A stretch of DNA of 64,000 nt from Thecamonas trahens ATCC 50062. Lineage: Eukaryota > Protista > Apusomonadida. The stretch spans positions 68,735-132,734 of the forward strand of contig NW_013657619.1 in NCBI RefSeq assembly GCF_000142905.1, read 5' to 3'. Within the stretch, counting starts at the first letter, position 1; each line of letters begins with the position of its first letter. Shown here piece by piece: positions 1 through 64,000 of this stretch. The position numbers were made by a program, and so were the translations under genes. The notes under the pieces were generated by a model, which saw nothing but the letters and a program-made list of their open reading frames with translations, was not told the origin of the DNA and made no database searches.

Positions 1-1235
1 GCCGCATCGCTCGCGCCCACCGTCGCAGCCGCCGACGTCTCGAGCTGCGCCAGGTCGTCTGCGTCCGCGCCGACCGCGCCCGCCCGCGCCACAATGCTCG
101 CCACAAGCTCGCTCGCCGCTGCCACCAGGCTCTGCGCCGCCAGTGCGGGGTACGCCTTATTCGAGTTGCCAGTCACCGCCAGCGACCCACTCTCCAGCAT
201 CATCGGCGAGTCGCCGCACGCGTTGATCTCCACGCCCAGCGTCTTCATCGCAGCCTTGGCAGCATCGGCCACCGCGCCGTACACCTGCGGAATCTCCGCC
301 AGGCACGCTGCCGGGCTTCCGCCGGCCGCGTCGGCCGCGTCGCTCCGCGCCGCACGCGCCGCCGCGTATGCCTCCGAGTGCCACATCTCCGGCAGCGCAA
401 ATGTCCGCAGCACGTCCGCAATCTGCCGCTGGCCCTTGTGCGGCCGGCCCATGTGGACAAGCTCGTCAAACGGCTGGATCGGCCCGCCAAGCACCGCCCA
501 CGACACCGTCGACACCACTGCAGACTGCCCGACTAGCACCGCGAGCTTCGTCGCCGCAAGCACCGCGTACGCCGTCGTCGGCGCCGTCCCGCTCGTCAGC
601 GCAAGTGCCTCCTTGGCCGCCAGCGAGACTGGCTTGCATCCTGCAGCCTTGAACAGCTCCGGCGTCGCCGTCACAGGTTCGCCGCGCACAAGCACCCGCC
701 CGGCGCCCACCAGCGGCGCCATCGCCGCCGCCGTCCGCCCGGCCTCGCTCCCACTCAGCGGCACCGCAGGCACAATGCCGGCGTTGAACACCTTGATCGC
801 CGCCTGCACCAGCGACTTGCGCACCCCGGTCCCGCCGCTCAGCATGGCGTTGATCTTGAGCACAACCATCATCCGCGCAGCCTGCGGCGACGCGTACGCC
901 TCGGCACCCGCATCCTCCGGAAGCTCGGCGTACGCCTCCTCCACCATCGACTTGAACCAGTTGGTCGTCGCCATGTTGATCTCCTTCTTGCCAATGACCT
1001 CACCGACCGCCGACGCCCCGCCGCAGCCCGAGTTGACATCGGCCACCACCGCCTCCTTCTTCTTCAGCAGCTTCTCCATGGTCTTGCGCGAATCCGCCAC
1101 ACTTGACATCGCGCTCTTACTCGCCTTGATCGTCCCCTCCACATCACCAGCCACCGCCACCAGCTGATCCACCGCCAGCGCGCTGCCCGTCAGCTCGACC
1201 TCCATACCGACTTCCTCGCTTGGGCCTGCAGACAT
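1..1235 (-). CDS. Histidine ammonia-lyase (HAL/PAL)-like domain protein, catalytically degenerate; 3'-partial (runs off window start)
   Basis: Not in the ORF track because there is no stop in the window. Manual translation from ATG 1235 gives MSAGPSEEVGMEVELTGSALAVDQLVAVA...SRKTMEKLL...VADVNSGCGG...ARMMVVLKINAMLSGGTGVRKSLV...FNAGIVPAVPLSGS...LAAKEALALTSGT...RPHKGQRQIA...EIPQVYGAV...EINACGDSP...TGNS. These follow HAL motifs in order (LDGxSLT, YGxxTGFG, RxxMxLRxNxLxxGxSGVR, PxVPxxGS, KEGLALxNGT, RPHxGQ, PQVHGA, ExNSxxDNP, GGNFHG). Confidence 0.85.
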   Translation of the reverse strand, partial: MSAGPSEEVGMEVELTGSALAVDQLVAVAGDVEGTIKASKSAMSSVADSRKTMEKLLKKKEAVVADVNSGCGGASAVGEVIGKKEINMATTNWFKSMVEEAYAELPEDAGAEAYASPQAARMMVVLKINAMLSGGTGVRKSLVQAAIKVFNAGIVPAVPLSGSEAGRTAAAMAPLVGAGRVLVRGEPVTATPELFKAAGCKPVSLAAKEALALTSGTAPTTAYAVLAATKLAVLVGQSAVVSTVSWAVLGGPIQPFDELVHMGRPHKGQRQIADVLRTFALPEMWHSEAYAAARAARSDAADAAGGSPAACLAEIPQVYGAVADAAKAAMKTLGVEINACGDSPMMLESGSLAVTGNSNKAYPALAAQSLVAAASELVASIVARAGAVGADADDLAQLETSAAATVGASDA

Positions 1236-1671
1236 GACTGTGGGCGGGCAAGGGACAGGGGGGGGGGGGGGCATTGAGTGAGTGCGAGAGGAAAGAAGGG
1301 AGGGAGGGGGAGGGGGAGGGGGGGGAAGGGGGCAGAGGTGGGGGGCATACTACTTGTTGTTGTCTTGAGACGTGTGTGGGTCGTGGGTGAGGGAGTGAGT
1401 TCCAGCTGTGGTGTTGTGGGATGGGCGACTGGCGTTACGGCGAGCAACGATTGATATCGATTTCGAACAATGGTGCGATCGAACGGTCGAACGATCGAAC
1501 GATCGAATGAACGATGGTTGAACAATGTCATCTTCCAAGGGACACCAGAGCCTCAGTGGCTGGCGACAAAGCCAAGAACCATCGACACTGCAAGCACTTC
1601 AAGGAGAATGGCCATCTCAATACAGTATTGCCACCACCAGCACACAACACACAACATACAACACAACACAA

Positions 1672-1711
1672 CACATCACATCACATCACATCACATCACA
1701 TCACATCACAT
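1672..1711 (+). repeat. (CACAT)8 microsatellite in CA-rich intergenic DNA
   Basis: Directly visible tandem pentamer. It explains the His/Thr-rich junk ORFs at 1470-1914. Confidence 0.9.
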
Positions 1712-2010
1712 CATACCACCATCATCACATCATACCACCATCAACACACAGCACACAACACACACCTCATCACACACCTCCGCACGCCCATGACCAAACA
1801 ACACATCCCACACCATCTGCATCATCATCACCCCTCTCCCACCAACATCGCCCAATCACCCCAATCCGCAAAAACAAAAAATTGTTCCACACACGAGTCT
1901 TGACCAGCTGTTGACCAGATGCCGCTAAGAGCAATATCTGCCAAACGCAACACTCGACTCAACCTCCCCCCCCCCCCCCCCCCCTCCACACACACACACG
2001 CCACGCTGTC

Positions 2011-5000
2011 ATGCCGTGGCCACGGCCTCATTGCTGCATCCTTGCCATACTTCTATTAGTATGCGTGCTTGCCCCGCTGCCTGTGGCGCCGGCCGTGGCA
2101 ACATGCTCGACGGCATGGCCCGGAACGTCGACCCTTCTCACGATCACCCACGTCCAGGCCAACGCCTTTGTCTACCACCTCCCGGACTCGCTCTCGGCCG
2201 CCAACCTCTGCGGCGTCACCCTCCGCTTCTCGACATTCCCTACAGGCGTCACGTATGCGCTCTACTCGGCCAGCTCGGACACACCGGCCGACTTTACCAA
2301 AATCGTTGCGGACACTTCGCCGATCTCGGTCGACGCGCTCGGTGGTGACGAGTACGACCTTGTCCTCGCCGAGCGCCTACCGCTAGTCGCAGGCACCCAC
2401 TACGCCCTCGCCGTCGCCTCCGCTTCCACAGGCTCTCCGTATGCTGAGTCCATCGCCCTGCCGGCGGTAGCTTGCAGCGGTGGCATCTCGTACACGCGAT
2501 CGTTCTCGGGCGCCGGCCTCTCGCCACCGGCCTCGCTCGCCTCGCTCGGCACCTCGACCTCGGAGCTGATGGGCGGATCGCTGACGATCTGCCCCTCGTG
2601 TCCTACCCCGCAGCCGCCGGTTGGTGGCTCGGTCTCAATTACCTCGTCTGTCGCAGGCGGCGCCCGGGTCTCGCCCGGCGACGTCGTCACCTACGCCTGT
2701 GATGCGCCCAACAACCCAGTCGGCAGCCTCACCGCCACATGCCTCTCCGATGGGACATACGACACAGCTGCGCCAACATGCGTCCCACCTTCACCGCCAC
2801 CGCCTCCGTCTCCGCCTCCTCCTTCGCCTTCCCCTCCACCATCCCCACCTCCGTTCCCTCCTCCACCACCGCCGCCCTCGCCGCCGCCACCATCTCCTCC
2901 TCCCCCTCCATCCCCGCCACCACCGCCCTCGCCGCCACCACCATCGCCTCCTCCCCCTCCATCGCCTCCTCCGCCGCCTCCTCCCCCTCCATCGCCTCCT
3001 CCGCCGCCTTCGCCGCCGCCGCCCCGCGCGCCCGGCCCGATCATAACCGCCCTCATCGCTGACGATCCTGACAACGCTGACGAAGTTGTCTCTGCCGGCG
3101 ACACACTCACACTTTCCTTTTCCTCGCCCACCAATACCCCTCACCTGCCGACCGCCACCGAGCTCGATGCCGCTTTCGTGCTCGCCTTCACCGCTGCCGA
3201 TCTGGCGAGTCCGGTCGCGCTCTCGGTCGCGCTCTCGCCGTCGCTCTCCGGCGCGTGGTCTGCCGACGGCAAGCTCCTGACCATTACCCTCGGCACGCCA
3301 TCCGCCTCGGCGCAGCAGCTCCGCATCGGCTCCACCATCGTTGTGCCGACCGGCGCCGTGGCCATTACCACTGCCACCGGCTGGTCGCTTCCCGCCACTA
3401 GCCCGTCGGCAAAGCTCTCGGGCACCTGGGGCTCGCTCGCATCGACGCTCATGCTCATCAACGACGCTACCGGTGCCATCACTCGCCTCTCTCCGTCGTC
3501 GGTTTTCGATGCTGGAGAACTAGTCGAGGGCGATGCCCTCTCCGTCCTTGCCCAGCTCTCCAAGCCGCCATCCTCAGCAGTTGCCATCGACCTCAGCTTT
3601 GCCGACGGCAGCAATTCGCCAATCGAGCCTGGCCGTCCCGCCCACCTCACTCTTACCTCACCGACCGCCGCACCAAATCCGGCTGCCGCGCTCCGGCTCG
3701 TTTTCGACGCCTTTAACTGGAACGTTTTTCAGAGAATCGAGATCCGGAGCCTCGCCGACTCCTACGCCTCGGAGGATCCTGCCGCAGTTGTTGTCGCCCT
3801 GACACCAGCGCCGAGCTCCGATGCCAGCTTTGTGGCTGCCTTTGCCGGCGCCCGCCTCACCGCCGTCGTTGTTGATGCAACGCCGGAAGGTCTCTCGCTT
3901 GCGCCGCACACCCTGCCCTTTCCCATTCCGCCCGTCTTTCTCTCCGACGAGTCATCGGTTGCGCCCGGCACGACTCTCATCACAGAGGCGGGCCACGTCT
4001 CATGCTCAGCCATTGCGCTGCAGTCGACGCCGTGGCTCGCAGGCGCGGGCGCCGATGCGCGCCCCGCAACTGTCCGGGTCTCCCTCAAAACGCCCACTAC
4101 TCGTCTCCGCCTTGTCCGCGGCGCTTGGGATGTCACCGCTCACATCCCGCCACTCCGCATCACCCAGGCGACTCCGGTCGGACTTGCGCTCCGCGCTACT
4201 CTCGACGTTGACTTTGATGCTTCCAACTGGAACCTGCCGCAGCCGTTTTGTGTCGTCGCGATCACAGACGACGAGCCAGATAACTCGGCTAATGTTGCTG
4301 TCACGTACGCCATCGCTGGCTCGGGAACCAGGTCGACGCCGTTTGCGCCAGCTATCAACGCCCTCCCGCCGTCGCAGATCCGAATCGTCTCGGCGTCTTG
4401 GCCGCTGGTAACCGGAACCCGTCCGCGGGTGGCAGCCATGGCTGGCTCGATGGTCACTCTTCTTGGCCGCAACCTCGGCCTCAACCTCGACCTGGACATC
4501 GCCTCACAATTGGCCCCCGTTGACCGCTCCAACGTCACCATGCTCTCGCCAAGTTCCGAGCTGCAGCTCCTGACGGCGCCGGTCGAGTCCAAAGGCTATC
4601 TCGCTGTTACAGTCACTGAGCCCACGACTCGCCTCTTTGCAATCTATTCGGACCTGTTCTTTACTGATGATTGCCCGTACGAGGGCCAGTTTGGCCGCGG
4701 AACCGCATGTGGTCCCTGTCCGATCGGCGCCATTTGCCCCGGTGGCTACCGGCTCTGGCCGCAGCCGGGCTACTGGACCGAGGCTGAGGACGCCGGCTAC
4801 GTAGCGGCGTGTGCATCACCGGCATCTGAACGGTGCGCTGGTGGCAAGGCATCCGGGTGCGGAAGTGGCTACCGTGGGCGGATGTGCGCCCAGTGCGATG
4901 TTGGCTACTACCAGCTCGGCTCACGATGCGTGGCGTGCTCCGACTCCAAGGTCGTTTTCGTCACCCTCATCCTCACCAACGTGGTCTTTGGCCTCCTCTT

Positions 5001-7029
5001 CCTCGCCGCCGTGGTTCTGCTCTCGGATGCGTACCTCAACGTGGCGACCCAGCTGCTGCTCGCGGTGGTCATGGTGTACTCGGTGGCCAAGACCAATGCG
5101 GGTGCGATGGACGGCTTCCTTGCCGAGGCCTACCAACTGCTCTCGATCGTGGCCATGGACCTCCGGTTTGTGCGGCCGGGGTGCGAGACCATCCCAGGCT
5201 CGTACCTAGCGCTCTTCTACGGTGCGGTCTCGATGTGCGCCGCCATGGCTCTCTTGGTCGTGGCCACGCTGGCAATGCTGCTGCGACTTCGACGCTCCGC
5301 CGCCACTTTTTACGCCGATCGCCTCCCACGCGCGCTTCTCATCTTTAGCACCATGGTCTACATCACGCTGACGACCACCTTTCTCGAGGCCCTGTTCTGT
5401 GTCCCGGGCGCTGGGGGCGACCGAGTCGTGGCCGCCGCCCGCGACATGGTCTGCCTCAAAGGCTCGCACCGCCCAATGTTTGTTCTTGCTCTCATTGGCG
5501 TCATAGCATACGCCGCTGGCTTTCCGCTGCTCGTTATGTACAAGCTGCGATCGTTTGCGGCAAGCGGTCTGGTATCCAACGTCGACGACGAGGCGCATGC
5601 CCGAGTCCGCGCCCGCTACGGCTACCTCTTTGAGCAGTATACCGAGTCGATGTACTGGTGGATCCTGGCTCAGCTGGCTCTCTTTGGCTCCATCGCTCTA
5701 GCCAACGTCTTCCTCCGTGACTTTGAGTGGATCCAGGCCTGCATCTCGGCATCCGCTCTCTTTGCTGTCGCCATCCTAGCCCTCGTCCTCCGTCCGGCAA
5801 AAGTCGCGTGGAAGAACGGAGTCACCGCTGGCACCTACTTGACTGGTGCCTTTTCGACCATGAGCAACCAGATTGTAGCCAGTTCGCTCGTCTCGCGCTC
5901 GCTGGGTTTGACCCTGTCGCGGGTGGTGTTCTTCATCGCGCTCTCGGCCATGCTAGCTGGCTTTGCCTGGGCAGGTTTGACCGCTGTTCGTGGCCTTCGC
6001 CGTCGCTCAAAGGTGGTGGCGCTGTCCCAATCGCATCTGGCGGCGCCGACCGTGGCTCCGTCGTCATCATCAGCGTCGACGGCGTCGTCCGACTCGCGGC
6101 CGCCTGCCGACATTCTCGACGCCGCCCGTCTGGAGTTCCAGGCCTCCCAGGACTTGCGCGCCTCGGCCTCGCTTGTCATTGCATCGATTTCGCGAAGCCT
6201 GAACTCACACCAGCTGCCAGCGGTGGTAGACCGCAGTATCTCTGACTTTAAGCCGATGAGCTCGTCGACGTCGTCAACTTCGTCTGCGATCTCGTCGTCG
6301 TCGTCCGTGTCGTCGTCGGCAGCGGCTGCACCAGTGCCTGCTGACTTGCTTGAGGAACAAGGCTCATGTGCTCCGCTCCCGTTTCTGGCGCAGCAGCAGT
6401 CGAGCGGCCTAGTCGCACCGCCCACGGCGATGAGCCCGCGTAGCCGGATCAGTCCGCGCTCACCACGCAGCAAGCCGTTCAAGCGCGCGCTGACCATCGA
6501 CCTCACCTCGGATTTGCGGAAGACATCGCAGCGAGTGTCAAGCAGCATATCCGCGTCGCACATGGCGCCCGACACATGCCAGACGGCACGGCGACAGCGT
6601 CGCTCACGGCGCAACACCTCAGGCGCCGGCGGCGCTGGCACCAACTCTCTCCGCCAGTTGCGCTCGATCGATACAATGGCAACTAGGTCTCCATCGGGAC
6701 ACGTTGTGCTCTCCAGCCGACTGCACGTCCGCCAAATGTCCGTCGACGGAACGCACAGCGTCTTTATTCGAAAGTCGACGCTTGCGTCGGCAGCGGTGGG
6801 CGGAAGAACCAGTCCATCGCGCCTCAGAAGCCACCGATCCGAGTCACGCTCTGGCCTCGAACCGCAGCCCAGCTCGCACTCGCGCTCGCCAGCTCGCACC
6901 TCCAGCCGCACTCTGCGGCGATCGCCCACTGCATTCACCTCGACCTCGGCCAAGCCGCGCCCGATGTCGTTGTCGCATCGCAGAGAAAGCTCCGCCGATC
7001 GCCAGTTGACGCCGCGCTCGCGGTCGTAA
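2011..7029 (+). CDS. Large multi-pass surface protein/receptor (copy 1): signal peptide, Sushi/CCP domain, Ser-Pro(n) stalk, Ig/Calx-beta-like beta-sandwiches, IPT/TIG-like domain, Cys-rich segment, ~9 TM, Ser/Arg-rich tail
   Basis: 1672-aa ORF with a hydrophobic N-terminus. Sushi pattern CPTP...GDVVTYAC...ATCLSDGTYDTAAPTC; FDxxNWN motifs twice; CPIGAICPGG..WPQPGYW..C..GYRGRMCAQCDVGYY; about 9 hydrophobic helices including the RYGYLFEQYxxxxYWW motif. Confidence 0.9.
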   Translation: MPWPRPHCCILAILLLVCVLAPLPVAPAVATCSTAWPGTSTLLTITHVQANAFVYHLPDSLSAANLCGVTLRFSTFPTGVTYALYSASSDTPADFTKIVADTSPISVDALGGDEYDLVLAERLPLVAGTHYALAVASASTGSPYAESIALPAVACSGGISYTRSFSGAGLSPPASLASLGTSTSELMGGSLTICPSCPTPQPPVGGSVSITSSVAGGARVSPGDVVTYACDAPNNPVGSLTATCLSDGTYDTAAPTCVPPSPPPPPSPPPPSPSPPPSPPPFPPPPPPPSPPPPSPPPPPSPPPPPSPPPPSPPPPPSPPPPPPPPPSPPPPPSPPPPRAPGPIITALIADDPDNADEVVSAGDTLTLSFSSPTNTPHLPTATELDAAFVLAFTAADLASPVALSVALSPSLSGAWSADGKLLTITLGTPSASAQQLRIGSTIVVPTGAVAITTATGWSLPATSPSAKLSGTWGSLASTLMLINDATGAITRLSPSSVFDAGELVEGDALSVLAQLSKPPSSAVAIDLSFADGSNSPIEPGRPAHLTLTSPTAAPNPAAALRLVFDAFNWNVFQRIEIRSLADSYASEDPAAVVVALTPAPSSDASFVAAFAGARLTAVVVDATPEGLSLAPHTLPFPIPPVFLSDESSVAPGTTLITEAGHVSCSAIALQSTPWLAGAGADARPATVRVSLKTPTTRLRLVRGAWDVTAHIPPLRITQATPVGLALRATLDVDFDASNWNLPQPFCVVAITDDEPDNSANVAVTYAIAGSGTRSTPFAPAINALPPSQIRIVSASWPLVTGTRPRVAAMAGSMVTLLGRNLGLNLDLDIASQLAPVDRSNVTMLSPSSELQLLTAPVESKGYLAVTVTEPTTRLFAIYSDLFFTDDCPYEGQFGRGTACGPCPIGAICPGGYRLWPQPGYWTEAEDAGYVAACASPASERCAGGKASGCGSGYRGRMCAQCDVGYYQLGSRCVACSDSKVVFVTLILTNVVFGLLFLAAVVLLSDAYLNVATQLLLAVVMVYSVAKTNAGAMDGFLAEAYQLLSIVAMDLRFVRPGCETIPGSYLALFYGAVSMCAAMALLVVATLAMLLRLRRSAATFYADRLPRALLIFSTMVYITLTTTFLEALFCVPGAGGDRVVAAARDMVCLKGSHRPMFVLALIGVIAYAAGFPLLVMYKLRSFAASGLVSNVDDEAHARVRARYGYLFEQYTESMYWWILAQLALFGSIALANVFLRDFEWIQACISASALFAVAILALVLRPAKVAWKNGVTAGTYLTGAFSTMSNQIVASSLVSRSLGLTLSRVVFFIALSAMLAGFAWAGLTAVRGLRRRSKVVALSQSHLAAPTVAPSSSSASTASSDSRPPADILDAARLEFQASQDLRASASLVIASISRSLNSHQLPAVVDRSISDFKPMSSSTSSTSSAISSSSSVSSSAAAAPVPADLLEEQGSCAPLPFLAQQQSSGLVAPPTAMSPRSRISPRSPRSKPFKRALTIDLTSDLRKTSQRVSSSISASHMAPDTCQTARRQRRSRRNTSGAGGAGTNSLRQLRSIDTMATRSPSGHVVLSSRLHVRQMSVDGTHSVFIRKSTLASAAVGGRTSPSRLRSHRSESRSGLEPQPSSHSRSPARTSSRTLRRSPTAFTSTSAKPRPMSLSHRRESSADRQLTPRSRS
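2785..3025 (+). repeat. Low-complexity (SPPPP)n-coding repeat
   Basis: CCN/TCN-rich tandem sequence encoding about 80 residues of Ser-Pro3-7. Confidence 0.9.
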
Positions 7030-7261
7030 ACCTGCTCTGCTGCCTCCTACCCGTCGTGAAGGCGTTTGCCAAGTAGCGCGAAATGCCACCAATTTCGCCG
7101 CGTCCGGCAACCGGGACAGCAACGCCGCCACGCCACGCCACGCCACACCACGCCGGCCGAGGCCTCCACGCCGGCCTCCACACCCCCTACTCGCTGCAAG
7201 TGACTCTCCACGTCACTCGCCTCCCGCCCGCCCACGCCGTGCTACCTACCGTGGAGGGAGC

Positions 7262-10200
7262 ATGGCCGTGGCCTCCTTGCGCCCACTCTCGGCGCTGGTC
7301 AACTCCGTTGCAGCTGCCGGCCTCATGGTCGCCCTCGTGCTCGTCCTTGCCGCCCTCGCGCCTGCAAGCCATGGCGCAGCCGTTTGCACCGTGGATTGGG
7401 GCGGAACGGCCGATGCCGAGGCGATGACGGGTTTTTTGCATGCAAACGCTTTTTTCTATCACTCGCCGGACACCATGGCCAATGCCACGCTCTGCGGTGC
7501 CACACTCCGCTTCTCCTCACCGCCGTCGTCGGTCACCTACGCGCTCTACGCCGCGAGCTCGGACACGCCGGCGGCGTACACCAGAGTTTTTGCAGATACT
7601 ACCACAAGCTCGATCAATGCCATCGGCGGAGACGCCTATGAGGTCGAGCTTGTCCAGAAGCTGCCGTTGGTGGCGGAAAGTACTACGCGCTGGCGGTGAC
7701 GTCGTCGGAAACAGGCGTGATGTACCGCGAGCCGGCGGCGCTGCCGGCGCTCACCTGCGATGGTGGCATCTCGTACACCCGCTCGTTCTCGGCCTCGAGT
7801 ACCGTGCTCCCCTCATCCTTGGGTGCAGTCAACACGTCGACGGCCGAGATGATGGGCGGCTCGCTCACCATCTGCCCCTCGTGCCCGATGCCGCCGCACG
7901 TTCGCGGTGGAACCTTTTTCAGCTCGTCGTCGGTGGCGGGGGGCGAGCGAATGGCTCCAGGTGATACAGCGACGTACTGGTGTCTGCTCAGCCGGGCTGC
8001 CGGAATCAGCATAGTATGCCAGGGCGACGGGGCGTACGATCGCGAGCCGCCGATGTGTATCCGACCATCGCCGCCGCCGCCGGCATCGCCTCCGCCGCCA
8101 CCGCGGGCACCGGCGCCGACCATTGTCGCGCTCATCGCCCATGACCCCGACAACGCAGACGATGTGGTGTCGGCCGGCGATACGCTCACGCTGTTTTTTC
8201 ACAGCCGACCAACGCGCCGCCGCTGGCATCTGTCGCTGTCCTCGACGCGGCCTTTGCAGTTGTATACGCCGCTGACGAGCAGCCGTCAAACCCGGTCCCG
8301 CTCTCGGCCGCGCTCTCACCAGACCTAGTCGGCGTGTGGTCGTCCGATGGCACCGAGCTGGTCATCACGCTGGGCGAGCCTGTGGCGGGTGCGTCTCGCC
8401 TCCAGATCGGATCGACCACCGTGCTGCCGACCGGCTCGGTCCCGATCTACGACGCGTCCGGCTGGTCGTTCCCTGTGCTCAAGCCGTCGGCCAAGCTCTC
8501 CGGCTCGTGGGGGACAGAAGTGGCCAGCCTGATTGTCGTCGACGACACGGCAAGCTCCGTCCTCCCACTCACCAGCGGGGCAGAGGTCTCGCTTGGCGGG
8601 TTGCGCGAGGGCGAGACCGCGCCGCTGCTTGTGCAGCTCACCCGCGAGCCGGCTGCCGAGGTTGTCATCGCAGTCGCTCTTGCTGCCAGCGCCGATGTGC
8701 CAATCGAGCCTGGTCGCCCGCCGCATCTTGTGCTCTCGTCGCCAGCTGCACTCCCAGGATCGACGTCCCGAGCCATCCAGCTCCGCTTTGACGCCTCAAA
8801 CTGGAACGTTTTCCAGGAGCTAGCCCTGGTGGCGCCTGCCGATGCGTTTGCTGCCGAGGGCGCGGTGACCGTCAATGTTTTGTTCTCTTTTGCGCCGGAC
8901 TCTGATCCGGCGTTTTTGCGCTCGCTCGGGCCAGCGCCTGCTCCCGTCTCGGTCATTGTTCTTGACGTCACTCGCGACAGCCTCGACGTTACACCATTTG
9001 ATCTCGCAGTCCCGATCCGTCCATCTTTCCTTATCAACGAGCCACCAGTGGCGCCGGGTACTGCAGTCGTTACTGAAGCTGGGCATGTCTCGTGCTCGGC
9101 CATTGCGCTTCAGTCGCGTCCGTGGCTCAAGGGTGCGACTGTTGCGCACCCAGCGTCTGTCCGAGTTGTTGTCGAAACGTCGACGAGCCGGCTGCGGCTT
9201 GTCCGCGGAGTGTGGGACGGCGACACACACGTGCCACCACTCCGGATCACGTCGACACTGCCGGTTGGTCTTGACCATGCGCAGTCACGCAGCTTTGACT
9301 TTGGCCCGGAGACTTGGAGCGCTCCGCAGCACTTTTGCATTGCCGCTCTCTCTGACGACGTGTCGGCCAACTCGGCCGATGCAGCCGTGACCTTCCGCAT
9401 CGATGCGTCTGAAACGCGGTCGACGTCGTATCCGCCGTCGGCCGAGCCGCTGCTGTCATCGCCCGCCCGCATTGTTTCGGCGTCGTGGCCGCTTGTGACT
9501 GGCACTAGTCCACGCGTGGCGGCAATGGCCGGCTCTGTGGTCACGCTGCTCGGGCGGAACCTGGCGAGAGACCTCTCGGTCAATGTTGCTTCGCAGCTCA
9601 CGCCTGTCGACGGTGCGTCGATGACGGTCTCCGAGTCCGGGACCGAGCTCAGGCTCATGCTGCCGCGGGTGATGGCCAAGGGCTATCTCACGGTGACGGT
9701 TGCCGAGACGGCGACGGGTATGGAGGCGACGTACACCGAGTTGTTTTTTACTGATGATTGCCCATACGAGGGCCATTTTGGCCGCGGTGTCGCATGTAGG
9801 CCTTGTCCGATCGGCGCCATCTGCCCCGGCGGCTACCGGCTCTGGCCGCGTCCTGGCTACTGGACCGAGGCCGAGTATGCCGGCTATGTGGCGGCATGCG
9901 GAGCGCCGGCGTCAGAGCGATGTGTGGGTGGCAAGGCATCCGGGTGCGGAAGCGGCTACCGCGGGCGGATGTGTGCCGAGTGTGATGTCGGCTACTATCA
10001 GCTGGGCACGCGGTGTGTGCCGTGCTCGAACTCGAGGGTGCTGTCGGGAGTGCTCATTGCGGCCAATGTGGTCTTTGTCGTGCTTCTCCTTGCCGCGATG
10101 GTCATGCTCTCGGACACCCATCTGAACTATGCGGCCCAGGCGCTGCTCGCGATGGTCCTAGTGTACTCGGTGGCCAACGCCAACGCCGGCGCGGTGGCGC

Positions 10201-11855
10201 AGACCCTTGCAGATGGGTACCAGCTTCTCTCTATTGCGGCGATGGACCTGCAGTTTGTGCGGCCTGGATGCGAGATGGTCCCCGGCTCGTACGAGGCGGT
10301 ATTCTTCGGGACGCTGGGCGCATGGGCGGCTTTGGTGGTGCTTGCCTGTGGTGTGCTTGCCAACCTGTTGCTCTGCTGTCGGTCGCGAGCTGCCCAGTTT
10401 TCGGACCGGCTGCCGCGGGCGCTAATGCTGTTGGCCGACGTGATGTACTTGCCTGTGACGAGTGCGTGCTTGGAGGCCATGTTTTGCGTGGACGGAGTCC
10501 GTAGTGATCTCGTAGTTGCCGCGGCGCGCAACTTGGAGTGCTTCCGCGGCTTGCACATTGCGATGTTTGCTACTGCGCTCTCTGGGCTGGTGTTGTACTC
10601 GCTTGGATACGTGGTAGCGGTGGCGCTCAACGTGCGGCTGCTCCGGTACCTTGGCTACGTGACGACGCAGCTGACGTCACGGAGCTCACGGGTGCTTGCG
10701 CGGCACGGATACCTTGTAGAGCAATACCACGAGCAGGCGTACTGGTGGCAAGTGGCGCAGCTTACCATGTTTGCAGTCGTTGCCGCCATTAGCGTCTTTC
10801 TTCGCGACGCCGAGTGGGCCCAGGCCGGGATGACTGCGGTGCTGCTCTACGGCGCCGCGTGCGTCGTGGTGGTTGTCCGCCCGCTGCGAGCGCCATGGCG
10901 GAACGTGGTGCTGGCCGCAACCTACGCGACAGCGGCAACGGTGGCGATATTCAACCAGTTGGTAGCGGACACGATGAGTGAGAGCGCCGGGCGTGTCGCC
11001 TCGCTCGTAGTCTTTGTCATCGCCATGGTCGGTGTCGGTGGCTGCGCCGTGTGGGTATGCCGGACTGTCGCCGGGCTCCAGCTGCGCAAGCGGCGGACCA
11101 AGGTCGACGATATAGCGGTGATGGTCACACGTGTATTGTCGACCTCATCCGAGTCGACAGACCGCACCAGACACCACGAGGCTGAGGCTAAGGCCAACCG
11201 CGCAGCTCATCGTGAGCTCCTTGCCGAGAACGTGCTCTCGCTCCCATCGCTCATCTCGCCGGCGGCCACCCAGGTGCTCCCGGGCACGCTGATGGACGCG
11301 ACGGGCGCTGTCTCGCTATCGCTCTCGTCACCGACAACGTCGTCGTCGACATCGTCGTCGTTCTCGCTGTCGTCGTCGCTCTCACTATCGTCGTCATTGG
11401 CTCAATCGCCACCGTGGGAGCTGTCCGAGTTGGTGACCGCTGCCGGCGCGCGGCTGAATGTGACCGTACCCGGTGAGGGTGAGAGCACCATTGTCGAGCG
11501 CTGGGCGCACCACCAGTCGTACCGGATATCGCACTCGGTCTCCGACGAGTACGGACCGGCAATAGCCTCGCTTCAACGTGTGCCATCACGCAGCCCACCT
11601 TCAGATGCCTTCAGCTCGTTCGACTCGACATCGTCGCTCTGGCAAGGCCAGCCGCCGTCTTTGTCTGAATCGTCTGGGTCGTGGTCGTCGGCGTCTGGGT
11701 CGTGTGAGCCGACCTCGCCAGCCCCGCCGTCGCCGCCATCTGCGCTGCCTCTGCCAACATCGCCAACACCGCCAACACCGCCATCACCGCCATCCCCGCC
11801 GACCCCGCCGACCCCGCCGACCCCACCGACCCCATCATCCCCGCCATCCTCGTAA
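7262..11855 (+). CDS. Tandem paralog of the 2011-7029 receptor (copy 2), with two -1 nt indels (about 7676 and 8194-8199)
   Basis: ORFs 7262-7699, 7696-8328 and 8334-11855 align colinearly with copy 1. Adding one G at GG 7675-7676 gives VAGKYYALAV (copy 1: VAGTHYALAV). Adding one T to the T6 run gives LTLFFSQPTN (copy 1: LTLSFSSPTN). Confidence 0.85.
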
Positions 11856-12126
11856 CATTCGACATTGTGTGCATGTGATGAAACCAGTGAAGCACCCGTA
11901 GCCTACCCTGATCGCCATACCTCTCCCCCTCTCCGCCTCCAATCGATCGGTTCCATTTGACTCCTCCCCCCCTCCCCTCCCCCCCCTCCCCCCTTTGGTG
12001 CCGAACGCCATCCATCCTTCTTTCGGCCACCGCCACCATACCACACGCGACCTAGGTCGGACCCACCCCCCCGACGGCCACCACCCCGACACCCGGCACC
12101 ACCCCACGACCCTACCCCCCGCGAGC

Positions 12127-15100
12127 ATGCCGTACATCACGCCGGCCATGCTGGGCAAGGTGCAGCAGGATGCGTCTGCCGTGCGCAATGTGTGCATCCT
12201 CGCCCATGTGGACCACGGGAAGACAACGCTCTCCGACTCACTCATCGCCACCAACCAGATCATCTCATCGCGACTGGTGGGAGAGGTGCGATACATGGAC
12301 TCGACGCCCGAGGAGCAGGCACGGGGCATCACCATGAAGGCATCGGCCATCTCGCTTCTCCATGGTTTCATGCCCAAGGAGGCAGACAAGCCGCAGCCGC
12401 ATCTCATCAATCTCATCGATTCTCCCGGTCATCTCGACTTTGCTCAGGAGGTCTCCACCGCTGTCCGCAACTGCGATGGTGCACTGGTCCTCGTCGACGT
12501 CCTCGAGGGCGTCTCCAAGCAGACTCATGGCGTGCTCGAGCAGGCCTGGCGGGAGCAGCTCACCCCGATTCTGGTCTTTAACAAGATCGATCGCCTCATC
12601 CTCGAGCTCAAGCTCGATCCCATGGAGGCCTACGAGCACATGCGCCAGCTGCTGGAGCAGGTCAATGTTATCACAGGCACTCTTTTTGTCTCGGACTTGC
12701 TCTCCAAGTACGACTCGGCCGCCGCGAACTCAAGCGATGGGGCAAGCGGCGGCACGACGGCTGCCGGCGACAGCCCGAACGACGACGACATCTGGGCCGA
12801 CGCCGACGACAAGGACCTCTACTTTTCGCCCGAGCGCGGTAACGTGCTCTTTGCCTCAGCCATCGATGGCTGGGCTTTTTCGCTCGAGCACTTTGTCGAG
12901 CTGTACGCAGCTAAGATGGGCGCGTCGCGCAAGGCGCTCTCGCGCACTCTCTGGGGCCCTTACTACTACCATCCCAAGAAGAAGACCATTCTTAAGCACG
13001 ACGACGCCAAGGGCAAGCTCAAGCCGCTCTTTGTCTCGCTTGTCCTCTCCAACATCTGGTCCGTCTACACCGCGTCGGTCGTCGCGCCCGACCCGGACAA
13101 GATCGACAAGATCGTGGCCTCGCTCAAACTTCGCATTCCGGCCCGCGTCCTCCGCTCCAAGGATCGCCGCATCCTCGCCAAGACCATGATGGCGCAGTGG
13201 CTCCCGCTTGCCCCGGCCATCCTCGACAAGGTCGTCACCGTCCTTCCCTCGCCGCGCACCGCGCAAGCGCTCCGCTTCCCCATGCTCCTCCCGACGCTGG
13301 CGAGCCCCGAGCCGCCAGCCCACCTCGATGCCGCCGTTGGCACCGCCGTCGCCGCCTGCGACCCGCTCGCTCCGGTCACGCTGGCCTTTGTCTCCAAGAT
13401 GGTCGCCTTTGCCGCAGACACCCTTCCGGCGCCCGAGCAGGTCATCTCCACTGCGTACCGTGACAAGCGCCAGCGCGAGAAGGATGGTGACGCCGCAGCA
13501 AGCGCTAGTGCGGACGGCGGCGCGCCTGACGCGTCCGACGACGTCGACCCGGGCATCCCGTTGCCCGACGACTTTGACGAGGCCGACGCCGCCGCCGCCC
13601 GCGCCGCAGCCGCGGCGTCAAGCTCGGCCGCCAGCGCCCCGGCGCAGTCGCGCTCGCCGGACGACACCATCTTTGTGGCCTTCACCCGCGTCTTTGCCGG
13701 CACGCTCTCAGTCGGCGACACGGTGTATGTGCTCGGGCCCAAGTACGATCCGCGGCGGCCGGACGAGCACGTGGCGTCGATCACCATCACCACGCTCTTC
13801 CTCATGATGGGCCGCTCGCTCGAGTATGCTCAGTCGGTCCCTGCCGGCAACGTGTGCGGCATCGGCGGGCTGGAGGATGTGGTCTTCAACACCGCCACGC
13901 TCTCGACCTCTCTCGCCGTTCCCTCGTTTACCGCCATGCAGCAGCAAGTCGCGCCCATTGTGCGCGTCGCGGTCGAGCCGCGGAACCCGGCTAACTTGGC
14001 CAAGGTCAAGGACGGCTTGCGCATCCTCAACCAAGCCGACCCGTGCGCCCAGGTTCTTGTTCAGGCCAATGGCGAGCACGTCCTTCTTGCTGCCGGTGAA
14101 CTCCATCTGCAAAAGTGTCTCAAGGATCTCCGTGAGCGCTTTGCAAAGTGCGCCGTCTGGGCCTCGGACCCCATTGTGCCGTACCGCGAGACCGTTGTCT
14201 CGCTTGTCGACGATGCCAACGTCGACTCGCGTGCCGCCACCGACGTTGCGCCCGAGGCTCGTGCCCGCGCTGCCGCCGCCGTCGCCGCCGCTGACGCCGG
14301 CCTCGCACACCCAATCATGGCGCTCGCGACGCCTTCGAACGAGACGAGCCGCTCGTCAGCAGCGACTTCTCTGGCTCCTTCGGATTCCGACGGCGCCGCG
14401 TCGAGTAGCGCGCCCGACGCGCCGGCGCCTGCCGACGATGTAGACGGCGACATCGACACCACGGCGGCCGGGCGGCTCGGACGCGGGCTTGCGTGGGGTG
14501 CGGCTGGCGGAGCGGCTCGTCGCTGCGCACCTTACCGCAACCGGCGAGCATCCGCTCGCCGGCGCAGCTTTCCACCTCGGCCCGACGGCGCCGGTTGTCG
14601 CCGCGCTCTCGGCTGACAAAACTTGCGCCGTGTTTGTGTCGGCGGCGCCGATGCCGGGCTCGCTAGTGGGCGCCATTGACGCCGCGCGCGATGCGCTCAA
14701 GGACGCGATGGGCACGTCGGCGAGCGCGGCGCAGGACGCGGTGCGCGAGACCGGGCTCGCACCCGCGTTTGAGGCCGCCGGATGGGGCCATCTCGTCGAC
14801 GCGGTGGCGGCGCTCGGCCCGTCGCGGGTCGGGCCCAACGTCCTGCTCAACGGCCTCGCGGCGGCGACGGATGCGGAGCTCGTCGACGAGCTCATGTCGT
14901 CGATGGCGACCGGGTTCCAACTGGCGACCTCGGCCGGCCCGCTCTGCGCCGAGCCGTTGATGGGAGTGGCGTTTGAGGTTGTCGGCCTGCTGCGGATTGC
15001 CGGCGCCGAGGTCAACTCGGCCGCCGCCGCCAACTACGGCCCGCTTGCCGGGCAAATGATGTCTGCTATGAAGAGTGCAGCTGGCGAGGCGCTCCTCGCA

Positions 15101-15538
15101 CAGTCGCCGCGGCTGATGGAGGCCATGTACAAGTGCGAGGTGCAGGCCAACGCCGACTCGCTGGGCAAGCTCTATGCGCTTCTTTTCCAGCGGCGCGGCA
15201 AGGTTCTCAACGAGTCGATGCGCGAGGGCACGCCGTACTTTGTCATCGAGGCCCTGCTCCCGGTCTCCGAGTCGTTTGGCCTCGCCGACCGCATCCAGCG
15301 CTCGACCACCGGCGTCGCCGCCCCTCAGCTTGCTTTTGCCTCGTTTGCCACCAACCCGCTCGACCCGTTCTGGGTCCCGCGGACCGAGGACGAGCTCGAA
15401 GAGTACGGCGCGACGACCAACGAGCCGAACAAGGTCTTTGCCCTCATGAACGCCGTCCGCTCCCGCAAGGGTCTGGAGATCTTTGAGAAGCTCGTCGAGC
15501 ACGCTGACAAGCAGCGGACGCACAAGCGCAACAAGTAA
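12127..15538 (+). CDS. EFL1: Elongation factor-like GTPase 1 (Ria1/EFL1), 60S maturation factor; one frameshift near 14470
   Basis: RNVCILAHVDHGKTTLSDSL, YMDS.PEEQ.RGITMK, NLIDSPGH, NKIDR, FSPERGNV.FASAIDGW, PIVRVAVEP, LNQADP, GELHL..CL.DL, GFQLAT..GPLCAEP, DPFWVP.TEDELEEYG, KQRT..RNK C-terminus. Removing one G at GGG 14470-14472 joins the two ORFs. Confidence 0.95.
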
Positions 15539-15583
15539 GACTACGTTCAGAGTGGGGAGGGGAAGGGGGAGGGGGGAGCTAGG

Positions 15584-18310
15584 TCATTCATTCTTGGCGG
15601 CTGAGACACTGGTGGCAGCCGTCGTTGCCGCAGCAGCCTCCGAGGAGGAGGCGGCGGTGGACGAAGCCGCGGCGTCATCGGACGGGCCGTCGTCGGCGGA
15701 TTGCGGCTGGGTCGGGCCGGCCGAGTCGGCGGTTTCTGGGGCCGGTGCCGGGCCGGCGTCGCCGGTCGACTGGGAGAGCCAGGGGTGCTTGAGCATGTCT
15801 GCGGCCGAGGCGCGCGACTTGGGATCAAACTCGAGCATGGGCTGAAGGAAGAACGAGAGGGCGACGGCCTCCTTGAGCGGCCAGCCGTACTTTTCGCGGA
15901 GGACGGCGTGGATGCGCCACTCCCGCAGGTTGCGGATGTTGCGCAGCTCGCCGCGGCGGGTGAAAAAGTCCCGCGCATACTTGCCACGAGTAGCGACTGC
16001 GCGGGGCATGGGACCCAGTGTCTCAATCAGCCTCGCCAAGTGATCCTCGTCACGCGAGTAGTAGCCACCCGAGTGCGGGTTGAACAGAAAGTCGCCCGTG
16101 CAGAGCTCAAAAATCATGCAAGCCAGCGACCAGACATCCACCTTGGTCGAGTAGCCAGCGCCGAGGATGACCTCGGGTGCCCGGTACTGGCGCGTCTGGA
16201 TGTCGTCGGTAAAGTGCTTGTCGACCCAGCACGCGTTGCCGAGATCCGCAATCTTGACCTTGGTCGAGAGGTCGACCTTGACCTCCTTCCGTCGCTTCTT
16301 GGACGGCGACCGCGACTCGGATGCCGACGCACCCTCGGCCGCCGCGTCCTCGGACGCCCGCGTCGCCTCGGTTCCGCGCGTCGCACGCTCGCCGTCGCCG
16401 CCCTTGCCGTTGAGTGACGCATTCGACTTGTTCTTCTCTTTCTTGGCCTTGGACTGCTTGCGCCGCAGCTTGCGGTCGCGCCGCCGGCCGAACCCACGCA
16501 CGTGCGCCAGGTTTGGCGGCGTGGCCGCCATCTCCTGAAGCTCCTCCTCGGAAATCGTGAGCAGCACGTTCTCCGGCTTGAGGTCCGTGTGAATAATCCC
16601 GCACTCGTCGTGGAGAAAGGCAAGGCCCTCGAGGACCTGCTTGGCAATTCGCCGCACAATGTCCAGTGGGAGCCCATTGTAGTTGGACTGCTTGATGAGC
16701 CGGAGCAGGTTGCAGTGGAGGACCTCAAAGACCATGCACACGTGCTTGCCGTGCGGGCCGTAGTGCACAAAGTGGTCGATGAGGTGCACCACAGGCTGCT
16801 TGCCGCCCACATCGTGCTCAGACGCACGGGCAAGGAGCTTCACCTCATCCTCCGCTGCCTCCATGTAGTGCGGCGACGACTTGACAATCTTGAGCGCCAC
16901 ATACCGGCCCGAGTCCTCGTCCAGCGCCAGCCACACCGTCGAAAAGTGGCCCCATCCGAGCTTGCGCACAACCCGGAACCGCGAGTTGAACGTGTGTCCA
17001 ATGTCCACCGGGTGGTAGCCGCCTGTGGAAGAGGTGGGAGAGGGAGAGGGGAGGAGGGGGGGGGGGTGAGGCGGTGATATGCCAGAAAGCGGGAAAAGGC
17101 CGTGAAAGTGGCAGGAGGGGAAGGGGGGGGGGGGGGGGGAGGGAGGGGGGCGAGGTGGTGGCGAAGGCCGGAACCCGGGCGTAGGGGTAGTGGTCGAGGG
17201 TAGGGTGCGAGGAGGGACCCCGATCACGACGGACNNNNNNNNNNNNNNNNNNNNNNNNNNNNNNNNNNNNNNNNNNNNNNNNNNNNNNNNNNNNNNNNNN
17301 NNNNNNNNNNNNNNNNNNNNNNNNNNNNNNNNNNNNNNNNNNNNNNNNNNNNNNNNNNNNNNNNNNNNNNNNNNNNNNNNNNNNNNNNNNNNNNNNNNNN
17401 NNNNNNNNNNNNNNNNNNNNNNNNNNNNNNNNNNNNNNNNNNNNNNNNNNNNNNNNNNNNNNNNNNNNNNNNNNNNNNNNNNNNNNNNNNNNNNNNNNNN
17501 NNNNNNNNNNNNNNNNNNNNNNNNNNNNNNNNNNNNNNNNNNNNNNNNNNNNNNNNNNNNNNNNNNNNNNNNNNNNNNNNNNNNNNGGGGGGAGGGAGGG
17601 GGGGCGAGTGTGGCAAGCCGAACCCGGGCTGGGGTATGGTCAGGGTAGGGTGCAGAGGGAGGGAGGGAGGGAGGGAGGGAAGGAGGGGGAGAGGGAGGGA
17701 GGGAGGGAGGGAGGGGAGAGGGAGGGGGGAGGAGGGAGGTCATGATCGCGATCACGCTGACGATCATGCGGGAGGGGCGAAAGGGGGAGGAACAACGGGG
17801 GGTGCGGGTGGGGCAGGGCATGGGGAAAGGCAGGCAAAAAAAAAAGGAGGAGAGCAAGGCAAGATGGTACGTACCCTTCTTGTAGTCGGCCGAGCCCTCG
17901 TCCGACTCAGAGTCCTCTGAGAGTGGCTCGGTGGTGGAGAGCACGCCGCCCGGAATGGCGTCGAGCTCGAGGTCGGCGTCCATGGCCAGCAAGGCAGCAA
18001 CGGGTGCCGAGGGGCCTGTTTTTTTCTTGGACTTGTTTTTGGCCGCTCCGGCCGTCCCACCCGCCGCAGGAGCAGGAGCAGCACCGGCGGCAAAGCCATG
18101 GCCTCCGGCCTTGTGCCCGCTCGTGGTGGAACCGCCGTCGCCGCCTGCAGCAGCCGTGCCGCCTGCTGCGCTGCCGCTGCCTGCCCCCGCGCCGGAGCTG
18201 CCTCGATCGCCGCCCGCCCCGCTCTTCTTGGGTCGGAAAGGCGGAATGGCCTGGGTGGCGAACCGCGAGGCCTTGCTCTTCTTAGTCTTCTTCTTGCCCG
18301 TCCCAGACAT
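15584..18310 (-). CDS. SRPK: SR protein kinase (SRPK/Sky1/Dsk1 family); exons 18310-17875 and 17022-15584
   Basis: Splicing GTACGT (17874)...CAG (17023) restores the canonical DYKKGGYHPV. Also KLGWGHFSTVW, ALKIVKS, IIHTDLKPEN, a spacer insert, KIADLGNACW and DIQTRQYRAPEV. The intron contains an assembly gap. Confidence 0.95.
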   Translation of the reverse strand: MSGTGKKKTKKSKASRFATQAIPPFRPKKSGAGGDRGSSGAGAGSGSAAGGTAAAGGDGGSTTSGHKAGGHGFAAGAAPAPAAGGTAGAAKNKSKKKTGPSAPVAALLAMDADLELDAIPGGVLSTTEPLSEDSESDEGSADYKKGTYHLALLSSFFFCLPFPMPCPTRTPRCSSPFRPSRMIVSVIAIMTSLLPPPSPLPPSLPPSPPPSLPPSLPPSAPYPDHTPARVRLATLAPPPSPXXXXXXXXXXXXXXXXXXXXXXXXXXXXXXXXXXXXXXXXXXXXXXXXXXXXXXXXXXXXXXXXXXXXXXXXXXXXXXXXXXXXXXXXXXXXXXXXXXXXXXXXXXXXXXXXXXXXXXSVVIGVPPRTLPSTTTPTPGFRPSPPPRPPPSPPPPPFPSCHFHGLFPLSGISPPHPPPLLPSPSPTSSTGGYHPVDIGHTFNSRFRVVRKLGWGHFSTVWLALDEDSGRYVALKIVKSSPHYMEAAEDEVKLLARASEHDVGGKQPVVHLIDHFVHYGPHGKHVCMVFEVLHCNLLRLIKQSNYNGLPLDIVRRIAKQVLEGLAFLHDECGIIHTDLKPENVLLTISEEELQEMAATPPNLAHVRGFGRRRDRKLRRKQSKAKKEKNKSNASLNGKGGDGERATRGTEATRASEDAAAEGASASESRSPSKKRRKEVKVDLSTKVKIADLGNACWVDKHFTDDIQTRQYRAPEVILGAGYSTKVDVWSLACMIFELCTGDFLFNPHSGGYYSRDEDHLARLIETLGPMPRAVATRGKYARDFFTRRGELRNIRNLREWRIHAVLREKYGWPLKEAVALSFFLQPMLEFDPKSRASAADMLKHPWLSQSTGDAGPAPAPETADSAGPTQPQSADDGPSDDAAASSTAASSSEAAAATTAATSVSAAKNE

Positions 18311-19126
18311 GCCGCTCTGCTGCCTACGGGCCTTGCAACGTCCGCCCTTGCCCGCGACAAGTGTACCGCTTCTCCCGCCCACACGCCCTCGCTCCCGGCC
18401 TGGCCCCCCCCCCCCCTCTCCCGCCCGTCTTCCTCTCCAACACCGCCTCGCCCGCTCCTTGCCACTTTGTCAGCCGTCACTCGCCATTATTCGCGCCCTC
18501 GCCTCATCACCCCTATATTGATTGCTGGCACGTCGCTTCCGGCTACCTGTCACCGCCTGCCAAACTCGCCGAGACCGGCATGAACAGCTCAGCGCTTTGC
18601 CACCCGCCCACTGACACGCCGCCGTACAGCTGTAGGTGGGAGGAGAAGCCGGGCGCGGCCGCAGAGGCAAGCCCATGGTGGTGGTGGTGGAGTCGGCGGT
18701 GACTGACCCTGTCCATATTTTTGCTCGACCCGCACGCGCAGTCTCGCCTGCCGAGACCCACCCAGCATAGCAATGGTCCAGGCCAGCGAGCCGCGGGTGC
18801 GGTAGAGCGACAGGCAGCATGTAGGGGGTGCACTACATATGGCATGGTAGCTGTTGTTCACCTAGCATCCGTGCAGTTTGGAAGAGCGGGCTGTGTCCTT
18901 AACCGCTTGCCGAGAAAAAACGACCCAAAAATTGGCTGATGTGTGTGTCTGTGTGAACATGGATGGCAGGAGAGGAAGCCTTCCCGTTCGGGTCACATTG
19001 GGCCGCAGGACGCGTCGCAGGACAGCCGTGACTCAACCACCACCACCACCACCACCACCGCCACCACCGTCAGCCACCACACCTCGCATCCAGCAGTCAC
19101 CACACTCGACTCTTCGGAAGTAAGCC

Positions 19127-20188
19127 ATGGCCGAGACGCACCCAGGCGAGAGTCCAAGCACAGCAGCTCCGGGCGGAGGAGCAGGCGGAGCTGGCGGAGC
19201 TGGCGGCGATGGAGCAGGCGACAACGGAGTGGCAGCAGGCGCTGGTGACCGGCAGCAGCCTACGGTGGACGAGATCGAGGCCGGATTCCGGGCTGTGCAG
19301 GATGCGATCTGCTCGTTTTTGGAGGAGATGACCGGCGAGACGTACACCGAGGACGTGTGGGAGTACGAGAAGGGGACCGGCGGCGGGCGGACGCGGGTGT
19401 GGGAGGGTGGGGCCCATCTGGAGAAGGCTGGCGTCAACTGGTCGGGCATTGCGGGTGACGACCTCCCGCCGTCTGCGCAAAAGGCCTTCAACATCCCGCC
19501 AGGCACCCCATATCGCGCCACGGGCGTCTCGCTCGTCATCCACCCGCGATCGCCGCTCGTTCCCACCATCCACGCCAACATCCGCTACTTTGCCGCCGGC
19601 GACGCCGTCTGGTGGTTTGGCGGCGGCATCGACCTCACCCCGTACTACCCAGACATCGACGGCGTCATCGCCTTTCATCGCAAGCTCGCTGACCTCTGTG
19701 CCGCTCACAGCGTCGACTACGCCGCCGCCAAGAAGACCTGCGACGAGTACTTTTTCCTCCCGCACCGCCAGGAGACCCGCGGCGTCGGCGGCCTCTTCCT
19801 CGACCACCTCAACACCGATCCCGCTGCCCACTTTGACTTTCTCTGTGCTCTCGGCCACGCCTTTGCCGATCTCTACGGCCTCTTCCTCACCTCGGCCGCC
19901 CTCACCGCCCCATACTCGGACGACGAGCGCGAGTTCCAGCTCTATCGCCGCGGCCGCTACGTCGAGTTCAACCTCCTCTTTGATCGCGGCACAAAGTTTG
20001 GCATCCAGTCGCGCGGTCGGACAGAGTCCATCCTCATGTCGCTCCCGGCCACTGTCAACTGGAAGTACAACTGGGCCCCGAGCCCCGGCTCGCGCGAGGC
20101 AGTCCTCTACGACCACTATCTGCGCCCGCAGCCGTGGCTCGACCTCACCGACGACGAGCGCGACGCCATGCGCCTCCCGCAACACTAA
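19127..20188 (+). CDS. CPOX: Oxygen-dependent coproporphyrinogen III oxidase
   Basis: GGGRTRV..GG..LEKAGVN, ATGVSLVIHP..P.VPT.HANIRYF, WWFGGGIDLTPYY, CDEYFFLPHR.ETRGVGGLF, QLYRRGRYVEFNLLFDRGTKFG, RTESILMSLP. Confidence 0.97.
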   Translation: MAETHPGESPSTAAPGGGAGGAGGAGGDGAGDNGVAAGAGDRQQPTVDEIEAGFRAVQDAICSFLEEMTGETYTEDVWEYEKGTGGGRTRVWEGGAHLEKAGVNWSGIAGDDLPPSAQKAFNIPPGTPYRATGVSLVIHPRSPLVPTIHANIRYFAAGDAVWWFGGGIDLTPYYPDIDGVIAFHRKLADLCAAHSVDYAAAKKTCDEYFFLPHRQETRGVGGLFLDHLNTDPAAHFDFLCALGHAFADLYGLFLTSAALTAPYSDDEREFQLYRRGRYVEFNLLFDRGTKFGIQSRGRTESILMSLPATVNWKYNWAPSPGSREAVLYDHYLRPQPWLDLTDDERDAMRLPQH

Positions 20189-20229
20189 AACTGCGCGTCC
20201 TGGCTGGCTGGCTTGGGTGTGCCCTCCTT

Positions 20230-22356
20230 TTACAACCGCTCAGCATCGCCGTCGCTCGACGACGACGAGCCGGAGCTCGAGCTGGAGCTGCTAGGCTGGG
20301 ACGACGACGACGACGACGAGCCGGGGGCCCGCCTAGACCCTGCTGAGCTAGCTGCAGAGCTCTTGGCCGATGCGGCCGATCCAGAGCCCGAGCCAGACGC
20401 CGCTGATTCGTCAGCCGAGCCGCACGACGCATCCGATACGTCGGAAATCGCGATCGACGCCACAGAAGACGCCACAGAAGACGCCGTAGAAGACGCCCCA
20501 GACAGCGCCCCAGACAGAGCCTCGTCAGCAGCGCCTACGGTATCGGCCTCGTCAGCCTCATCAGCCTCCCAGCTCTCGGTCGTGTGCGTCGTAGTCTTGG
20601 TTACCGTCGTTGTCGTCGTCGTTGTCATCGTCGATGGCGTCTTCTTCTCTTCGCCAGCCTTCTCAGCCTCGTCATCAGCCTCGGACTCGGCCTCGGACTC
20701 GCCATCGACCTCGGCATCGCCATCGACCTCGGCATCGCCAGCGACATCGCCATAGCTGTCGTCATCATCAGAATGAAACTCCAGATCGTCCACGCCGGCA
20801 ACCGCAACTGGCTCGGCGTCAACACCGTTCCCGCTCGCCCTCACCTGCTCATCGTCACCGTCACTGCTGCCTGCAAAGTCATATTCCGGCTCGTCATCGC
20901 CGTTGGCGTCCCACTTGCGGGCAGCCGAGGCGGCGTAGCGCGAGACGTTGGCCAACTCGGCCTCCTCGTCGTAGTAGTCGTCGATGTCGATGCCGGCCCG
21001 GGCCATGGCGGCCTCAAACTTGGCTTGAGCCCGCTGCTCGGCAGCTTCGATTGAAGCCGTCTCAAAGAGGAACGGCCGGGCGTCGACCCTAGCACGCATG
21101 GCCCGGATCGAAGCCTTGTAATCGGCCTCGGCGCGGGCAAAGGCCTTCCGATGCGCGGCGACCTTCTTGCGCTTGCGCGCCTCAAACAGGTCGATGTTGT
21201 CCTTGAGCTTGGGCACGAGCTTGCGCGCGAGCTTGGCTCGCCGCTTCTTGATCTGAGCCAGGTGCTGCCGCTCGGCTTCCGCCGCAGCCTCGCGCTCGCG
21301 GGCGCGCTGCTTAGCCACCTCGACCTTGAGCTGCGCCGACCGGGTCCAGCCCGGATCAATGGAGCACCCATAGTCGGGCATGGGCGTCGGCGCGATCTTG
21401 GCGCGCGGCGTAGCGTACGGCCACCGGTTCTCGACCAGCACCTCTTCGTCGCGCTCGATGTCAGCCAGGACTTTGCCTGTCGTGTCGATGCGCTCGGTGC
21501 GGAAGTTGAACGGCTTGGCCTTGGTCGGCTTCCGCTGATGCTGCCGCTTCTTGAGCGCCGCGTCAAACGCTGCCTGCTTGGCCGCAAAGTCGGGGATCTG
21601 AGTATTGATCTTGGGCGAAAAGGTGAGGTCGTTGTGGGCAGCTCCACCGCGGAGCCGCACCAGCTCGGCATCCGGCGCCGCCCCGGTGTTGCCCACTGCC
21701 ACCGACGACGGCCGGTGGCCCTGAGCCTTGATTCGCGCCTCCTCCTCCTTGAGCTTGCGCACCTTTTCGGCATATGCCTGGTTGTGCGCCTCCATCCGCG
21801 GCGGCAGCGACGCGGCCTTGAGCAGCGCCTGCGCCCGTGCGTTCACCCGCTCCTTGCGCCGCTTGTTCTTGTCAGCCTCGATCGACTCGACAAGCGCCTC
21901 CTCGAGCCGGACCTCGGCCGGAATCGGGTTGGCCACAAACGGCGCCACGGGCTCGGGCGACGGCGTCCGCGCCTGCACCCGTGCCTCCCACATCTCTTTG
22001 TCGCGCTGGTAGAACGAGAACGGCTTCTCGCGCGCAAGTGTGATGGCCTTGCTCCGCTTGCGCACCTCCTCCCGCCGCCGCTCCTGCTTCTGCATCAGCC
22101 GGTCAAACTTGGGAATGAGCACGTCGGCAGGAATCGGCTTGGCCTCAAACGACGCATTCATGGCGGCACTCTCCTCGATCTCGCGCCGCAGCGTCTCGGC
22201 CTCCAGCCGCTTCTGCGACCGCGTCTTGGGCGTCGACCGCATCGTGAACGAAAACGGCTCCGGCACCGTCAGCTGCGGCTTCCATCGCATGCCGCCCGCC
22301 CGCGCCCTCGCCCGCCGCCTGGGCGAGCCGCCCGATGCAGAGCCCATCGACACCTC
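20230..22356 (-). CDS. FAM161: FAM161 family centriolar/microtubule-binding protein; 5' end probably lost in the 22357-23230 gap
   Basis: LTVPEPFSFTMR, FEAKPIP, EKPFSFYQRD, FVANPIP, ASLPPRME, FSPKIN.QIPDF, T..KPFNF and RPFLFE motifs, followed by an acidic/Ser-rich tail. Confidence 0.8.
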   Translation of the reverse strand, partial: EVSMGSASGGSPRRRARARAGGMRWKPQLTVPEPFSFTMRSTPKTRSQKRLEAETLRREIEESAAMNASFEAKPIPADVLIPKFDRLMQKQERRREEVRKRSKAITLAREKPFSFYQRDKEMWEARVQARTPSPEPVAPFVANPIPAEVRLEEALVESIEADKNKRRKERVNARAQALLKAASLPPRMEAHNQAYAEKVRKLKEEEARIKAQGHRPSSVAVGNTGAAPDAELVRLRGGAAHNDLTFSPKINTQIPDFAAKQAAFDAALKKRQHQRKPTKAKPFNFRTERIDTTGKVLADIERDEEVLVENRWPYATPRAKIAPTPMPDYGCSIDPGWTRSAQLKVEVAKQRAREREAAAEAERQHLAQIKKRRAKLARKLVPKLKDNIDLFEARKRKKVAAHRKAFARAEADYKASIRAMRARVDARPFLFETASIEAAEQRAQAKFEAAMARAGIDIDDYYDEEAELANVSRYAASAARKWDANGDDEPEYDFAGSSDGDDEQVRASGNGVDAEPVAVAGVDDLEFHSDDDDSYGDVAGDAEVDGDAEVDGESEAESEADDEAEKAGEEKKTPSTMTTTTTTTVTKTTTHTTESWEADEADEADTVGAADEALSGALSGASSTASSVASSVASIAISDVSDASCGSADESAASGSGSGSAASAKSSAASSAGSRRAPGSSSSSSSQPSSSSSSSGSSSSSDGDAERL

Positions 22357-23825
22357 NNNNNNNNNNNNNNNNNNNNNNNNNNNNNNNNNNNNNNNNNNNN
22401 NNNNNNNNNNNNNNNNNNNNNNNNNNNNNNNNNNNNNNNNNNNNNNNNNNNNNNNNNNNNNNNNNNNNNNNNNNNNNNNNNNNNNNNNNNNNNNNNNNNN
22501 NNNNNNNNNNNNNNNNNNNNNNNNNNNNNNNNNNNNNNNNNNNNNNNNNNNNNNNNNNNNNNNNNNNNNNNNNNNNNNNNNNNNNNNNNNNNNNNNNNNN
22601 NNNNNNNNNNNNNNNNNNNNNNNNNNNNNNNNNNNNNNNNNNNNNNNNNNNNNNNNNNNNNNNNNNNNNNNNNNNNNNNNNNNNNNNNNNNNNNNNNNNN
22701 NNNNNNNNNNNNNNNNNNNNNNNNNNNNNNNNNNNNNNNNNNNNNNNNNNNNNNNNNNNNNNNNNNNNNNNNNNNNNNNNNNNNNNNNNNNNNNNNNNNN
22801 NNNNNNNNNNNNNNNNNNNNNNNNNNNNNNNNNNNNNNNNNNNNNNNNNNNNNNNNNNNNNNNNNNNNNNNNNNNNNNNNNNNNNNNNNNNNNNNNNNNN
22901 NNNNNNNNNNNNNNNNNNNNNNNNNNNNNNNNNNNNNNNNNNNNNNNNNNNNNNNNNNNNNNNNNNNNNNNNNNNNNNNNNNNNNNNNNNNNNNNNNNNN
23001 NNNNNNNNNNNNNNNNNNNNNNNNNNNNNNNNNNNNNNNNNNNNNNNNNNNNNNNNNNNNNNNNNNNNNNNNNNNNNNNNNNNNNNNNNNNNNNNNNNNN
23101 NNNNNNNNNNNNNNNNNNNNNNNNNNNNNNNNNNNNNNNNNNNNNNNNNNNNNNNNNNNNNNNNNNNNNNNNNNNNNNNNNNNNNNNNNNNNNNNNNNNN
23201 NNNNNNNNNNNNNNNNNNNNNNNNNNNNNNGGAGGGCTGGCGTGGGGCTATCACCGGTTCATTTAATGGCATACTTAGGAGACGCAAAACGAAGTTGTGT
23301 CGAGAACGCATAGGGGAGAAGAGGGGGCAAGGCAGGTTGTACGTTCCTCGGGCCCATATGGGGAGTTGCCGAGGAGATAATGCTGGCTATGGCGCACGGA
23401 GGAACGCCATGACCGGTGTTGGTGCGGAGGGGGGGGAGGGGGGCTAGGGGGGGGATCGACGCATGTAAGGGGGTCGAGGAGGGAGAAAAATTCAAAGCGA
23501 TCACTGATCGTGATCTTCTCTGAGCGCCCTCCCAGCCTCAGCACGCTCCTCCTCGGATATAGCTATACGTTGAGGACTGTTGGATCGGACTGTATGCTCG
23601 CGAGCGATGACACCAACACAGAGACACAGACAAACAACAGTCTCGCCAGCGATCTCATCGATCCTCACGCCCCTCCGAGGAGTCCTCGCCATGGATCTCA
23701 TCACTTTCGTGGCTCTGTGTTGCCTGCCGCCACCGGTTTGATCCCTCCCTCCTCCCCCTCCCCCTCCCCCCTCCCCCTCCCCCTCCCCCTCCCCCCTCGC
23801 ACCCCACTCCCCCCGCTCCCACCCC

Positions 23826-24779
23826 ATGCTCCGCATCCTGGCCACTTCCGCCACCTCACGGGCCTTCACCACCTCTGCTGTGCCTGCAGCACGGAAGCTT
23901 GGCCTCTCGCCCACCTTTAAGGAGCCGAGCACATCGCCCGAGTCGAGCACTGCCTCCGCCACCGCCGCGTCATCGTCATCATCATCACCATCATCATCGT
24001 CATCATCGTCATCGGCAGCGGTGCAGGCGGCCGAGGCACGGGCCGAGGCTCAGGCCAAGTCGGAGCTGGAGCTGCTGGCGCGGGCGTCGAAGCGGTCGTG
24101 GCTGCTGGAGGGCGCGGGATACTGGGCACTGATGCAGGTGACGGGCTCGATGGCCTTGGCGCCGCTGATTGTGGCCTATTCGCCGGTAGACGGGGAGCTT
24201 CCCGAGACGACTGATACTGCGCTTGGCTCGACCATCGATGCGCTAGGCACTATGGGCACTGCTGGCCGCATCGGCGTCGCCGGCATGCTCGTCGCCTTTG
24301 CCGGCTCCATCCTCTACGGCGTCCGCTCCTACGCCTCGCGCTACGTCGACGAGGTCCTCGTGGCCAAGCGCGATCTGCGCGCCTTCCTTGACGAGGGCAA
24401 GCCCATCCGCAAGCTGCATCTCAAAACGCTGACCCTACTTGGCCAGCCGCGCGTCGCCCCGGTCTCGGTCGCGTCCATGTCGGTCGAGCTGATCAAGGGC
24501 CTGCCTGCCCACGAGGCCTTTGTCCGCGATCTGGTCGCCGACGCCGCCGCCGCTGCGCCTGCCGAGGAGCGCCCGCGTCGCTCGTCCCGCCACGGCAAGC
24601 GCAGTGACATGAAGCGCACGTTTACCTTCCGCACCGCCGACCCGCGCACCCCCGGCCCGTTTGTCATCGACTTTGACGGCGACCTCTTCCACAACGAGCT
24701 CGCTTTTGACCTCCTCGTCCGCCACAAGCTCGCTCCGCCGCGGGCTAAGCCTGATCCGGCACTCTACGCTCAGCGCTGA
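23826..24779 (+). CDS. Probable mitochondrial inner-membrane protein of the TMEM70/186/223 family (TMEM223-like)
   Basis: N-terminus is Arg/Ser/Thr-rich and acid-free, like a transit peptide (MLRILATSATSRAFTTSA). Two TM helices, then RYV, TLTLLG and a C-terminal FVIDFDGDLFHNELAFD that resembles the TMEM223 FLLDxxGxFxNxxLFD motif. Confidence 0.55.
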   Translation: MLRILATSATSRAFTTSAVPAARKLGLSPTFKEPSTSPESSTASATAASSSSSSPSSSSSSSSAAVQAAEARAEAQAKSELELLARASKRSWLLEGAGYWALMQVTGSMALAPLIVAYSPVDGELPETTDTALGSTIDALGTMGTAGRIGVAGMLVAFAGSILYGVRSYASRYVDEVLVAKRDLRAFLDEGKPIRKLHLKTLTLLGQPRVAPVSVASMSVELIKGLPAHEAFVRDLVADAAAAAPAEERPRRSSRHGKRSDMKRTFTFRTADPRTPGPFVIDFDGDLFHNELAFDLLVRHKLAPPRAKPDPALYAQR

Positions 24780-24796
24780 CTGAATTGAGCCCCTCT

Positions 24797-24908
24797 TTAC
24801 GCAAGGTTGTGCTTCCATCTATCAAGCACCGAGCCCTGGCGCTGCCGCGGCGCTGACGCTGTCCGCTCCGCCGCACGCTCACCAGGGCCGTCGTGCCGAC
24901 CCCTTCCC

Positions 24909-24942
<34 letters not shown>

Positions 24943-26047
24943 TGCGCCCGCGACCGCGCCCGCGCCCGAATCCGAGTAGTCGGGTCCTCGCCGCGTCCCG
25001 GTTCTGCCGCAATCCGACCAGCTTCGGAGCGGTCGCGTGCGTGCTCTGCCGCTGCGCCTCGGGTTCGGACAGCTANNNNNNNNNNNNNNNNNNNNNNNNN
25101 NNNNNNNNNNNNNNNNNNNNNNNNNNNNNNNNNNNNNNNNNNNNNNNNNNNNNNNNNNNNNNNNNNNNNNNNNNNNNNNNNNNNNNNNNNNNNNTGAGCC
25201 CCTCCAGCCGCGACTTGAGCACGTTTTTGGACTCGCCCGAGACCAGCGCGCTCCGCTCGATGCTCGCCTCGGCTGCGCCGGACCCTGCCATCCGCAACAC
25301 CGGCTTGGGCTTTGCCCGCACCACGCCCATGCCACCCAGCCGCGCGCCGGACCCGGTCGCCTTACTCTGCTGCTGCAACGACTCGAGCCGCGCCGCCATC
25401 GCCGCCTTGCGCGCCGCCACCGCCGCCGGCTGCGGCTTGAGCGCTGGTGGCTTGCTCGCTGGTGGCTTGCTCGCCGCTACCGGTCTGCTACTTCCCGCCA
25501 CACTTGTAAATCGCGCCAGCGCCTCCGCCCACTCGTCCAGCACACTAGCCAGGCTGTGGCTCAGCGCGCACTTGACCCGTCCACCGGCTCTTATCTCTAG
25601 CACCCTCCTCGCCCCATCGGCAGCGCCCGGATCAAGCTCAAACCGCCCTCCACCGAGCTCGAGCGCAACCTGATCGCCAAGCCGCAGCACGCCGCTTCCG
25701 TCCAGACTCACCGCCCGCGACACCCATCCCGAGCTTGCGCCCCGGAACATCATCCTTCCAGCGCAGATCGATGCCGATCCTGAGCCCGACCCCAATTCTA
25801 GCGCCTTTCCTGTCCCAATTCCACCCCCTGCCGCCCGCCCGCCACTCCCAACCGCTCCGCCACGCCCTCCGGTCGGGCGGCCACTGGCCCGTCCTCCGCC
25901 CCGGCGACCGCCACTTCCGCCGGTCCCGCACTGACCAACCCCCGCACGACGACCACTTGGACCACCACCACTACCACCAGCTGCTTCCTCGTCGTGGATG
26001 TTATGCGCCCACCGGTCGAGAACCGACGGTCGTCCTCGGCGAGCCAT
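24797..26047 (-). CDS. PH-domain protein with an RG-repeat C-terminus; interrupted by an assembly gap
   Basis: ICAGRMMFRGASSGWVSRAVSLDGSGVLRL...LEIRAGGRVKCALS....LDEWAEALARF fits the PH pattern with its C-terminal helix Trp. The segment after the gap ends GRGRGR...SVLDRWKHNLA*. Confidence 0.6.
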
Positions 26048-26219
26048 TCCTGCTCTCCCTTGCTCTGCCCTGCTCTCTCTCGCTCGCCTTTGCCGCGTCG
26101 AGTGCCGGACTGTGACAGCCGCCGAAGCTGGCTGCAGTCACACCACGGCGATTGGCCACCACACGTCGGTGAGAGCGTGTAAGAAGACTCTGCTTGTATT
26201 GTGTTGTCGCTACTCATCG

Positions 26220-29200
26220 CTACTGGCCATGGATCACCTGATCGCGGACGGCACGGAGCCGGGCCTCGAGCCGAGCCCGGACTACGGTGGCAGACGCGCC
26301 GAGGACGATTGGCATGCGGCAGCGGAGACCAAGGGTGTCAAACAGACCCAAGGTGACCACCTCGAGGCCGCGCTCACGGCGGAGGACCTCAACTCCGTCG
26401 AGTGCGGCGGTGATGCAGCCCTCCCACGCGGCTTCGGACCGGATCATGCTCACAACATGGGCAATCACCTGCGCGCAGCCCCGGACCGAGCCCGGCTCGA
26501 GCGAGATCAGGAACATCTCGCCGGTCTCGCCCTCCACCATAACCTCGCCTGCAAGCTCGAGCACGTGGCATGCCACCAGGTACGCCGCCGCCGACGAGGC
26601 AAACGCCTCCTCTGTCCCCGATCGCCGCGCGAGCCACTTGGCCAGCGCCTCAGCCTTGCCCGCCTTGGTCTCGTCCGCAATGTCGCCAAGCCCGGCCACC
26701 TCGCCCTTGGTTCGCAGCTCCACCAGCCCGGCTTGCGCCCCGGTCGCCAGCGTGGTGTAAGGGTCGAGCTTGAGATCAAGCCCGGCCTGCAGCCATACCC
26801 GGTCGATCATCGTGAGCACCGTCAGCACACCCTGCTCCGGACGCAGATCGCATCCTGTCTTGAACAGAAAGTAAAACGGCTCGCCCGCCGTGTCGTGGTT
26901 CGAATACGCCACCTTGAGCGTCACCCGCCCGGTTCCGGCCTCCACACGCATCACAGAGCACTCGTCCGCAAGTACCTTGCCCATAACCCACCGTGGATGG
27001 AGCGGGTGTGAGACGCCGCGGCTGCGGAGGAGCGGCGCAATGTCGCCAGCATCCTTGGCGCTGCCGGAGAGCAGCGCGTCCGCCGCAACCTGCAGCCGCT
27101 GCAGGAACCCGACCTGCGCAGAGAGCGCAGACACTAGCGTGCCCTTGGATCCGCCCTTGACGCGCAGCAGCGCCTCGGTCAGCACCCGCGCCCGCTCGCC
27201 GACCCACGGGCACGCCTGCGCCTCGGCACGCAGCGCCCAGAATAGCGCCATCGTCAGCCGCTGCGACGCCCGCGCGCGCGTAACTAGAAAGCCCGCAAGC
27301 GCAGACCCGTCGCGCTCCTCGTTCAGCACCGCGTACACCAGCGGAAGGACAAGCCGCTGCAGCAAGTGGTCGCCGAGCCCGCGGATATTGTCCACTGCAA
27401 ACGCCCGGATTCTCGCGTCCACAAACTCCGTGCCCAGAAGCTCAAGCGCTGCCAGCCACCCGATCGGCGACCACTGTCCGAGATACCCGTACGCCCGCCC
27501 CACAAACTCTGCATCCTGCCAGTTGATCCCGCGCCAGATCTTCGCCAGCGCGTCTGGCCGCGTCGTGAGAAACGGCATGTACTGCCACAACAGCGCAATA
27601 TCAACTCCCGACGCCCGCTTTGTCCGCGCAAGCACAGCCTCGATCTTCTTCCATGCAAGTTCAGACGGCGGCTTGAGATGCCCGCGCGTCTCAAACAGGA
27701 ACGCCTCTTGCACCCGTGGGTACCGCACCGCAACGCCGGTCGCAAGGCCTGGCTCCACCCCAACCTCCACTACCACCGGGAACCAGCGCGCGCTCCCATC
27801 CCGCGACGCCACATACACCGTGTGCCGGCCCAGCAGCAGCAGCCCATCTTCGTCAAACAGCGAGATCCGCGCGCTCCCCTCTCCCACAGCAACCTCCACA
27901 GCAGCTTCACGCGGAAGCTCGCTCACCGCAAGCGTAAACGTCCGCTCCACGCTGCCGAGAGGCGCAAGATGGTCGCTGCCGCGCACAAGCCACCCGGTCA
28001 CACTTGGCGACTCGGGATCGAGTGCAAGGAGCGTCAGCCCAAGCTTCGCCTCGCCAAGTTCCAGCGACGAGACGACCTCCGCCCCGCGGCCCACTTCGGC
28101 TCCGCCTTCTTCCGCCGGCGCCGCAAGCATTGGCTCCGCCAGCGCTCTTCGCCGCTCCGCACTGTGCGCCTGCGACACAGGCGCCAGCGCCTGCCTCTTA
28201 GCCTCGATCACAAGCTCCGGAAGCTTGCGCGACCGCAGGCACCGCTGCAGGTACAGCGAGCTGATGATTGGGCCCTCAATCGCAGACAAGTAGTCACACA
28301 GCCCGCGAACCTTGAGCGCAAACTCAGACGCGTCGCCGCCCTTCACCTTGTTCGACTCCAGGAACGTAGAGTGGCTCGCCCAAATCGCTGCAAGCACTTC
28401 CTCCGCCCCCAGATTCACGTTCACCCGCAGCGTCTTGGTCCGCTCGCCCGCGCCCGCGTACAGCCGCACAATTAGCCACTCGGGCTCCTTTGCCTCCAGC
28501 GACCGCGACTGTACCCGGCTCTGCCCGCCTCCCTCGCTCGTCTCCGACGACCGCGCCGCCTCGGTCTCGGCCTCGCCTCCGTCCGACATCCACCCACTGT
28601 CCGACATGTCAAACTCAGACTCAAACCCGTACAGCTGCCGTGCGTCCCACCCAGACATCACGCCCTCGGAGATTGCACCGTCGTCGCCCGATGACGACGA
28701 CGACGATGATGATGATGAAGACGACGTAAACGACGCGTGAGAGAGCTCACCCAGCCCGCCAGACGCCCCGCTCTTCGGCAGCACCTCACCTCTACTTGCT
28801 GCAGACTCACCTGTCGCCGCTAGGCTGGCAATGCTCTGCGAGGTCATACCCTCGCCGCGCCGGATGTGGTAGTCCACCGACGGGCCCGAGACTCCGCACG
28901 ACTTGTACCACGCTGCGATCTGGAGATGGATCGTCTTGCGGAACTTGTACAGCATCAGCTCGTATGCGACCTCTTGCGCAATCGCCTGGTTAAAGCCAAA
29001 CATAATCGGCGGGGGCCGAGCGCAGAGCCGACAGCCACAGTGTCGCCGCTCTTCAGCGTCTCCACAAACGACGACGCATCGTACTCGGGCGACGGTCGGA
29101 GCGAGATAAACTCCAGCCGCATGAGCGCCACAAGATCGTCTGCAAGCGTCTCGCGGACCTTGGCCTCCTCGTCCGCCGACGACTCGACCTCGCCCGCCGC

Positions 29201-32200
29201 TCCCATGATGAACGACGCTGCTCGCGAGACTCGCGCAGACCGCACCGCCGCCGCAGCTTCGCCGCGCTTTCGCCGCCCGGTCCGCGGCAGGACCGCAAGC
29301 AGGCCAAAGGCGTCAAACTCTTTGCCAAACACAGCCGCAACCTTGAGCGTCAGTGCCTGAGACGGAGCAAGCCGGTCGATCCGCGCCGTGATGATCCCCG
29401 CCAGCGAGAGCGGAACATCTACCTCGTTCAGCGCCCGCGTCGCAACTACCGACGACGCGCCCATGTCCACACGCACCGCATCCGACTCGGCGAGCGCCGT
29501 CGCAACCTCCTGCGCAAAGAACGGGTTTCCGCCAGACTTCTCCGCCACAAACTCGGCCACTGCCTCGTCCACCTGCCGCACGTTGAGCCGCAGGCCAACA
29601 AGTTGCCGAACATGCTCCTTCTCAAGCGGCGGGAGAACCAGGTGGTACCCAGGTGCTGTGTGGCCCACCAGTGTCTGATAGAAGCTCGGCACATGCGCAG
29701 TGTACGGTCGCGACGAGATCATAAACACCACCCTGGCTGAGCTCCCTTTTTGCCCGTACGCCTCCACCATCGCCAGGAGCAGCGACCGCGAGCCGGCGTC
29801 AAACAAGTGCACATCGTCCACCGCAATGAGGCTCTTGCGCTCGTCAAACTGCGCCAGCGTTGCCACAACCTTGCATATGTACGCGTTAAGGTCCGCAGAC
29901 GACGGCCGCGATATCTTGCCCTTGGCTGCACACTCCCGCTGCTTCATCGCCGCCTTGCTTCGCGCCTTGGGCACCGAGAGCGACGTCGTTCGGCTCCGAT
30001 CCTTGGCCTTGGCCTTGGCTTTGGCCCTAGCCTTGCCGACCTTCCGCCGCTTGCCGCCGCCACTCTTGCGGACTCGCTTGCGAATCCGCTTGCGGACCCG
30101 CTTGCGAATATGCTTGCTCCCGCCTTCGCCCACTCCATCGGCCTTCTCCTTGCCCTTTCCCTTTCCCTTTCCCTTGCCCTTCCGCCTCACCTTGGACCGC
30201 AACGAGGTCAGCAGCGACCGCCGTTTCTTGATCGAGCGGGGCTGCGCTGAGCTGCTCGACGACGCCGCCGAGCTGCTAGCCGAACCAGCTCCCGAGCATG
30301 CGCCTCCGCCGGAGCAGCTGCTGGCCGACGAGCCTCCGTTACAGCATCTGGCCGTGACCTCGTCGGTGTAGGTGTAGGTGTAATCGTACTCGTACTCGCA
30401 CGAGTCCGACTCGTCACCGACCGAGACCAGCCGCTTGCGGGCAAGGTCAAGGCCGAGCACAGGATTGAGCAACCAGAGCGAGTCAATCATGGATGTGTCC
30501 GACGTTGCTCGTGCCAGCGCCGCCCGCGCCGCGTCCTCGCGTGCGTACTCGACGTCCGCAATGCCCAACAGTCGCTCGAGCATGGCGATCCACGGAAAGA
30601 ACGGAACCTTCCGCTTGTGCGGATCGCCGCAGACATCAAAGACCTGCAGCTTGTTCTTGGCGCCGTTGGCCACAGCTTCTTCCAGCAGCCGTGACTTCCC
30701 GATCCCGGCCCCTCCCTCTAGCATGAGCAGCGCCGCCGCCGTCGACGCCCCGCCGTCGCCAGCCGTCATGCGCATCATCCGTTGCAGCACCCGCTGCCGG
30801 CCCACAACCTCGACGTTGAGCTCGAGCATTGACTCGCCACGCTTCAGTGCTCGTCCCGTGTGCTCTGCATCCGACGAGAGCATCGGTGCAAAGGCGGCGA
30901 CAGGCAGTGCCTTGCCCTTCATCATCTTCTCGCCGAGTGAGGTGAACTGCAGCGAGTGGTCGAGGAGCGATGCTGCCCGGACCGTCGCCTGGTCGCACAC
31001 CACCGGTGAGCCCGGGAAGGCCTTCATCAGCCGCGCAGCTGTGTTCACCATGTCGCCCATCATGGTGTACTCACGCCGGAGCTCGCCGCCCACCACCCCG
31101 CAGAACGCCACTCCGGTCGTGATGCCGATCGACGGTGCGAGCCCGAGCTGCGATAGCGAGTCCTGCGCCATAGCCCCAGCCAGAATCCCGCGCAGCGCGT
31201 CGTCCTCGTGCGACATTGGCGGGAGGCCAAAGCCGGCGAGACAGACAAACCCCTTGTCATCAACCAGAAACTTGTTGACAATACCACCGTACTTGAAGAC
31301 TGCAGCCTGGATGGCAAGCACCACTGCGTCCATGGTTGGAATAAGCGCCTCGGGTGGCGCATCAAGATCCAGGCCGCCCACAGAGACAAACAGAACCGTG
31401 GCCTTGCGGAGCTCCGCAACCCATTTGCCCTGCCGGTCAAACACGTCGCGCCCAGTGTTTCGCTGGATGACTCGCGGAATGAACATCCGCAGCGCCATGT
31501 CCACCCCCGACGCTCCCACAAGGTCTGGGTCCTCCAGCGGCGCCGAGTCGATCGGCCGCACAATGCCACGCAACTCCACACCTTCGCTCAGCGGCACGCC
31601 CTCGACCCGCGACCGCACAAGCTCCCACGTGGCGTGGGTGAGAACAGCCTTGTCTGGCGACGCCGCCGTCAGCGCCTCCTCCAGCAGGCCGAGCGACGAG
31701 CCAACAAGCACAAACTCCCACTTGTTCCCGCGCCCGCCAAGCTGTAGCATCGTCAACTGCGAGTCCGACGCCAGCGCAATGTGCAGCCGCGGCCGGGTCG
31801 GGTCGTCGTTCGAGTTCATCCGCGTCAGAATCTCCAGCGCGCACTGGGCTGCCCGCAGTGCACACGTAGCCGCGCCGTCGGCGCCACTGGGGGATGCCCA
31901 AACCGCAAGCAGCGCGTCGCCCGCAAACTTGACTACGTCGCCGCCGTGGTTGCGCACAAGCGAGATGAGCCCACCAAAGTAGTTGTTGAGCAGCGCCACA
32001 AGCTGCTCCGCTCCGTCGCGGCACGATGCCAGCTGCTCGGTGAGCGCGGTAAAACCCGAGATGTCGCACATGACCACCGTACCGTAGAACGGCGGATGCA
32101 TGGCCTCAGCATGCCACTTTGAGCCCACTTGCTGGGCGCACCGTTCCACCACCATCAGCGGCAGGTATGACGACAGTGTCCGCGCAATGACCGCAGAGCC

Positions 32201-33673
32201 GAGCTTGTGGCCCGCGCCCGATGAGTTGAGCCTGGACCCACTGCTCGCGCCGAGTGTCTTGGTCGATGACGCGCGCTGCAGCTTGTGCAGAACCTTGATC
32301 TCGGACGGGAGCTTCGGCACCTTGACAACCCGCGGCGAGAGCGGGAGCGGCGGCGCCACCACGTCGCGCACGTCCTCGTGGAACCGCAGCCGCTGCAGCA
32401 CCGTCCGCCCGCGGTTTACGCGAGCCGCCTCGTAGTCGGACAGATGCGGCCGCGCAGGCATGGTCAGCAGCGAATCAATCGCAGTGTCGAGCGCTGTGTG
32501 TGCCTCGAGCGCTTCGGTCGAGAGTACCGTGAGGACCTCAACGTTGGGTGGGAGTTCACCCAGTGCCACGTCGTCGTCATAGACAACGCCAAACGCCGAG
32601 ACAAAATGGTGACTCTTCTCAGTCGAGTACGGCGCAAACTTGGCCCGCAACGCCGCGATCCGCGTCGTGCTATCGTAGTACTGCGTCGTCCACGAGTTGG
32701 ACGCGTACACCGCCATCCGCACGTCCAGGCCGGTATCCGAGTCTGACGCGAGCTCGTCGAGCTTGGGGCCGCCGTCGCTCCTGCTCTCGACCCCGCCTCT
32801 TTCAAGAAGCTCGTCGTCAACGTCCGAGTCGAGCTCGAGGTCGGAGCACTCGTCAAAGAACGAGTCCGAAAACGTGATGATCATGTCCTCGTCCTCGCTC
32901 CCACCCTCAAACACGCCTGGATACGCTGTCGCCTCCGTTGGCTGCGGAGAGATGGTGTGGGCTGTAGCATAGCCGGACTCGCTCGACGTCGACGCCATCT
33001 CGCTGCACCCTGGAGCGTAGCCGGCGACCTGCCCGCGAGTATCATCAGCATCTTCGCCACACACGCCTTCCGAGCCTCCTCCACTCCTACTCGCTGCACC
33101 AGGTAAGCCCAAAACAGGCAATGCTTGGGCAACAGGCGGCGGCAGATCGGTAACCGTGGCGTCGATGACCGCGACGGTGGGCCTCAGCGGCCACACACGA
33201 TCAAACTCGGCCTCGAGATGACGATCGAGCACCACCCGCAGCATGTCCATAGCTGCTGGAAGAGCACTCTCCACTACGCCTCGCAGCTCGCCCTCGCTGC
33301 GGCGACGAGAGTGATCAGAGCGCAACGAGGGTGGTGATGACGACGATGATGGCGATGATGGTCGGCGCCGAGCCACAGCAAGGACCCAGGAGCAGCGGAC
33401 AAAGACGACACAACCAGGCGAAGCAGCGAAAAGAACATGGCCCGCCACCGAGCCCTGGCAGCCACCGGGGACTGGGGTCGGGTAAACGACGCCCAGCCAG
33501 CCTGGATCGGGAGCAGGATGGGTGGGCAGGCGGCCGGCAAAGGCGACATGGCCCCACAGGCCACGAGCGGCACGGGTGTGGACGGCAAGGCCAACCCAGC
33601 TGGAGTCAGGCACAGCGGCAGGTACTGTCACTTGGCCTGCGCCAACGACCTCTCCCGCCTGCCCTTTGCCCAT
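26220..33673 (-). CDS. Chimeric CAP-Gly / class I PI3K-like / soluble adenylyl cyclase-STAND NTPase protein (~2,480 aa); one frameshift at 29011-29015
   Basis: Order from N to C: CAP-Gly-like (~33600-33370); PI3K ABD/linker-like (~32730-32290); cyclase C1 CDISGFT...KFAGDA; cyclase C2 NKFLVDDKG...REYTMMGDMVNTAARLM; Walker A GGAGIGKS; Walker B IAVDD; GGNPFFAQE and ARIDRL; QEVAYELM...HLQIA; PI3K RBD FALKVRGLCDYL; C2 LPREA..SLFDEDG; helical LELL..EFVD.RIRAFAV..LFWALRAE; kinase FKTGCDLR. Adding one C to the C5 run fuses ORFs 28955-33949 and 26220-29003. Confidence 0.9.
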
Positions 33674-33772
33674 GCTGCCGTAAGTGCCTGTAGCCGCGTG
33701 TGCCCCCCCCCCCCCCCTCCCCTGCCTGTCCCCCCTTCCGTGACCGGGCGCTGGCCTGGCGGGGCTTTGGGC

Positions 33773-33839
33773 GGTCGGTCGGTCGGTCGGTCGGTCGGTC
33801 AGTCGGTCGGTTGGTCGGTCGGTCGGTCGGTCGGTCGGT
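33773..33839 (+). repeat. (GGTC)n tetranucleotide microsatellite
   Basis: Directly visible, upstream of the chimera's probable ATG. It explains the PTDR repeats at the start of the 1664-aa ORF. Confidence 0.9.
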
Positions 33840-33976
33840 GGGTCGTTTGGTGGGCTATGGCTTGCGGCCTGCAGGGTGCGGGCTGTGGGCAAGCTGTGCG
33901 GATGATAGGGCGATCTGCCAGGGGGATGGGATGGGGGGTTTATACACATGGTATCGCGTTAGTTTTGGGTAGGATA

Positions 33977-35155
33977 TCACTCGCCAAGGGAAGGGATGGG
34001 GAACGGCTGGACCTCGGCAAGTGCCTCGCTCGGGATGAGATCAACGCCCGCTGGCGGCATGCGCTTGGGCTGGACAAGGCCGTTGGCGATGAGTGAATAG
34101 CCAAAGGAAATCATTGAGGCCATCGAGTCGCGGAAAGTGATGCCGAGGTCGCGGGTGGCGGCAGTGTTGGTAAAGTGCGACCGGGTGCCGATACTGGGTA
34201 GGATGGTGGCGACGGCCGAGTCAAACCATGACGCCAGCCAGAGGACAGCGTACGGCGCAGTTTTGGTCGGTACGTTAAAGCCGCGCGAATCAAACTCGGA
34301 AGCGAGGTGCTGCGCAAACTCGGAGACCCACACTGCGCGCTCGACGAGGATATACCGCTTGCCGCTCGCATCTGGCGCGGTGAGGGCAGCCATGTGTGCG
34401 GCGGCGACATCGCGGACGTCTACACATCCAAACGAGAGCCTGGGCAGGACCGGCATGGCCCGGGTGAGCAGCTTGATCGGGAGCGTCGACGAGGTTGTTG
34501 GATAGTTGAGCAGAGTCGGTCCGATGACATAGCCTGGGCAAAGCGCCACAAGGTCAAAGCCCGGCGCGTGCTCGTCCATAAACGCCCAAGCCGCGCGCTC
34601 GGCGAGTGTCTTGGACTTGGCGTAGGCGTCGATGGGCGAGTCGTCGGCGGTGTTGGACCAGTCGGCCTCCGAGTACTCGGCCTCCACGCCTGCGATCTTG
34701 GCATGTCCTGCGCCGATGGCGGCGATGGACGAGGTGACAACGACCCGGATGATCGATGGCTCCTTGGCTGCAGCAGCAAGGATATGCTCCACGCCTGCGA
34801 CTGCCGGACGAATGAGCTCGTTCTCGTCACGGGGCATGACGACCGGGAAGGGTGAAGCGGTGTGGAGGACGTAGGCAACGCCAGCCACAGCAGCATCCCA
34901 TCCATCGCTGTGCATCAGATCTGCCTCGACCAGCTCAAATACCTCGTCCACCGCCACAACGTCGCCCACGTAAGCAGTCACGGCACCCGTGGCGATCTCC
35001 ATCACACGCATCGCCTTGGCAGACGTCTTGCTCCGGACCGTACCCCGGACGGCATACCCACCGGCCACGGCCGCCACCAGACATTGGCTGGCGATGTAGC
35101 CTGAGACGCCGGTGATGAGCACAAGCGGACGGGCAGGCGAGGCGTTGGCGGCCAT
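33977..35155 (-). CDS. Extended SDR, NAD(P)-dependent epimerase/aldehyde reductase (CCR/DFR/Gre2-like)
   Basis: VLITGVSGYIA, VRGTVR, VLHTASP, PAVAG, RVVVTSS, catalytic YAKSK, VDVRDVA.AH. Confidence 0.93.
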   Translation of the reverse strand: MAANASPARPLVLITGVSGYIASQCLVAAVAGGYAVRGTVRSKTSAKAMRVMEIATGAVTAYVGDVVAVDEVFELVEADLMHSDGWDAAVAGVAYVLHTASPFPVVMPRDENELIRPAVAGVEHILAAAAKEPSIIRVVVTSSIAAIGAGHAKIAGVEAEYSEADWSNTADDSPIDAYAKSKTLAERAAWAFMDEHAPGFDLVALCPGYVIGPTLLNYPTTSSTLPIKLLTRAMPVLPRLSFGCVDVRDVAAAHMAALTAPDASGKRYILVERAVWVSEFAQHLASEFDSRGFNVPTKTAPYAVLWLASWFDSAVATILPSIGTRSHFTNTAATRDLGITFRDSMASMISFGYSLIANGLVQPKRMPPAGVDLIPSEALAEVQPFPIPSLGE

Positions 35156-35466
35156 GATCTAGCAGAGGAGGAGAGAAGTGTGGTCGGTCTCGCGGCTTGT
35201 GTCTGTCGCAGCTTGTGTCCGTCGCAGGCGGCTGACGTGTCATGGGCCGGGGGGGGGGGGGGGGGGGGGGGGGGTTACAGCATCAATCGTACCGGGCCAA
35301 CATTGCCACCCACCTCGTTCTCACCCTCACGACCATCGGCATCGCCACCACTTCCACCAGCATCGCTATTCACACCACGCTACCCTATGGGGGCACAGGC
35401 TGATGCACAACGCTGGCCGGCAGATGAGGGTAGTTTTGCTGGTCGCCCTGGGCGATCCCCACGATT

Positions 35467-37366
35467 TTACATGTGGAGTCCGTTCTGCAAGCCCCACTTG
35501 GTCATGGTGCGGATGATGAGCTCGACCTGTGGGTTGTTCGGCGTGTGCCGGAGGAGGGAGATGACGTCGTGGAGGACGTCGGTCGACTGGACGCCAGCGA
35601 TGATCTGCTGGAAGACGCCGATGCACGCGCCGCGCTTGGCATCCCAAGCCTCGGGCGTCGGATCGGTGCGCTCGAGAATGTCAAAGGCCTGCGCCGCAAC
35701 GTAAAAGTGGCCCATCGAGTAGCAATCGTTGGCAATGAGGTTGAGGAGGTTGAACGCGTCGCCGCCAGTTGACTCGGTCCGAAGGTAGAGCTCCCACGCG
35801 AGTAGCGGCTTGCCGTTCATGATGTACGACCGGGCGAGCCAGCCGAGGTAGCAGAACTCGGCCCGGTACCGCTCGTTCTGTACCATCAGCAGCGTCTCTT
35901 CGGCGTCGCCAAAATGGCCACACGCGGCCTTGGCAATGCCATAGTTGTAGTTAAAGTCATCGTCGAGGTAAAAGTATGTCTTGATCGAGTCGAGGTAGAC
36001 GAGGACCTGGTCGTACTCGCCCACCAGGTACAGGTACGACGCCATGCACTGCCGCCCCGGAATGGTGTCGCACTCGGTCGCCGAGAGCCCCACAATCTGG
36101 TACAGCTTCTGCGCATACTCCAGGTTCTCCGGCTCGCCGTAAACCTGCCCGTACGCCGCGTTGACCACAGCCTTGAGGATGTACTCTTGCGGCGAGAGCG
36201 CATCCACGTCCTTCATCAGCTCGTATGCGTTGCCCACATCATCCTGCCGCAAGTAGTAGATCGCGAGGTTGAGCCGCGCCTCTGGAAGTGCACCCACCAG
36301 GCGCGGAAGGACCTGCAGCGCGTTGTCACCGCCACGGAAAACCACCATGTTGTGCCGGATGAGATCCTGCGCAAACTTGAACGACGGCGTTGCCAGGTCC
36401 TCCAGCCGCTTCAGCTCGGCCTCGGCAGCTCGTCCGTCGTACAGCCGAAAGTGGTTGCACGCCTTGAGGTTGAGCGCCACCGCAGAATCTGGGTACGTAG
36501 CCAGGTAGAGCGAGAGCAGGTCGAGCGATGAGTCGTAGTAGTCAAGCTTGTAGTAGCAACACGCAATGTAGAACTGCATGGCCTGGTACGTCCGATTGTC
36601 CTTCAGCAGCGTCTGGTAGATCTCGATGGCCTCGTTGTAGTGCTGTCGCATGTAGTGAATCGATGCCAGCGACATCTGGTCCTCGATCACGTCGCGGAGC
36701 TTGCGGTGGTAGCCCATGAGCTCCTCTTCGTTGCCAAACTTGTGCGCCAGATGAAAGAGCAGTCTGTTCTGCAAGCCCGACGGCCGCGCGCTCTCGGCCA
36801 CACTCTGTGCCTCCTTGTACTCTCCGAGATAGAACAAGCAAGTGGCCCGATACGTCGCCACCTCAGTGCTGGGGTTGTTGGCCATGCCCGCCAACAGGGT
36901 GTACACCTCGAGCGCAGCAGCCGCGTCCCCGTTGTGAAAGTACGCATACCCCAGCCAGAGCAGCAGCTCAGGGTCTTCTTCGTCCGCATGCTTACGATGG
37001 AACTACCGTTCCCCGTCCCCCCACAATGGTGGCATTCGTTGTTGTTGTTGTCCTCGTCGTGGTGAGTATGGCCGGGAGGAAGACGGGGGAGGGGAGGCGG
37101 ACCGACTGGTTTTTGGCGCGCGCAGAAGGCGGTGGTTGGCATGGGAGACGGAAGCGGGGGGGTCAGGGATGCTGGGTAGTGGGGGGTACTGGGAAAAAGG
37201 GACATACCTCAAGAAGGGTAATGGCACCTGTATAGTCTCTTTTGCGGATGTAGTCCTCCAGCTTGGGCTTCTTCTTCCGGCGGGAGCGCTTCTTCCGTCG
37301 CTTGCCCTCGGCCCCGCTCCCGCCGTCGTGGCCGGGCATGGCAGACTGCGTTCGGGAAAGGAGCAT
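35467..37366 (-). CDS. IFT56: Intraflagellar transport protein 56 (TTC26/DYF-13); exons 37366-37208 and 37002-35467
   Basis: MLLSR... start. Splicing GTATGT (37207)...TAG (37003) gives RDYTGAITLLE|FHRK. Also QNRLLFHLAHK, SLASIHYMR.HY.EAI, NLKACNHFRLY.G, HN.VVFRGG..ALQVLP, ECDTIPGRQCMAS, LIANDCY.MG and WDAKRGACIGVFQ. Confidence 0.96.
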
Positions 37367-37509
37367 TTGGCCTCTCCCACGCAAAAAAAAAGGCAGACAA
37401 GTGCTCGGCGTCATACGACGATGGGCGACGTGCAAAGGCTTGCACTCCCTTGCAGCCGTCAATCAGGGCGAGCCGTTGTAGGCTGTTGCTTCACTGGCGC
37501 ACTCGCAAA

Positions 37510-40500
37510 CTACATCGCTACTGAATCCAACACCGCCGCCGAATCCATGCTGCTCTCCACGTCCACGCCGATGGTTTCAACGGTGGCTCGCGACGACTCG
37601 ACGAGTAGGTCTTCCGAGCCAAGCCGATGGAGCTCGACGGCAGTGTCGAGGCTCATGCCAAGCGCACCGGCCCCAGCATCACCGTCGGAATGGCGCGCCG
37701 TGGCAAATCCGCCCTCGACAAAGTACTCCTCGGTCTCGGCCGCCTTCTCTTCGCGATTCATCTTGACAACATCGACGGCGACGCCGACGACGATGCCGAC
37801 CACAACTGCAAAGACTCCACTGACAATGCCCATACGACGGAGCGTAAAGTTGTCGATTGTACCAGCGTAGAGGACAAGCGCAGTTGCGGCAAGCACCACA
37901 ACCGCGAGGAAGTTTTGTTCGCGTCGCGCGTACGGCCGGCCGGCCCATCGCCAATTGCAGCAACGAGCACACCAGGACCATGACTGCAACCGATGCCTTG
38001 GTTGCATCGTGGCTAAAGAACGTCATGCACATGACCACAAGCACCTTGCGCGCCAGGATCGCGCACTCGAACCACCACGCCTCGTCTACAAACCGCCCCA
38101 CAAGAAACCCGTACCGCGCCATCACCACAGCCTCATGCAGCGTTGCCCGCTTCCACCGTAGCACGCCCACAACAGCGCCAGGGATTCCGGCCCCGTATAT
38201 GATCACCGCGACAAGGCCCGGCACAAACAAGCCCACCCACCACGCAAAATTGAAGCATCGCCGCGACGGATCGGCGCCGAGCAGCATCCGACCAGACTCG
38301 TCGCGTTGGCAGCCAAACGGCGCAAACGCTGCGTTCACCAGCGGCAGGTACAGCAGAACGAGGATCTGGAACCACGCCCGCCCCACGCCGCTAATCACTT
38401 CGCCCCTCGACCGCGAGGAGAGCAACACAACCGCGCCACCGATCACGCACAGAAGCGCACCCGCAAACACCGGCAGCAGTAGTGTGAGCACCCACTTGAG
38501 CACCCATACGTCTGTCCCCGCCGCCGCCGCGCACTCGGGACTCGTCAGCTCAAAGTCGATGTTGACCGCCGCAGCCACGTTAAAGTACACACGAGCCACC
38601 GGACCCCAGTCGAGGTCAAGCTTGCCGTACATGGCGCTGATCTGCAACGCGTTGAGTCCGATCATTGCAGCCGCAAACTTGTACCGCACGCTCTCTGCAA
38701 GATTGAACGCCAATATCAAGCCGGCTGCCACAGCGCAGCCGAGCACAAGGATGACCGTCACCACGGCGTTGAGGCGGCTGCTGAATCGACGACACTGCGA
38801 TCCGAGCCGGTAGTATCCATCAGCACACTCGGCACAAAGCCGTGCCGTGCACCCAGGACGGCACGCCCCCCCCACCAGCACATGCGCTGGCTACCGGGCA
38901 CGACACAAACAGCGCAGGGTCAGAGTCGTCAGGGAAAAAGCCTGGCCCAGCTACCGGCCGCGCATCGCCACCCGCGCACACCCCGCCGCGTGGACACACC
39001 TCGCACCCGGTGTCTGCGTTACCATCCGGGGCCCAAAAGCCCGGCGAGCAAACGCAACCAGATACACTGCTTGTGTTGCTTGCCAGGCTTCCGCCCGAAC
39101 GCTGTGCACCGACTTGGCACGTTGGCGCCGCCACGCACGACCCGAGGCCGAGATCAAGCGAGATGAGCCCATCGCCGCACGCCACACACGTCACAAACCC
39201 ATCGTCGCCCGTTGCACCACCAAACCCGACCCTGCACGCTGTCACGTTGAGCATTCCGACCAGCGGTGCAACCGGGAGGCTGCCAGACACTGTCGCCGCC
39301 GTGGCTGCCGAGATGCGCCACTCCAGCGCCAGCGGAAGCGTTGCCGCCGCGCTCACTGCTACTGCCCGCTGCGGCACAACCACCGACGCCTCGGCCAGAA
39401 CCTCGATCTCGCGGCCACTCACCTTGGCTGTCCCACCGGCATCGTCGATGCTCAACACAATCTCCTGTCGTGGGTCAACAAGCACCTGCCCAAGCCAGTC
39501 GCACCCGCGAATCCTGGCTTGCACGGCAGAGCCGGACATCAGCGCGCTCGGCATGGGCGTCACAAACTCCAACTCTGCCAGCGGCCCATGGATGCTCGAC
39601 GGCGCAACAGCGGAAAAGGAAGCGGCGTCGGTGCGGAGCCATGGCAAGTCGTCGGGCCTCGCTCGACCCGGCACAAAGCTCGGGTTCGACGCGGCGCACA
39701 CAAACACATCGTCGCCAGTGCTGCCAAATGAGGTCCCGGATCCGCGCACAGCCACCGGCGCGCCACACAACACAGCCGCGGCGCCGGCATTGGTTGCGGC
39801 ATTGCCCGACAAGTCTGCGCCATCCACTAGACTCGTCACGCTTACCAGGCTGTGCGGTCCCACGACTGCCCCACTCGACGCCATTGGCACATCCGCCGAC
39901 GCCGTTGCGCGCATCAAGCCGGTGACCACGCCCCTCTCGCACCACGCAACACCGCCGCCATACTTGGCCGAGTTACCACTGACAATTGCTCGCGTCGCAA
40001 TGAGCTGGCACTCGATACAGGCCACTCCACCGCCCAACCCGGCCGCGACGTTGTTGGCCACTTTGGCGCCAGGCTGCAGCTCGACGAACGTGGCATAGCC
40101 GGCACCGATGCCTCCGCCCGACCCAGCCTCGCCCTCATTATCCCCAACCACGGCGTTGCCAGTAATGACGACACTCGCGCCATCATCAACTGCAATGCCG
40201 CCGCCGTCGTCCATTGCCGTGCATCCACGCACCTCGGAGCCGGCTCCGAGGACCGCCTTTGACCCGGCGCCGGAGACATAGATCCCACCACCACTGACCG
40301 CGCTCGAACCCGAGATCGACGAGCCCATTAGTTGGAGCGCGGCGCCGGCAACAACCAAAACGGATCCGCCTTGGCCCATGTTCAGCAGTGGCTCGGTCCG
40401 CGCCTGGGCCGCGCCATCCACCACGGTGCTGTTGATCAGCTCCAACCGCGCGCCCGAAGCGTCAACCCGAAGACCGGGCGTGCCATACAGCGAGTGTGTC

Positions 40501-40593
40501 GCCGTTCGGCTTCCTGTGGCGGGAGAGCTCGAGGCTCGAGGGGAGACCGAGACCAAGACAGCCACACACGTCTTGCAGACCACAGGCAACCAT
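37510..40593 (-). pseudogene. Broken or 5'-truncated multi-pass surface protein (GGGI/GGGV beta-helix-like repeats, Cys-rich segment, multi-TM module of the same superfamily as 2011-7029)
   Basis: Three overlapping ORFs (38820-, 37679-38881, 37510-38007) are joined by frameshifts at a C8 run (38866-38873) and a (CGGC)3 repeat (37933-37944). N.A..GGG(I/V) repeats, C.VCPRGGVCAGG...PGFF and RYGFLVGRF....WWFE are present. No signal peptide or clear start was found. The 5' coordinate is approximate. Confidence 0.6.
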
Positions 40594-40621
40594 GGCAGAG
40601 TCTTCAGTACGGGCGGCAGGT

Positions 40622-40680
40622 AGAGAGAGAGAGAGAGTGTGTGTGTGTGTGTGTGTATGTGTGTGTGAGAGAGTGTGTGG
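40622..40680 (+). repeat. (GA)n(GT)n compound dinucleotide microsatellite
   Basis: Directly visible. Confidence 0.9.
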
Positions 40681-40791
40681 GTGTGGGTGGGTGGGCATGG
40701 GCGTGGCGTGAGTGTGGGTGGGCGGACTGACCTGTGTGGTGACTGCTGTGGCTGCGGTTGGTGAAACGGACATGGCCTGGGCTGGGCGGAC

Positions 40792-41568
40792 ATGGAACAG
40801 CTGGAGGAGGTACGGAAGGGAGAATGAGGTTGGGTGCGTGCGTGCGTGCGTGGGTGAGGTAGGAAGGGTGACTGCTCTTTGTGGGTGACGGTGGCAGACG
40901 GTGGTGGTGGTGGTGGTGCAGGTCGTGGTGGTGGTGCTGCTGCTGCTGCTGCTGGTGGCGAGGGGGGCGGTGGAGGCGGGCACGTTGACAGAGGGCGCAG
41001 TGGGCGCGCTAGTCGAGAACGGGAAAGAGGGGGGCAGGTGGGGCAGGTGGGGAGGAGAGGGAAAGGGCGATGACTCACCGCCATCTGTGTGACGGATCAT
41101 GCTGCTCCGCCGACACCATCGCTGGCATGGGACATGGGGCGCCGAGGACAGACGTTCAAGCTGTTCGACATGGAGGGTGTGAACAAGATCAAAAAGTCGG
41201 ATGTGGGCAACGTGATGAGGTGCATGAAGCTGCGCCCGGACGAGGGCCAGCTTGCTGATCTAATGGCAGAGTTTACCTCGGGCAACGAGGTGACGCTTGA
41301 CGAAATGCGCCAGATCGTCGACAAGTACCCGTCGATCGCCACCCACGAGCTCGACCCGGAGGCCATCAAGCAGGCGCTGTACATCTTCGACAAGAAGGGG
41401 ACCCGTGAGATCCCGCGTGCAGAGTTCCTCTCGGTCATGTCGTCGACCGCCTTTGGCCACCCGTTCTCCAACGCCGAGATCCAGAACCTCCTTAACCTCC
41501 TCGGCATCGACGACGACGCCGACGTCCCCATCGACGCCATGGTCGACAAGTTTGCCGAGGACCTCTGA
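40792..41568 (+). CDS. Calmodulin-family/myosin light chain-like EF-hand protein; exons 40792-40809 and 41152-41568
   Basis: Splicing GTACGG (40810)...CAG (41151) gives MEQLEE|TFKLFDMEG. Also DVGNVMR, ALYIFDKKGT. The 144-aa four-EF-hand layout has degenerate Ca-binding loops. Confidence 0.8.
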
Positions 41569-41582
41569 TCGCTCACTTGCCT

Positions 41583-42869
41583 CTACACAGTAAACTCCGC
41601 ATACGTCCCGGCAATGCTCACAGAGAGATTCTGCCCGTCGCCGTCGTCATAGAGGCGGAGAGAGAGCGAGAGGTCGAGGCTTCGCTCCGGTCGTGTCAGC
41701 AGCTCCGCCCGTCGTCGTGTTGGCGGCAGCGCCGCCGCCGGCGAGAGCGAAAACAAGTCAATCATCCGCGAGCCAGACGTCGAGCGCCACGACACGCCTG
41801 CCGCTGGCTCCTCAATCTCGGCATCGCTCTCGGGCTCATCGGCTTCGGACGACGCCGCCGCCGACGACGACGTGTCGGCCGGGTTCGGGGCTAGCTTGAT
41901 GGGCGAGATGTGCTCGAGGCCCAGGACCGAGTGCGCCCGAGCCATATCCGCAGGGGATGCCATCGGCAGATCGTAGTAGGAGCCAGCCGTCAGACTGGTA
42001 GCGCTGGGAGAGATGGCGAGGCTAGCCATGCTCGTGCCCGCGGCCAGCCTCGGCTCGACAACCACCTCGAGGCCACGTGGAAAGTCGAGCGCGTTGTGGT
42101 GCATCTCTGACCAGTGGACCATGTTGAGTCGGCGACGGAAAGCGGCAAAGCCGCCGTCGGTCAGATCGATGCCGCAAGAGTCGCTGGGCGCTTGGGCCAG
42201 CTCACCGCTCGACGAGCTCTCGAGCAGCGGGCGGCGCGACCAAGGACGAAGCCAACGACGGCGGCCCTTTCGTCTTGTCTTGGATTTCTTTTCCTTGCGC
42301 CTCCGCGTACGGTCTGTGATCCTGCCACCGGATCGTGCAGCGGCAGCAGCAGTGGAGACGGCGGCGCGGCAGTCGTCAGACCAAGCCGCAAGCTCGGCAG
42401 CGATCCAAGCAATGAGATTGTGCTCGCTCCGTGGCGGACGAACAGCGTAAAGCCCCGTCAGCGGAGCATCTACGTCATCGAGCAGAGCATCAAGCGCCGA
42501 AGGCTCGGCCACATCGTCGCCGGTCATGGCCCGAGCCCAGGGCGGGAGAGCAAGGCCATCCAGCGGCCACACATGCAGTTCATGCCCACGACAGAAGACG
42601 GCCACGGAGCCCCAAAGCGACGACGGTGCATGCGGCACAACCACAAACATATCACCCGACACAGAGCTACCGATCGGAGACCAACCGATTCCCACCTCGC
42701 CGCCATCGCCATCATCACCACCACCACCAGGGGCCGGCGAAGGGCCGGCGGCGGCGACGGTTGCGGCCCAAGGCGGCAGAGACAGGCGCGGCGGAGCGGC
42801 GAGAGCATGGGCCATCGGCGGCAGGCCAGAACAGGATGATGCCAGAGCGGTAGCCAGAGCCACCCGCAT
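41583..42869 (-). CDS. Hypothetical protein (~428 aa from MRVALAT)
   Basis: Long ORF with typical codon usage filling the space between neighbours, including a basic RRRKEKKSK..RRR patch. No family recognised. Confidence 0.5.
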   Translation of the reverse strand: MRVALATALASSCSGLPPMAHALAAPPRLSLPPWAATVAAAGPSPAPGGGGDDGDGGEVGIGWSPIGSSVSGDMFVVVPHAPSSLWGSVAVFCRGHELHVWPLDGLALPPWARAMTGDDVAEPSALDALLDDVDAPLTGLYAVRPPRSEHNLIAWIAAELAAWSDDCRAAVSTAAAAARSGGRITDRTRRRKEKKSKTRRKGRRRWLRPWSRRPLLESSSSGELAQAPSDSCGIDLTDGGFAAFRRRLNMVHWSEMHHNALDFPRGLEVVVEPRLAAGTSMASLAISPSATSLTAGSYYDLPMASPADMARAHSVLGLEHISPIKLAPNPADTSSSAAASSEADEPESDAEIEEPAAGVSWRSTSGSRMIDLFSLSPAAALPPTRRRAELLTRPERSLDLSLSLRLYDDGDGQNLSVSIAGTYAEFTV

Positions 42870-43477
42870 TGGTGGGCCGGAGAGATAGAGTGATGGCCTG
42901 GCCCGGCGTGAGGTGGCGTGGCCGGAGTTGGGGGAGAGTGGAGACACGGCAGGCAGGGAGAGCGGGTGAGCAGCGTGCAAGCGTCGCCAGAGGTGATGAC
43001 CGAGGACACTGGCGGGCCGCGTGTTTGAGTGCGTGCGTGGCCATCGCAACGCCATATCATGATCTGGGACTGAGCACAAGCGATCCCCCCCCCCCCCCCC
43101 CCCCCCCTTTACCCCATCAGCAGATACGCCAGCTATCGCCAGCTGCCCGCCCTCCCGCTGCACCCATCCCCCACATCCCATCCATTGGCCACACCAGTAC
43201 CCATCACCCTCGCCCTCTTCAGCTCACTCCCACCATCATCTCCCCCGATCAGATCAGATCAGCCACTCCATGAAGACCAATCCCCTCCCCTCTCCCCCCC
43301 CTCTCCCACCTCCGGCCCCTTTCCCCCCAGCTGTCACCAGCTGCCGCTCCGAGACCATCACCACCCATCACAGCCACAGCCACCACCCCTCCCCCCCCCC
43401 CCCACCCCACCCGCCACCACCCACCACCCACCACCCACCCCCACCCCACCCACCCCCTCGCTCTCTTCCATTAGGTC

Positions 43478-44341
43478 ATGTCTGCAAACATGTCTTCGGT
43501 TAAGCCACTGGTGGAGCCGGGAACGGCTGTGGCGCCCGAGGTTGTGCCTGCCGAGTCCAAGCTCTCGTGGCTCCAGCTGCCGTCGTTTGCTCCGCTCAAT
43601 GCCCGAGCTGATCGTATGGCGTGCCGAGGGTGTGGACGGAAGAGCAAGTACTTCTGCCCGCAGTGCAAGGTGTTTATGGGAGACATCATCGATGGGACTG
43701 TCCCTCGTATCGATCTCCCCATCGATCTCCACATCATGCATCATCCCAAGGAGAAGCTGGCAAAGAGCACCGCTGTCCATGCCGCTGTCCTCGCCCCAAA
43801 CACAACCTACTTTCACGAGTTCCCGGACATCCCTCGCTTTGATGCTGGTGATACTCTGCTGGTCTACCCGGATCCGGCTGCTCCCACTCTTGACGATCTT
43901 GCTGCTGCGGGGAAGCTCGCCAACTACACCCGCGTCGTCTTTGTCGACGCCCAGTGGCGTCAGTCGCGCGCCGTCATGCGCCACGCCAATCTACAGGACC
44001 TGCCGCGTGTCCGCATGAACTCGTACGAGACTCTGTTCTGGCGCTACCAGCCGGGCATGGACGCCACCTACCTCGCCACCATCGAGGCCATCTACTACTT
44101 TTACCGCGAGTACGCCCGCGCCGCTGCAGACGACGGCTCGTACGACGGCCGCTACGACGGCCTCATGTATCTCTTTGCCCACCAGTACGAGCTCATCCAG
44201 GGTGTCTACAACTCGACCGGTGCCCGCTTTGGCCACATCCCCTCGTTCCCGCGCATCGCTCAGAACGCCGCCGCAGACCAGCCCGTCGACAAGCCGGCCG
44301 ACAAGCACGTTGACACGCCGGCCGACAAGCCGGCCGAGTAG
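43478..44341 (+). CDS. DTWD1: tRNA-uridine aminocarboxypropyltransferase, DTW domain protein 1-like
   Basis: CxxC..YFCxxC zinc motif, HHPKE..AKSTAVHA, LVYP, VVFVDAQW, T.FWRYQ, LATIEAIYYF, YDGLMYLF. Confidence 0.9.
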   Translation: MSANMSSVKPLVEPGTAVAPEVVPAESKLSWLQLPSFAPLNARADRMACRGCGRKSKYFCPQCKVFMGDIIDGTVPRIDLPIDLHIMHHPKEKLAKSTAVHAAVLAPNTTYFHEFPDIPRFDAGDTLLVYPDPAAPTLDDLAAAGKLANYTRVVFVDAQWRQSRAVMRHANLQDLPRVRMNSYETLFWRYQPGMDATYLATIEAIYYFYREYARAAADDGSYDGRYDGLMYLFAHQYELIQGVYNSTGARFGHIPSFPRIAQNAAADQPVDKPADKHVDTPADKPAE

Positions 44342-44456
44342 CCTGCCGAGTAGCTGGCCAACTAGCCTCATAAATCAATCCGTCGTGTTGCGCACGTAGC
44401 TCACAGTCCTGATACAGCCCACGTCACACCACACTGATACACTTGTCTCGCCGACC

Positions 44457-45029
44457 ATGGCGCTCCGATGGCCGTGGCAACGATGGTATCCTCTCCACCA
44501 CGCCATCTGCCGCCCATCGCCCAGCGATGCGTTGCAATTTGCCGCCTCCACCGGATCCTGCGTCTTCTGTCGCCTGCCTGATCCCTCGCCTCTGCCCGGG
44601 CCGCCGCAAGCCGCTCTTCCCAGCTTCGTCGTCATGCCCGACGCGCGACCGCGCGCGACCAAGCACAACCTCGTCATTCCCACCAGCCACATCGGACTCG
44701 ACGACCTTGTTGCCAAGCCTGATGCTGTCACAGTACTTTATCATCTTGCTCGCCTCGCCCTCGACAGCCTCGGCCGGAGCAAGATCAAGCCAGAAGACGG
44801 CCTTGTCGCGCCCGATCTCCGCATCGGCTTTCACCCGCCGCCGTTCTGCTCGCACCCACACCTCCATCTCCACGCCATCGAACTTCCCTTTACCAGCCAC
44901 GCCAACTCGCTCCGCTTTGCCGCCAACTCGCTCCACTTTGGTTATGTCTCGCTCGCCCAAGTCATCGATCTCGTCGCCGCCCGCGACGCCTCCGCCTACA
45001 CCGCCGCCTCTCGACCGCCGTCCCCATGA
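44457..45029 (+). CDS. HINT3: Histidine triad nucleotide-binding protein 3-like
   Basis: CVFC, D..P.A..H.LVIP..H, and RIGFHPPPFCSHPHLHLH (HINT3-type GFHxPPF signature plus the HxHxH triad). Confidence 0.85.
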   Translation: MALRWPWQRWYPLHHAICRPSPSDALQFAASTGSCVFCRLPDPSPLPGPPQAALPSFVVMPDARPRATKHNLVIPTSHIGLDDLVAKPDAVTVLYHLARLALDSLGRSKIKPEDGLVAPDLRIGFHPPPFCSHPHLHLHAIELPFTSHANSLRFAANSLHFGYVSLAQVIDLVAARDASAYTAASRPPSP

Positions 45030-45388
45030 CCATCCGCCGCCGTCCGCCTCCTTCACCACCACCGCCACCACCACCACCACCACCACCACTGCAGAAGCAC
45101 TACCTCGCCACTTGTACCCGCTACCTCCCCCCATCCCCCTCCCCCCCCCCCCCTTGCCTCCCCTTCAATCCCCGCGCCGCCATCGCTAGACAACAGCCAA
45201 CCCAGCCAGCCAACAGAGCACAGCCATTGCCCACATCCACGATCATCGGATGATGGCACGCTACACTGGTGGCGACATGGGCGATGTGTGCATGGTGCGG
45301 GTGCTGTGCCCTCTACTTCTCTGGTTGAGCACTCTCCTCTCCCCTCACTCTTGCCATCGGCCACACTTCGCTCACCCACCGGGTCATC

Positions 45389-46471
45389 ATGGGCATGTCC
45401 AGGGCGGCCAAAGTGGCTGAGGGGAATGAGAGCGGAAGTGGAGAGATGCTCGAGAACAAGAGGTCGACCGAGCACAGCAGCGCAGCCTCGCACTCGTCAT
45501 CCGAGTTGGTGTCGTCGACGGAAAAGGATGTTGTCGAGGAGAAAGGCAGCATGGGCTCCAGAGTTGTCGAGGATAACGAGAGGCTGGCCAGGTGGAGGCG
45601 AAAGTCGCGGGCAGGCCGGCGCGGAATCAAGATCGCTGGAGTTGGAGCTGTTGTCATTGCTCTAACTACTCTGATTGTGCCGCTCGTCATGGGCTACGCC
45701 CGCAACGGATCCATGATGGGCTTGGCCTTTCCGGGCCCAGCAACGGTGGCGCTCCTTGCGCTGGCCGGACTGGTCAGCCATCGCGCCCACCCGCTCGAGA
45801 TCTGGGTCGTTCCGGTTATATTCGCCTTTATCCCCTTTGTGGCTTCCTTTACCGTTGCTGGTGGCTATCTCCCCATGTTTGTCTCGACCTACACCGAGCT
45901 GTACACTGGGCCGATGCCTGCGGCGGGAAGCGCGGGCATGGAGCGGATGCTGGCGCCCGGCATCTCGTGGGCGCGGCTCGATGCCGGCTCGTACGAGGTG
46001 CTGGCCAACCACACGGCGGTGATGATGAAGAGAAACAGGCACGGCGATATTGCGCCGTGGGCTGCAGTGGCGCCGCTGGTGCCGGCGTGTGGCGCCGGAG
46101 GCTGCACCGGCCCGCGGACAGTTGTGGCCTGGATTGTTGGCTGTCCTTCGTTTGAGTGCGACGGGCGGGTGCCCAAGCTTCCGATCATGACCTCGAGCGA
46201 GCACCTGGTGCGGAGCGATATGCGTCTGTTTGGCCGGATCTACGGCTCGTTTGGCGCCGGCATTGCCTCGTCGGTGGCCTCGTTTGGTCCGGACCTTGTC
46301 CTGGGCTCGAGCTTTGCCACCTTTGAGCTGACGAGCCTCGCCGAGGCACGGCTGCGATTCGGCCTCCTTGCGCTACTCACGCCTATTTTCTCGCCGATGG
46401 TCACCTGCTTAATGATCGGTTGGGTGTGGTTCGACCTGCTCCCGCCGGACCGGGTCGGCGCCTGGGGCTAG
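45389..46471 (+). CDS. Hypothetical membrane protein (3 N-terminal TM, Cys-containing loop, C-terminal TM)
   Basis: 360-aa ORF with four hydrophobic stretches. No family recognised. Confidence 0.65.
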   Translation: MGMSRAAKVAEGNESGSGEMLENKRSTEHSSAASHSSSELVSSTEKDVVEEKGSMGSRVVEDNERLARWRRKSRAGRRGIKIAGVGAVVIALTTLIVPLVMGYARNGSMMGLAFPGPATVALLALAGLVSHRAHPLEIWVVPVIFAFIPFVASFTVAGGYLPMFVSTYTELYTGPMPAAGSAGMERMLAPGISWARLDAGSYEVLANHTAVMMKRNRHGDIAPWAAVAPLVPACGAGGCTGPRTVVAWIVGCPSFECDGRVPKLPIMTSSEHLVRSDMRLFGRIYGSFGAGIASSVASFGPDLVLGSSFATFELTSLAEARLRFGLLALLTPIFSPMVTCLMIGWVWFDLLPPDRVGAWG

Positions 46472-46551
46472 ACCGCCGGCGGCGGCGGCGGTGGCGGCGG
46501 TGGTGGTGGTGTGGTTCACGGCTGCAGACACAGCGAGATGGCCGGCGAGGC

Positions 46552-48639
46552 TCAGAGTGCGCCAGTGGCGACGGGCGCGACCGCCATTGGCAGCGGGGTA
46601 TCACGCGATGGCGGCAGCACGCTAGCAACCAGCGGGACGCTGGCGGGCGGCACGTCGATGACGTCGAGCGTGTCCATCGGATGGGTCGGCGGCACGACCG
46701 AGACGTCAACGATGGCCTCCCAGGTCGGGATGGGCTGGTCAAGCGCAGTTGGCGGAGCCCAGACGTTGAGCAGGCGTGAGTACGGCAGCAGGGTACGGAT
46801 GGTCTCGTAGACCTGGGTTGGCTTCTTGCGCAGCTCCGGATCGCGCATAAAGTCAAAGATGACGTCAGTGTTGCGCTGGTGGCGGAGGTCGAGCGAGCGG
46901 CCGCACTTGCGAAAGATGAGCAGCGTGAGCTTGGACGACTTGAAGACCGATGAAGGCGACTCGTGGAACTTGTGGTTGCGGTTGAGGACGATCCACACCA
47001 AGTTCTCGACGTACTTGAGGCCCCAGGCCTCAAAGATGCGCACAACATGCGGGAGCGTGAGCTTGTCGGTCCACACAAAGATGAGGCCGCCCGGGAAGAG
47101 CGCGTCCGAGAGGCGTAGCTCTTCGAGCTGCGAGATGGAGATCGAGTTGGGGAAGGCCGGCTCCGAGTCGAGGCGGAGGGTGGGTGAGAGCAGGATGCCC
47201 TCGTAGCCCTCGCCAAAGACATCCCAAGGCGTGCGGAGAATGTCGGCGACGCGGACGGTACCGGGCGACCGGCCGTGCTCCGAGAGGCCAACAAGGTGAG
47301 AGGCCTCCATGAGATCGGGCGGGAGCGACGACGGCGGCTGGCCGGCGGGCCGGATGCGGTGGCACCATGTCCGCAGCTGGGGGTACTCGGGCAGGCGGAT
47401 GTACTGCGGCTGACGCGGGTCGACGTCCTTTTCGCGCTTCTTGAACACAAACTTGCGGCCAAACTCGTCCAGCAGTTCGCAGCGCATGAACGAGGTCCGC
47501 GGCTTGGGCACCGACGCCTTGGCCTTCTTGGCCGCCGCCCGCGCCGCCTTGCGCTCGCGGATCTTCTGCGCTCGCATCTCGCGCCGCAGCCGTGCCTCCT
47601 CCATCTTGCGCGCCTTGGCTTCCAGCCGTCGCGCCTTCTTCAACGCCGCTGCCGCCCGCCTCGCCTCCATCTTGGCCTCCATCTTGGACGACTGCGACCG
47701 CTTGCGCTTGCGCTTCTTCGGCTTGGCCGCATACTCAAGATCCCACCATCCGTCGTCCTCCAGCACCGCCACAAACGCCGCGTCGTCGTCGTCCGACTCG
47801 GAGTTTTCGAAAAACGCCTCGTTTTGCTCCAAGAACCGGTCCAGCTCGGCCTTGTCTGCCGCCACGTCGCCCGACTCGAACACAAAATCAGTCTGCAGCA
47901 GCGTGACTGGCTGCAGCGACGTCATCCGAAACACCTCCTCCAGCTGTGCCTGCGTCAGTTCCTGTGAGCCCGACTGTGCCGGCATCGACGCCCTGGTCGT
48001 ATCCACCCCGCGATCCTCATCTCCGCCATCCGCTACCACCTCACCGATCGCAGTTGCCTCGGCCGCCGACACCTCGGCCGCCTCGGCCTGGGCCGCCGCC
48101 TCAGCGGCAGCCTTGGCCTTGACCGACTCCAGGGCTTCAAACTTGCGCATGATCGACTCGATCGATTCAAAGTCCTCCGCGTATCCCACATACAGCGATG
48201 CCCTGTGATGTCCTGCGTGAGTTACTTGACGTGGCGAGCGAGTCTCTGTAGCAGCTGGCTGCCAACACTGTCACCGTTGCAGCTGATCAAGGCCATCAAC
48301 ACAGAAGGCGTCGACATTGATGCCGTCGGCGTCCACAACTGCACACCGATCATGATGATGATCGTGACGATGACGATGATGATGATGATCTTGATCGTGC
48401 ATGTGGCGTTGTACGGACATATATAATGCGTGTGTGTATGTAGTGGGGGGGGGGGGGGAGCCATGGGTTGGTTGGCACTATTGGTTGCCATTCATCACCA
48501 TTCGTTGCCATTCATCACCATATCGTTACCGTTCGTTGCCAATGATCACACCCTTGGCTACACTCTCGGTTGCCTGCCGAGCGGTCACTCCGCTGGCTCG
48601 ACGGCTTGAGATTTCCTCACATTTACCTGTGCTGGCCAT
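46552..48639 (-). CDS. MT-A70 family methyltransferase-like protein, inactive MTA9/AMT6-7-like subunit; probable exons 48639-48530 and 48202-46552
   Basis: C-terminal MT-A70 fold: ADIL, YEGILLSPTL (at the DPPW position), GLIFVW, WGLKYVENLVW, SKLTLLIFRK, LRHQRNTDV, KKP.QVYETI..LLP, LLNVWA. N-terminal YVGY.ED.ESIE.IMRKFE.LE and QLEEVFR.TS. The first exon is inferred from GTAACG...AACTCAC...CAG; an alternative model is 48639-48627 spliced to 48245. Confidence 0.8.
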
Positions 48640-48759
48640 CTTTGCCAGCATATCGTGCCAATTGGCACGGGCCCCATCGCTAGCTCGCGTACACACGAGA
48701 TCAAGACCCCACATCCGTCGCCAGCTGCTGGCCACCGCCACCGGCCACCACTCGTCGCC

Positions 48760-49635
48760 ATGTCCGCCAACCCGCCGGGTGCCCAGGCCATTCAACGGAT
48801 GGCTGCAGAGGTCTCCGCCACCCATGCCTCGGTCACCTCGTCGCCCATGCCTTCGTCTCTGTCTGCAGGTTCTCTAGCGCCCACAGGGCGGGCTCGCGAG
48901 CGTGGTGCTGCTGCAGGGACCGCCGGCGGCGCGAGCGGCTCGCCGGGTGGCGCCGCGTCTGTGGCAGGGCCGAGCATCGGCGGCAATGCCACCGGCGTGT
49001 CAGGCTCACTCGGCAGACGGAAGAAGAAGCGGCTGCCCGAGTTTGATGATGACACCCGGGCCGATCTGGCCAAGGCCTTTGCCTTTCTCGACCACGATGG
49101 CTCGGGCCGCATCGGTCCGGCAGAGCTCAAGATCGCGTTTGAAGCCCTCGGCAAGCGCCCGAGCCAGGAGGAGCTGAAGAAGATCGTGGCTCACTACGGG
49201 AAGCGGGAGGCATCGCTTGATTTTGACCAGTTTGTCACCATCATGCGCGAGAAGATGTGGGAGGAGGATACCGACGAGGACATCTCCCGCGCCTACGTCC
49301 TCTTCAATGCGCCCGAGCCCTTCCTCGACACCTCAGTCCTCTTCCCGCCGCCGCCCGACCAGGTCCGCGCCAACTCCTCCACCCTTGACAAGCTTGTCGA
49401 GTCTGCCGATGGCATTTCTTTTGACGACCTCGCTCGCATTGCAGAGCTTGTGGGCGAGGAGCTCACCCACGAGGATCTGCAGGAGATGATGGAGGAGGCC
49501 TTCCTCGCCGGCGGCTCCTCCGCCCAGCGCCGCTACGTCCCGCTTGACGATGCCGGCTATCCCGACCTGCGCATCACCCGCGAGATGTTCGAAAAGGTCA
49601 TGCGCGAGGGTGCGCGCTCCTTCACGGGCTCGTAG
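48760..49635 (+). CDS. Divergent centrin-like EF-hand protein
   Basis: AFAFLDHDGSGRI..AELKIA..ALG, LDFDQFVTIM..KM, DTDEDISRAY.LF, GISFDDL.RIA..VGEELT.EDLQEMMEEA. There is a long N-terminal extension, and EF3 and EF4 carry insertions. Confidence 0.8.
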   Translation: MSANPPGAQAIQRMAAEVSATHASVTSSPMPSSLSAGSLAPTGRARERGAAAGTAGGASGSPGGAASVAGPSIGGNATGVSGSLGRRKKKRLPEFDDDTRADLAKAFAFLDHDGSGRIGPAELKIAFEALGKRPSQEELKKIVAHYGKREASLDFDQFVTIMREKMWEEDTDEDISRAYVLFNAPEPFLDTSVLFPPPPDQVRANSSTLDKLVESADGISFDDLARIAELVGEELTHEDLQEMMEEAFLAGGSSAQRRYVPLDDAGYPDLRITREMFEKVMREGARSFTGS

Positions 49636-49638
49636 TGT

Positions 49639-50690
49639 TTACCGCCCCGCCTCGTCGGCAAACCGGACGCGGCCACGCCGCGCGCGCTGGCTGCCTCCCA
49701 CTCGCGCTGTCACCCTCAGCCCATTGCCGCGAATCTCCACCCGCCGCCCACCACCGCTGCCGATCGCGCGACCGCGCCGCGCCTCGGCTCGCTCCAGTGA
49801 GAACAGGCCTGGCGGCCGGAGGTTCGGGTCGAACAGGCCCGGCCCGAGCGTGCCGTCGCACAGCTTGCGCCGCCGCTGCCCCGATGCCTCGGCACGTACC
49901 ACGCGCATCCGTGTCCCGTCGTTCCCTGCGCGGACGTGGATCACCAGCTTGGCCGCTGGTCCATCCGCCGAGCTCCCTGGCCGCAGCAGTCCCGACATCG
50001 ACTGCCGCAGCTGGTCGAGCGACGAGACCGACGACAAGGAGTCGACCGACGCCTGTGCTTCGAGCCTGTCACGCCGTAAACTAGATGTGCTATCGGGGAC
50101 AGCCTCCAGCTCGGCCTCTATCTCGAGACGTGCCGCCACCTCGGCCCGGAGCTCCGACTCAACCTGCTGCCTCGCGATCACCTCGTTCTTCAGCCGCAGC
50201 CGCAGCTCCGCAATCTCTGCCCGGCAAGCCGCGTGCCCGTCGCTGCCTCTATCTATCGGGAGGTCCAGCTCCTGCTGCGACTGTGCCAGCGACGCCTCGG
50301 CCTTGGCGATCACTTCAGATATCCGCGATGAGACCCGGAGGCTCTCAGACTCGACGAGCTGCGACAGTCGCATGCTCGCAGAGCCGTCGGCGTTGCCATC
50401 TCCGGCCTCGGTCTCGGGTGCGACTAGCGGCCCCGCATACGCGTGCAGCTGCGCCAAATACGGCGATGCAGACCCATCCCATGATCCAAGGTCCATCGAT
50501 AGTCCCCGCAGTGCGTCCATCAGCGAGAGCGCCGCCTCGTCCGAGTCATCGTCCTCTGCCGCATGCTGACGCTGCAGACTGTCGGCCAGCGGCGAGACCA
50601 TCGCTGACGACACCAGTTCCATCGCCGGTGACGCCGAACGCTGCCGTCTGCGCACCAACGCGGGCATCATTGCCCCGCCGCTCGCCGACC

Positions 50691-50734
<44 letters not shown>

Positions 50735-51276
50735 AGCACGCCCCTCCCAACACTTGCCGCCGCCACAGCCTGCATGCCCTGCTGGACCTCCATCGCGCGC
50801 GCGACGTGCATTACCCTTGCCTGCATCACACCGCCATCATCATTACCGTTGCTCTCCCCGCCGTTGACGATCGCCACGGTGTCGGAACCACGACCTCCAT
50901 GACTGCCACCGCCGCCGCCGCCCCCAGCACCTGCCACTGCTGCTGCTGCTGCTGCTGCTGCTGCACCACTCCGCCGCCCCATCAGCGATGACTGCCACAA
51001 CTCGTCACCACGCTCGCCACCACTTCCGCTTCTGCTTCCGCTTCCGCCCAGTCTGGCACCGTGCCTTCTTTGCCGGTTGGCCTTCTTCCGCAGCGCATAG
51101 TGCGCCGTCAGGGCAGCCGACCGCGCCCGACGAGGCTCCCACGACGCGCTTGGGGAGACAGGCGCGGGGTGCACAGGCTGCGGAGTGGCCGACGGCGCAG
51201 GCCCTCGCTGCCCAAGCCAAGCCTGTCGTCGACCATCTCGCCGTGCTTCTCCCTCGCGCCGCCTTTGTCTACGCAT
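49639..51276 (-). CDS. Hypothetical low-complexity/coiled-coil protein
   Basis: Long ORF with poly-A, poly-G and (GS)n tracts and a short coiled coil (RAEIAELRLRLKNEVIARQQVESELRAE). The start is uncertain. Confidence 0.5.
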
Positions 51277-51436
51277 CCTCCGCAAAGCCAAGTCTGGCGC
51301 CAAAGCCAGCGTCAGGGCTGAGCCCGCCAGCGCTCGCCCGCCTCGGCGCCAAAGGCCGGCACGCCGTCGTGCTCACCACACAATTCAATCGCGGCTATCG
51401 GTGTGACTGGACGCTAGTCGGGAGAAGATATGGCTG

Positions 51437-54400
51437 CTACGCACGAGGCTCGATGAGGAGTGACCGGTCGTAGAGAGCGTCATCGTCGGGGTAAGCGAGT
51501 TCGGCGTCGGTGGTGCTCGCCCGGAGGAGGTTGAGGAGGTCAGGGTAGGGAACAAAGTCGTAGGTGAGCGCAGTCTGCCAGCGGACAATCTTGTGGACCA
51601 CGTGCTCGGCGACGTATGCGCCCTTACGCATGTTGATAAGCCCAGTCTCCGCGTCGATGTCTGGGTTCGCCTCGTCCATCTTGAACAGATCCTGCAGGTA
51701 CTGGCCAAGGTACGGGATAAAGGTCGGAAGCGGGTCGAGAAGCGCGGCGTCGGGCTCAAACGACCGCGGACCGGCACCGCGCGCCGGATCAAACAGCAGT
51801 GTCCGCAGCTGGTCGAGTACCGCCCGCAACTCGTCCGGAACGAGCGCCCACGACGCGTGCAGCCGCTTGATCGGTGTCGAGACTAGCGCAGAGACGACCT
51901 CCATCAGCCCGTTGGCGTTGGCCAACTCCCCCAGAGCGTGGGCCACCCGAATGTATGCCTCGAGCACGCAGGCACGCGCCTCAGGCGTCGGCTCCTCGAG
52001 CACCGCCACCTGGAACCGACGGACCATGGCGTCAAAGTGATTGATAAAGGCAAGGATGTTGGGCGCGAGCGCGTGGGCCTGCGCATGCTTCCACGCCTTG
52101 TCGAAAAACTCCTCCGGCCGGATCCGCCGGAACAGCTGCGACTCGTAGAGGCACATCTGCCGCGCCACCTCGATCGGATTTGCCGACGCCAATGACGGCG
52201 GCCCGCTCGCCACACGAGGCCGCGGCGGATCGACCACCGCCACAGGCGGCGGCCCGGCCTCGCCAAACACAAGAATCGGGTGCATGCAGTCGCCGCGGTT
52301 GTTCGCCTCCAGCAGCTCCAAAAGATATTCGGCCTCGGCGACCATCCCCATCCGCGGAAGCAAGACTCCACACAGCGTCCGCAGCAGCTCTGCCGGTTCC
52401 GGATCGGTGCCAAAGTCGACGTGCGAGAGCGCGAGCCATCGCTTGAGAACGTAGACAACACGCGCAAGGCCCCAGCTTGCCGCAGATGGTGCAGCAAGCG
52501 ACGCAAACGGATCATCCGCCCCGTGCGCTTCCGCCAGCCGACAGAGCCGGACCATTGCCGCCTCCATCAGCTGCGTCGGCGAGAGGAACCGCCGGTACGA
52601 GACCAGGAAGGCATCGACAAAGCTGTCGTCCGGCGACGACAGCGCGTGGTAGACTAGCCCGCGGATGTTGCCCGACACCACGTGCCGCCGGGACAGCAGC
52701 CGGGAAACGGTGCCCCTGCTGTCGGTCGACGGCGGGCCGGAGCTCTCTGTGGTCACCTCAGCCGCGACCGGACACAGTCCCGGCGCCGTCCACGGCGAGT
52801 GCTCGCACCCGTCGGCGCCGAGGACGCCAACTAATGCCGCCATTTGCCCGGCGGCAGTGCCAGCCAGCTCAGGCGCCGCCATGACGTGTGCCTCGTGGAG
52901 GAGTGCCACCAGCTGCCGCTTCTCCAGATGCAGTCGCAGATTCTCCGCCGCCATGACTGCCAGTTGGTGGGCAACAAGCCTGTTGTGCTTGGCCACGTCG
53001 GCGGCGGCAACCTGCATCGAGTTGAGGACTTGGAAGAGGCCGGCCTTGGTCCGCGGCTTGCGCCGCCGCCGCCGCCGCGGCCGGCCTCCGCGCCTCCCGG
53101 CCTCCATCGCCACCACCGCAGGCATTGACGCATGCTGGCCAACAATGACCATCGAGCTAAAGTCCGAGTCGTGGCCGCCGTCACCAACATCGTCGTCGTA
53201 CGAGTACTCGTCGCCGTCGGATCGCAGCTCCAAGTCAAGCGTGCTAAAGACTTCGGTAAACGACCGCGCGCGCTGCCGCGGTGGCCTGGCGTCCAGCGAC
53301 GAGTACAACGCTGTGAGGCCCAATCTGCCACTTCCGCCGCCGACCCCGCCAGCGCCTGGCTGCGGTGCAAGCAGCGCACCCGGCGCCACTCCACGAACAA
53401 GCGCGGGCGCAAAGGCTGCCGCTCCGGTCACATGGTCCGTCAGCAGCTCCATCGTCTTGATCAGCTTGTCCCCAAGCTCTACAAGGTGATACGCATCCCA
53501 GCAAATGACTGCATTGCCGACAGCAAGAATGACCAGCACAAACAGCATGAGCACCACGTTCAGCGCAGCTTGGATCCGCAGCGTGTGCGAGACGTTGAAC
53601 CGCGCCACAGACGTGTCGGTCGTAACCGTCTCAATGAACGTGTTCCGCACCAGCCGCATGTCAAAGTCGCCGCCGAGCACCACCGTGTTGTTCACCACCA
53701 GCTGCACCGCGCGCACCGACGACGAGTACGGCTGCAGGTAGAGCGGGATGACAGATTGGAGCGCATGCTGCGGATCCAGCTGCCACGCGCCCTCAACCGC
53801 ATTGAGCCCGGCCTGTGCATGCGGCTGCCACTCGAGCGGCCATTGGAGGAGAGTCGCCGCAATAAAGAGGAGGAGCACAAGCGCAGTCACCTTGTTGGTC
53901 GTCGATTGGATGATGACCTCGCCAAACCGGAACGACGGCGGGCCTGGTTTGCTCGGCGACGTTGCGGCCTGCTTGGTCGGCAGCGCAAAGAACGAGGTGT
54001 TCATCCCGACAGCCTCGTCACCAGCGCCCGGCACCGCTTCGTCGAGCGCGTCCACTGGGTGTGGCTGCTGCTTGACGATCTTCTCGATACGAACCAGTGT
54101 GAGCAGCCGTGCTGCCCGCGCAGACACCCGCGCCTCCCGCCCAGCCTTGGCCAGCTTGAACGACGCCGACGAGAGCAAGTCGACGCCAAACAGCGCCGCA
54201 AAGTCGGGCGCAAACGAGAGTAGAGTCACTGCATCGAGGATGAAAAAGAACGAGGTGAGGTACTCGCGCCCGCGCACAATCGCCGTCACCGCCATCTCTA
54301 CCACAAACATGACAAAAACAACAAGCTTGAGCAGGAGAAGGAAGAACGGAAGATTGGCATCTCGCGGATCCGGCAGCTCGGCCAGCACCTCGATGTTGTC

Positions 54401-54991
54401 CACAAAGATAACGTAGATGGTGCCCATAATAATGGCCCAACGGAAGCCTGTCGACGCCAGAATCCTATCCGGTATGCTGAGCCACCACTGCAGACGGGCG
54501 TCGTCATCATCATCGTCATCATCATCGCCATGATCATCAGCGTCAGCACCAGCCAAGCCGCCATCTAAACCAGCACTTTCCATTCCATAGTGCATGAGCA
54601 ACGGCATGCGCTCGCCAGCAATGGTCGACCGCGGCGACGGCAGCGATGAGAAGCTCGACCGCAGGTCAAGAGCGGGCATGGACTTGGGCATGACCGGAAA
54701 CGACAGAAACGATTGCACATCAAGAGCACCGGTACCAGCATCCTGCCCGACCCCTCCATGCGCATGTGCCCCGTCAGCTCTACTCTCCTCAGCCCCGCCA
54801 TCGCCAGCCCTGCCATCGCCAGCCCTGCCATCGCCAGCCCTGCCATCGCCAGCCCTGCCATCGCCATGCTCTTCGCCTGCGAGCCATGTCGTCGACCCGT
54901 CACGCGGAGACTCTGCGGTGGTGAAGGACGAGCTCGAGGAGAGCAGCAGGGAAGCAGGGACCACACCTGCTCCTGCTGCGTTGATGGACAT
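51437..54991 (-). CDS. Voltage-sensor-like 6TM domain fused to a Ras guanine nucleotide exchange factor (REM + CDC25)
   Basis: S1 TIYVIFVDNI, S2 FVVEM, S3 YLTSFFFILD, S4 KLAKAGREARVSARAARLLTLVRIEK, then two further TMs. REM: FVDAFLVSYRRFLSP...RVVYVLKRW. CDC25: EVARQMCL...APNI..FI..F...N.NGLMEVVSAL.S.PIKRL..SW...IPYLG.YLQDL..MDEANPD...GLINM.K. Confidence 0.92.
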   Translation of the reverse strand: MSINAAGAGVVPASLLLSSSSSFTTAESPRDGSTTWLAGEEHGDGRAGDGRAGDGRAGDGRAGDGGAEESRADGAHAHGGVGQDAGTGALDVQSFLSFPVMPKSMPALDLRSSFSSLPSPRSTIAGERMPLLMHYGMESAGLDGGLAGADADDHGDDDDDDDDDARLQWWLSIPDRILASTGFRWAIIMGTIYVIFVDNIEVLAELPDPRDANLPFFLLLLKLVVFVMFVVEMAVTAIVRGREYLTSFFFILDAVTLLSFAPDFAALFGVDLLSSASFKLAKAGREARVSARAARLLTLVRIEKIVKQQPHPVDALDEAVPGAGDEAVGMNTSFFALPTKQAATSPSKPGPPSFRFGEVIIQSTTNKVTALVLLLFIAATLLQWPLEWQPHAQAGLNAVEGAWQLDPQHALQSVIPLYLQPYSSSVRAVQLVVNNTVVLGGDFDMRLVRNTFIETVTTDTSVARFNVSHTLRIQAALNVVLMLFVLVILAVGNAVICWDAYHLVELGDKLIKTMELLTDHVTGAAAFAPALVRGVAPGALLAPQPGAGGVGGGSGRLGLTALYSSLDARPPRQRARSFTEVFSTLDLELRSDGDEYSYDDDVGDGGHDSDFSSMVIVGQHASMPAVVAMEAGRRGGRPRRRRRRKPRTKAGLFQVLNSMQVAAADVAKHNRLVAHQLAVMAAENLRLHLEKRQLVALLHEAHVMAAPELAGTAAGQMAALVGVLGADGCEHSPWTAPGLCPVAAEVTTESSGPPSTDSRGTVSRLLSRRHVVSGNIRGLVYHALSSPDDSFVDAFLVSYRRFLSPTQLMEAAMVRLCRLAEAHGADDPFASLAAPSAASWGLARVVYVLKRWLALSHVDFGTDPEPAELLRTLCGVLLPRMGMVAEAEYLLELLEANNRGDCMHPILVFGEAGPPPVAVVDPPRPRVASGPPSLASANPIEVARQMCLYESQLFRRIRPEEFFDKAWKHAQAHALAPNILAFINHFDAMVRRFQVAVLEEPTPEARACVLEAYIRVAHALGELANANGLMEVVSALVSTPIKRLHASWALVPDELRAVLDQLRTLLFDPARGAGPRSFEPDAALLDPLPTFIPYLGQYLQDLFKMDEANPDIDAETGLINMRKGAYVAEHVVHKIVRWQTALTYDFVPYPDLLNLLRASTTDAELAYPDDDALYDRSLLIEPRA
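54797..54866 (+). repeat. 15-bp tandem repeat (GCCATCGCCAGCCCT) x ~4.7, encoding (GDGRA)n in the RasGEF N-terminus
   Basis: Directly visible. Confidence 0.9.
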
Positions 54992-55546
54992 ATCGTCCCC
55001 AAAGTGGAGGTATGTGTCGAGAGGGTGGGGTGGTGGAGTGCTGGTAGTGGCTGCCGTTGGCCCTGGCTATGCCTTGCCGGTGTCGCCGTGAAGCGGTGAC
55101 TGTCGCATGGCTTGCCCACTTGGCCACAACGCGACAGGCAAGCAACAGAGAGGGATGCAAGTGTGACTTTCACTCAACAGCTTGATTGCGACTCAAACTC
55201 ACAGGCAAGCCACATCACCGGCCCACATCATCGATCCACGAGAGTAGCCTCACCCTCGCATACAAGCCTGATCCGGGAGGGAGAGACGTCATCGGCAATA
55301 GATCGGTGCAATCGGTGCAATCGGTACGCTCCAACCAAGCCAGCAACCACCCGCAACGCCAACGAAACGTATAAATCCAATCTCCGAATGTCGGAGCCCC
55401 AACACGTCCCTAATTCCTTCCGTTCGGCTCGCGGGTCACACGCTCCATCAAGACAAGTCACGCGCTCCAACCCGACGGCCCGACCCGAAAGCCGGCCAGC
55501 ACGTCTCTCTCTCCCTCTTGCTCTCTCTCTGAAAGTTTGCAACGTT

Positions 55547-56451
55547 ATGAAGGGTGCCATTCTCCTGACTGTACTTGCCGTTGTGGTCACACTCTCTGTC
55601 GCCCGGCATGTCATTCCTCATGACCATTGGCCGTATGTTGTTGCATCTGCTCCCATTGGTCCCTCCTCTGGTCCTTGGACGCTGTACCTGGCCTGCATGC
55701 CGGCGGAGGACAAGCGTGTCGACGTGGGTCCGTGGCCTCTCTTTTTTTTTCCCCGCCAGTGTTGGACGACAATGATGGTGGCTTGGGTTTTTGGCGTGCA
55801 GCTAGAAGAAAATGATGGTGGCCTTGGTGATGGTGATGACCATCATCATCATCACCATCACCATCATCATCATCATCGTCATCATCACCATCATCATCAT
55901 GAGCTCAGGTTTGTTGGTGGTGATGGTGGTCTTTGGAGGGGTAGTAGTGACTCACAGCAAGAGGATCGAGGTGGGGGCGTAGGATGTTCAAGCAGTGCGA
56001 TCCGCGGTGGGGCAACGAGCGGCTTGGAGATGCTGGCTCGCCGAACACCATCTGCCAGGCTGGGTGCGCCATGACGTCGACGACGATGGCGCTGGCGCAC
56101 TTTAACACTACCGTCGATAAGCACGGGGTCAACCCGGGGACCGTCAACTCATGGCTGGTCAAGCACGGCGGCTTTGCTGACAAGGATCTGATCATCTGGA
56201 GTGCTGTCTCCGGCCTCGGCACGATGAAGGTTGACACGATTCTGCAGTCGCCGTCGGCCTCGGTTGTCCACGGTTACATCAACAAGGGCCACCCTGTCAT
56301 CATGCACGTCCGCGACAACACCCATTTTGTTCTCGGCATTGGCTACGACTCGGAGAATCCGAACATGATTGTTGTCAACGATCCGGCCTTTACCACCACC
56401 GAGTACAACCTCTCGGGCGTGACCGAGGTTGTCGTCTACGCCCGCGCGTGA
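55547..56451 (+). CDS. Secreted papain-fold peptidase C39-like protein; exons 55547-55632 and 55983-56451
   Basis: Signal peptide MKGAILLTVLAVVVTLSVA. Splicing GTATGT...TAG gives WPMFKQCDPRWG..LG...TICQAGCAMTS.TMAL, then HFVL and VNDP (Cys-His-Asp triad). Confidence 0.85.
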
Positions 56452-56498
56452 GCGAGCGGCTGTAAAGAATGCACACCCTTTTAGAACAGAGTCGCGCG

Positions 56499-57836
56499 CT
56501 ACTTGATCCGGTTCATGAGCTTGGCGATTTGGTCGAGGATCGCGTTGTGGAGCTCGACGGCTTGAGGGGTGGAGAAGACAAAGACCTCCCGAGCTGCGGC
56601 CGCAGTCGGCGACGGCACTTGTTTGTCGGTACCGGTCTCGCCTCCGGCCTCGCTGCCGCCGAGCGCCCACGATGCCGAGTGAGTGATCGGAAGCGCGGCG
56701 ACGGCACTGGCGTCGCTGCCTATCGAGTACTGGAACCGCTGCCGCTGCTCCAGGACGTGGAACTGGTCGATGTGGCCGTACTTGTGCGAGTAGACCATGA
56801 TCTCCTGGTCGGGCACAAACGAGAGCGCGCCCTTGACATAAACCTTGAGGCTCTTACGGCCGACCTCGATGTAGACGTCGCGGAGTTCGGTCATCTCGTC
56901 GGAGTTGTCGACAGAGGCAGACGGCGGGCCGCCGATGAGCTCCTTGGCCCGAAACCGTGGGTAGCCCGAAGTCGCTGGCTCGGGTGGGCGGTGCATGAGG
57001 ACAGAGGTCGACGAGACCGACCGCCGCATGCTCCGCAGGCCACTGCCACTTTCGTTGTCTTCGATTCGCAGGTCGCCCAGCGCTCGGTCAAGCGTTGCCT
57101 CGTCCTGGGAGAACACCTGCCGGTGCCGCGCATGGTCGCTGCTTGCCAGCCCGTCGTCATCGTCATCGTCGTACCCGTCGCCGACGTCCGAAGCGTCAGA
57201 GAGTTCGCTGCCGCGCGGCCCGCAGTCCGACTGCGAGCCCTCACGCTCAAGCGCTCCCGAGTCAAACTCGATCAAGCTCACCAACGAGGTCTGGCGCACC
57301 ACCGCCCGCGGCACCCCAATGCCGACTATCGACGGATTGGCCGAGATCGACCGCGCATGGTTCGCCCGCGCGTGGTTTGCCCGCGACCGCGGCGCAGGCG
57401 GCGGCGGCAGCAGCGGCGCAGACTGCATCATGACCGACACCGCATTGCGCGCCGCTACGTCGCGCCCGCTTGTCGGCGACAGCTCCAGCAGCGAGCCACC
57501 AGTCGAGGGGAGGCCGAGCTTATGGCTCGGCGAAATACCTGCAGATGGCGGCGCAGAGTCGGACCGGCCCTGTGGCGACGGCTCGCGCGAAATTACAGAG
57601 AGCGGAATGTGCAGCAGAGCACAGTTGGAGTACAGGACCAGACCGACCGAGCCCGTCACCGGATTGCGGACCCGCCACCAGCCCGGCAGCGGCATCGCGC
57701 CCGAGTCGAGCACTTCAAGTACAGCTCCGATAGCAGCATCCTTCAGCGGCACAATGCCGGTAGCTTCATCAACAAACGCCTGCGGCAGCTGGGTCCGTGC
57801 CAGCGGCGTCACCAGCCGGGCTTGAAAGACAGACAT
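56499..57836 (-). CDS. Adaptor-like protein: N-terminal SH3-like domain and C-terminal PTB/FERM-F3-like domain
   Basis: GAVLEVLD...GWWRVRN..TGSVGLV..SN (SH3-like). FRAKE...VYIEVGRKSLKVY...FVFSTPQAVELHNAILDQI (PH-fold with a C-terminal helix). The middle region is disordered. Confidence 0.6.
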   Translation of the reverse strand: MSVFQARLVTPLARTQLPQAFVDEATGIVPLKDAAIGAVLEVLDSGAMPLPGWWRVRNPVTGSVGLVLYSNCALLHIPLSVISREPSPQGRSDSAPPSAGISPSHKLGLPSTGGSLLELSPTSGRDVAARNAVSVMMQSAPLLPPPPAPRSRANHARANHARSISANPSIVGIGVPRAVVRQTSLVSLIEFDSGALEREGSQSDCGPRGSELSDASDVGDGYDDDDDDGLASSDHARHRQVFSQDEATLDRALGDLRIEDNESGSGLRSMRRSVSSTSVLMHRPPEPATSGYPRFRAKELIGGPPSASVDNSDEMTELRDVYIEVGRKSLKVYVKGALSFVPDQEIMVYSHKYGHIDQFHVLEQRQRFQYSIGSDASAVAALPITHSASWALGGSEAGGETGTDKQVPSPTAAAAREVFVFSTPQAVELHNAILDQIAKLMNRIK

Positions 57837-59055
57837 GGTGCGTGGGCCTGGATAACCTTTTCCAAGTAGGTGATCAGCACAGCACGAGTGAGTCGATGAT
57901 GCAGAGTTGGGTTGCCTTGTCCAGCACGCTGGTCAGCAGCACAAGCCAATATAGCACGACACGATACGATACGATACGATTCGAGCGATACGGCGCGACG
58001 CTATGATGAGCAGAGCGTTGCGGAGCCGGGCAAGGATGGACGAGGATGTACGAGGATGTACGAGGATGCGAGGATGTGACGAGTTGTTCTCTGAAGTGAG
58101 CTGGTCACGAGGGATGAACTCAGTCAAATTGGATGAAGAAAGTCGCGTTTGGGGGGACCGAAGAGCGGAGAGCAGGAGAGTGGCGAGCGGAGAGCGGAGA
58201 GTCGCTGTTCGCCTTGTGTTGGTCGCGTGGCCGACGGTGAGAAGGGATGGCTGTGGTCGGAGTGTGGGTGGGTGGGTGGGTGGGGGGAGGGGTATCCTCC
58301 TCGGTTTTCTTTTCCTCGGTGGTGGGTGTGGGTGGGTGAGGTGGTATTAAGGGTGGTGGATACTCATATTTTTTTATTTTAGGGGGGGGGGGGGGAGGGT
58401 ATCGTGGGGAAGGAGCGGACGGCCAATCGGCAACGCGTGCGGGAACAATTTCTTGCTCGGTGAGAACAGACCGAGCATCTGGGTGATGGCGATTCGATCA
58501 TGACAATCGATGGATGCAGGACTGGACTCATCGGAATAAAGGGATGTGGGGCTAGAGGTAGTGGTGTTTGGTATGAAGGCTTACAACGGGTAGTAATCAT
58601 CCCTCCATCGTCCCAAACACCGCGCATCCTTGCAAAGCCTTCCACCACCTTTACTTCAATTGCAGCCAATTGTCGCCATCGAACGCTGCCGCACGGCGGT
58701 GGTCGCTCTCGGCATCGACCGCCTCATGGCAACGCTCCTCGAGACGGAAATCCGCGACGCGATCGCTTTTCCCTCCCAAGGCCGGCGGTGGGCATGACTT
58801 GCTCACCGGCACGCCATCGATTGTCGATCTGAGCGAGTACCTCGTTCGTCAATCAATCATAATCATTCACCATTGATTGTGATCAATGGATCCGTTTGCG
58901 CGCGCGCGCCACACTCACCGACCCAGCAGGCAGTCCTCCCCCCCTTCCCCCCCCTCCCACACACGCACACTCCGGTGCCAGCCAAGCACACGGCACCACA
59001 CCCAACCACACCCACCACTACCTACTCCAAGTCGTGTAGTTGACGCGGTGGTGGT

Positions 59056-62000
59056 ATGGCGTCAGAAGAGTACGTACAGGCGCTCTCTCTCTCTCTCTCT
59101 TTCCCTCTCCTGCCTTCCTCCCCACTCTGGGTGAGCTGGCGGTCGAGGTGGCGGTGATGGCAGTGATGGCAGTGATGTGATGGGCAAAGGCGACGTGAGG
59201 AGGGAAGGGAAGGAGGAAGGGGGGGGGGGGAACTCATCAAGGATGGTGGAGTATATAGAATGGACGCCGTGCTACAAAAGCTCGAGGTCCGCGACCAAGA
59301 GGTTGTGCAGAAGGCGCTGTGGCGAGCTGGACAGTACGGCGAGAGGATCAAGGCGGCTTGCAGGAACGCGGTCGAGGGCGCAGTGAAGAGCATGGCATCG
59401 TTTGTGGAGACATACGATGAGGACATTAAGCGGTTGACAGCGAGAAACTACGCGTCGCTGAACAAGACACTCGCAGGCATCCCGCATCCGGACGAGGCGA
59501 CACGAACAAAGCTCGCCTTTGCCCAGCTCCGCATCGACGACGAGTCCAACATCCGTACCGACATGACCGCAAACATCGCCGCGCTTGGCGCTGCCCTCCG
59601 CTCTGCAGCATCCCAGCTCGATAATCTTCCGCTGCCGCCGCCGCTGCCGTCTCGGGCCCGCGAGCCGGACGACCGTGTCCGTCACATGCAGGCACGGGTC
59701 GAGGCGCTAGTCTCAGAGCGCGACGTCGCGCTCGCTGCACACCGCTCAACGGTGGCAGAACTGGAGCTTGAGCGCTCCCGCTACGATGTACTCGACAATT
59801 TGTATCACTCGAGTCTGCGCGAGGCTCAAGCAGCGGTCGCCGATCTAGCGGCCGTGGTCAAGCCGGCGGCGACACCCGCCGCCCCACCCCCAGTCCCGGC
59901 CGAACAGCCGGAGCTGGAGGCGCAGCTGGACGAATTCCAAGCCGCCAATGCCGCGGCGCAGCTCGAGTGCCTTCGACTGGCCCAGGAACTTGATGAAGCC
60001 CGTGTCCGCGCTCAGGCTGCCGAGGCCGAGCTCGCCGAGCTCTCGCACTTTGCCCACGATGCATCTATGCTCCGTGACGAGGCCGCCGCGCTCAACGACT
60101 CGCTGGTCATCGAGCGCGAAGAGACCAACGCGCTTGCGTCGTCGCTCAAAATTGCTTTTGACGTCGAGTCCGAGTCGAACCAGGCTCTCCGCGAGAACCT
60201 CAAGACCCAGGTCGGCATCACCAGGACCATCAAGCGCAAGCTTGCCGCGGCGCAGACTGAGCTCGCCGCGGTTTCGCAAGCCAAGGCCGACGCGCTCGAT
60301 CGTGTCCATTCGCTCGAGGCCGAGCTTGCTGCCATGCGCGATGCCGCGGAGCATGCCGATTCAGCCAAGGACGCTGCCGTTGACGCCGTTCGCTCCGACA
60401 TGGCGACGCAGCTCGCCGAGCTTCTTGAGCAGCTCGACGAGGTCCAGGCCGAGAACGATGCCTTGCGCACCAGCATCGACGCCCTCCGCCCATCAGCGCT
60501 TGCGGCAGATGAGCTGCCGCTACTCAACGATGAGATTACCACGCTCCGGGCTGCGCTAGATGCCGCAACACGCGACCGAGACGCTGTCCGTGCAGACATG
60601 AACCGGATGCTCGCCGAGCGCGATGCCGCCCGCGCGGAGCTGGCATCTGTCCGAGCCTCATCCCATGCCCAAGCGCTGGTCGGCTCGGGCCACACTGCCC
60701 AAGCCCTCGCCGAGCGCATAGTGCTCTACGACGAGCTCAAAGCCCAATACGATGCGTCGCGGAAGCAGTGGGCTGACCACGTCCGCATGCTCGAAGAAGC
60801 GCTCGAGTCGCAAAAGACCTCGGGTGCAGTTGCCGGCCTCCGCCGCTCGCTCGCCCGCGACTCGGAGCTCATTCAAGCTGCTCTCGACCGCGACACTTCG
60901 CAGGCCTCGATCTTGGTTGCGCCCTCGGCCGATCCAGCGCTCAAGCACCAGCTGACAGCCATGGAGGCCGAGAACCAAGACTTGCGGTCACAGCTCGACC
61001 AAGCTATCCTGCTCAACGAGCGACTGACCTCACTTTCTATGCTGAGCTCGCCGCGGACGCCCCAGGGCGCCAACCCGATGGCTCTCCGAGAGCTCGAAGA
61101 CAGGCTCGATGAGGCGACACAGCTCAACGCACTGCTCCAAGCCCGGCTCGACCGCGGCTCGCCGGCCTCACAGCGCTCTCCGCTCGCGCCGATCGAAAAC
61201 GCGCCGCCTGCTGATCGCTCCACCAACCGCCTTCACACCGTCATCGAGGAGCTTAAGAACCAAGCCAATGAGGCCGAGGCTCTCAATGCCGCGCTCTCTG
61301 CTGACGCGGTCGCCGCCCACACCGCGCACCAAGAGGTCAAGGCTGAGCTTGAGACCGCGCTGGCTGACCTCGCGTCCATGCGCCTCCGTGCCCGTGAAAA
61401 CGAGGCATCCGTTCTCGCGCTTCAAGCCCGGGTGACCGAGCTCGACACCTCGCTTGCCGACATCACGTTCAACGCCTCGCGCGAGCAAGCAGCCGGCAAC
61501 GCCGAGGTGCTCGCCGCACTAGCAACCGAACGCGACGAGCTCGCTGCCGAGCGCGATGCGGTCCGCCGCGAGCTACAGGCCGCCGAATCCGCTGCAGCGC
61601 TGGCGGATGCGCACGCCCAGCAGCTCGAGGCCCGAGCGAAGCTTCGGGACGACCACATGCGTAGCCTTCAGGCACGCCTTGCCGACGACGCCAATATGAC
61701 CGAAGACCTCCGATCCCTCGCTGACGAGGCGGAGGCGCTCAACGCTGCTCTTACCACCGAAGCCGAGCTTGCTCGTCGCGAGGTTGACGAGGCCCGCGCT
61801 GAGCGCGACGAAGCGCGGGCCGAGGCCGAGAAGCTCCGCCGCACGGTCACTGCTCACGAGGCTCGAGCCAAGAAGCTCAGCTCGCGAGTTGCCGATCTCG
61901 ACGAGTCGCTCTCGTCGCACGTCGCGCGTTTGCACTGAGCAACGACTCGCTGGCTGACGAGCGCGAGGCGCTGATCTCGGAGCGTGACACAGCACTAGCC

Positions 62001-64000
62001 GCGCTGGCCGAAGCCCAACTTCGGGTGACGGCAGCCGAGGCCGAAGCTGAGGCGCTCCTTGCCCAACTTCGTGGACAGGCCGATGAGGCCGAAGCGCTCA
62101 ATGCTGCACTTGCAGCAGAGTGCACAGCTGCACGATCATCGCTCGCTGCTGCCGAAGCCGATCGCGACGCCGCGCTGGTCGAACTCGACGTCGTCCGCCG
62201 CGCCGCCGCTGATCGCGCGCATCGCGCCGCCGAACTCGATACCCGCATCGACGAGCTTGACTCCTCACTGAGTGCCGTTGCTCGCGCCGCGCGCGAAGGC
62301 TCGGCACTGCCGCATACCTCGGGCCATCACAACGGAAACGCTCTTGCTGAGGAGCGCGCAACACTGGTTGCCGAGCGCGACGCGGCGCGGGCCGAGGCAG
62401 ACGCTGCGAGAGTCGAGGTTGAGTCCGCTACCGCACGGGTTGCCGAGCTCGAGGCGCAGGCCTCGCTTCGCGATGCACGGACCCAGGAGCTCGAGGCGCA
62501 AGCCTTGGTCGCCCTTGAGACGTCTCGTGCCCGTATTTCCGAACTCGAGGCGCTGACCCTCGAGACAAACGAGTTTAACGCAGCGCTTTCTGCAGAAGTT
62601 TCGGAGGCGCGCCATGCCGAGGCCGAGGCTATCTACGAGCGCGACCAAGCGCTGGCGCAGCTTGAAGCCCTTCATGTGACCGCGCGGGCGAGGGCGGAAC
62701 AGGCGGCGAAGCTCGATGAGCGGCTAGAGCTGCTTGACACGTCGATCAACACCCAGCTCATGACCGGCGCTGAGCTCGAGGCGGTCATCGCCGAGCGTGA
62801 CGGGGTGGCTACCGAGCGCGATGCCGCGCATGTCGCGCTCCGCTCTGCCCGTGCAGAGGTGAACGCCGCTCAGGCCCGCGCCGCCGAGCTTGATGCGCGC
62901 GCGCAAGCAATGGAGAGCGCTCACATGGCCAGCTCGGCTCGCGCTGATGAAATGCAGGCGCTTGCGGATGAAGCTGCTGCACTTAATGCCGCGCTTGCTG
63001 CTGAGCACAACGCCGCGGTCACAGCCCGTGCCGAGCTGGAGCACGAGCAGGCTGAGCTTACCGCTCGCGTCGCGGCTCTCTCGTCGGAGCGAAGCGACCT
63101 CCATGCGCGGCTAGAGAAGGCTGCCTCCGAGCGCGAGGCTCTTGTCGCGCAGCTCTCGGGCTCGCAGAGCCCTGTTCAGGCACTGAAGGCTGCAGAGGCT
63201 CAGATTGAGAAGCTCGAGAAGCAGCTCATTGCACCCGAGCAAGCGCTCGCCGATGCCCATGTGCTCTTGGCCGAGCAAGCGCAACGGCTGTGCACGCGTG
63301 ATGAAGAGCTTGCTACCGCGCACATGCGCGTCGGGGAGCTCGAGAGCCTACTTGCCGGTGCCAACACGCGTGTGACAGAGCTCCAGAGCGCACTAGAGTC
63401 ATCCACGCGACCCGAAAGACATAACCTCGACGACAATTCACTTGTTGTCGAGATGGAGAACACGCTGACAGGTGCACATGCCCGCATTGCTGAACTTCTG
63501 GCTGAGCGCGACGGCCTGACAGCTGCGTTGGCGAGACACGAGGCTCGGGCGCGCGAGCTTGAGTCGAAGGTTGCCAACCTCGACTCGTCGCTACACGAGG
63601 TCGCTGAGAATGCCGAGGACAAGGCGCGATCTGAGCTTGCTGACCTCAAGGCAGAGCGCGATGCTGCGGTTGCCGAGCTCGAATCTGTGCGCGCCCAGCT
63701 GGAGCGAGAGCATGCGCTCGGGGAGGAGAAGGTGCGGTCTGCAACAGTCGAAGTCGAGACGCTGCGAGCCGAGCTGGACGAAGCGTCGACGCTCAATGGG
63801 GCACTTGCGGTGGAAAACGCTCGGCTGGCTACGCTCGAAGCCGAGCGCGATAGCCTCGCGCAAGAGAACCAAGCGCTGTGTGAGCGTGTTGGCAAGCTCG
63901 CTGCGCTGCGCGACGATTCTGCCGCAGACGCGCGGAGCCACAAGTCGGAGGCTCTGGAGGCCTCCGCAGTTGCCATCGCTCGTCTCGAGGAGCGGCTTGC
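59056..64000 (+). CDS. Giant repetitive coiled-coil protein, 3'-partial; exons 59056-59069 and 59259->64000; frameshift at TTT 61929-61931
   Basis: Splicing GTACGT...TAG gives MASEE|MDAVLQK. The sequence is A/E/L/R-rich heptads. After 61931 another frame stays open to the window end with the same repeat motifs (DEAEALNAAL, R..ELD.SL, ERDAA). Confidence 0.85.

Follow-up and report, generated by a model that had tools for sequence, protein, structure and literature searches.

On the minus strand of the window analysed here (the whole stretch of DNA, 64,000 nucleotides from the marine flagellate Thecamonas trahens), we identified what is probably a single gene, in which a soluble adenylyl cyclase (sAC)-type cyclase-STAND module carries a complete, catalytically dead class I-type PI3K body in place of its TPR sensor. 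We read the arrangement as a plain fusion, and infer a sensor role for the dead body. From the N-terminus, a degenerate CAP-Gly domain and a disordered acidic region precede a possible ubiquitin-like segment, followed by cyclase domains C1-C2, the STAND NTPase with its winged helix, an acidic linker, and RBD-C2-helical-kinase. A literature search found no paper describing this architecture, in agreement with the preliminary description, which knew of no such protein. The features are as follows.

26220-33673, minus strand: whole gene, about 2,480 codons if read as one gene
33671-33673, minus strand: probable start codon, Met93 of the long ORF (start uncertain)
33389-33565, minus strand: degenerate CAP-Gly domain (Pfam CAP_GLY 27.6 bits versus a cut-off of 26.5, E 2.7e-6, N-terminal piece)
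32290-32730, minus strand: possible ubiquitin-like segment plus two predicted helices, the 'ABD + linker' of the preliminary description (GC3 0.7-0.9)
31568-32089, minus strand: cyclase homology domain C1 (phmmer to human ADCY10 structures 4OYA/4CLF, 62.7 bits; Pfam Guanylate_cyc)
30908-31495, minus strand: cyclase homology domain C2 (phmmer to ADCY10, 80.1 bits)
30500-30808, minus strand: STAND/AAA_16 P-loop, Walker A GGAGIGKS (Pfam AAA_16 37.3 bits versus a cut-off of 32.6)
29930-30457, minus strand: low-complexity insert in the NTPase, acidic then polybasic (read from the sequence)
28899-29929, minus strand: Walker B (IAVDDVH), helical arm and winged-helix end of the STAND module, spanning the frame break
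29011-29015, read from the plus strand: G5 homopolymer (C5 on the coding strand), site of the frame change
28485-28898, minus strand: Ser-rich acidic linker with conserved Trp-acidic motifs at 28581-28670 (conserved with orthologue L013)
28206-28502, minus strand: PI3K Ras-binding domain, RBD (Pfam PI3K_rbd 30.4 bits versus a cut-off of 22; model residues 12-108, pLDDT ~90)
27753-28046, minus strand: shortened PI3K-type C2 beta-sandwich (hhalign collinear with class I C2; model residues 156-253, eight strands)
27153-27611, minus strand: PI3K helical (PIK) domain (Pfam PI3Ka 85.1 bits, E 5e-24)
26223-26987, minus strand: PI3K kinase fold without catalytic motifs, a predicted pseudokinase (Pfam positions 4-58 of 241 only)
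26220-26222, minus strand: stop codon

The region contains two long ORFs on the minus strand (28955-33949 and 26220-29003), which were searched as separate pieces rather than as a protein joined across the frame break. Across both ORFs, Pfam matches follow in the order Guanylate_cyc (two copies, 2e-13), AAA_16 (5e-9), PI3K_rbd (5e-7), PI3Ka (5e-24) and PI3_PI4_kinase (its first 55 positions). The whole cyclase aligns with human ADCY10 at E 3.1e-41 (phmmer), with identical catalytic residues in DISGFT, FAGDAL, VNKF, EYTMMG and VNTAARLM. In human sAC, two Asp residues of C1 bind metal, a Lys and a Thr of C2 serve the substrate, and an Asn and an Arg of C2 serve the transition state. Both metal-binding Asp residues are kept in C1 here, as is the Lys equivalent to sAC K95 (VKFAGD), and C2 keeps the four sAC active-site residues (Lys, Thr, Asn and Arg); the cyclase is predicted to produce cAMP. 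The equivalent of the bicarbonate-site Arg176 is a Glu (DDVRLA versus GLLEEA), so activation by bicarbonate is not to be assumed. With AAA_16 following the two cyclase domains, these matches bear out the sAC-type C1-C2-STAND module that had been proposed. The best full-length relatives of the cyclase ORF are cyclase-AAA_16(-TPR) proteins of 1,300-1,400 residues (35-40% identity). Pfam scans found no TPR family in either ORF, and with one continuous frame (see below) the PI3K body stands where the TPR region usually lies, as had been claimed.

The PI3K body also bears out the preliminary description, which had an RBD, C2, helical domain and kinase domain resume after the cyclase block, with the difference that the kinase is predicted to be dead. 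The RBD and helical domain were found by Pfam; the C2 domain, for which there is no Pfam match, was recognized by hhalign and in the structural model. Against 30 class I PI3Ks, the body is collinear over residues 174-892 (hhalign probability 100, E 4.6e-57). Its AF2 model is confident (pLDDT 84, pTM 0.86), and the best structural matches by Foldseek are p110δ/α (E 1e-31, TM 0.73-0.77). The Pfam kinase match reaches 23.9 bits, under the 27.1 cut-off. According to the hhalign alignments, GDRHNDN is replaced by a stretch four residues shorter and DFG by SLE; the P-loop is altered and the activation loop is lost. Judged by these residues, the PI3K body is a catalytically dead pseudokinase, so any link to phosphoinositides would run through binding or scaffolding alone.

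A metagenomic orthologue of the PI3K body (L013; 49-52% identity, E 5e-208) has lost DRHxxN and DFG likewise, and the PI3K body is by this comparison a conserved putative pseudokinase. That about 50% identity is kept alongside the common motif losses suggests a non-catalytic protein under purifying selection. In the tree, the two form a clade with 100% support, on a stem of 6.45 changes per site within an unresolved polytomy. The frame of the orthologue is open upstream to the contig end, without a Met; its upstream part was not found in the orthologue searches, and the conservation covers the PI3K body, not the fusion. Downstream, the orthologue contig and T. trahens carry genes unrelated to each other. 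Two scans of JGI metagenome contigs with PI3K-body alignments found no relative. A word-indexed search with residues 380-1000 returned cyclase matches only (about 65% of the query), of which those without a Pfam domain are other eukaryotic sAC-like fragments covering the cyclase core only, and a search with the STAND arm returned one weak bacterial match, on an actinobacterial-looking contig. In keeping with the species assignment, a named T. trahens protein maps to contig C39 at 100% identity. The genome also encodes three sAC-STAND paralogues and two active class I-like PI3Ks, and thus had both components of such a fusion available; the best BLAST paralogue of the PI3K body is one of the class I-like PI3Ks (c10, 171 bits).

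The N-terminal region decides between a plain fusion and the more elaborate arrangement first put forward, i.e., a class I PI3K with a sAC-STAND gene inserted between its linker and its RBD, so that residues 407-554 would be a relic ABD and linker, perhaps still packed against the kinase body. We consider this nested arrangement improbable. The strings quoted in the preliminary description (ALDTAIDSLLTMP, ARVNRGRTVLQRL and SPRVVKVPKLPSEI) are indeed located at 32290-32730, upstream of the cyclase. Its ubiquitin-like stretch is weakly supported (language-model scores for ubiquitin-like families of 0.76-0.83, under the lead level of 0.9), and the parallel it drew with the p110 ABD-RBD linker did not hold up. 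Pfam gives no match for this segment at E<=10, and no paralogue of it was found in the T. trahens genome. BLASTP against c10 gives E 0.17, collinear with the c10 linker, and hhalign to class I PI3K a probability of 0.25%; these best alignments, both non-significant, match the segment to the linker directly ahead of the c10 RBD, and together with the weak ubiquitin-like scores and a predicted secondary structure of a beta hairpin, a helix and two long helices they are what speaks for a relic. The segment lacks the conserved I-x-x-L-I-G and F-R of the linker motif. HMMs of the class I N-terminus, the linker and the motif found nothing at 32290-32730; when class I linkers were left out one at a time, the motif HMM recovered 5 of 12 at E<0.01, and it reported no domain in the cyclase ORF. 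Little weight attaches to the Pfam negative, as the genuine, active class I-like PI3Ks of T. trahens go undetected by the Pfam ABD model too. An AF2 single-sequence model of the N-terminal segment (pLDDT 38) is too poor for a fold search. Likeness to the p110 ABD-RBD linker is at chance level in every test, and with tests of limited power we regard it as not supported. Moreover, other protist PI3Ks have unrelated N-terminal modules rather than an ABD. The preliminary description itself made the nested reading depend on a match of this segment to ABD/linker; with Pfam, BLASTP, hhalign and the class I HMMs all lacking a significant one, what is left is a plain fusion that ends in the PI3K body, and the segment upstream of the cyclase would be an N-terminal extension unrelated to a PI3K ABD/linker. 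Further upstream, the CAP-Gly-like domain scores 24.4 bits on the whole ORF (cut-off 26.5) and has lost its GKNDG motif. Ahead of Met93 the long ORF reads as a TDRP microsatellite, and between 33949 and about 32960 the coding signal in GC3 is weak.

Downstream of about 32960, the GC3 signal of coding sequence runs unbroken as far as 26220, changing frame at 29011-29015, the sole frame break in the gene. The break falls exactly at the G5 run, as previously noted, and an independent marine metagenome contig (run X2; the only contig covering this base, at a depth of about 4) has one extra G behind 29010 at 4.09 of 4.09 depth, i.e., G6, which gives a single continuous frame. None of the sequencing runs listed is recorded as RNA. 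The split into two ORFs is most likely a one-base homopolymer difference (G5 versus G6) caused by an assembly error; alternatively, the frameshift may be genuine in the reference strain. In the latter case the gene could be broken or decaying, with a cyclase-STAND protein of 1,570-1,660 residues and a PI3K part left untranslated or as a separately expressed remnant. The G5 of the reference assembly, the lost kinase motifs, the very long branch and the lack of an exact match for either ORF (three forms tried) in the public protein collection would all fit such decay. We nevertheless find it quite improbable: the first Met of the second frame lies within the winged-helix motif, which the break splits in two, and the motif of the STAND module (F-x-F-x-x-A-I-A-Q-E-V-A-Y) carries on into that frame; about 930 codons downstream of the break are free of stops, with GC3 of 0.7-0.9 and a confident fold; the independent population sample has the frame intact; and the orthologue shares the motif losses at about 50% identity.

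Misassembly, which the preliminary description had named as a possible refutation, would make the fusion a chimera of two unrelated genes joined by a scaffolding error, and is highly improbable: in its favour are N gaps in the window near the gene, so that the assembly looks old, scaffolded and 454-era, and a 30001-30038 repeat at which the contigs of all four public runs end or pile up, whereas 26220-33949 contains no N, the STAND motif continues across the frame break, and contigs of the four runs (an estuary metagenome, a marine metagenome and two data sets of T. trahens) tile 27201-33200 with its domain junctions, including 28367-28875 and 29112-29807. A separate 341-base skip at 30038-30380 (run X7) was ruled out as an intron, as its ends are AC..GT on both the plus and the coding strands, only 25 letters flank it on one side, and the skip falls within the low-complexity repeat.

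For the favoured plain fusion, the dead PI3K body would act as a sensor or localiser. Its RBD would bind a Ras-family GTPase, its C2 and pseudokinase surfaces would bind membranes or PI3K adaptors, and the STAND NTPase would couple this input to cyclase activity; Ras may thereby control the cyclase. A stronger version makes the PI3K subunit a non-catalytic sensor that puts the cyclase under direct control of a Ras-family GTPase, perhaps also of PI3K adaptors or G-beta-gamma, i.e., a single-polypeptide Ras-to-cAMP switch, convergent with fungal Cyr1, in the lineage that is sister to animals and fungi, and in its strongest form also a relic ABD/linker with a nested cyclase; we regard this version as tentative and on the whole rather doubtful. 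Cyclases of the sAC type that carry a STAND NTPase occur widely, and little is known of what their C-terminal regions sense. For the PI3K domains, binding partners are well established (Ras for the RBD, membranes for the C2 and kinase surfaces, adaptors for C2-helical), and would provide a concrete input for a sAC-like enzyme. The protein would also be an unusual example of a lipid PI3K retained as a pseudoenzyme, at about 50% identity and with the same motif losses in two organisms, and a second, independent wiring of Ras to cAMP in a lineage adjoining the opisthokonts. If its function is scaffolding or localisation only, it would be a lineage-specific domain shuffle of moderate interest.

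Compared with known systems, the N-terminal half has in common with ADCY10 and the bacterial and protist cyclase-AAA_16-TPR proteins the tandem C1-C2, the sAC active-site residues and the P-loop STAND-type NTPase that follows them. Unlike these proteins, it has the PI3K body instead of TPR repeats, is extended far at the N-terminus, where the CAP-Gly-like domain lies, and carries a large charged insertion within the NTPase; the bicarbonate Arg is replaced by Glu. The C-terminal half has the RBD-C2-helical-kinase order and fold of the class I PI3Ks p110α/δ/γ and, like them, ends soon after the kinase fold (without the PX or second C2 of class II); unlike them, it lacks DRHxxN, DFG, the activation loop and a detectable ABD, and its P-loop is altered. 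Multidomain protist PI3Ks (FYVE-Ank-PI3K of T. trahens; CH-RhoGEF-, RCC1-RhoGEF- and WD40-C1-ELMO-PI3Ks) likewise have an unrelated signalling module before the PI3K body and no ABD, but they have full kinase scores of 180-205 bits (23.9 here) and none has a cyclase. TRRAP/Tra1 keeps a kinase fold of the PI3K superfamily as a non-catalytic scaffold. The T. trahens PI3K fold is predicted to be non-catalytic as well; TRRAP/Tra1 differs in belonging to the PIKK branch rather than to the lipid PI3Ks, with no RBD, no C2 and no fused enzyme. In the Ras-activated fungal adenylyl cyclase Cyr1/Cdc35, a single chain joins a class III cyclase to a ubiquitin-fold domain that binds Ras. It is built from unrelated parts in the order RA-LRR-PP2C-cyclase, with a single dimerising catalytic domain, no STAND NTPase and no PI3K fold, and Pfam scans of the T. 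trahens ORFs found no RA, LRR or PP2C domain before the cyclase. Cyr1/Cdc35 may thus be a functional analogue of the T. trahens protein, rather than a member of its family.

The minus-strand region 26220-33673 reads as one gene, in which a soluble adenylyl cyclase (sAC)-type C1-C2 pair and a STAND NTPase are followed by a PI3K body (RBD, C2, helical and kinase domains). As assembled, it is divided between two long open reading frames that overlap by ~100 codons. The features of the gene are as follows.

28955-33949, minus strand: long ORF 1, 1,664 codons
26220-29003, minus strand: long ORF 2, 927 codons
29011-29015 (+ strand coordinates): run of five G, the frame switch point
30001-30038: GCCTTGGCC-type repeat, encoding a Lys-Ala/Lys-Gly tract
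28581-28670 (L013:120-230 in the metagenome contig of the orthologue): two Trp-acidic motifs, SGWDAR..LY and SDSGW.SD, in a low-complexity Ser/Asp linker, present in both orthologues
about 33770-33838: TDRP microsatellite

Past ...GSALGP, the end of the ORF 1 frame carries residues that look out of frame, and the STAND winged-helix motif resumes in the ORF 2 frame (MFGFNQAIAQEVAYELM...), with no Met ahead of the motif. Six G instead of five at 29011-29015 give a single continuous frame. When contigs from four public sequencing runs were mapped on 27201-33200, the frame-break base was covered by run X2 only (a 2016 marine metagenome), whose contig, the sole one there and of low depth (4.09/4.09), has exactly one extra G; since it differs from the window by a handful of SNPs, X2 is an independent sample. 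Contigs from the other runs tile both junctions (27592-28534, 28367-28660, 28654-28875, 29112-29540 and 29183-29807), and third-position G+C of the coding type (0.7-0.9) is unbroken from ~32960 to 26220, shifting frame at the break. Based on the extra G in X2, the junction-tiling contigs and this unbroken signature, we read the region as one gene and the break as most likely an assembly error; a frameshift genuine in the sequenced strain, as the assembled run of five G has it, is the less likely reading. The ORF 1 and ORF 2 proteins were searched as separate pieces.

The genome assembly (28.7 Mb, 131 pieces, 65% G+C; the window is C61:68735-132734) is a scaffolded one, as seen from the runs of N in the window:

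17235-17586: N run (scaffold gap)
22357-23230: N run (scaffold gap)
25076-25194: N run (scaffold gap), inside the neighbouring downstream gene

These runs account for the stretches that seem low in GC when composition is profiled along the window, and inspection of the sequence found no N throughout 26220-33949. A protein that public databases list under T. trahens ATCC 50062 matches contig C39 of the assembly at 100% identity along its full length, which identifies the genome as that species. The public runs of T. trahens itself are small and date from 2010, as would be expected of 454-era data, in which homopolymer errors arise easily; no run among those listed is catalogued as RNA. Near-identical DNA of the fusion gene is present in estuary and marine metagenomes (runs X1, X2 and X10); X2 (145 million letters) contains 63% of the sampled words at a depth of about 4x, so a large part of that sample comes from T. 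trahens or a very close strain. At 30001-30038 depth increases 5- to 20-fold and the contigs from all four public runs stop or branch; such tracts must be common in the T. trahens genome and in co-occurring organisms.

At the 5' end, the usual GC3 coding signature of the genome is absent from every reading frame between 33949 and about 32960. The Pfam CAP-Gly match is weak on the whole of ORF 1 and rises above the cut-off (27.6 vs 26.5) if only the piece starting at Met93 is scanned. Because of this, and because the TDRP repeat (within the first 90 codons of ORF 1) has a non-coding look, Met93 (33673) is a reasonable gene start, if an insecure one, the true start or first exon being uncertain.

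In ORF 1, Pfam finds two stretches of Guanylate_cyc (E 2e-13) and AAA_16 (37.3 bits vs a cut-off of 32.6). Residues 600-1040 align with human ADCY10 structures over both C1 and C2 (E 3.1e-41). Catalysis by sAC relies on metal-binding Asp residues of C1 and on Lys, Thr, Asn and Arg of C2; in this alignment both Asp and all four C2 residues are retained, so the cyclase looks active and ATP-directed. At the bicarbonate site the Lys is retained and the Arg aligns to Glu, and bicarbonate control is therefore not to be assumed. Both Walker motifs are intact (A, GGAGIGKS; B, IAVDDVH), with an insert of ~175 residues, acidic then polybasic, between them. The best full-length relatives, mostly bacterial proteins and T. 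trahens paralogues, are cyclase-AAA_16(-TPR) proteins of 1,300-1,400 residues with 35-40% identity; none among the 120 matches listed has a PI3K domain. Cyclase-domain matches number at least 50 in the genome and include four sAC-STAND genes (on contigs C61, C39, C3 and C49), and no PI3K match lies next to any of the three paralogues (C39, C3, C49).

We note that this cyclase repertoire is large for a small heterotroph (28.7 Mb genome). Unrelated to the fusion, a bacterial ENA contig (L014, 5428-18441) carries several adjacent cyclase-AAA_16 and AAA_16-only genes by wax-ester synthase genes.

In ORF 2, Pfam finds PI3K_rbd (30.4 bits vs a cut-off of 22), PI3Ka (85.1 bits) and, below the cut-off, only the first 55 of the 241 positions of PI3_PI4_kinase (23.9 bits). 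By profile comparison of ORF 2 and its orthologue with 30 class I PI3Ks (probability 100, E 4.6e-57), residues 174-892 are collinear with these from the RBD through the kinase C-lobe. The AlphaFold2 model (48-sequence alignment; pLDDT 84, pTM 0.86) contains an RBD, an eight-stranded C2, a helical domain and a kinase fold with two lobes; of the solved structures, p110δ and p110α resemble it most (E about 1e-31, TM 0.73-0.77). The catalytic machinery is lost: a stretch four residues shorter replaces the GDRHNDN catalytic loop, SLE stands at the DFG position, the activation loop is deleted and the phosphate-binding loop is changed; the Lys of the FK-x-G-D-D-L-R motif is retained. Further PI3/PI4 kinases of the genome (two class I-like PI3Ks, a FYVE-ankyrin PI3K, Vps34 and PI4KIIIα) have kinase domains well above the cut-off (139-227 bits), and the closest to the fused body is the class I-like c10 (171 bits, BLAST). 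In a maximum-likelihood tree the fused body groups with its orthologue at 100% support, but the stem of the pair is long (6.45 changes per site) and arises from a polytomy that the tree leaves unresolved, so class membership by descent stays tentative.

Among 1.84 billion representative proteins searched, there is one close relative, P0121 (E 5e-208; next match 5e-42), encoded on a 3,650-base ENA metagenome contig. It shares ~50% identity with the T. trahens body, has no stops, and has the same dead catalytic loop, with SFT at the DFG position; this identity, the lack of stops and the shared motif losses argue for a long-lived non-catalytic protein. The P0121 frame runs on, without a Met ahead of the RBD, to the contig's 5' end, and P0121 is probably the C-terminal portion of a longer protein in its own organism; searches for sequence upstream of the contig found none. 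The conserved Trp-acidic motifs may serve as a short linear motif for binding.

The preliminary description had the domain order right, as Pfam also gives it (Guanylate_cyc twice, AAA_16, then PI3K_rbd, PI3Ka and a partial kinase), and the strings that it quoted are present at 32290-32730. Its reading of this segment as a p110 ABD/linker, with the cyclase inserted between linker and RBD, is improbable, all homology tests (Pfam, BLASTP, hhalign, HMMs) being non-significant. On its side, the best BLASTP alignment with c10 falls on the linker directly before the RBD (E 0.17, a single comparison), hhalign with the class I N-terminal alignment again points to the linker region ahead of the RBD (probability 0.25%), and language-model features weakly suggest ubiquitin-like families (0.76-0.83; lead level 0.9). 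Against it, Pfam has no match in the segment at E<=10, no paralogue was found across the genome, and the site is missed by HMMs built from the class I N-terminus, the linker and its conserved motif (I-x-x-L-I-G ... E-x-x-x-F-R), for which random ORFs from the six frames of the window score better; the motif HMM finds no domain in ORF 1. This negative has some weight, not much, since leave-one-out testing of the motif HMM recovers 5 of 12 withheld genuine linkers at E<0.01; the Pfam ABD model, too, gives no match in T. trahens PI3Ks that are genuinely class I-like. A single-sequence AlphaFold2 model of the segment (pLDDT 38) is too poor for use. Fusion onto the N-terminus of an ABD-less body is an ordinary pattern, as other protist PI3Ks (P0181, P0209 and P0222; long, uncharacterised proteins from public data, with an active PI3K body) carry CH-RhoGEF, RCC1-RhoGEF and WD40-C1-FH3-ELMO modules ahead of the RBD or C2.

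The sAC catalytic pair looks intact, the P-loop is intact, and the PI3K body, which includes an RBD, is folded, conserved and catalytically dead; all three lie in a single frame. In the mechanism we propose, the PI3K body would take the place of the TPR sensor of sAC-like proteins and provide inputs typical of p110: the RBD would bind a Ras-family GTPase, the C2 and kinase surfaces would touch membranes, and adaptors might bind as well. The STAND NTPase would relay these inputs to the cyclase. A microtubule-related location, suggested by the CAP-Gly-like domain and the Trp-acidic motifs, is speculation.

The preliminary description knew of no protein with such an architecture, and our full-text literature search likewise found no paper in which a cyclase-PI3K protein is tied to Thecamonas or to apusomonads, and no description of a cyclase fused to a PI3K pseudokinase; the fusion protein goes unmentioned in a 2015 PI3K phylogeny with T. 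trahens among its species. The mechanism proposed above would resemble that of fungal Cyr1, none of whose parts the T. trahens protein shares; the new element here is a C-terminal module on a known sAC-STAND type of cyclase.

What the first reader, a model, noticed from the sequence alone, without database searches (positions are those of the whole stretch)
51437..54991. Candidate voltage-sensing RasGEF
Seen in one uninterrupted ORF: S1-S3 with acidic counter-charges (D in IFVDN, E in FVVEM, D in FFILD); an S4 with basic residues about every third position (K..K..R..R...R..R.....R..K); two more TMs around an outer loop ending AALNVV...WDAYHLV; no GYG-type pore motif; then a complete REM+CDC25 RasGEF. 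Known: this 6TM signature (TIYxxFxDD, SFFFxLD, RAxRxxRAAR, TTxxVxxLVL, AxLNI...DAxxLV) is, as I recall it, that of the channel-like adenylyl cyclases of Paramecium, Plasmodium and some algae. Voltage sensors are known to drive enzymes in voltage-sensing phosphatases. Inference: a direct membrane-potential-to-Ras transducer. I know of no described example, and it could also serve as an electrogenetic tool.
Basis: partly seen in the sequence, partly recalled or inferred. Interest (0 to 1): 0.92.

Follow-up and report, generated by a model that had tools for sequence, protein, structure and literature searches.

The report
Voltage-sensor-type membrane module fused to RasGEF
One intact gene of the marine flagellate Thecamonas trahens joins a true relative of the ion-channel voltage sensor, without an ion pore, to a Ras-activating enzyme, so membrane voltage may switch Ras on directly, though nobody has tested this.

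Summary

- **Ras-activating half:** residues 771-1183 are a complete REM+CDC25 RasGEF (Pfam E 1.8e-38; SOS1 E 5e-28).
- **Sensor residues:** F229/E232 (S2), D253 (S3) and eight basic S4 residues are in place.
- **No pore:** S5 and S6 flank an ~80-aa extracellular alpha/beta domain. There is no pore-domain fold and no GYG-like motif.

The six-helix module belongs to a broad eukaryotic family. It is also fused to ciliate and apicomplexan ACalpha-type cyclases, phosphodiesterases, RGS domains and RhoGEFs. Thecamonas has about six VSD-RasGEF genes, and Lithocolla and dictyostelids have them too.

Voltage control of the GEF is inferred, not shown. The ~250-aa S6-to-REM linker is poorly conserved, which argues against tight mechanical coupling.

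I found no paper describing a VSD-RasGEF, but Pfam 38.1 already catalogues part of the module (PF26726, "Helical_RasGEFs"). This scan had already flagged paralogues on other pieces of the same genome.

Verdict: a new variant of the known voltage-sensor-enzyme kind, and high interest.

The parts
51437..54991 (-). Whole ORF, 1184 aa (stop included)
   Evidence: An estuary-metagenome DNA contig covers 52509-54005 without gaps.
54500..54991 (-). N-terminal low-complexity extension (aa 1-164), with a GDGRA x4 repeat and a poly-Asp run. The true start codon is uncertain (Met at 1, 101, 105, 129, 133, 137).
   Evidence: The repeat number differs in L002/P0002.
54074..54499 (-). Voltage-sensor domain: S0 helix plus S1-S4 (aa 165-306). 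Key residues are D198 (S1), K222, F229 and E232 (S2), D253 and D263 (S3), and S4 K279/K282/R285/R288/R292/R295/R301/K304.
53930..54073 (-). S4-S5 linker (aa 307-354), predicted disordered and variable in length
   Evidence: pLDDT below 50 at model residues 158-185; alignment A1.
53837..53929 (-). Pre-S5 helix and S5 (aa 355-385), with the conserved TTNKV motif
53591..53836 (-). Extracellular alpha/beta domain between S5 and S6 (aa 386-467): two helices plus four strands, two N-glycosylation sequons, conserved R449/E454
   Evidence: AF2 pLDDT 92. No pore-domain match. Sequons.
53450..53590 (-). S6 and its cytoplasmic extension helix (aa 468-514), conserved across RasGEF-, RhoGEF- and cyclase-fused relatives
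   Evidence: One helix at 304-350 of model 1; alignment blocks.
52682..53449 (-). Linker of about 250 aa (aa 515-770): low complexity, a poly-Arg tract (aa 639-645), and a helix-prone segment at about 649-700. Poorly conserved.
   Evidence: (the poly-Arg tract attracts unrelated contigs).
52385..52681 (-). REM (RasGEF_N) domain, aa 771-869
   Evidence: Pfam E 2.7e-8; SOS1 alignment.
51443..52171 (-). CDC25-homology RasGEF catalytic domain (Pfam 941-1123; the SOS1 alignment runs to aa 1183). Helical-hairpin motif at 1092-1111, with F1103 and E1107 aligned to SOS1 L938 and E942.
   Evidence: Pfam E 1.8e-38; SOS1 E 5e-28.

Best explanation
This is one real gene of Thecamonas trahens. It encodes a membrane-embedded Ras/Rap exchange factor.

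Shown here:
- The N-terminal half is a pore-less six-helix sensor module. It has a genuine S1-S4 voltage-sensor-domain homologue, then an S5 / folded ectodomain / S6 hairpin, then a conserved post-S6 cytoplasmic helix.
- The C-terminal half is a complete, apparently catalytically competent REM+CDC25 RasGEF on the cytoplasmic side.
- The same module is an input device across eukaryotes. It is fused to class III cyclases (ciliate and apicomplexan ACalpha type), phosphodiesterases, RGS domains, RhoGEFs and RasGEFs.

Inferred mechanism:
- S4 moves with membrane potential.
- The movement is passed through the pre-S5 helix, S5/S6 and the post-S6 helix.
- This changes the orientation, oligomeric state or autoinhibition of the REM-CDC25 unit next to membrane-bound Ras/Rap.
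- Ras-GTP production would then follow membrane potential, possibly integrated with a cue read by the ectodomain.
For: Single ORF. It is continuous in an independent environmental DNA contig.

The architecture is conserved:
- A 63-69% identical metagenomic orthologue, P0001, has it.
- So do about five further paralogues in the same genome.
- So do single transcripts of Lithocolla and Ceratiomyxa and genes of dictyostelids.

VSD homology:
- Profile hits to Hv1 (E 5e-6), Cav1.2, Nav and Shaker sensors.
- AF2 model pLDDT 83 and pTM 0.74.
- F229-x-x-E232 and D253 are nearly invariant in the family.
- The S4 'aRagRaaR' stretch aligns with Hv1 R1-R3.

Effectors and output:
- The effector diversity fits a generic input module: cyclase 21, PDE 3, RGS 3, RasGEF 3 and RhoGEF 2 among 49 further hits.
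- The post-S6 helix is conserved whatever the effector.

Substrate and catalysis:
- The GEF hairpin residues are kept.
- The genome encodes at least 7 Ras/Rap-type GTPases with the YDPTIEDSY switch I.

Precedent from the literature: cAMP synthesis in Paramecium responds to hyperpolarisation and is ascribed to a cyclase of this module family (PMC10651576, PMC12414865).
Against: - No functional data exist for any RasGEF member.
- The S6-to-REM linker is about 250 aa, low in complexity and poorly conserved. This is hard to reconcile with rigid allosteric coupling.
- The Pfam Ion_trans score is just under the curated cut-off (23.6 versus 25 bits).
- S4 has a register break (R288 to R292), an acidic residue (E286) and T298 where the family consensus has Arg.
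- The GEF clade carries a conserved Lys (K222) in outer S2, where classical sensors often have an acid.
- Membrane anchoring alone is a known way to activate a RasGEF, so the module need not regulate anything.
- Evidence of transcription is limited to short metatranscriptome contigs.
Confidence: 0.45

Rival explanations
1. Anchor only. The six-helix module is a degenerate, voltage-insensitive VSD-like fold, as S1-S4 is in TRP channels. It only holds the GEF at the right membrane. Activity is set by expression, phosphorylation of the long linker, or partner proteins.
For: The long, low-complexity, poorly conserved linker. Thecamonas has about 65 RasGEF-domain matches, so many may differ mainly in localisation. 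Some relatives have eroded S4 segments, for example P0038/P0096 with 4-5 basic residues. Dictyostelium RasGEFW is described only as plasma-membrane localised through a TM domain (PMC11696275).
Against: The charge-transfer-centre residues and 6-8 S4 charges are conserved across distant eukaryotes and across unrelated effector enzymes. That is unnecessary for a mere anchor. The post-S6 helix is conserved independently of the effector.
Confidence: 0.25
2. Ligand receptor. The folded ectodomain between S5 and S6 binds an extracellular ligand, like a two-TM periplasmic sensor of bacterial kinases and chemoreceptors. It signals through S6 and its extension, and the VSD is a structural scaffold or a modulator.
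For: The ectodomain is confidently folded (pLDDT 92). It is conserved, with near-invariant Arg/Glu. The output helix continues directly from S6. There are weak structural neighbours among CqsR and CpxA sensor domains, and among Cache/HAMP/histidine-kinase/MCP clusters for the paralogue P0005 (TM 0.35-0.39).
Against: Those structural matches are not significant. The domain is small (~80 aa) and no pocket was examined. This reading does not explain the conserved S4 charges and the F/E/D centre.
Confidence: 0.15
3. Channel-enzyme. The module itself conducts ions, either through an oligomeric S5-S6 assembly or through the VSD (Hv1-like or omega current), as proposed for the Paramecium cyclase. The GEF responds to the flux.
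For: The literature ascribes a K+ conductance to the Paramecium cyclase (PMC12414865, PMC10651576). The best sequence-profile hit is Hv1.
Against: There is no pore helix or selectivity-filter fold, and no channel pore domains appear among the 50 best matches of the S5-S6 model. The ORF has no G[YFLM]G. The cytoplasmic GFG motif of the cyclase relatives is absent from the RasGEF branch.
Confidence: 0.08
4. Artefact. Two neighbouring genes (a small membrane protein and a RasGEF) were read as one ORF.
For: A public 568-aa gene call (P0002) stops at residue ~577.
Against: P0002 comes from a 1.7x-coverage contig whose last 59 nt match nothing in the window, so the contig end is chimeric. An independent DNA contig spans that point without a gap. 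The fused architecture recurs in paralogues, orthologues and transcriptome-derived ORFs.
Confidence: 0.02

Closest known systems
Channel-like adenylyl cyclases of ciliates and apicomplexans (Paramecium/Tetrahymena AC, Plasmodium ACalpha; Weber et al. 2004, cited in PMC10651576) and the Phytophthora VSD-cyclases (PMC12223298)
   Same: The same six-helix module and the same motifs (TxYxLFxDD, F..E, SFFFWLD, ARAGRAAR..R, TTxKV, DAxxLV plus the post-S6 helix). The window's TM domain finds cyclase-fused proteins directly. A cyclase-fused hit of the window's TM domain (P0014) in turn finds Tetrahymena, Stentor, Perkinsus, Chromera and green-algal cyclases by its TM domain. Apicomplexan 'adenylyl cyclase alpha' is a structural neighbour of the paralogue's module (TM 0.70).
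   Different: The effector is REM+CDC25, not a class III cyclase. The GEF-coupled modules form their own clade. They lack the cytoplasmic GFG motif and have a much longer, unconserved linker.
Voltage-sensing phosphatases (Ci-VSP / TPTE)
   Different: VSPs have four helices, and the enzyme is joined to S4 by a short linker. Here there are two extra helices and an ectodomain, and the enzyme follows S6. There is no phosphatase and no sequence-level orthology.
Pfam PF26726 'Helical_RasGEFs' (Pfam 38.1) and Dictyostelium RasGEFW
   Same: PF26726 is precomputed on the dictyostelid RasGEFs, cyclases and PDEs that carry this module. RasGEFW is reported as a RasGEF with a TM domain at the plasma membrane (PMC11696275).
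   Different: PF26726 was not in the local Pfam copy, so the window protein could not be scored. Its orthologue P0001 has no precomputed PF26726 hit. I could not verify that RasGEFW is the dictyostelid member. Neither source interprets the module as a voltage sensor.
SOS1 / RasGRF-type REM+CDC25 exchange factors
   Same: Full REM+CDC25 alignment to SOS1 (E 5e-28, aa 776-1183), with the helical-hairpin residues kept.
   Different: No DH-PH, histone-fold or proline-rich regions. It is an integral membrane protein, not a recruited one.
Other VSD-coupled non-channel proteins: Hv1 and SLC9C1 (sperm Na+/H+ exchanger)
   Same: A VSD used outside a classical pore. Both appear among sequence or structure matches.
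   Different: The output differs (proton path, transporter). No relationship beyond the VSD.

Membership tests
Voltage-sensor domain superfamily (S1-S4 of Ion_trans) | Four-helix S1-S4 bundle fold | tested here: met
Voltage-sensor domain superfamily (S1-S4 of Ion_trans) | S4 with basic residues at every third position | tested here: met
   K279, K282, R285, R288, R292, R295, R301, K304. There is one register break, at 288 to 292. The pattern is conserved in the family.
Voltage-sensor domain superfamily (S1-S4 of Ion_trans) | Charge-transfer centre: aromatic plus acid in S2, and an acid in S3 | tested here: met
   F229-x-x-E232 and D253 are nearly invariant or invariant columns. The positions come from alignment, not from coordinates.
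Voltage-sensor domain superfamily (S1-S4 of Ion_trans) | Pfam Ion_trans at or above the curated cut-off | tested here: not met
   23.6 bits against a cut-off of 25, and only profile positions 9-111 of 241. Homology rests on the family profile and the fold.
Voltage-sensor domain superfamily (S1-S4 of Ion_trans) | Voltage-dependent charge movement | not testable with these tools
   Needs electrophysiology.
Voltage-gated P-loop cation channels | Pore helix and selectivity filter between S5 and S6 | tested here: not met
   The S5-S6 loop is a 2-helix plus 4-strand domain. There is no channel pore among the 50 best VIA rows or among Foldseek rows, and no G[YFLM]G motif.
ACalpha-type channel-like sensor module (PF26726-bearing family) | Shared 6TM signature and significant sequence similarity to cyclase-fused members | tested here: met
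   Cyclase-fused P0014, P0015 and P0023 are hit at E 3e-11 to 7e-9 over the whole module. Consensus motifs; tree.
ACalpha-type channel-like sensor module (PF26726-bearing family) | Match to Pfam PF26726 itself | not testable with these tools
   The family is absent from the local Pfam library. It is precomputed on relatives but not on the orthologue P0001.
CDC25-family RasGEF | REM and CDC25-homology domains above Pfam cut-offs | tested here: met
   RasGEF 132.7 bits (cut-off 23.1); RasGEF_N 34.4 bits (cut-off 28.3).
CDC25-family RasGEF | Helical-hairpin residues that open the nucleotide site (SOS1 L938, E942) | tested here: met
   They align with F1103 (hydrophobic retained) and E1107. The SOS1 numbering is from my own knowledge.
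CDC25-family RasGEF | Exchange activity on a Ras/Rap GTPase | not testable with these tools
   Candidate substrates exist in the genome.
Voltage-sensing phosphatase (VSP) | PTEN-like phosphatase joined to S4 by a short linker | tested here: not met
   No phosphatase domain. The enzyme follows S6 after about 250 aa.

The most novel reading that the evidence does not exclude
Membrane potential directly gates Ras activation. S4 movement in this pore-less sensor switches the attached REM-CDC25 on or off. That would make it a new class of voltage-regulated enzyme. It would also be one arm of a pan-eukaryotic system in which the same sensor module drives cyclases, phosphodiesterases, RGS proteins, RhoGEFs and RasGEFs, a plausible molecular basis for electrically guided motility in protists.
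Probability: 0.35. Interest if true: 0.9.

Novelty: new variant of a known kind. Interest (0 to 1): 0.78.

Why it matters
Only a few enzyme or transporter classes are known or proposed to be driven by a voltage sensor: the voltage-sensing phosphatases, the sperm Na+/H+ exchanger SLC9C1, and the still uncharacterised protist cyclases. A voltage-controlled RasGEF would link electrical signalling directly to small-GTPase control of motility, polarity and growth.

The same module sits on cyclases, PDEs, RGS domains, RhoGEFs and RasGEFs from ciliates to amoebae and apusomonads. This suggests a general, unstudied input device, broader than the 'stramenopile/alveolate' or 'protozoan cyclase' range stated in the literature (PMC12223298, PMC12414865).

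Dictyostelid members make the question testable in a genetic model that is also used for electrotaxis. A compact, pore-less voltage-to-Ras switch would also be a candidate electrogenetic tool.

Tried and rejected
- **Split-gene reading:** rejected. P0002/L002 is a 1.7x-coverage contig with an unrelated 59-nt tail and no splice-like junction.
- **Pore-domain reading:** rejected for the classical P-loop. I folded S5-S6 alone and searched two ways.
- **First word-indexed homologue search:** it found only one relative. The exhaustive HMMER search was needed.
- **Atlas search with the window's own TM piece:** not possible. The paralogue P0005 was used instead.
- **Pfam PF26726:** it could not be scanned locally.
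- **Weber et al. 2004:** not held in the library. What I say about its 'displaced pore loop' is from memory.
- **Literature searches** for a VSD-RasGEF description: none found.
- **Expression:** only short metatranscriptome contigs, 100% identical or nearly so, at 52520-52689, 53506-53778, 54225-54375 and 54797-54859. DNA carry-over cannot be excluded, and no contig bridges the two halves in RNA.
Full report
**Observation.** The window carries a single open reading frame of 1184 codons at 51437-54991 on the minus strand. A hydropathy scan finds helices at about 183-205, 215-238 and 246-268, the amphipathic S4 at 276-304, then 362-385 and 476-500.
- D198 in 'IFVDN', F229/E232 in 'MFVVEM' and D253 in 'FFILD'.
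- S4 basic residues K279, K282, R285, R288, R292, R295, R301 and K304.
- 'AALNVV...WDAYHLV' in the last helix.

No G[YFLM]G motif occurs anywhere in the ORF. Pfam finds RasGEF (941-1123, E 1.8e-38), RasGEF_N (771-869, E 2.7e-8) and a sub-threshold Ion_trans match to the S1-S4 part only (192-308, 23.6 bits against a cut-off of 25). SOS1 catalytic-region chains align over residues 776-1183 at E 5e-28. In that alignment the helical-hairpin positions that open the nucleotide site of Ras (SOS1 L938 and E942, numbering from my own knowledge) correspond to F1103 and E1107. The exchange domain therefore looks competent.

**One gene, not two.** A public 568-aa gene call (P0002) that is 99% identical stops near residue 577. 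It comes from a 1,981-nt contig at 1.7x coverage. Its last 59 nt match nothing in the window, and the junction has no splice-like features. An estuary-metagenome DNA contig covers 52509-54005 without a gap. The fused architecture also recurs widely:
- in a 63-69% identical metagenomic orthologue, P0001;
- in other genes of the same genome;
- in transcriptome-derived complete ORFs of Lithocolla globosa and Ceratiomyxa fruticulosa;
- in dictyostelid genomes.

Seawater metatranscriptomes hold short contigs, identical or nearly so, in the N-terminal region, in the TM module and in the REM region. This is a weak sign of transcription. No RNA contig bridges the two halves, and DNA carry-over cannot be excluded.

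**Organism.** Two homologues (KNC51693.1 and AMSG_06962 of Thecamonas trahens ATCC 50062) lie on contigs of 357,088 and 401,146 bases. These are exactly the lengths of contigs C37 and C32 of the window's own assembly, where my genome search had placed paralogues. So the window is from Thecamonas trahens, a marine gliding flagellate (Apusomonadida). That agrees with the marine and estuarine runs that hold the stretch.

**The S1-S4 part is a real voltage-sensor-domain homologue.**
- The TM part alone (aa 165-515) finds 255 proteins at E<=1e-3 in an exhaustive HMMER search.
- A profile of short, module-only relatives hits the sequences of solved voltage sensors and almost nothing else: Hv1 (E 5e-6), Cav1.2 repeat IV, insect and human Nav repeats, Shaker and HCN. 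The family's 'aRagRaaR' stretch is laid on Hv1's three S4 arginines.
- An AlphaFold2 model built with 30 homologues has mean pLDDT 83 and pTM 0.74.
- Foldseek gives weak E-values, but its rows are nearly all Kv, Nav or CatSper.
- The family's nearly invariant columns are the aromatic and acidic residues of S2 (F229, E232), the S3 aspartate (D253), a second S3 aspartate (D263) and an S4 arginine (R295). This is the pattern of the charge-transfer centre of classical sensors.

The window's copy is well preserved. It scores third among the paralogues against the family profile. Its departures from the family consensus are E286 inside S4, T298 in place of an arginine, and N199 in place of the second S1 aspartate. 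The whole GEF-coupled clade also carries a conserved lysine in outer S2 (K222), which cyclase-coupled relatives lack. I cannot explain that lysine.

**The module is a widespread input device.** Relatives of the six-helix module carry many different effectors:
- REM+RasGEF (one with EF-hands);
- class III cyclase domains (the majority);
- cyclic-nucleotide phosphodiesterase;
- RGS;
- RhoGEF-PH;
- GAF;
- or only SH3.

Named cyclase members come from Tetrahymena, Stentor, Blepharisma, Stylonychia, Perkinsus, Chromera and green algae. An Atlas cluster named 'adenylyl cyclase alpha, putative', mostly apicomplexan, is a structural neighbour of the paralogue's module at TM 0.70. The literature treats those cyclases as voltage-sensor/channel-enzyme fusions that should explain hyperpolarisation-induced cAMP in Paramecium, still without recombinant characterisation (PMC10651576). 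It also regards them as restricted to protozoans (PMC12414865), or the VSD-cyclase family as restricted to stramenopiles and alveolates (PMC12223298). The range seen here is wider:
- Apusomonadida (Thecamonas);
- Holomycota (Lithocolla);
- Pigoraptor chileana;
- Amoebozoa (dictyostelids, Ceratiomyxa);
- euglenids (Ploeotia);
- Rhodelphis.

On a maximum-likelihood tree of 89 modules, the RasGEF-, RhoGEF- and SH3-linked ones group together (SH-aLRT 90, inside a clade at 96). The window's protein sits with P0001, P0005, P0003 and P0004 (97). The tree used a quick search and has several long branches, so this is indicative only.

**Within Thecamonas.** The genome has about ten loci with the module. 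REM+RasGEF follows it in the window gene, on C18 and on C11, on C37 and C32, and very probably on C7, where a RasGEF match lies 2 kb downstream. There is also an SH3-plus-module gene (C43) and a cyclase fusion (AMSG_04530, C18). The genome holds about 65 RasGEF-domain matches. It has at least seven Ras/Rap-type GTPases with the YDPTIEDSY switch I, among them an H-Ras-like and a Rap-like one. Substrates are therefore at hand.

**How it most likely works.** The following is shown:
- a sensor of voltage-sensor type;
- no pore;
- an extracellular domain;
- a post-S6 helix whose sequence pattern is conserved whatever enzyme follows;
- a complete RasGEF on the cytoplasmic side.

The following is inferred. 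S4 moves with membrane potential. The movement reaches the post-S6 helix through the pre-S5 helix and the S5/S6 pair, a channel-like coupling path and not the S4-to-enzyme path of voltage-sensing phosphatases. This changes the access or autoinhibition of REM-CDC25 towards membrane-bound Ras/Rap.

The main argument against tight coupling is the linker from aa 515 to 770. It is about 250 residues long, partly low in complexity (including a poly-Arg tract), and barely conserved even among close relatives, although helix-prone stretches recur. Because single-domain class III cyclases must dimerise, the module probably works as a dimer. I could not test this, since the complex predictor was not available.

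I put the voltage-transducer reading at about 0.45. The rivals are a plain, voltage-insensitive membrane anchor (0.25), an ectodomain ligand receptor (0.15), a channel-enzyme (0.08) and an annotation artefact (0.02).

**Comparison with what is known, and novelty.** It works like a voltage-sensing phosphatase in principle (sensor plus enzyme, no pore), but it is not a member of that family. It is a member of the module family of ACalpha-type cyclases, carrying a different enzyme. Eight literature searches found no description of a voltage-sensor-RasGEF. A survey of Dbl RhoGEFs that covers Thecamonas does not mention membrane domains. Three things temper the novelty:
- Pfam 38.1 already has a family PF26726 named 'Helical_RasGEFs'. 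It is precomputed on the dictyostelid RasGEFs, cyclases and phosphodiesterases with this module, though not on P0001. I could not score the window protein against it.
- Dictyostelium RasGEFW is reported to have a TM domain and to sit at the plasma membrane (PMC11696275). It is probably the dictyostelid member (P0275 is from Dictyostelium cf. discoideum), but I could not verify the identity.
- This scan has already flagged paralogous genes on other pieces of the same genome, with follow-ups reaching similar conclusions.

I therefore class it as a new variant of a known kind, with high interest because the central claim is directly testable.

Noticed in passing
G000 whole genome: A 28.7-Mb genome has about 65 RasGEF-domain matches, a very large expansion. 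About six of them sit behind the voltage-sensor-type module.
   Followed up: partly
L013:2711-5179 (+) = G000:C43: A paralogue has an SH3 domain in front of the six-helix module and no recognisable enzyme behind it. Environmental relatives (P0006, P0012) look the same.
   Followed up: partly
L017:3950-6466 (+) = G000:C18; P0018 (AMSG_04530): Thecamonas also has a cyclase fused to the same module. The cyclase-type and GEF-type fusions therefore coexist outside stramenopiles and alveolates.
   Followed up: partly
window 54797-54865 (aa 43-65): A GDGRA x4 tandem peptide repeat in the N-terminal extension is one unit shorter in the 99% identical environmental contig L002. This is a length polymorphism or an assembly difference.
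   Followed up: no
window 53050-53094: The poly-Arg (CGG-rich) tract attracts many partly fitting contigs of other organisms in metagenomes and metatranscriptomes. This inflates depth there and creates false joints.
   Followed up: yes
aa K222 (window about 54326-54328) and the same column in relatives: A lysine in outer S2 is conserved in the RasGEF/RhoGEF/SH3 clade and is absent from cyclase-coupled modules. Its meaning is unknown.
   Followed up: no
Atlas neighbours of P0005: Stand-alone bacterial proteins of 337-380 aa, mostly Spirochaetota, resemble the whole six-helix module (TM 0.64; feature score 0.84). They may be prokaryotic relatives of the module.
   Followed up: no
cyclase-fused relatives P0014, P0159, P0167, P0242: A conserved cytoplasmic GFG.AG motif follows the post-S6 helix in cyclase fusions and is missing in RasGEF fusions. 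It may be what older work called a displaced pore loop (from memory, unverified).
   Followed up: partly
window 49639-51303 (-): A 554-aa ORF on the same strand lies 130 bp downstream of the RasGEF stop. It is Gly/Ser/Ala-rich with a coiled-coil-like tail. I did not examine it. The RasGEF alignment to SOS1 ends at the stop codon, so I treated it as a separate gene.
   Followed up: no
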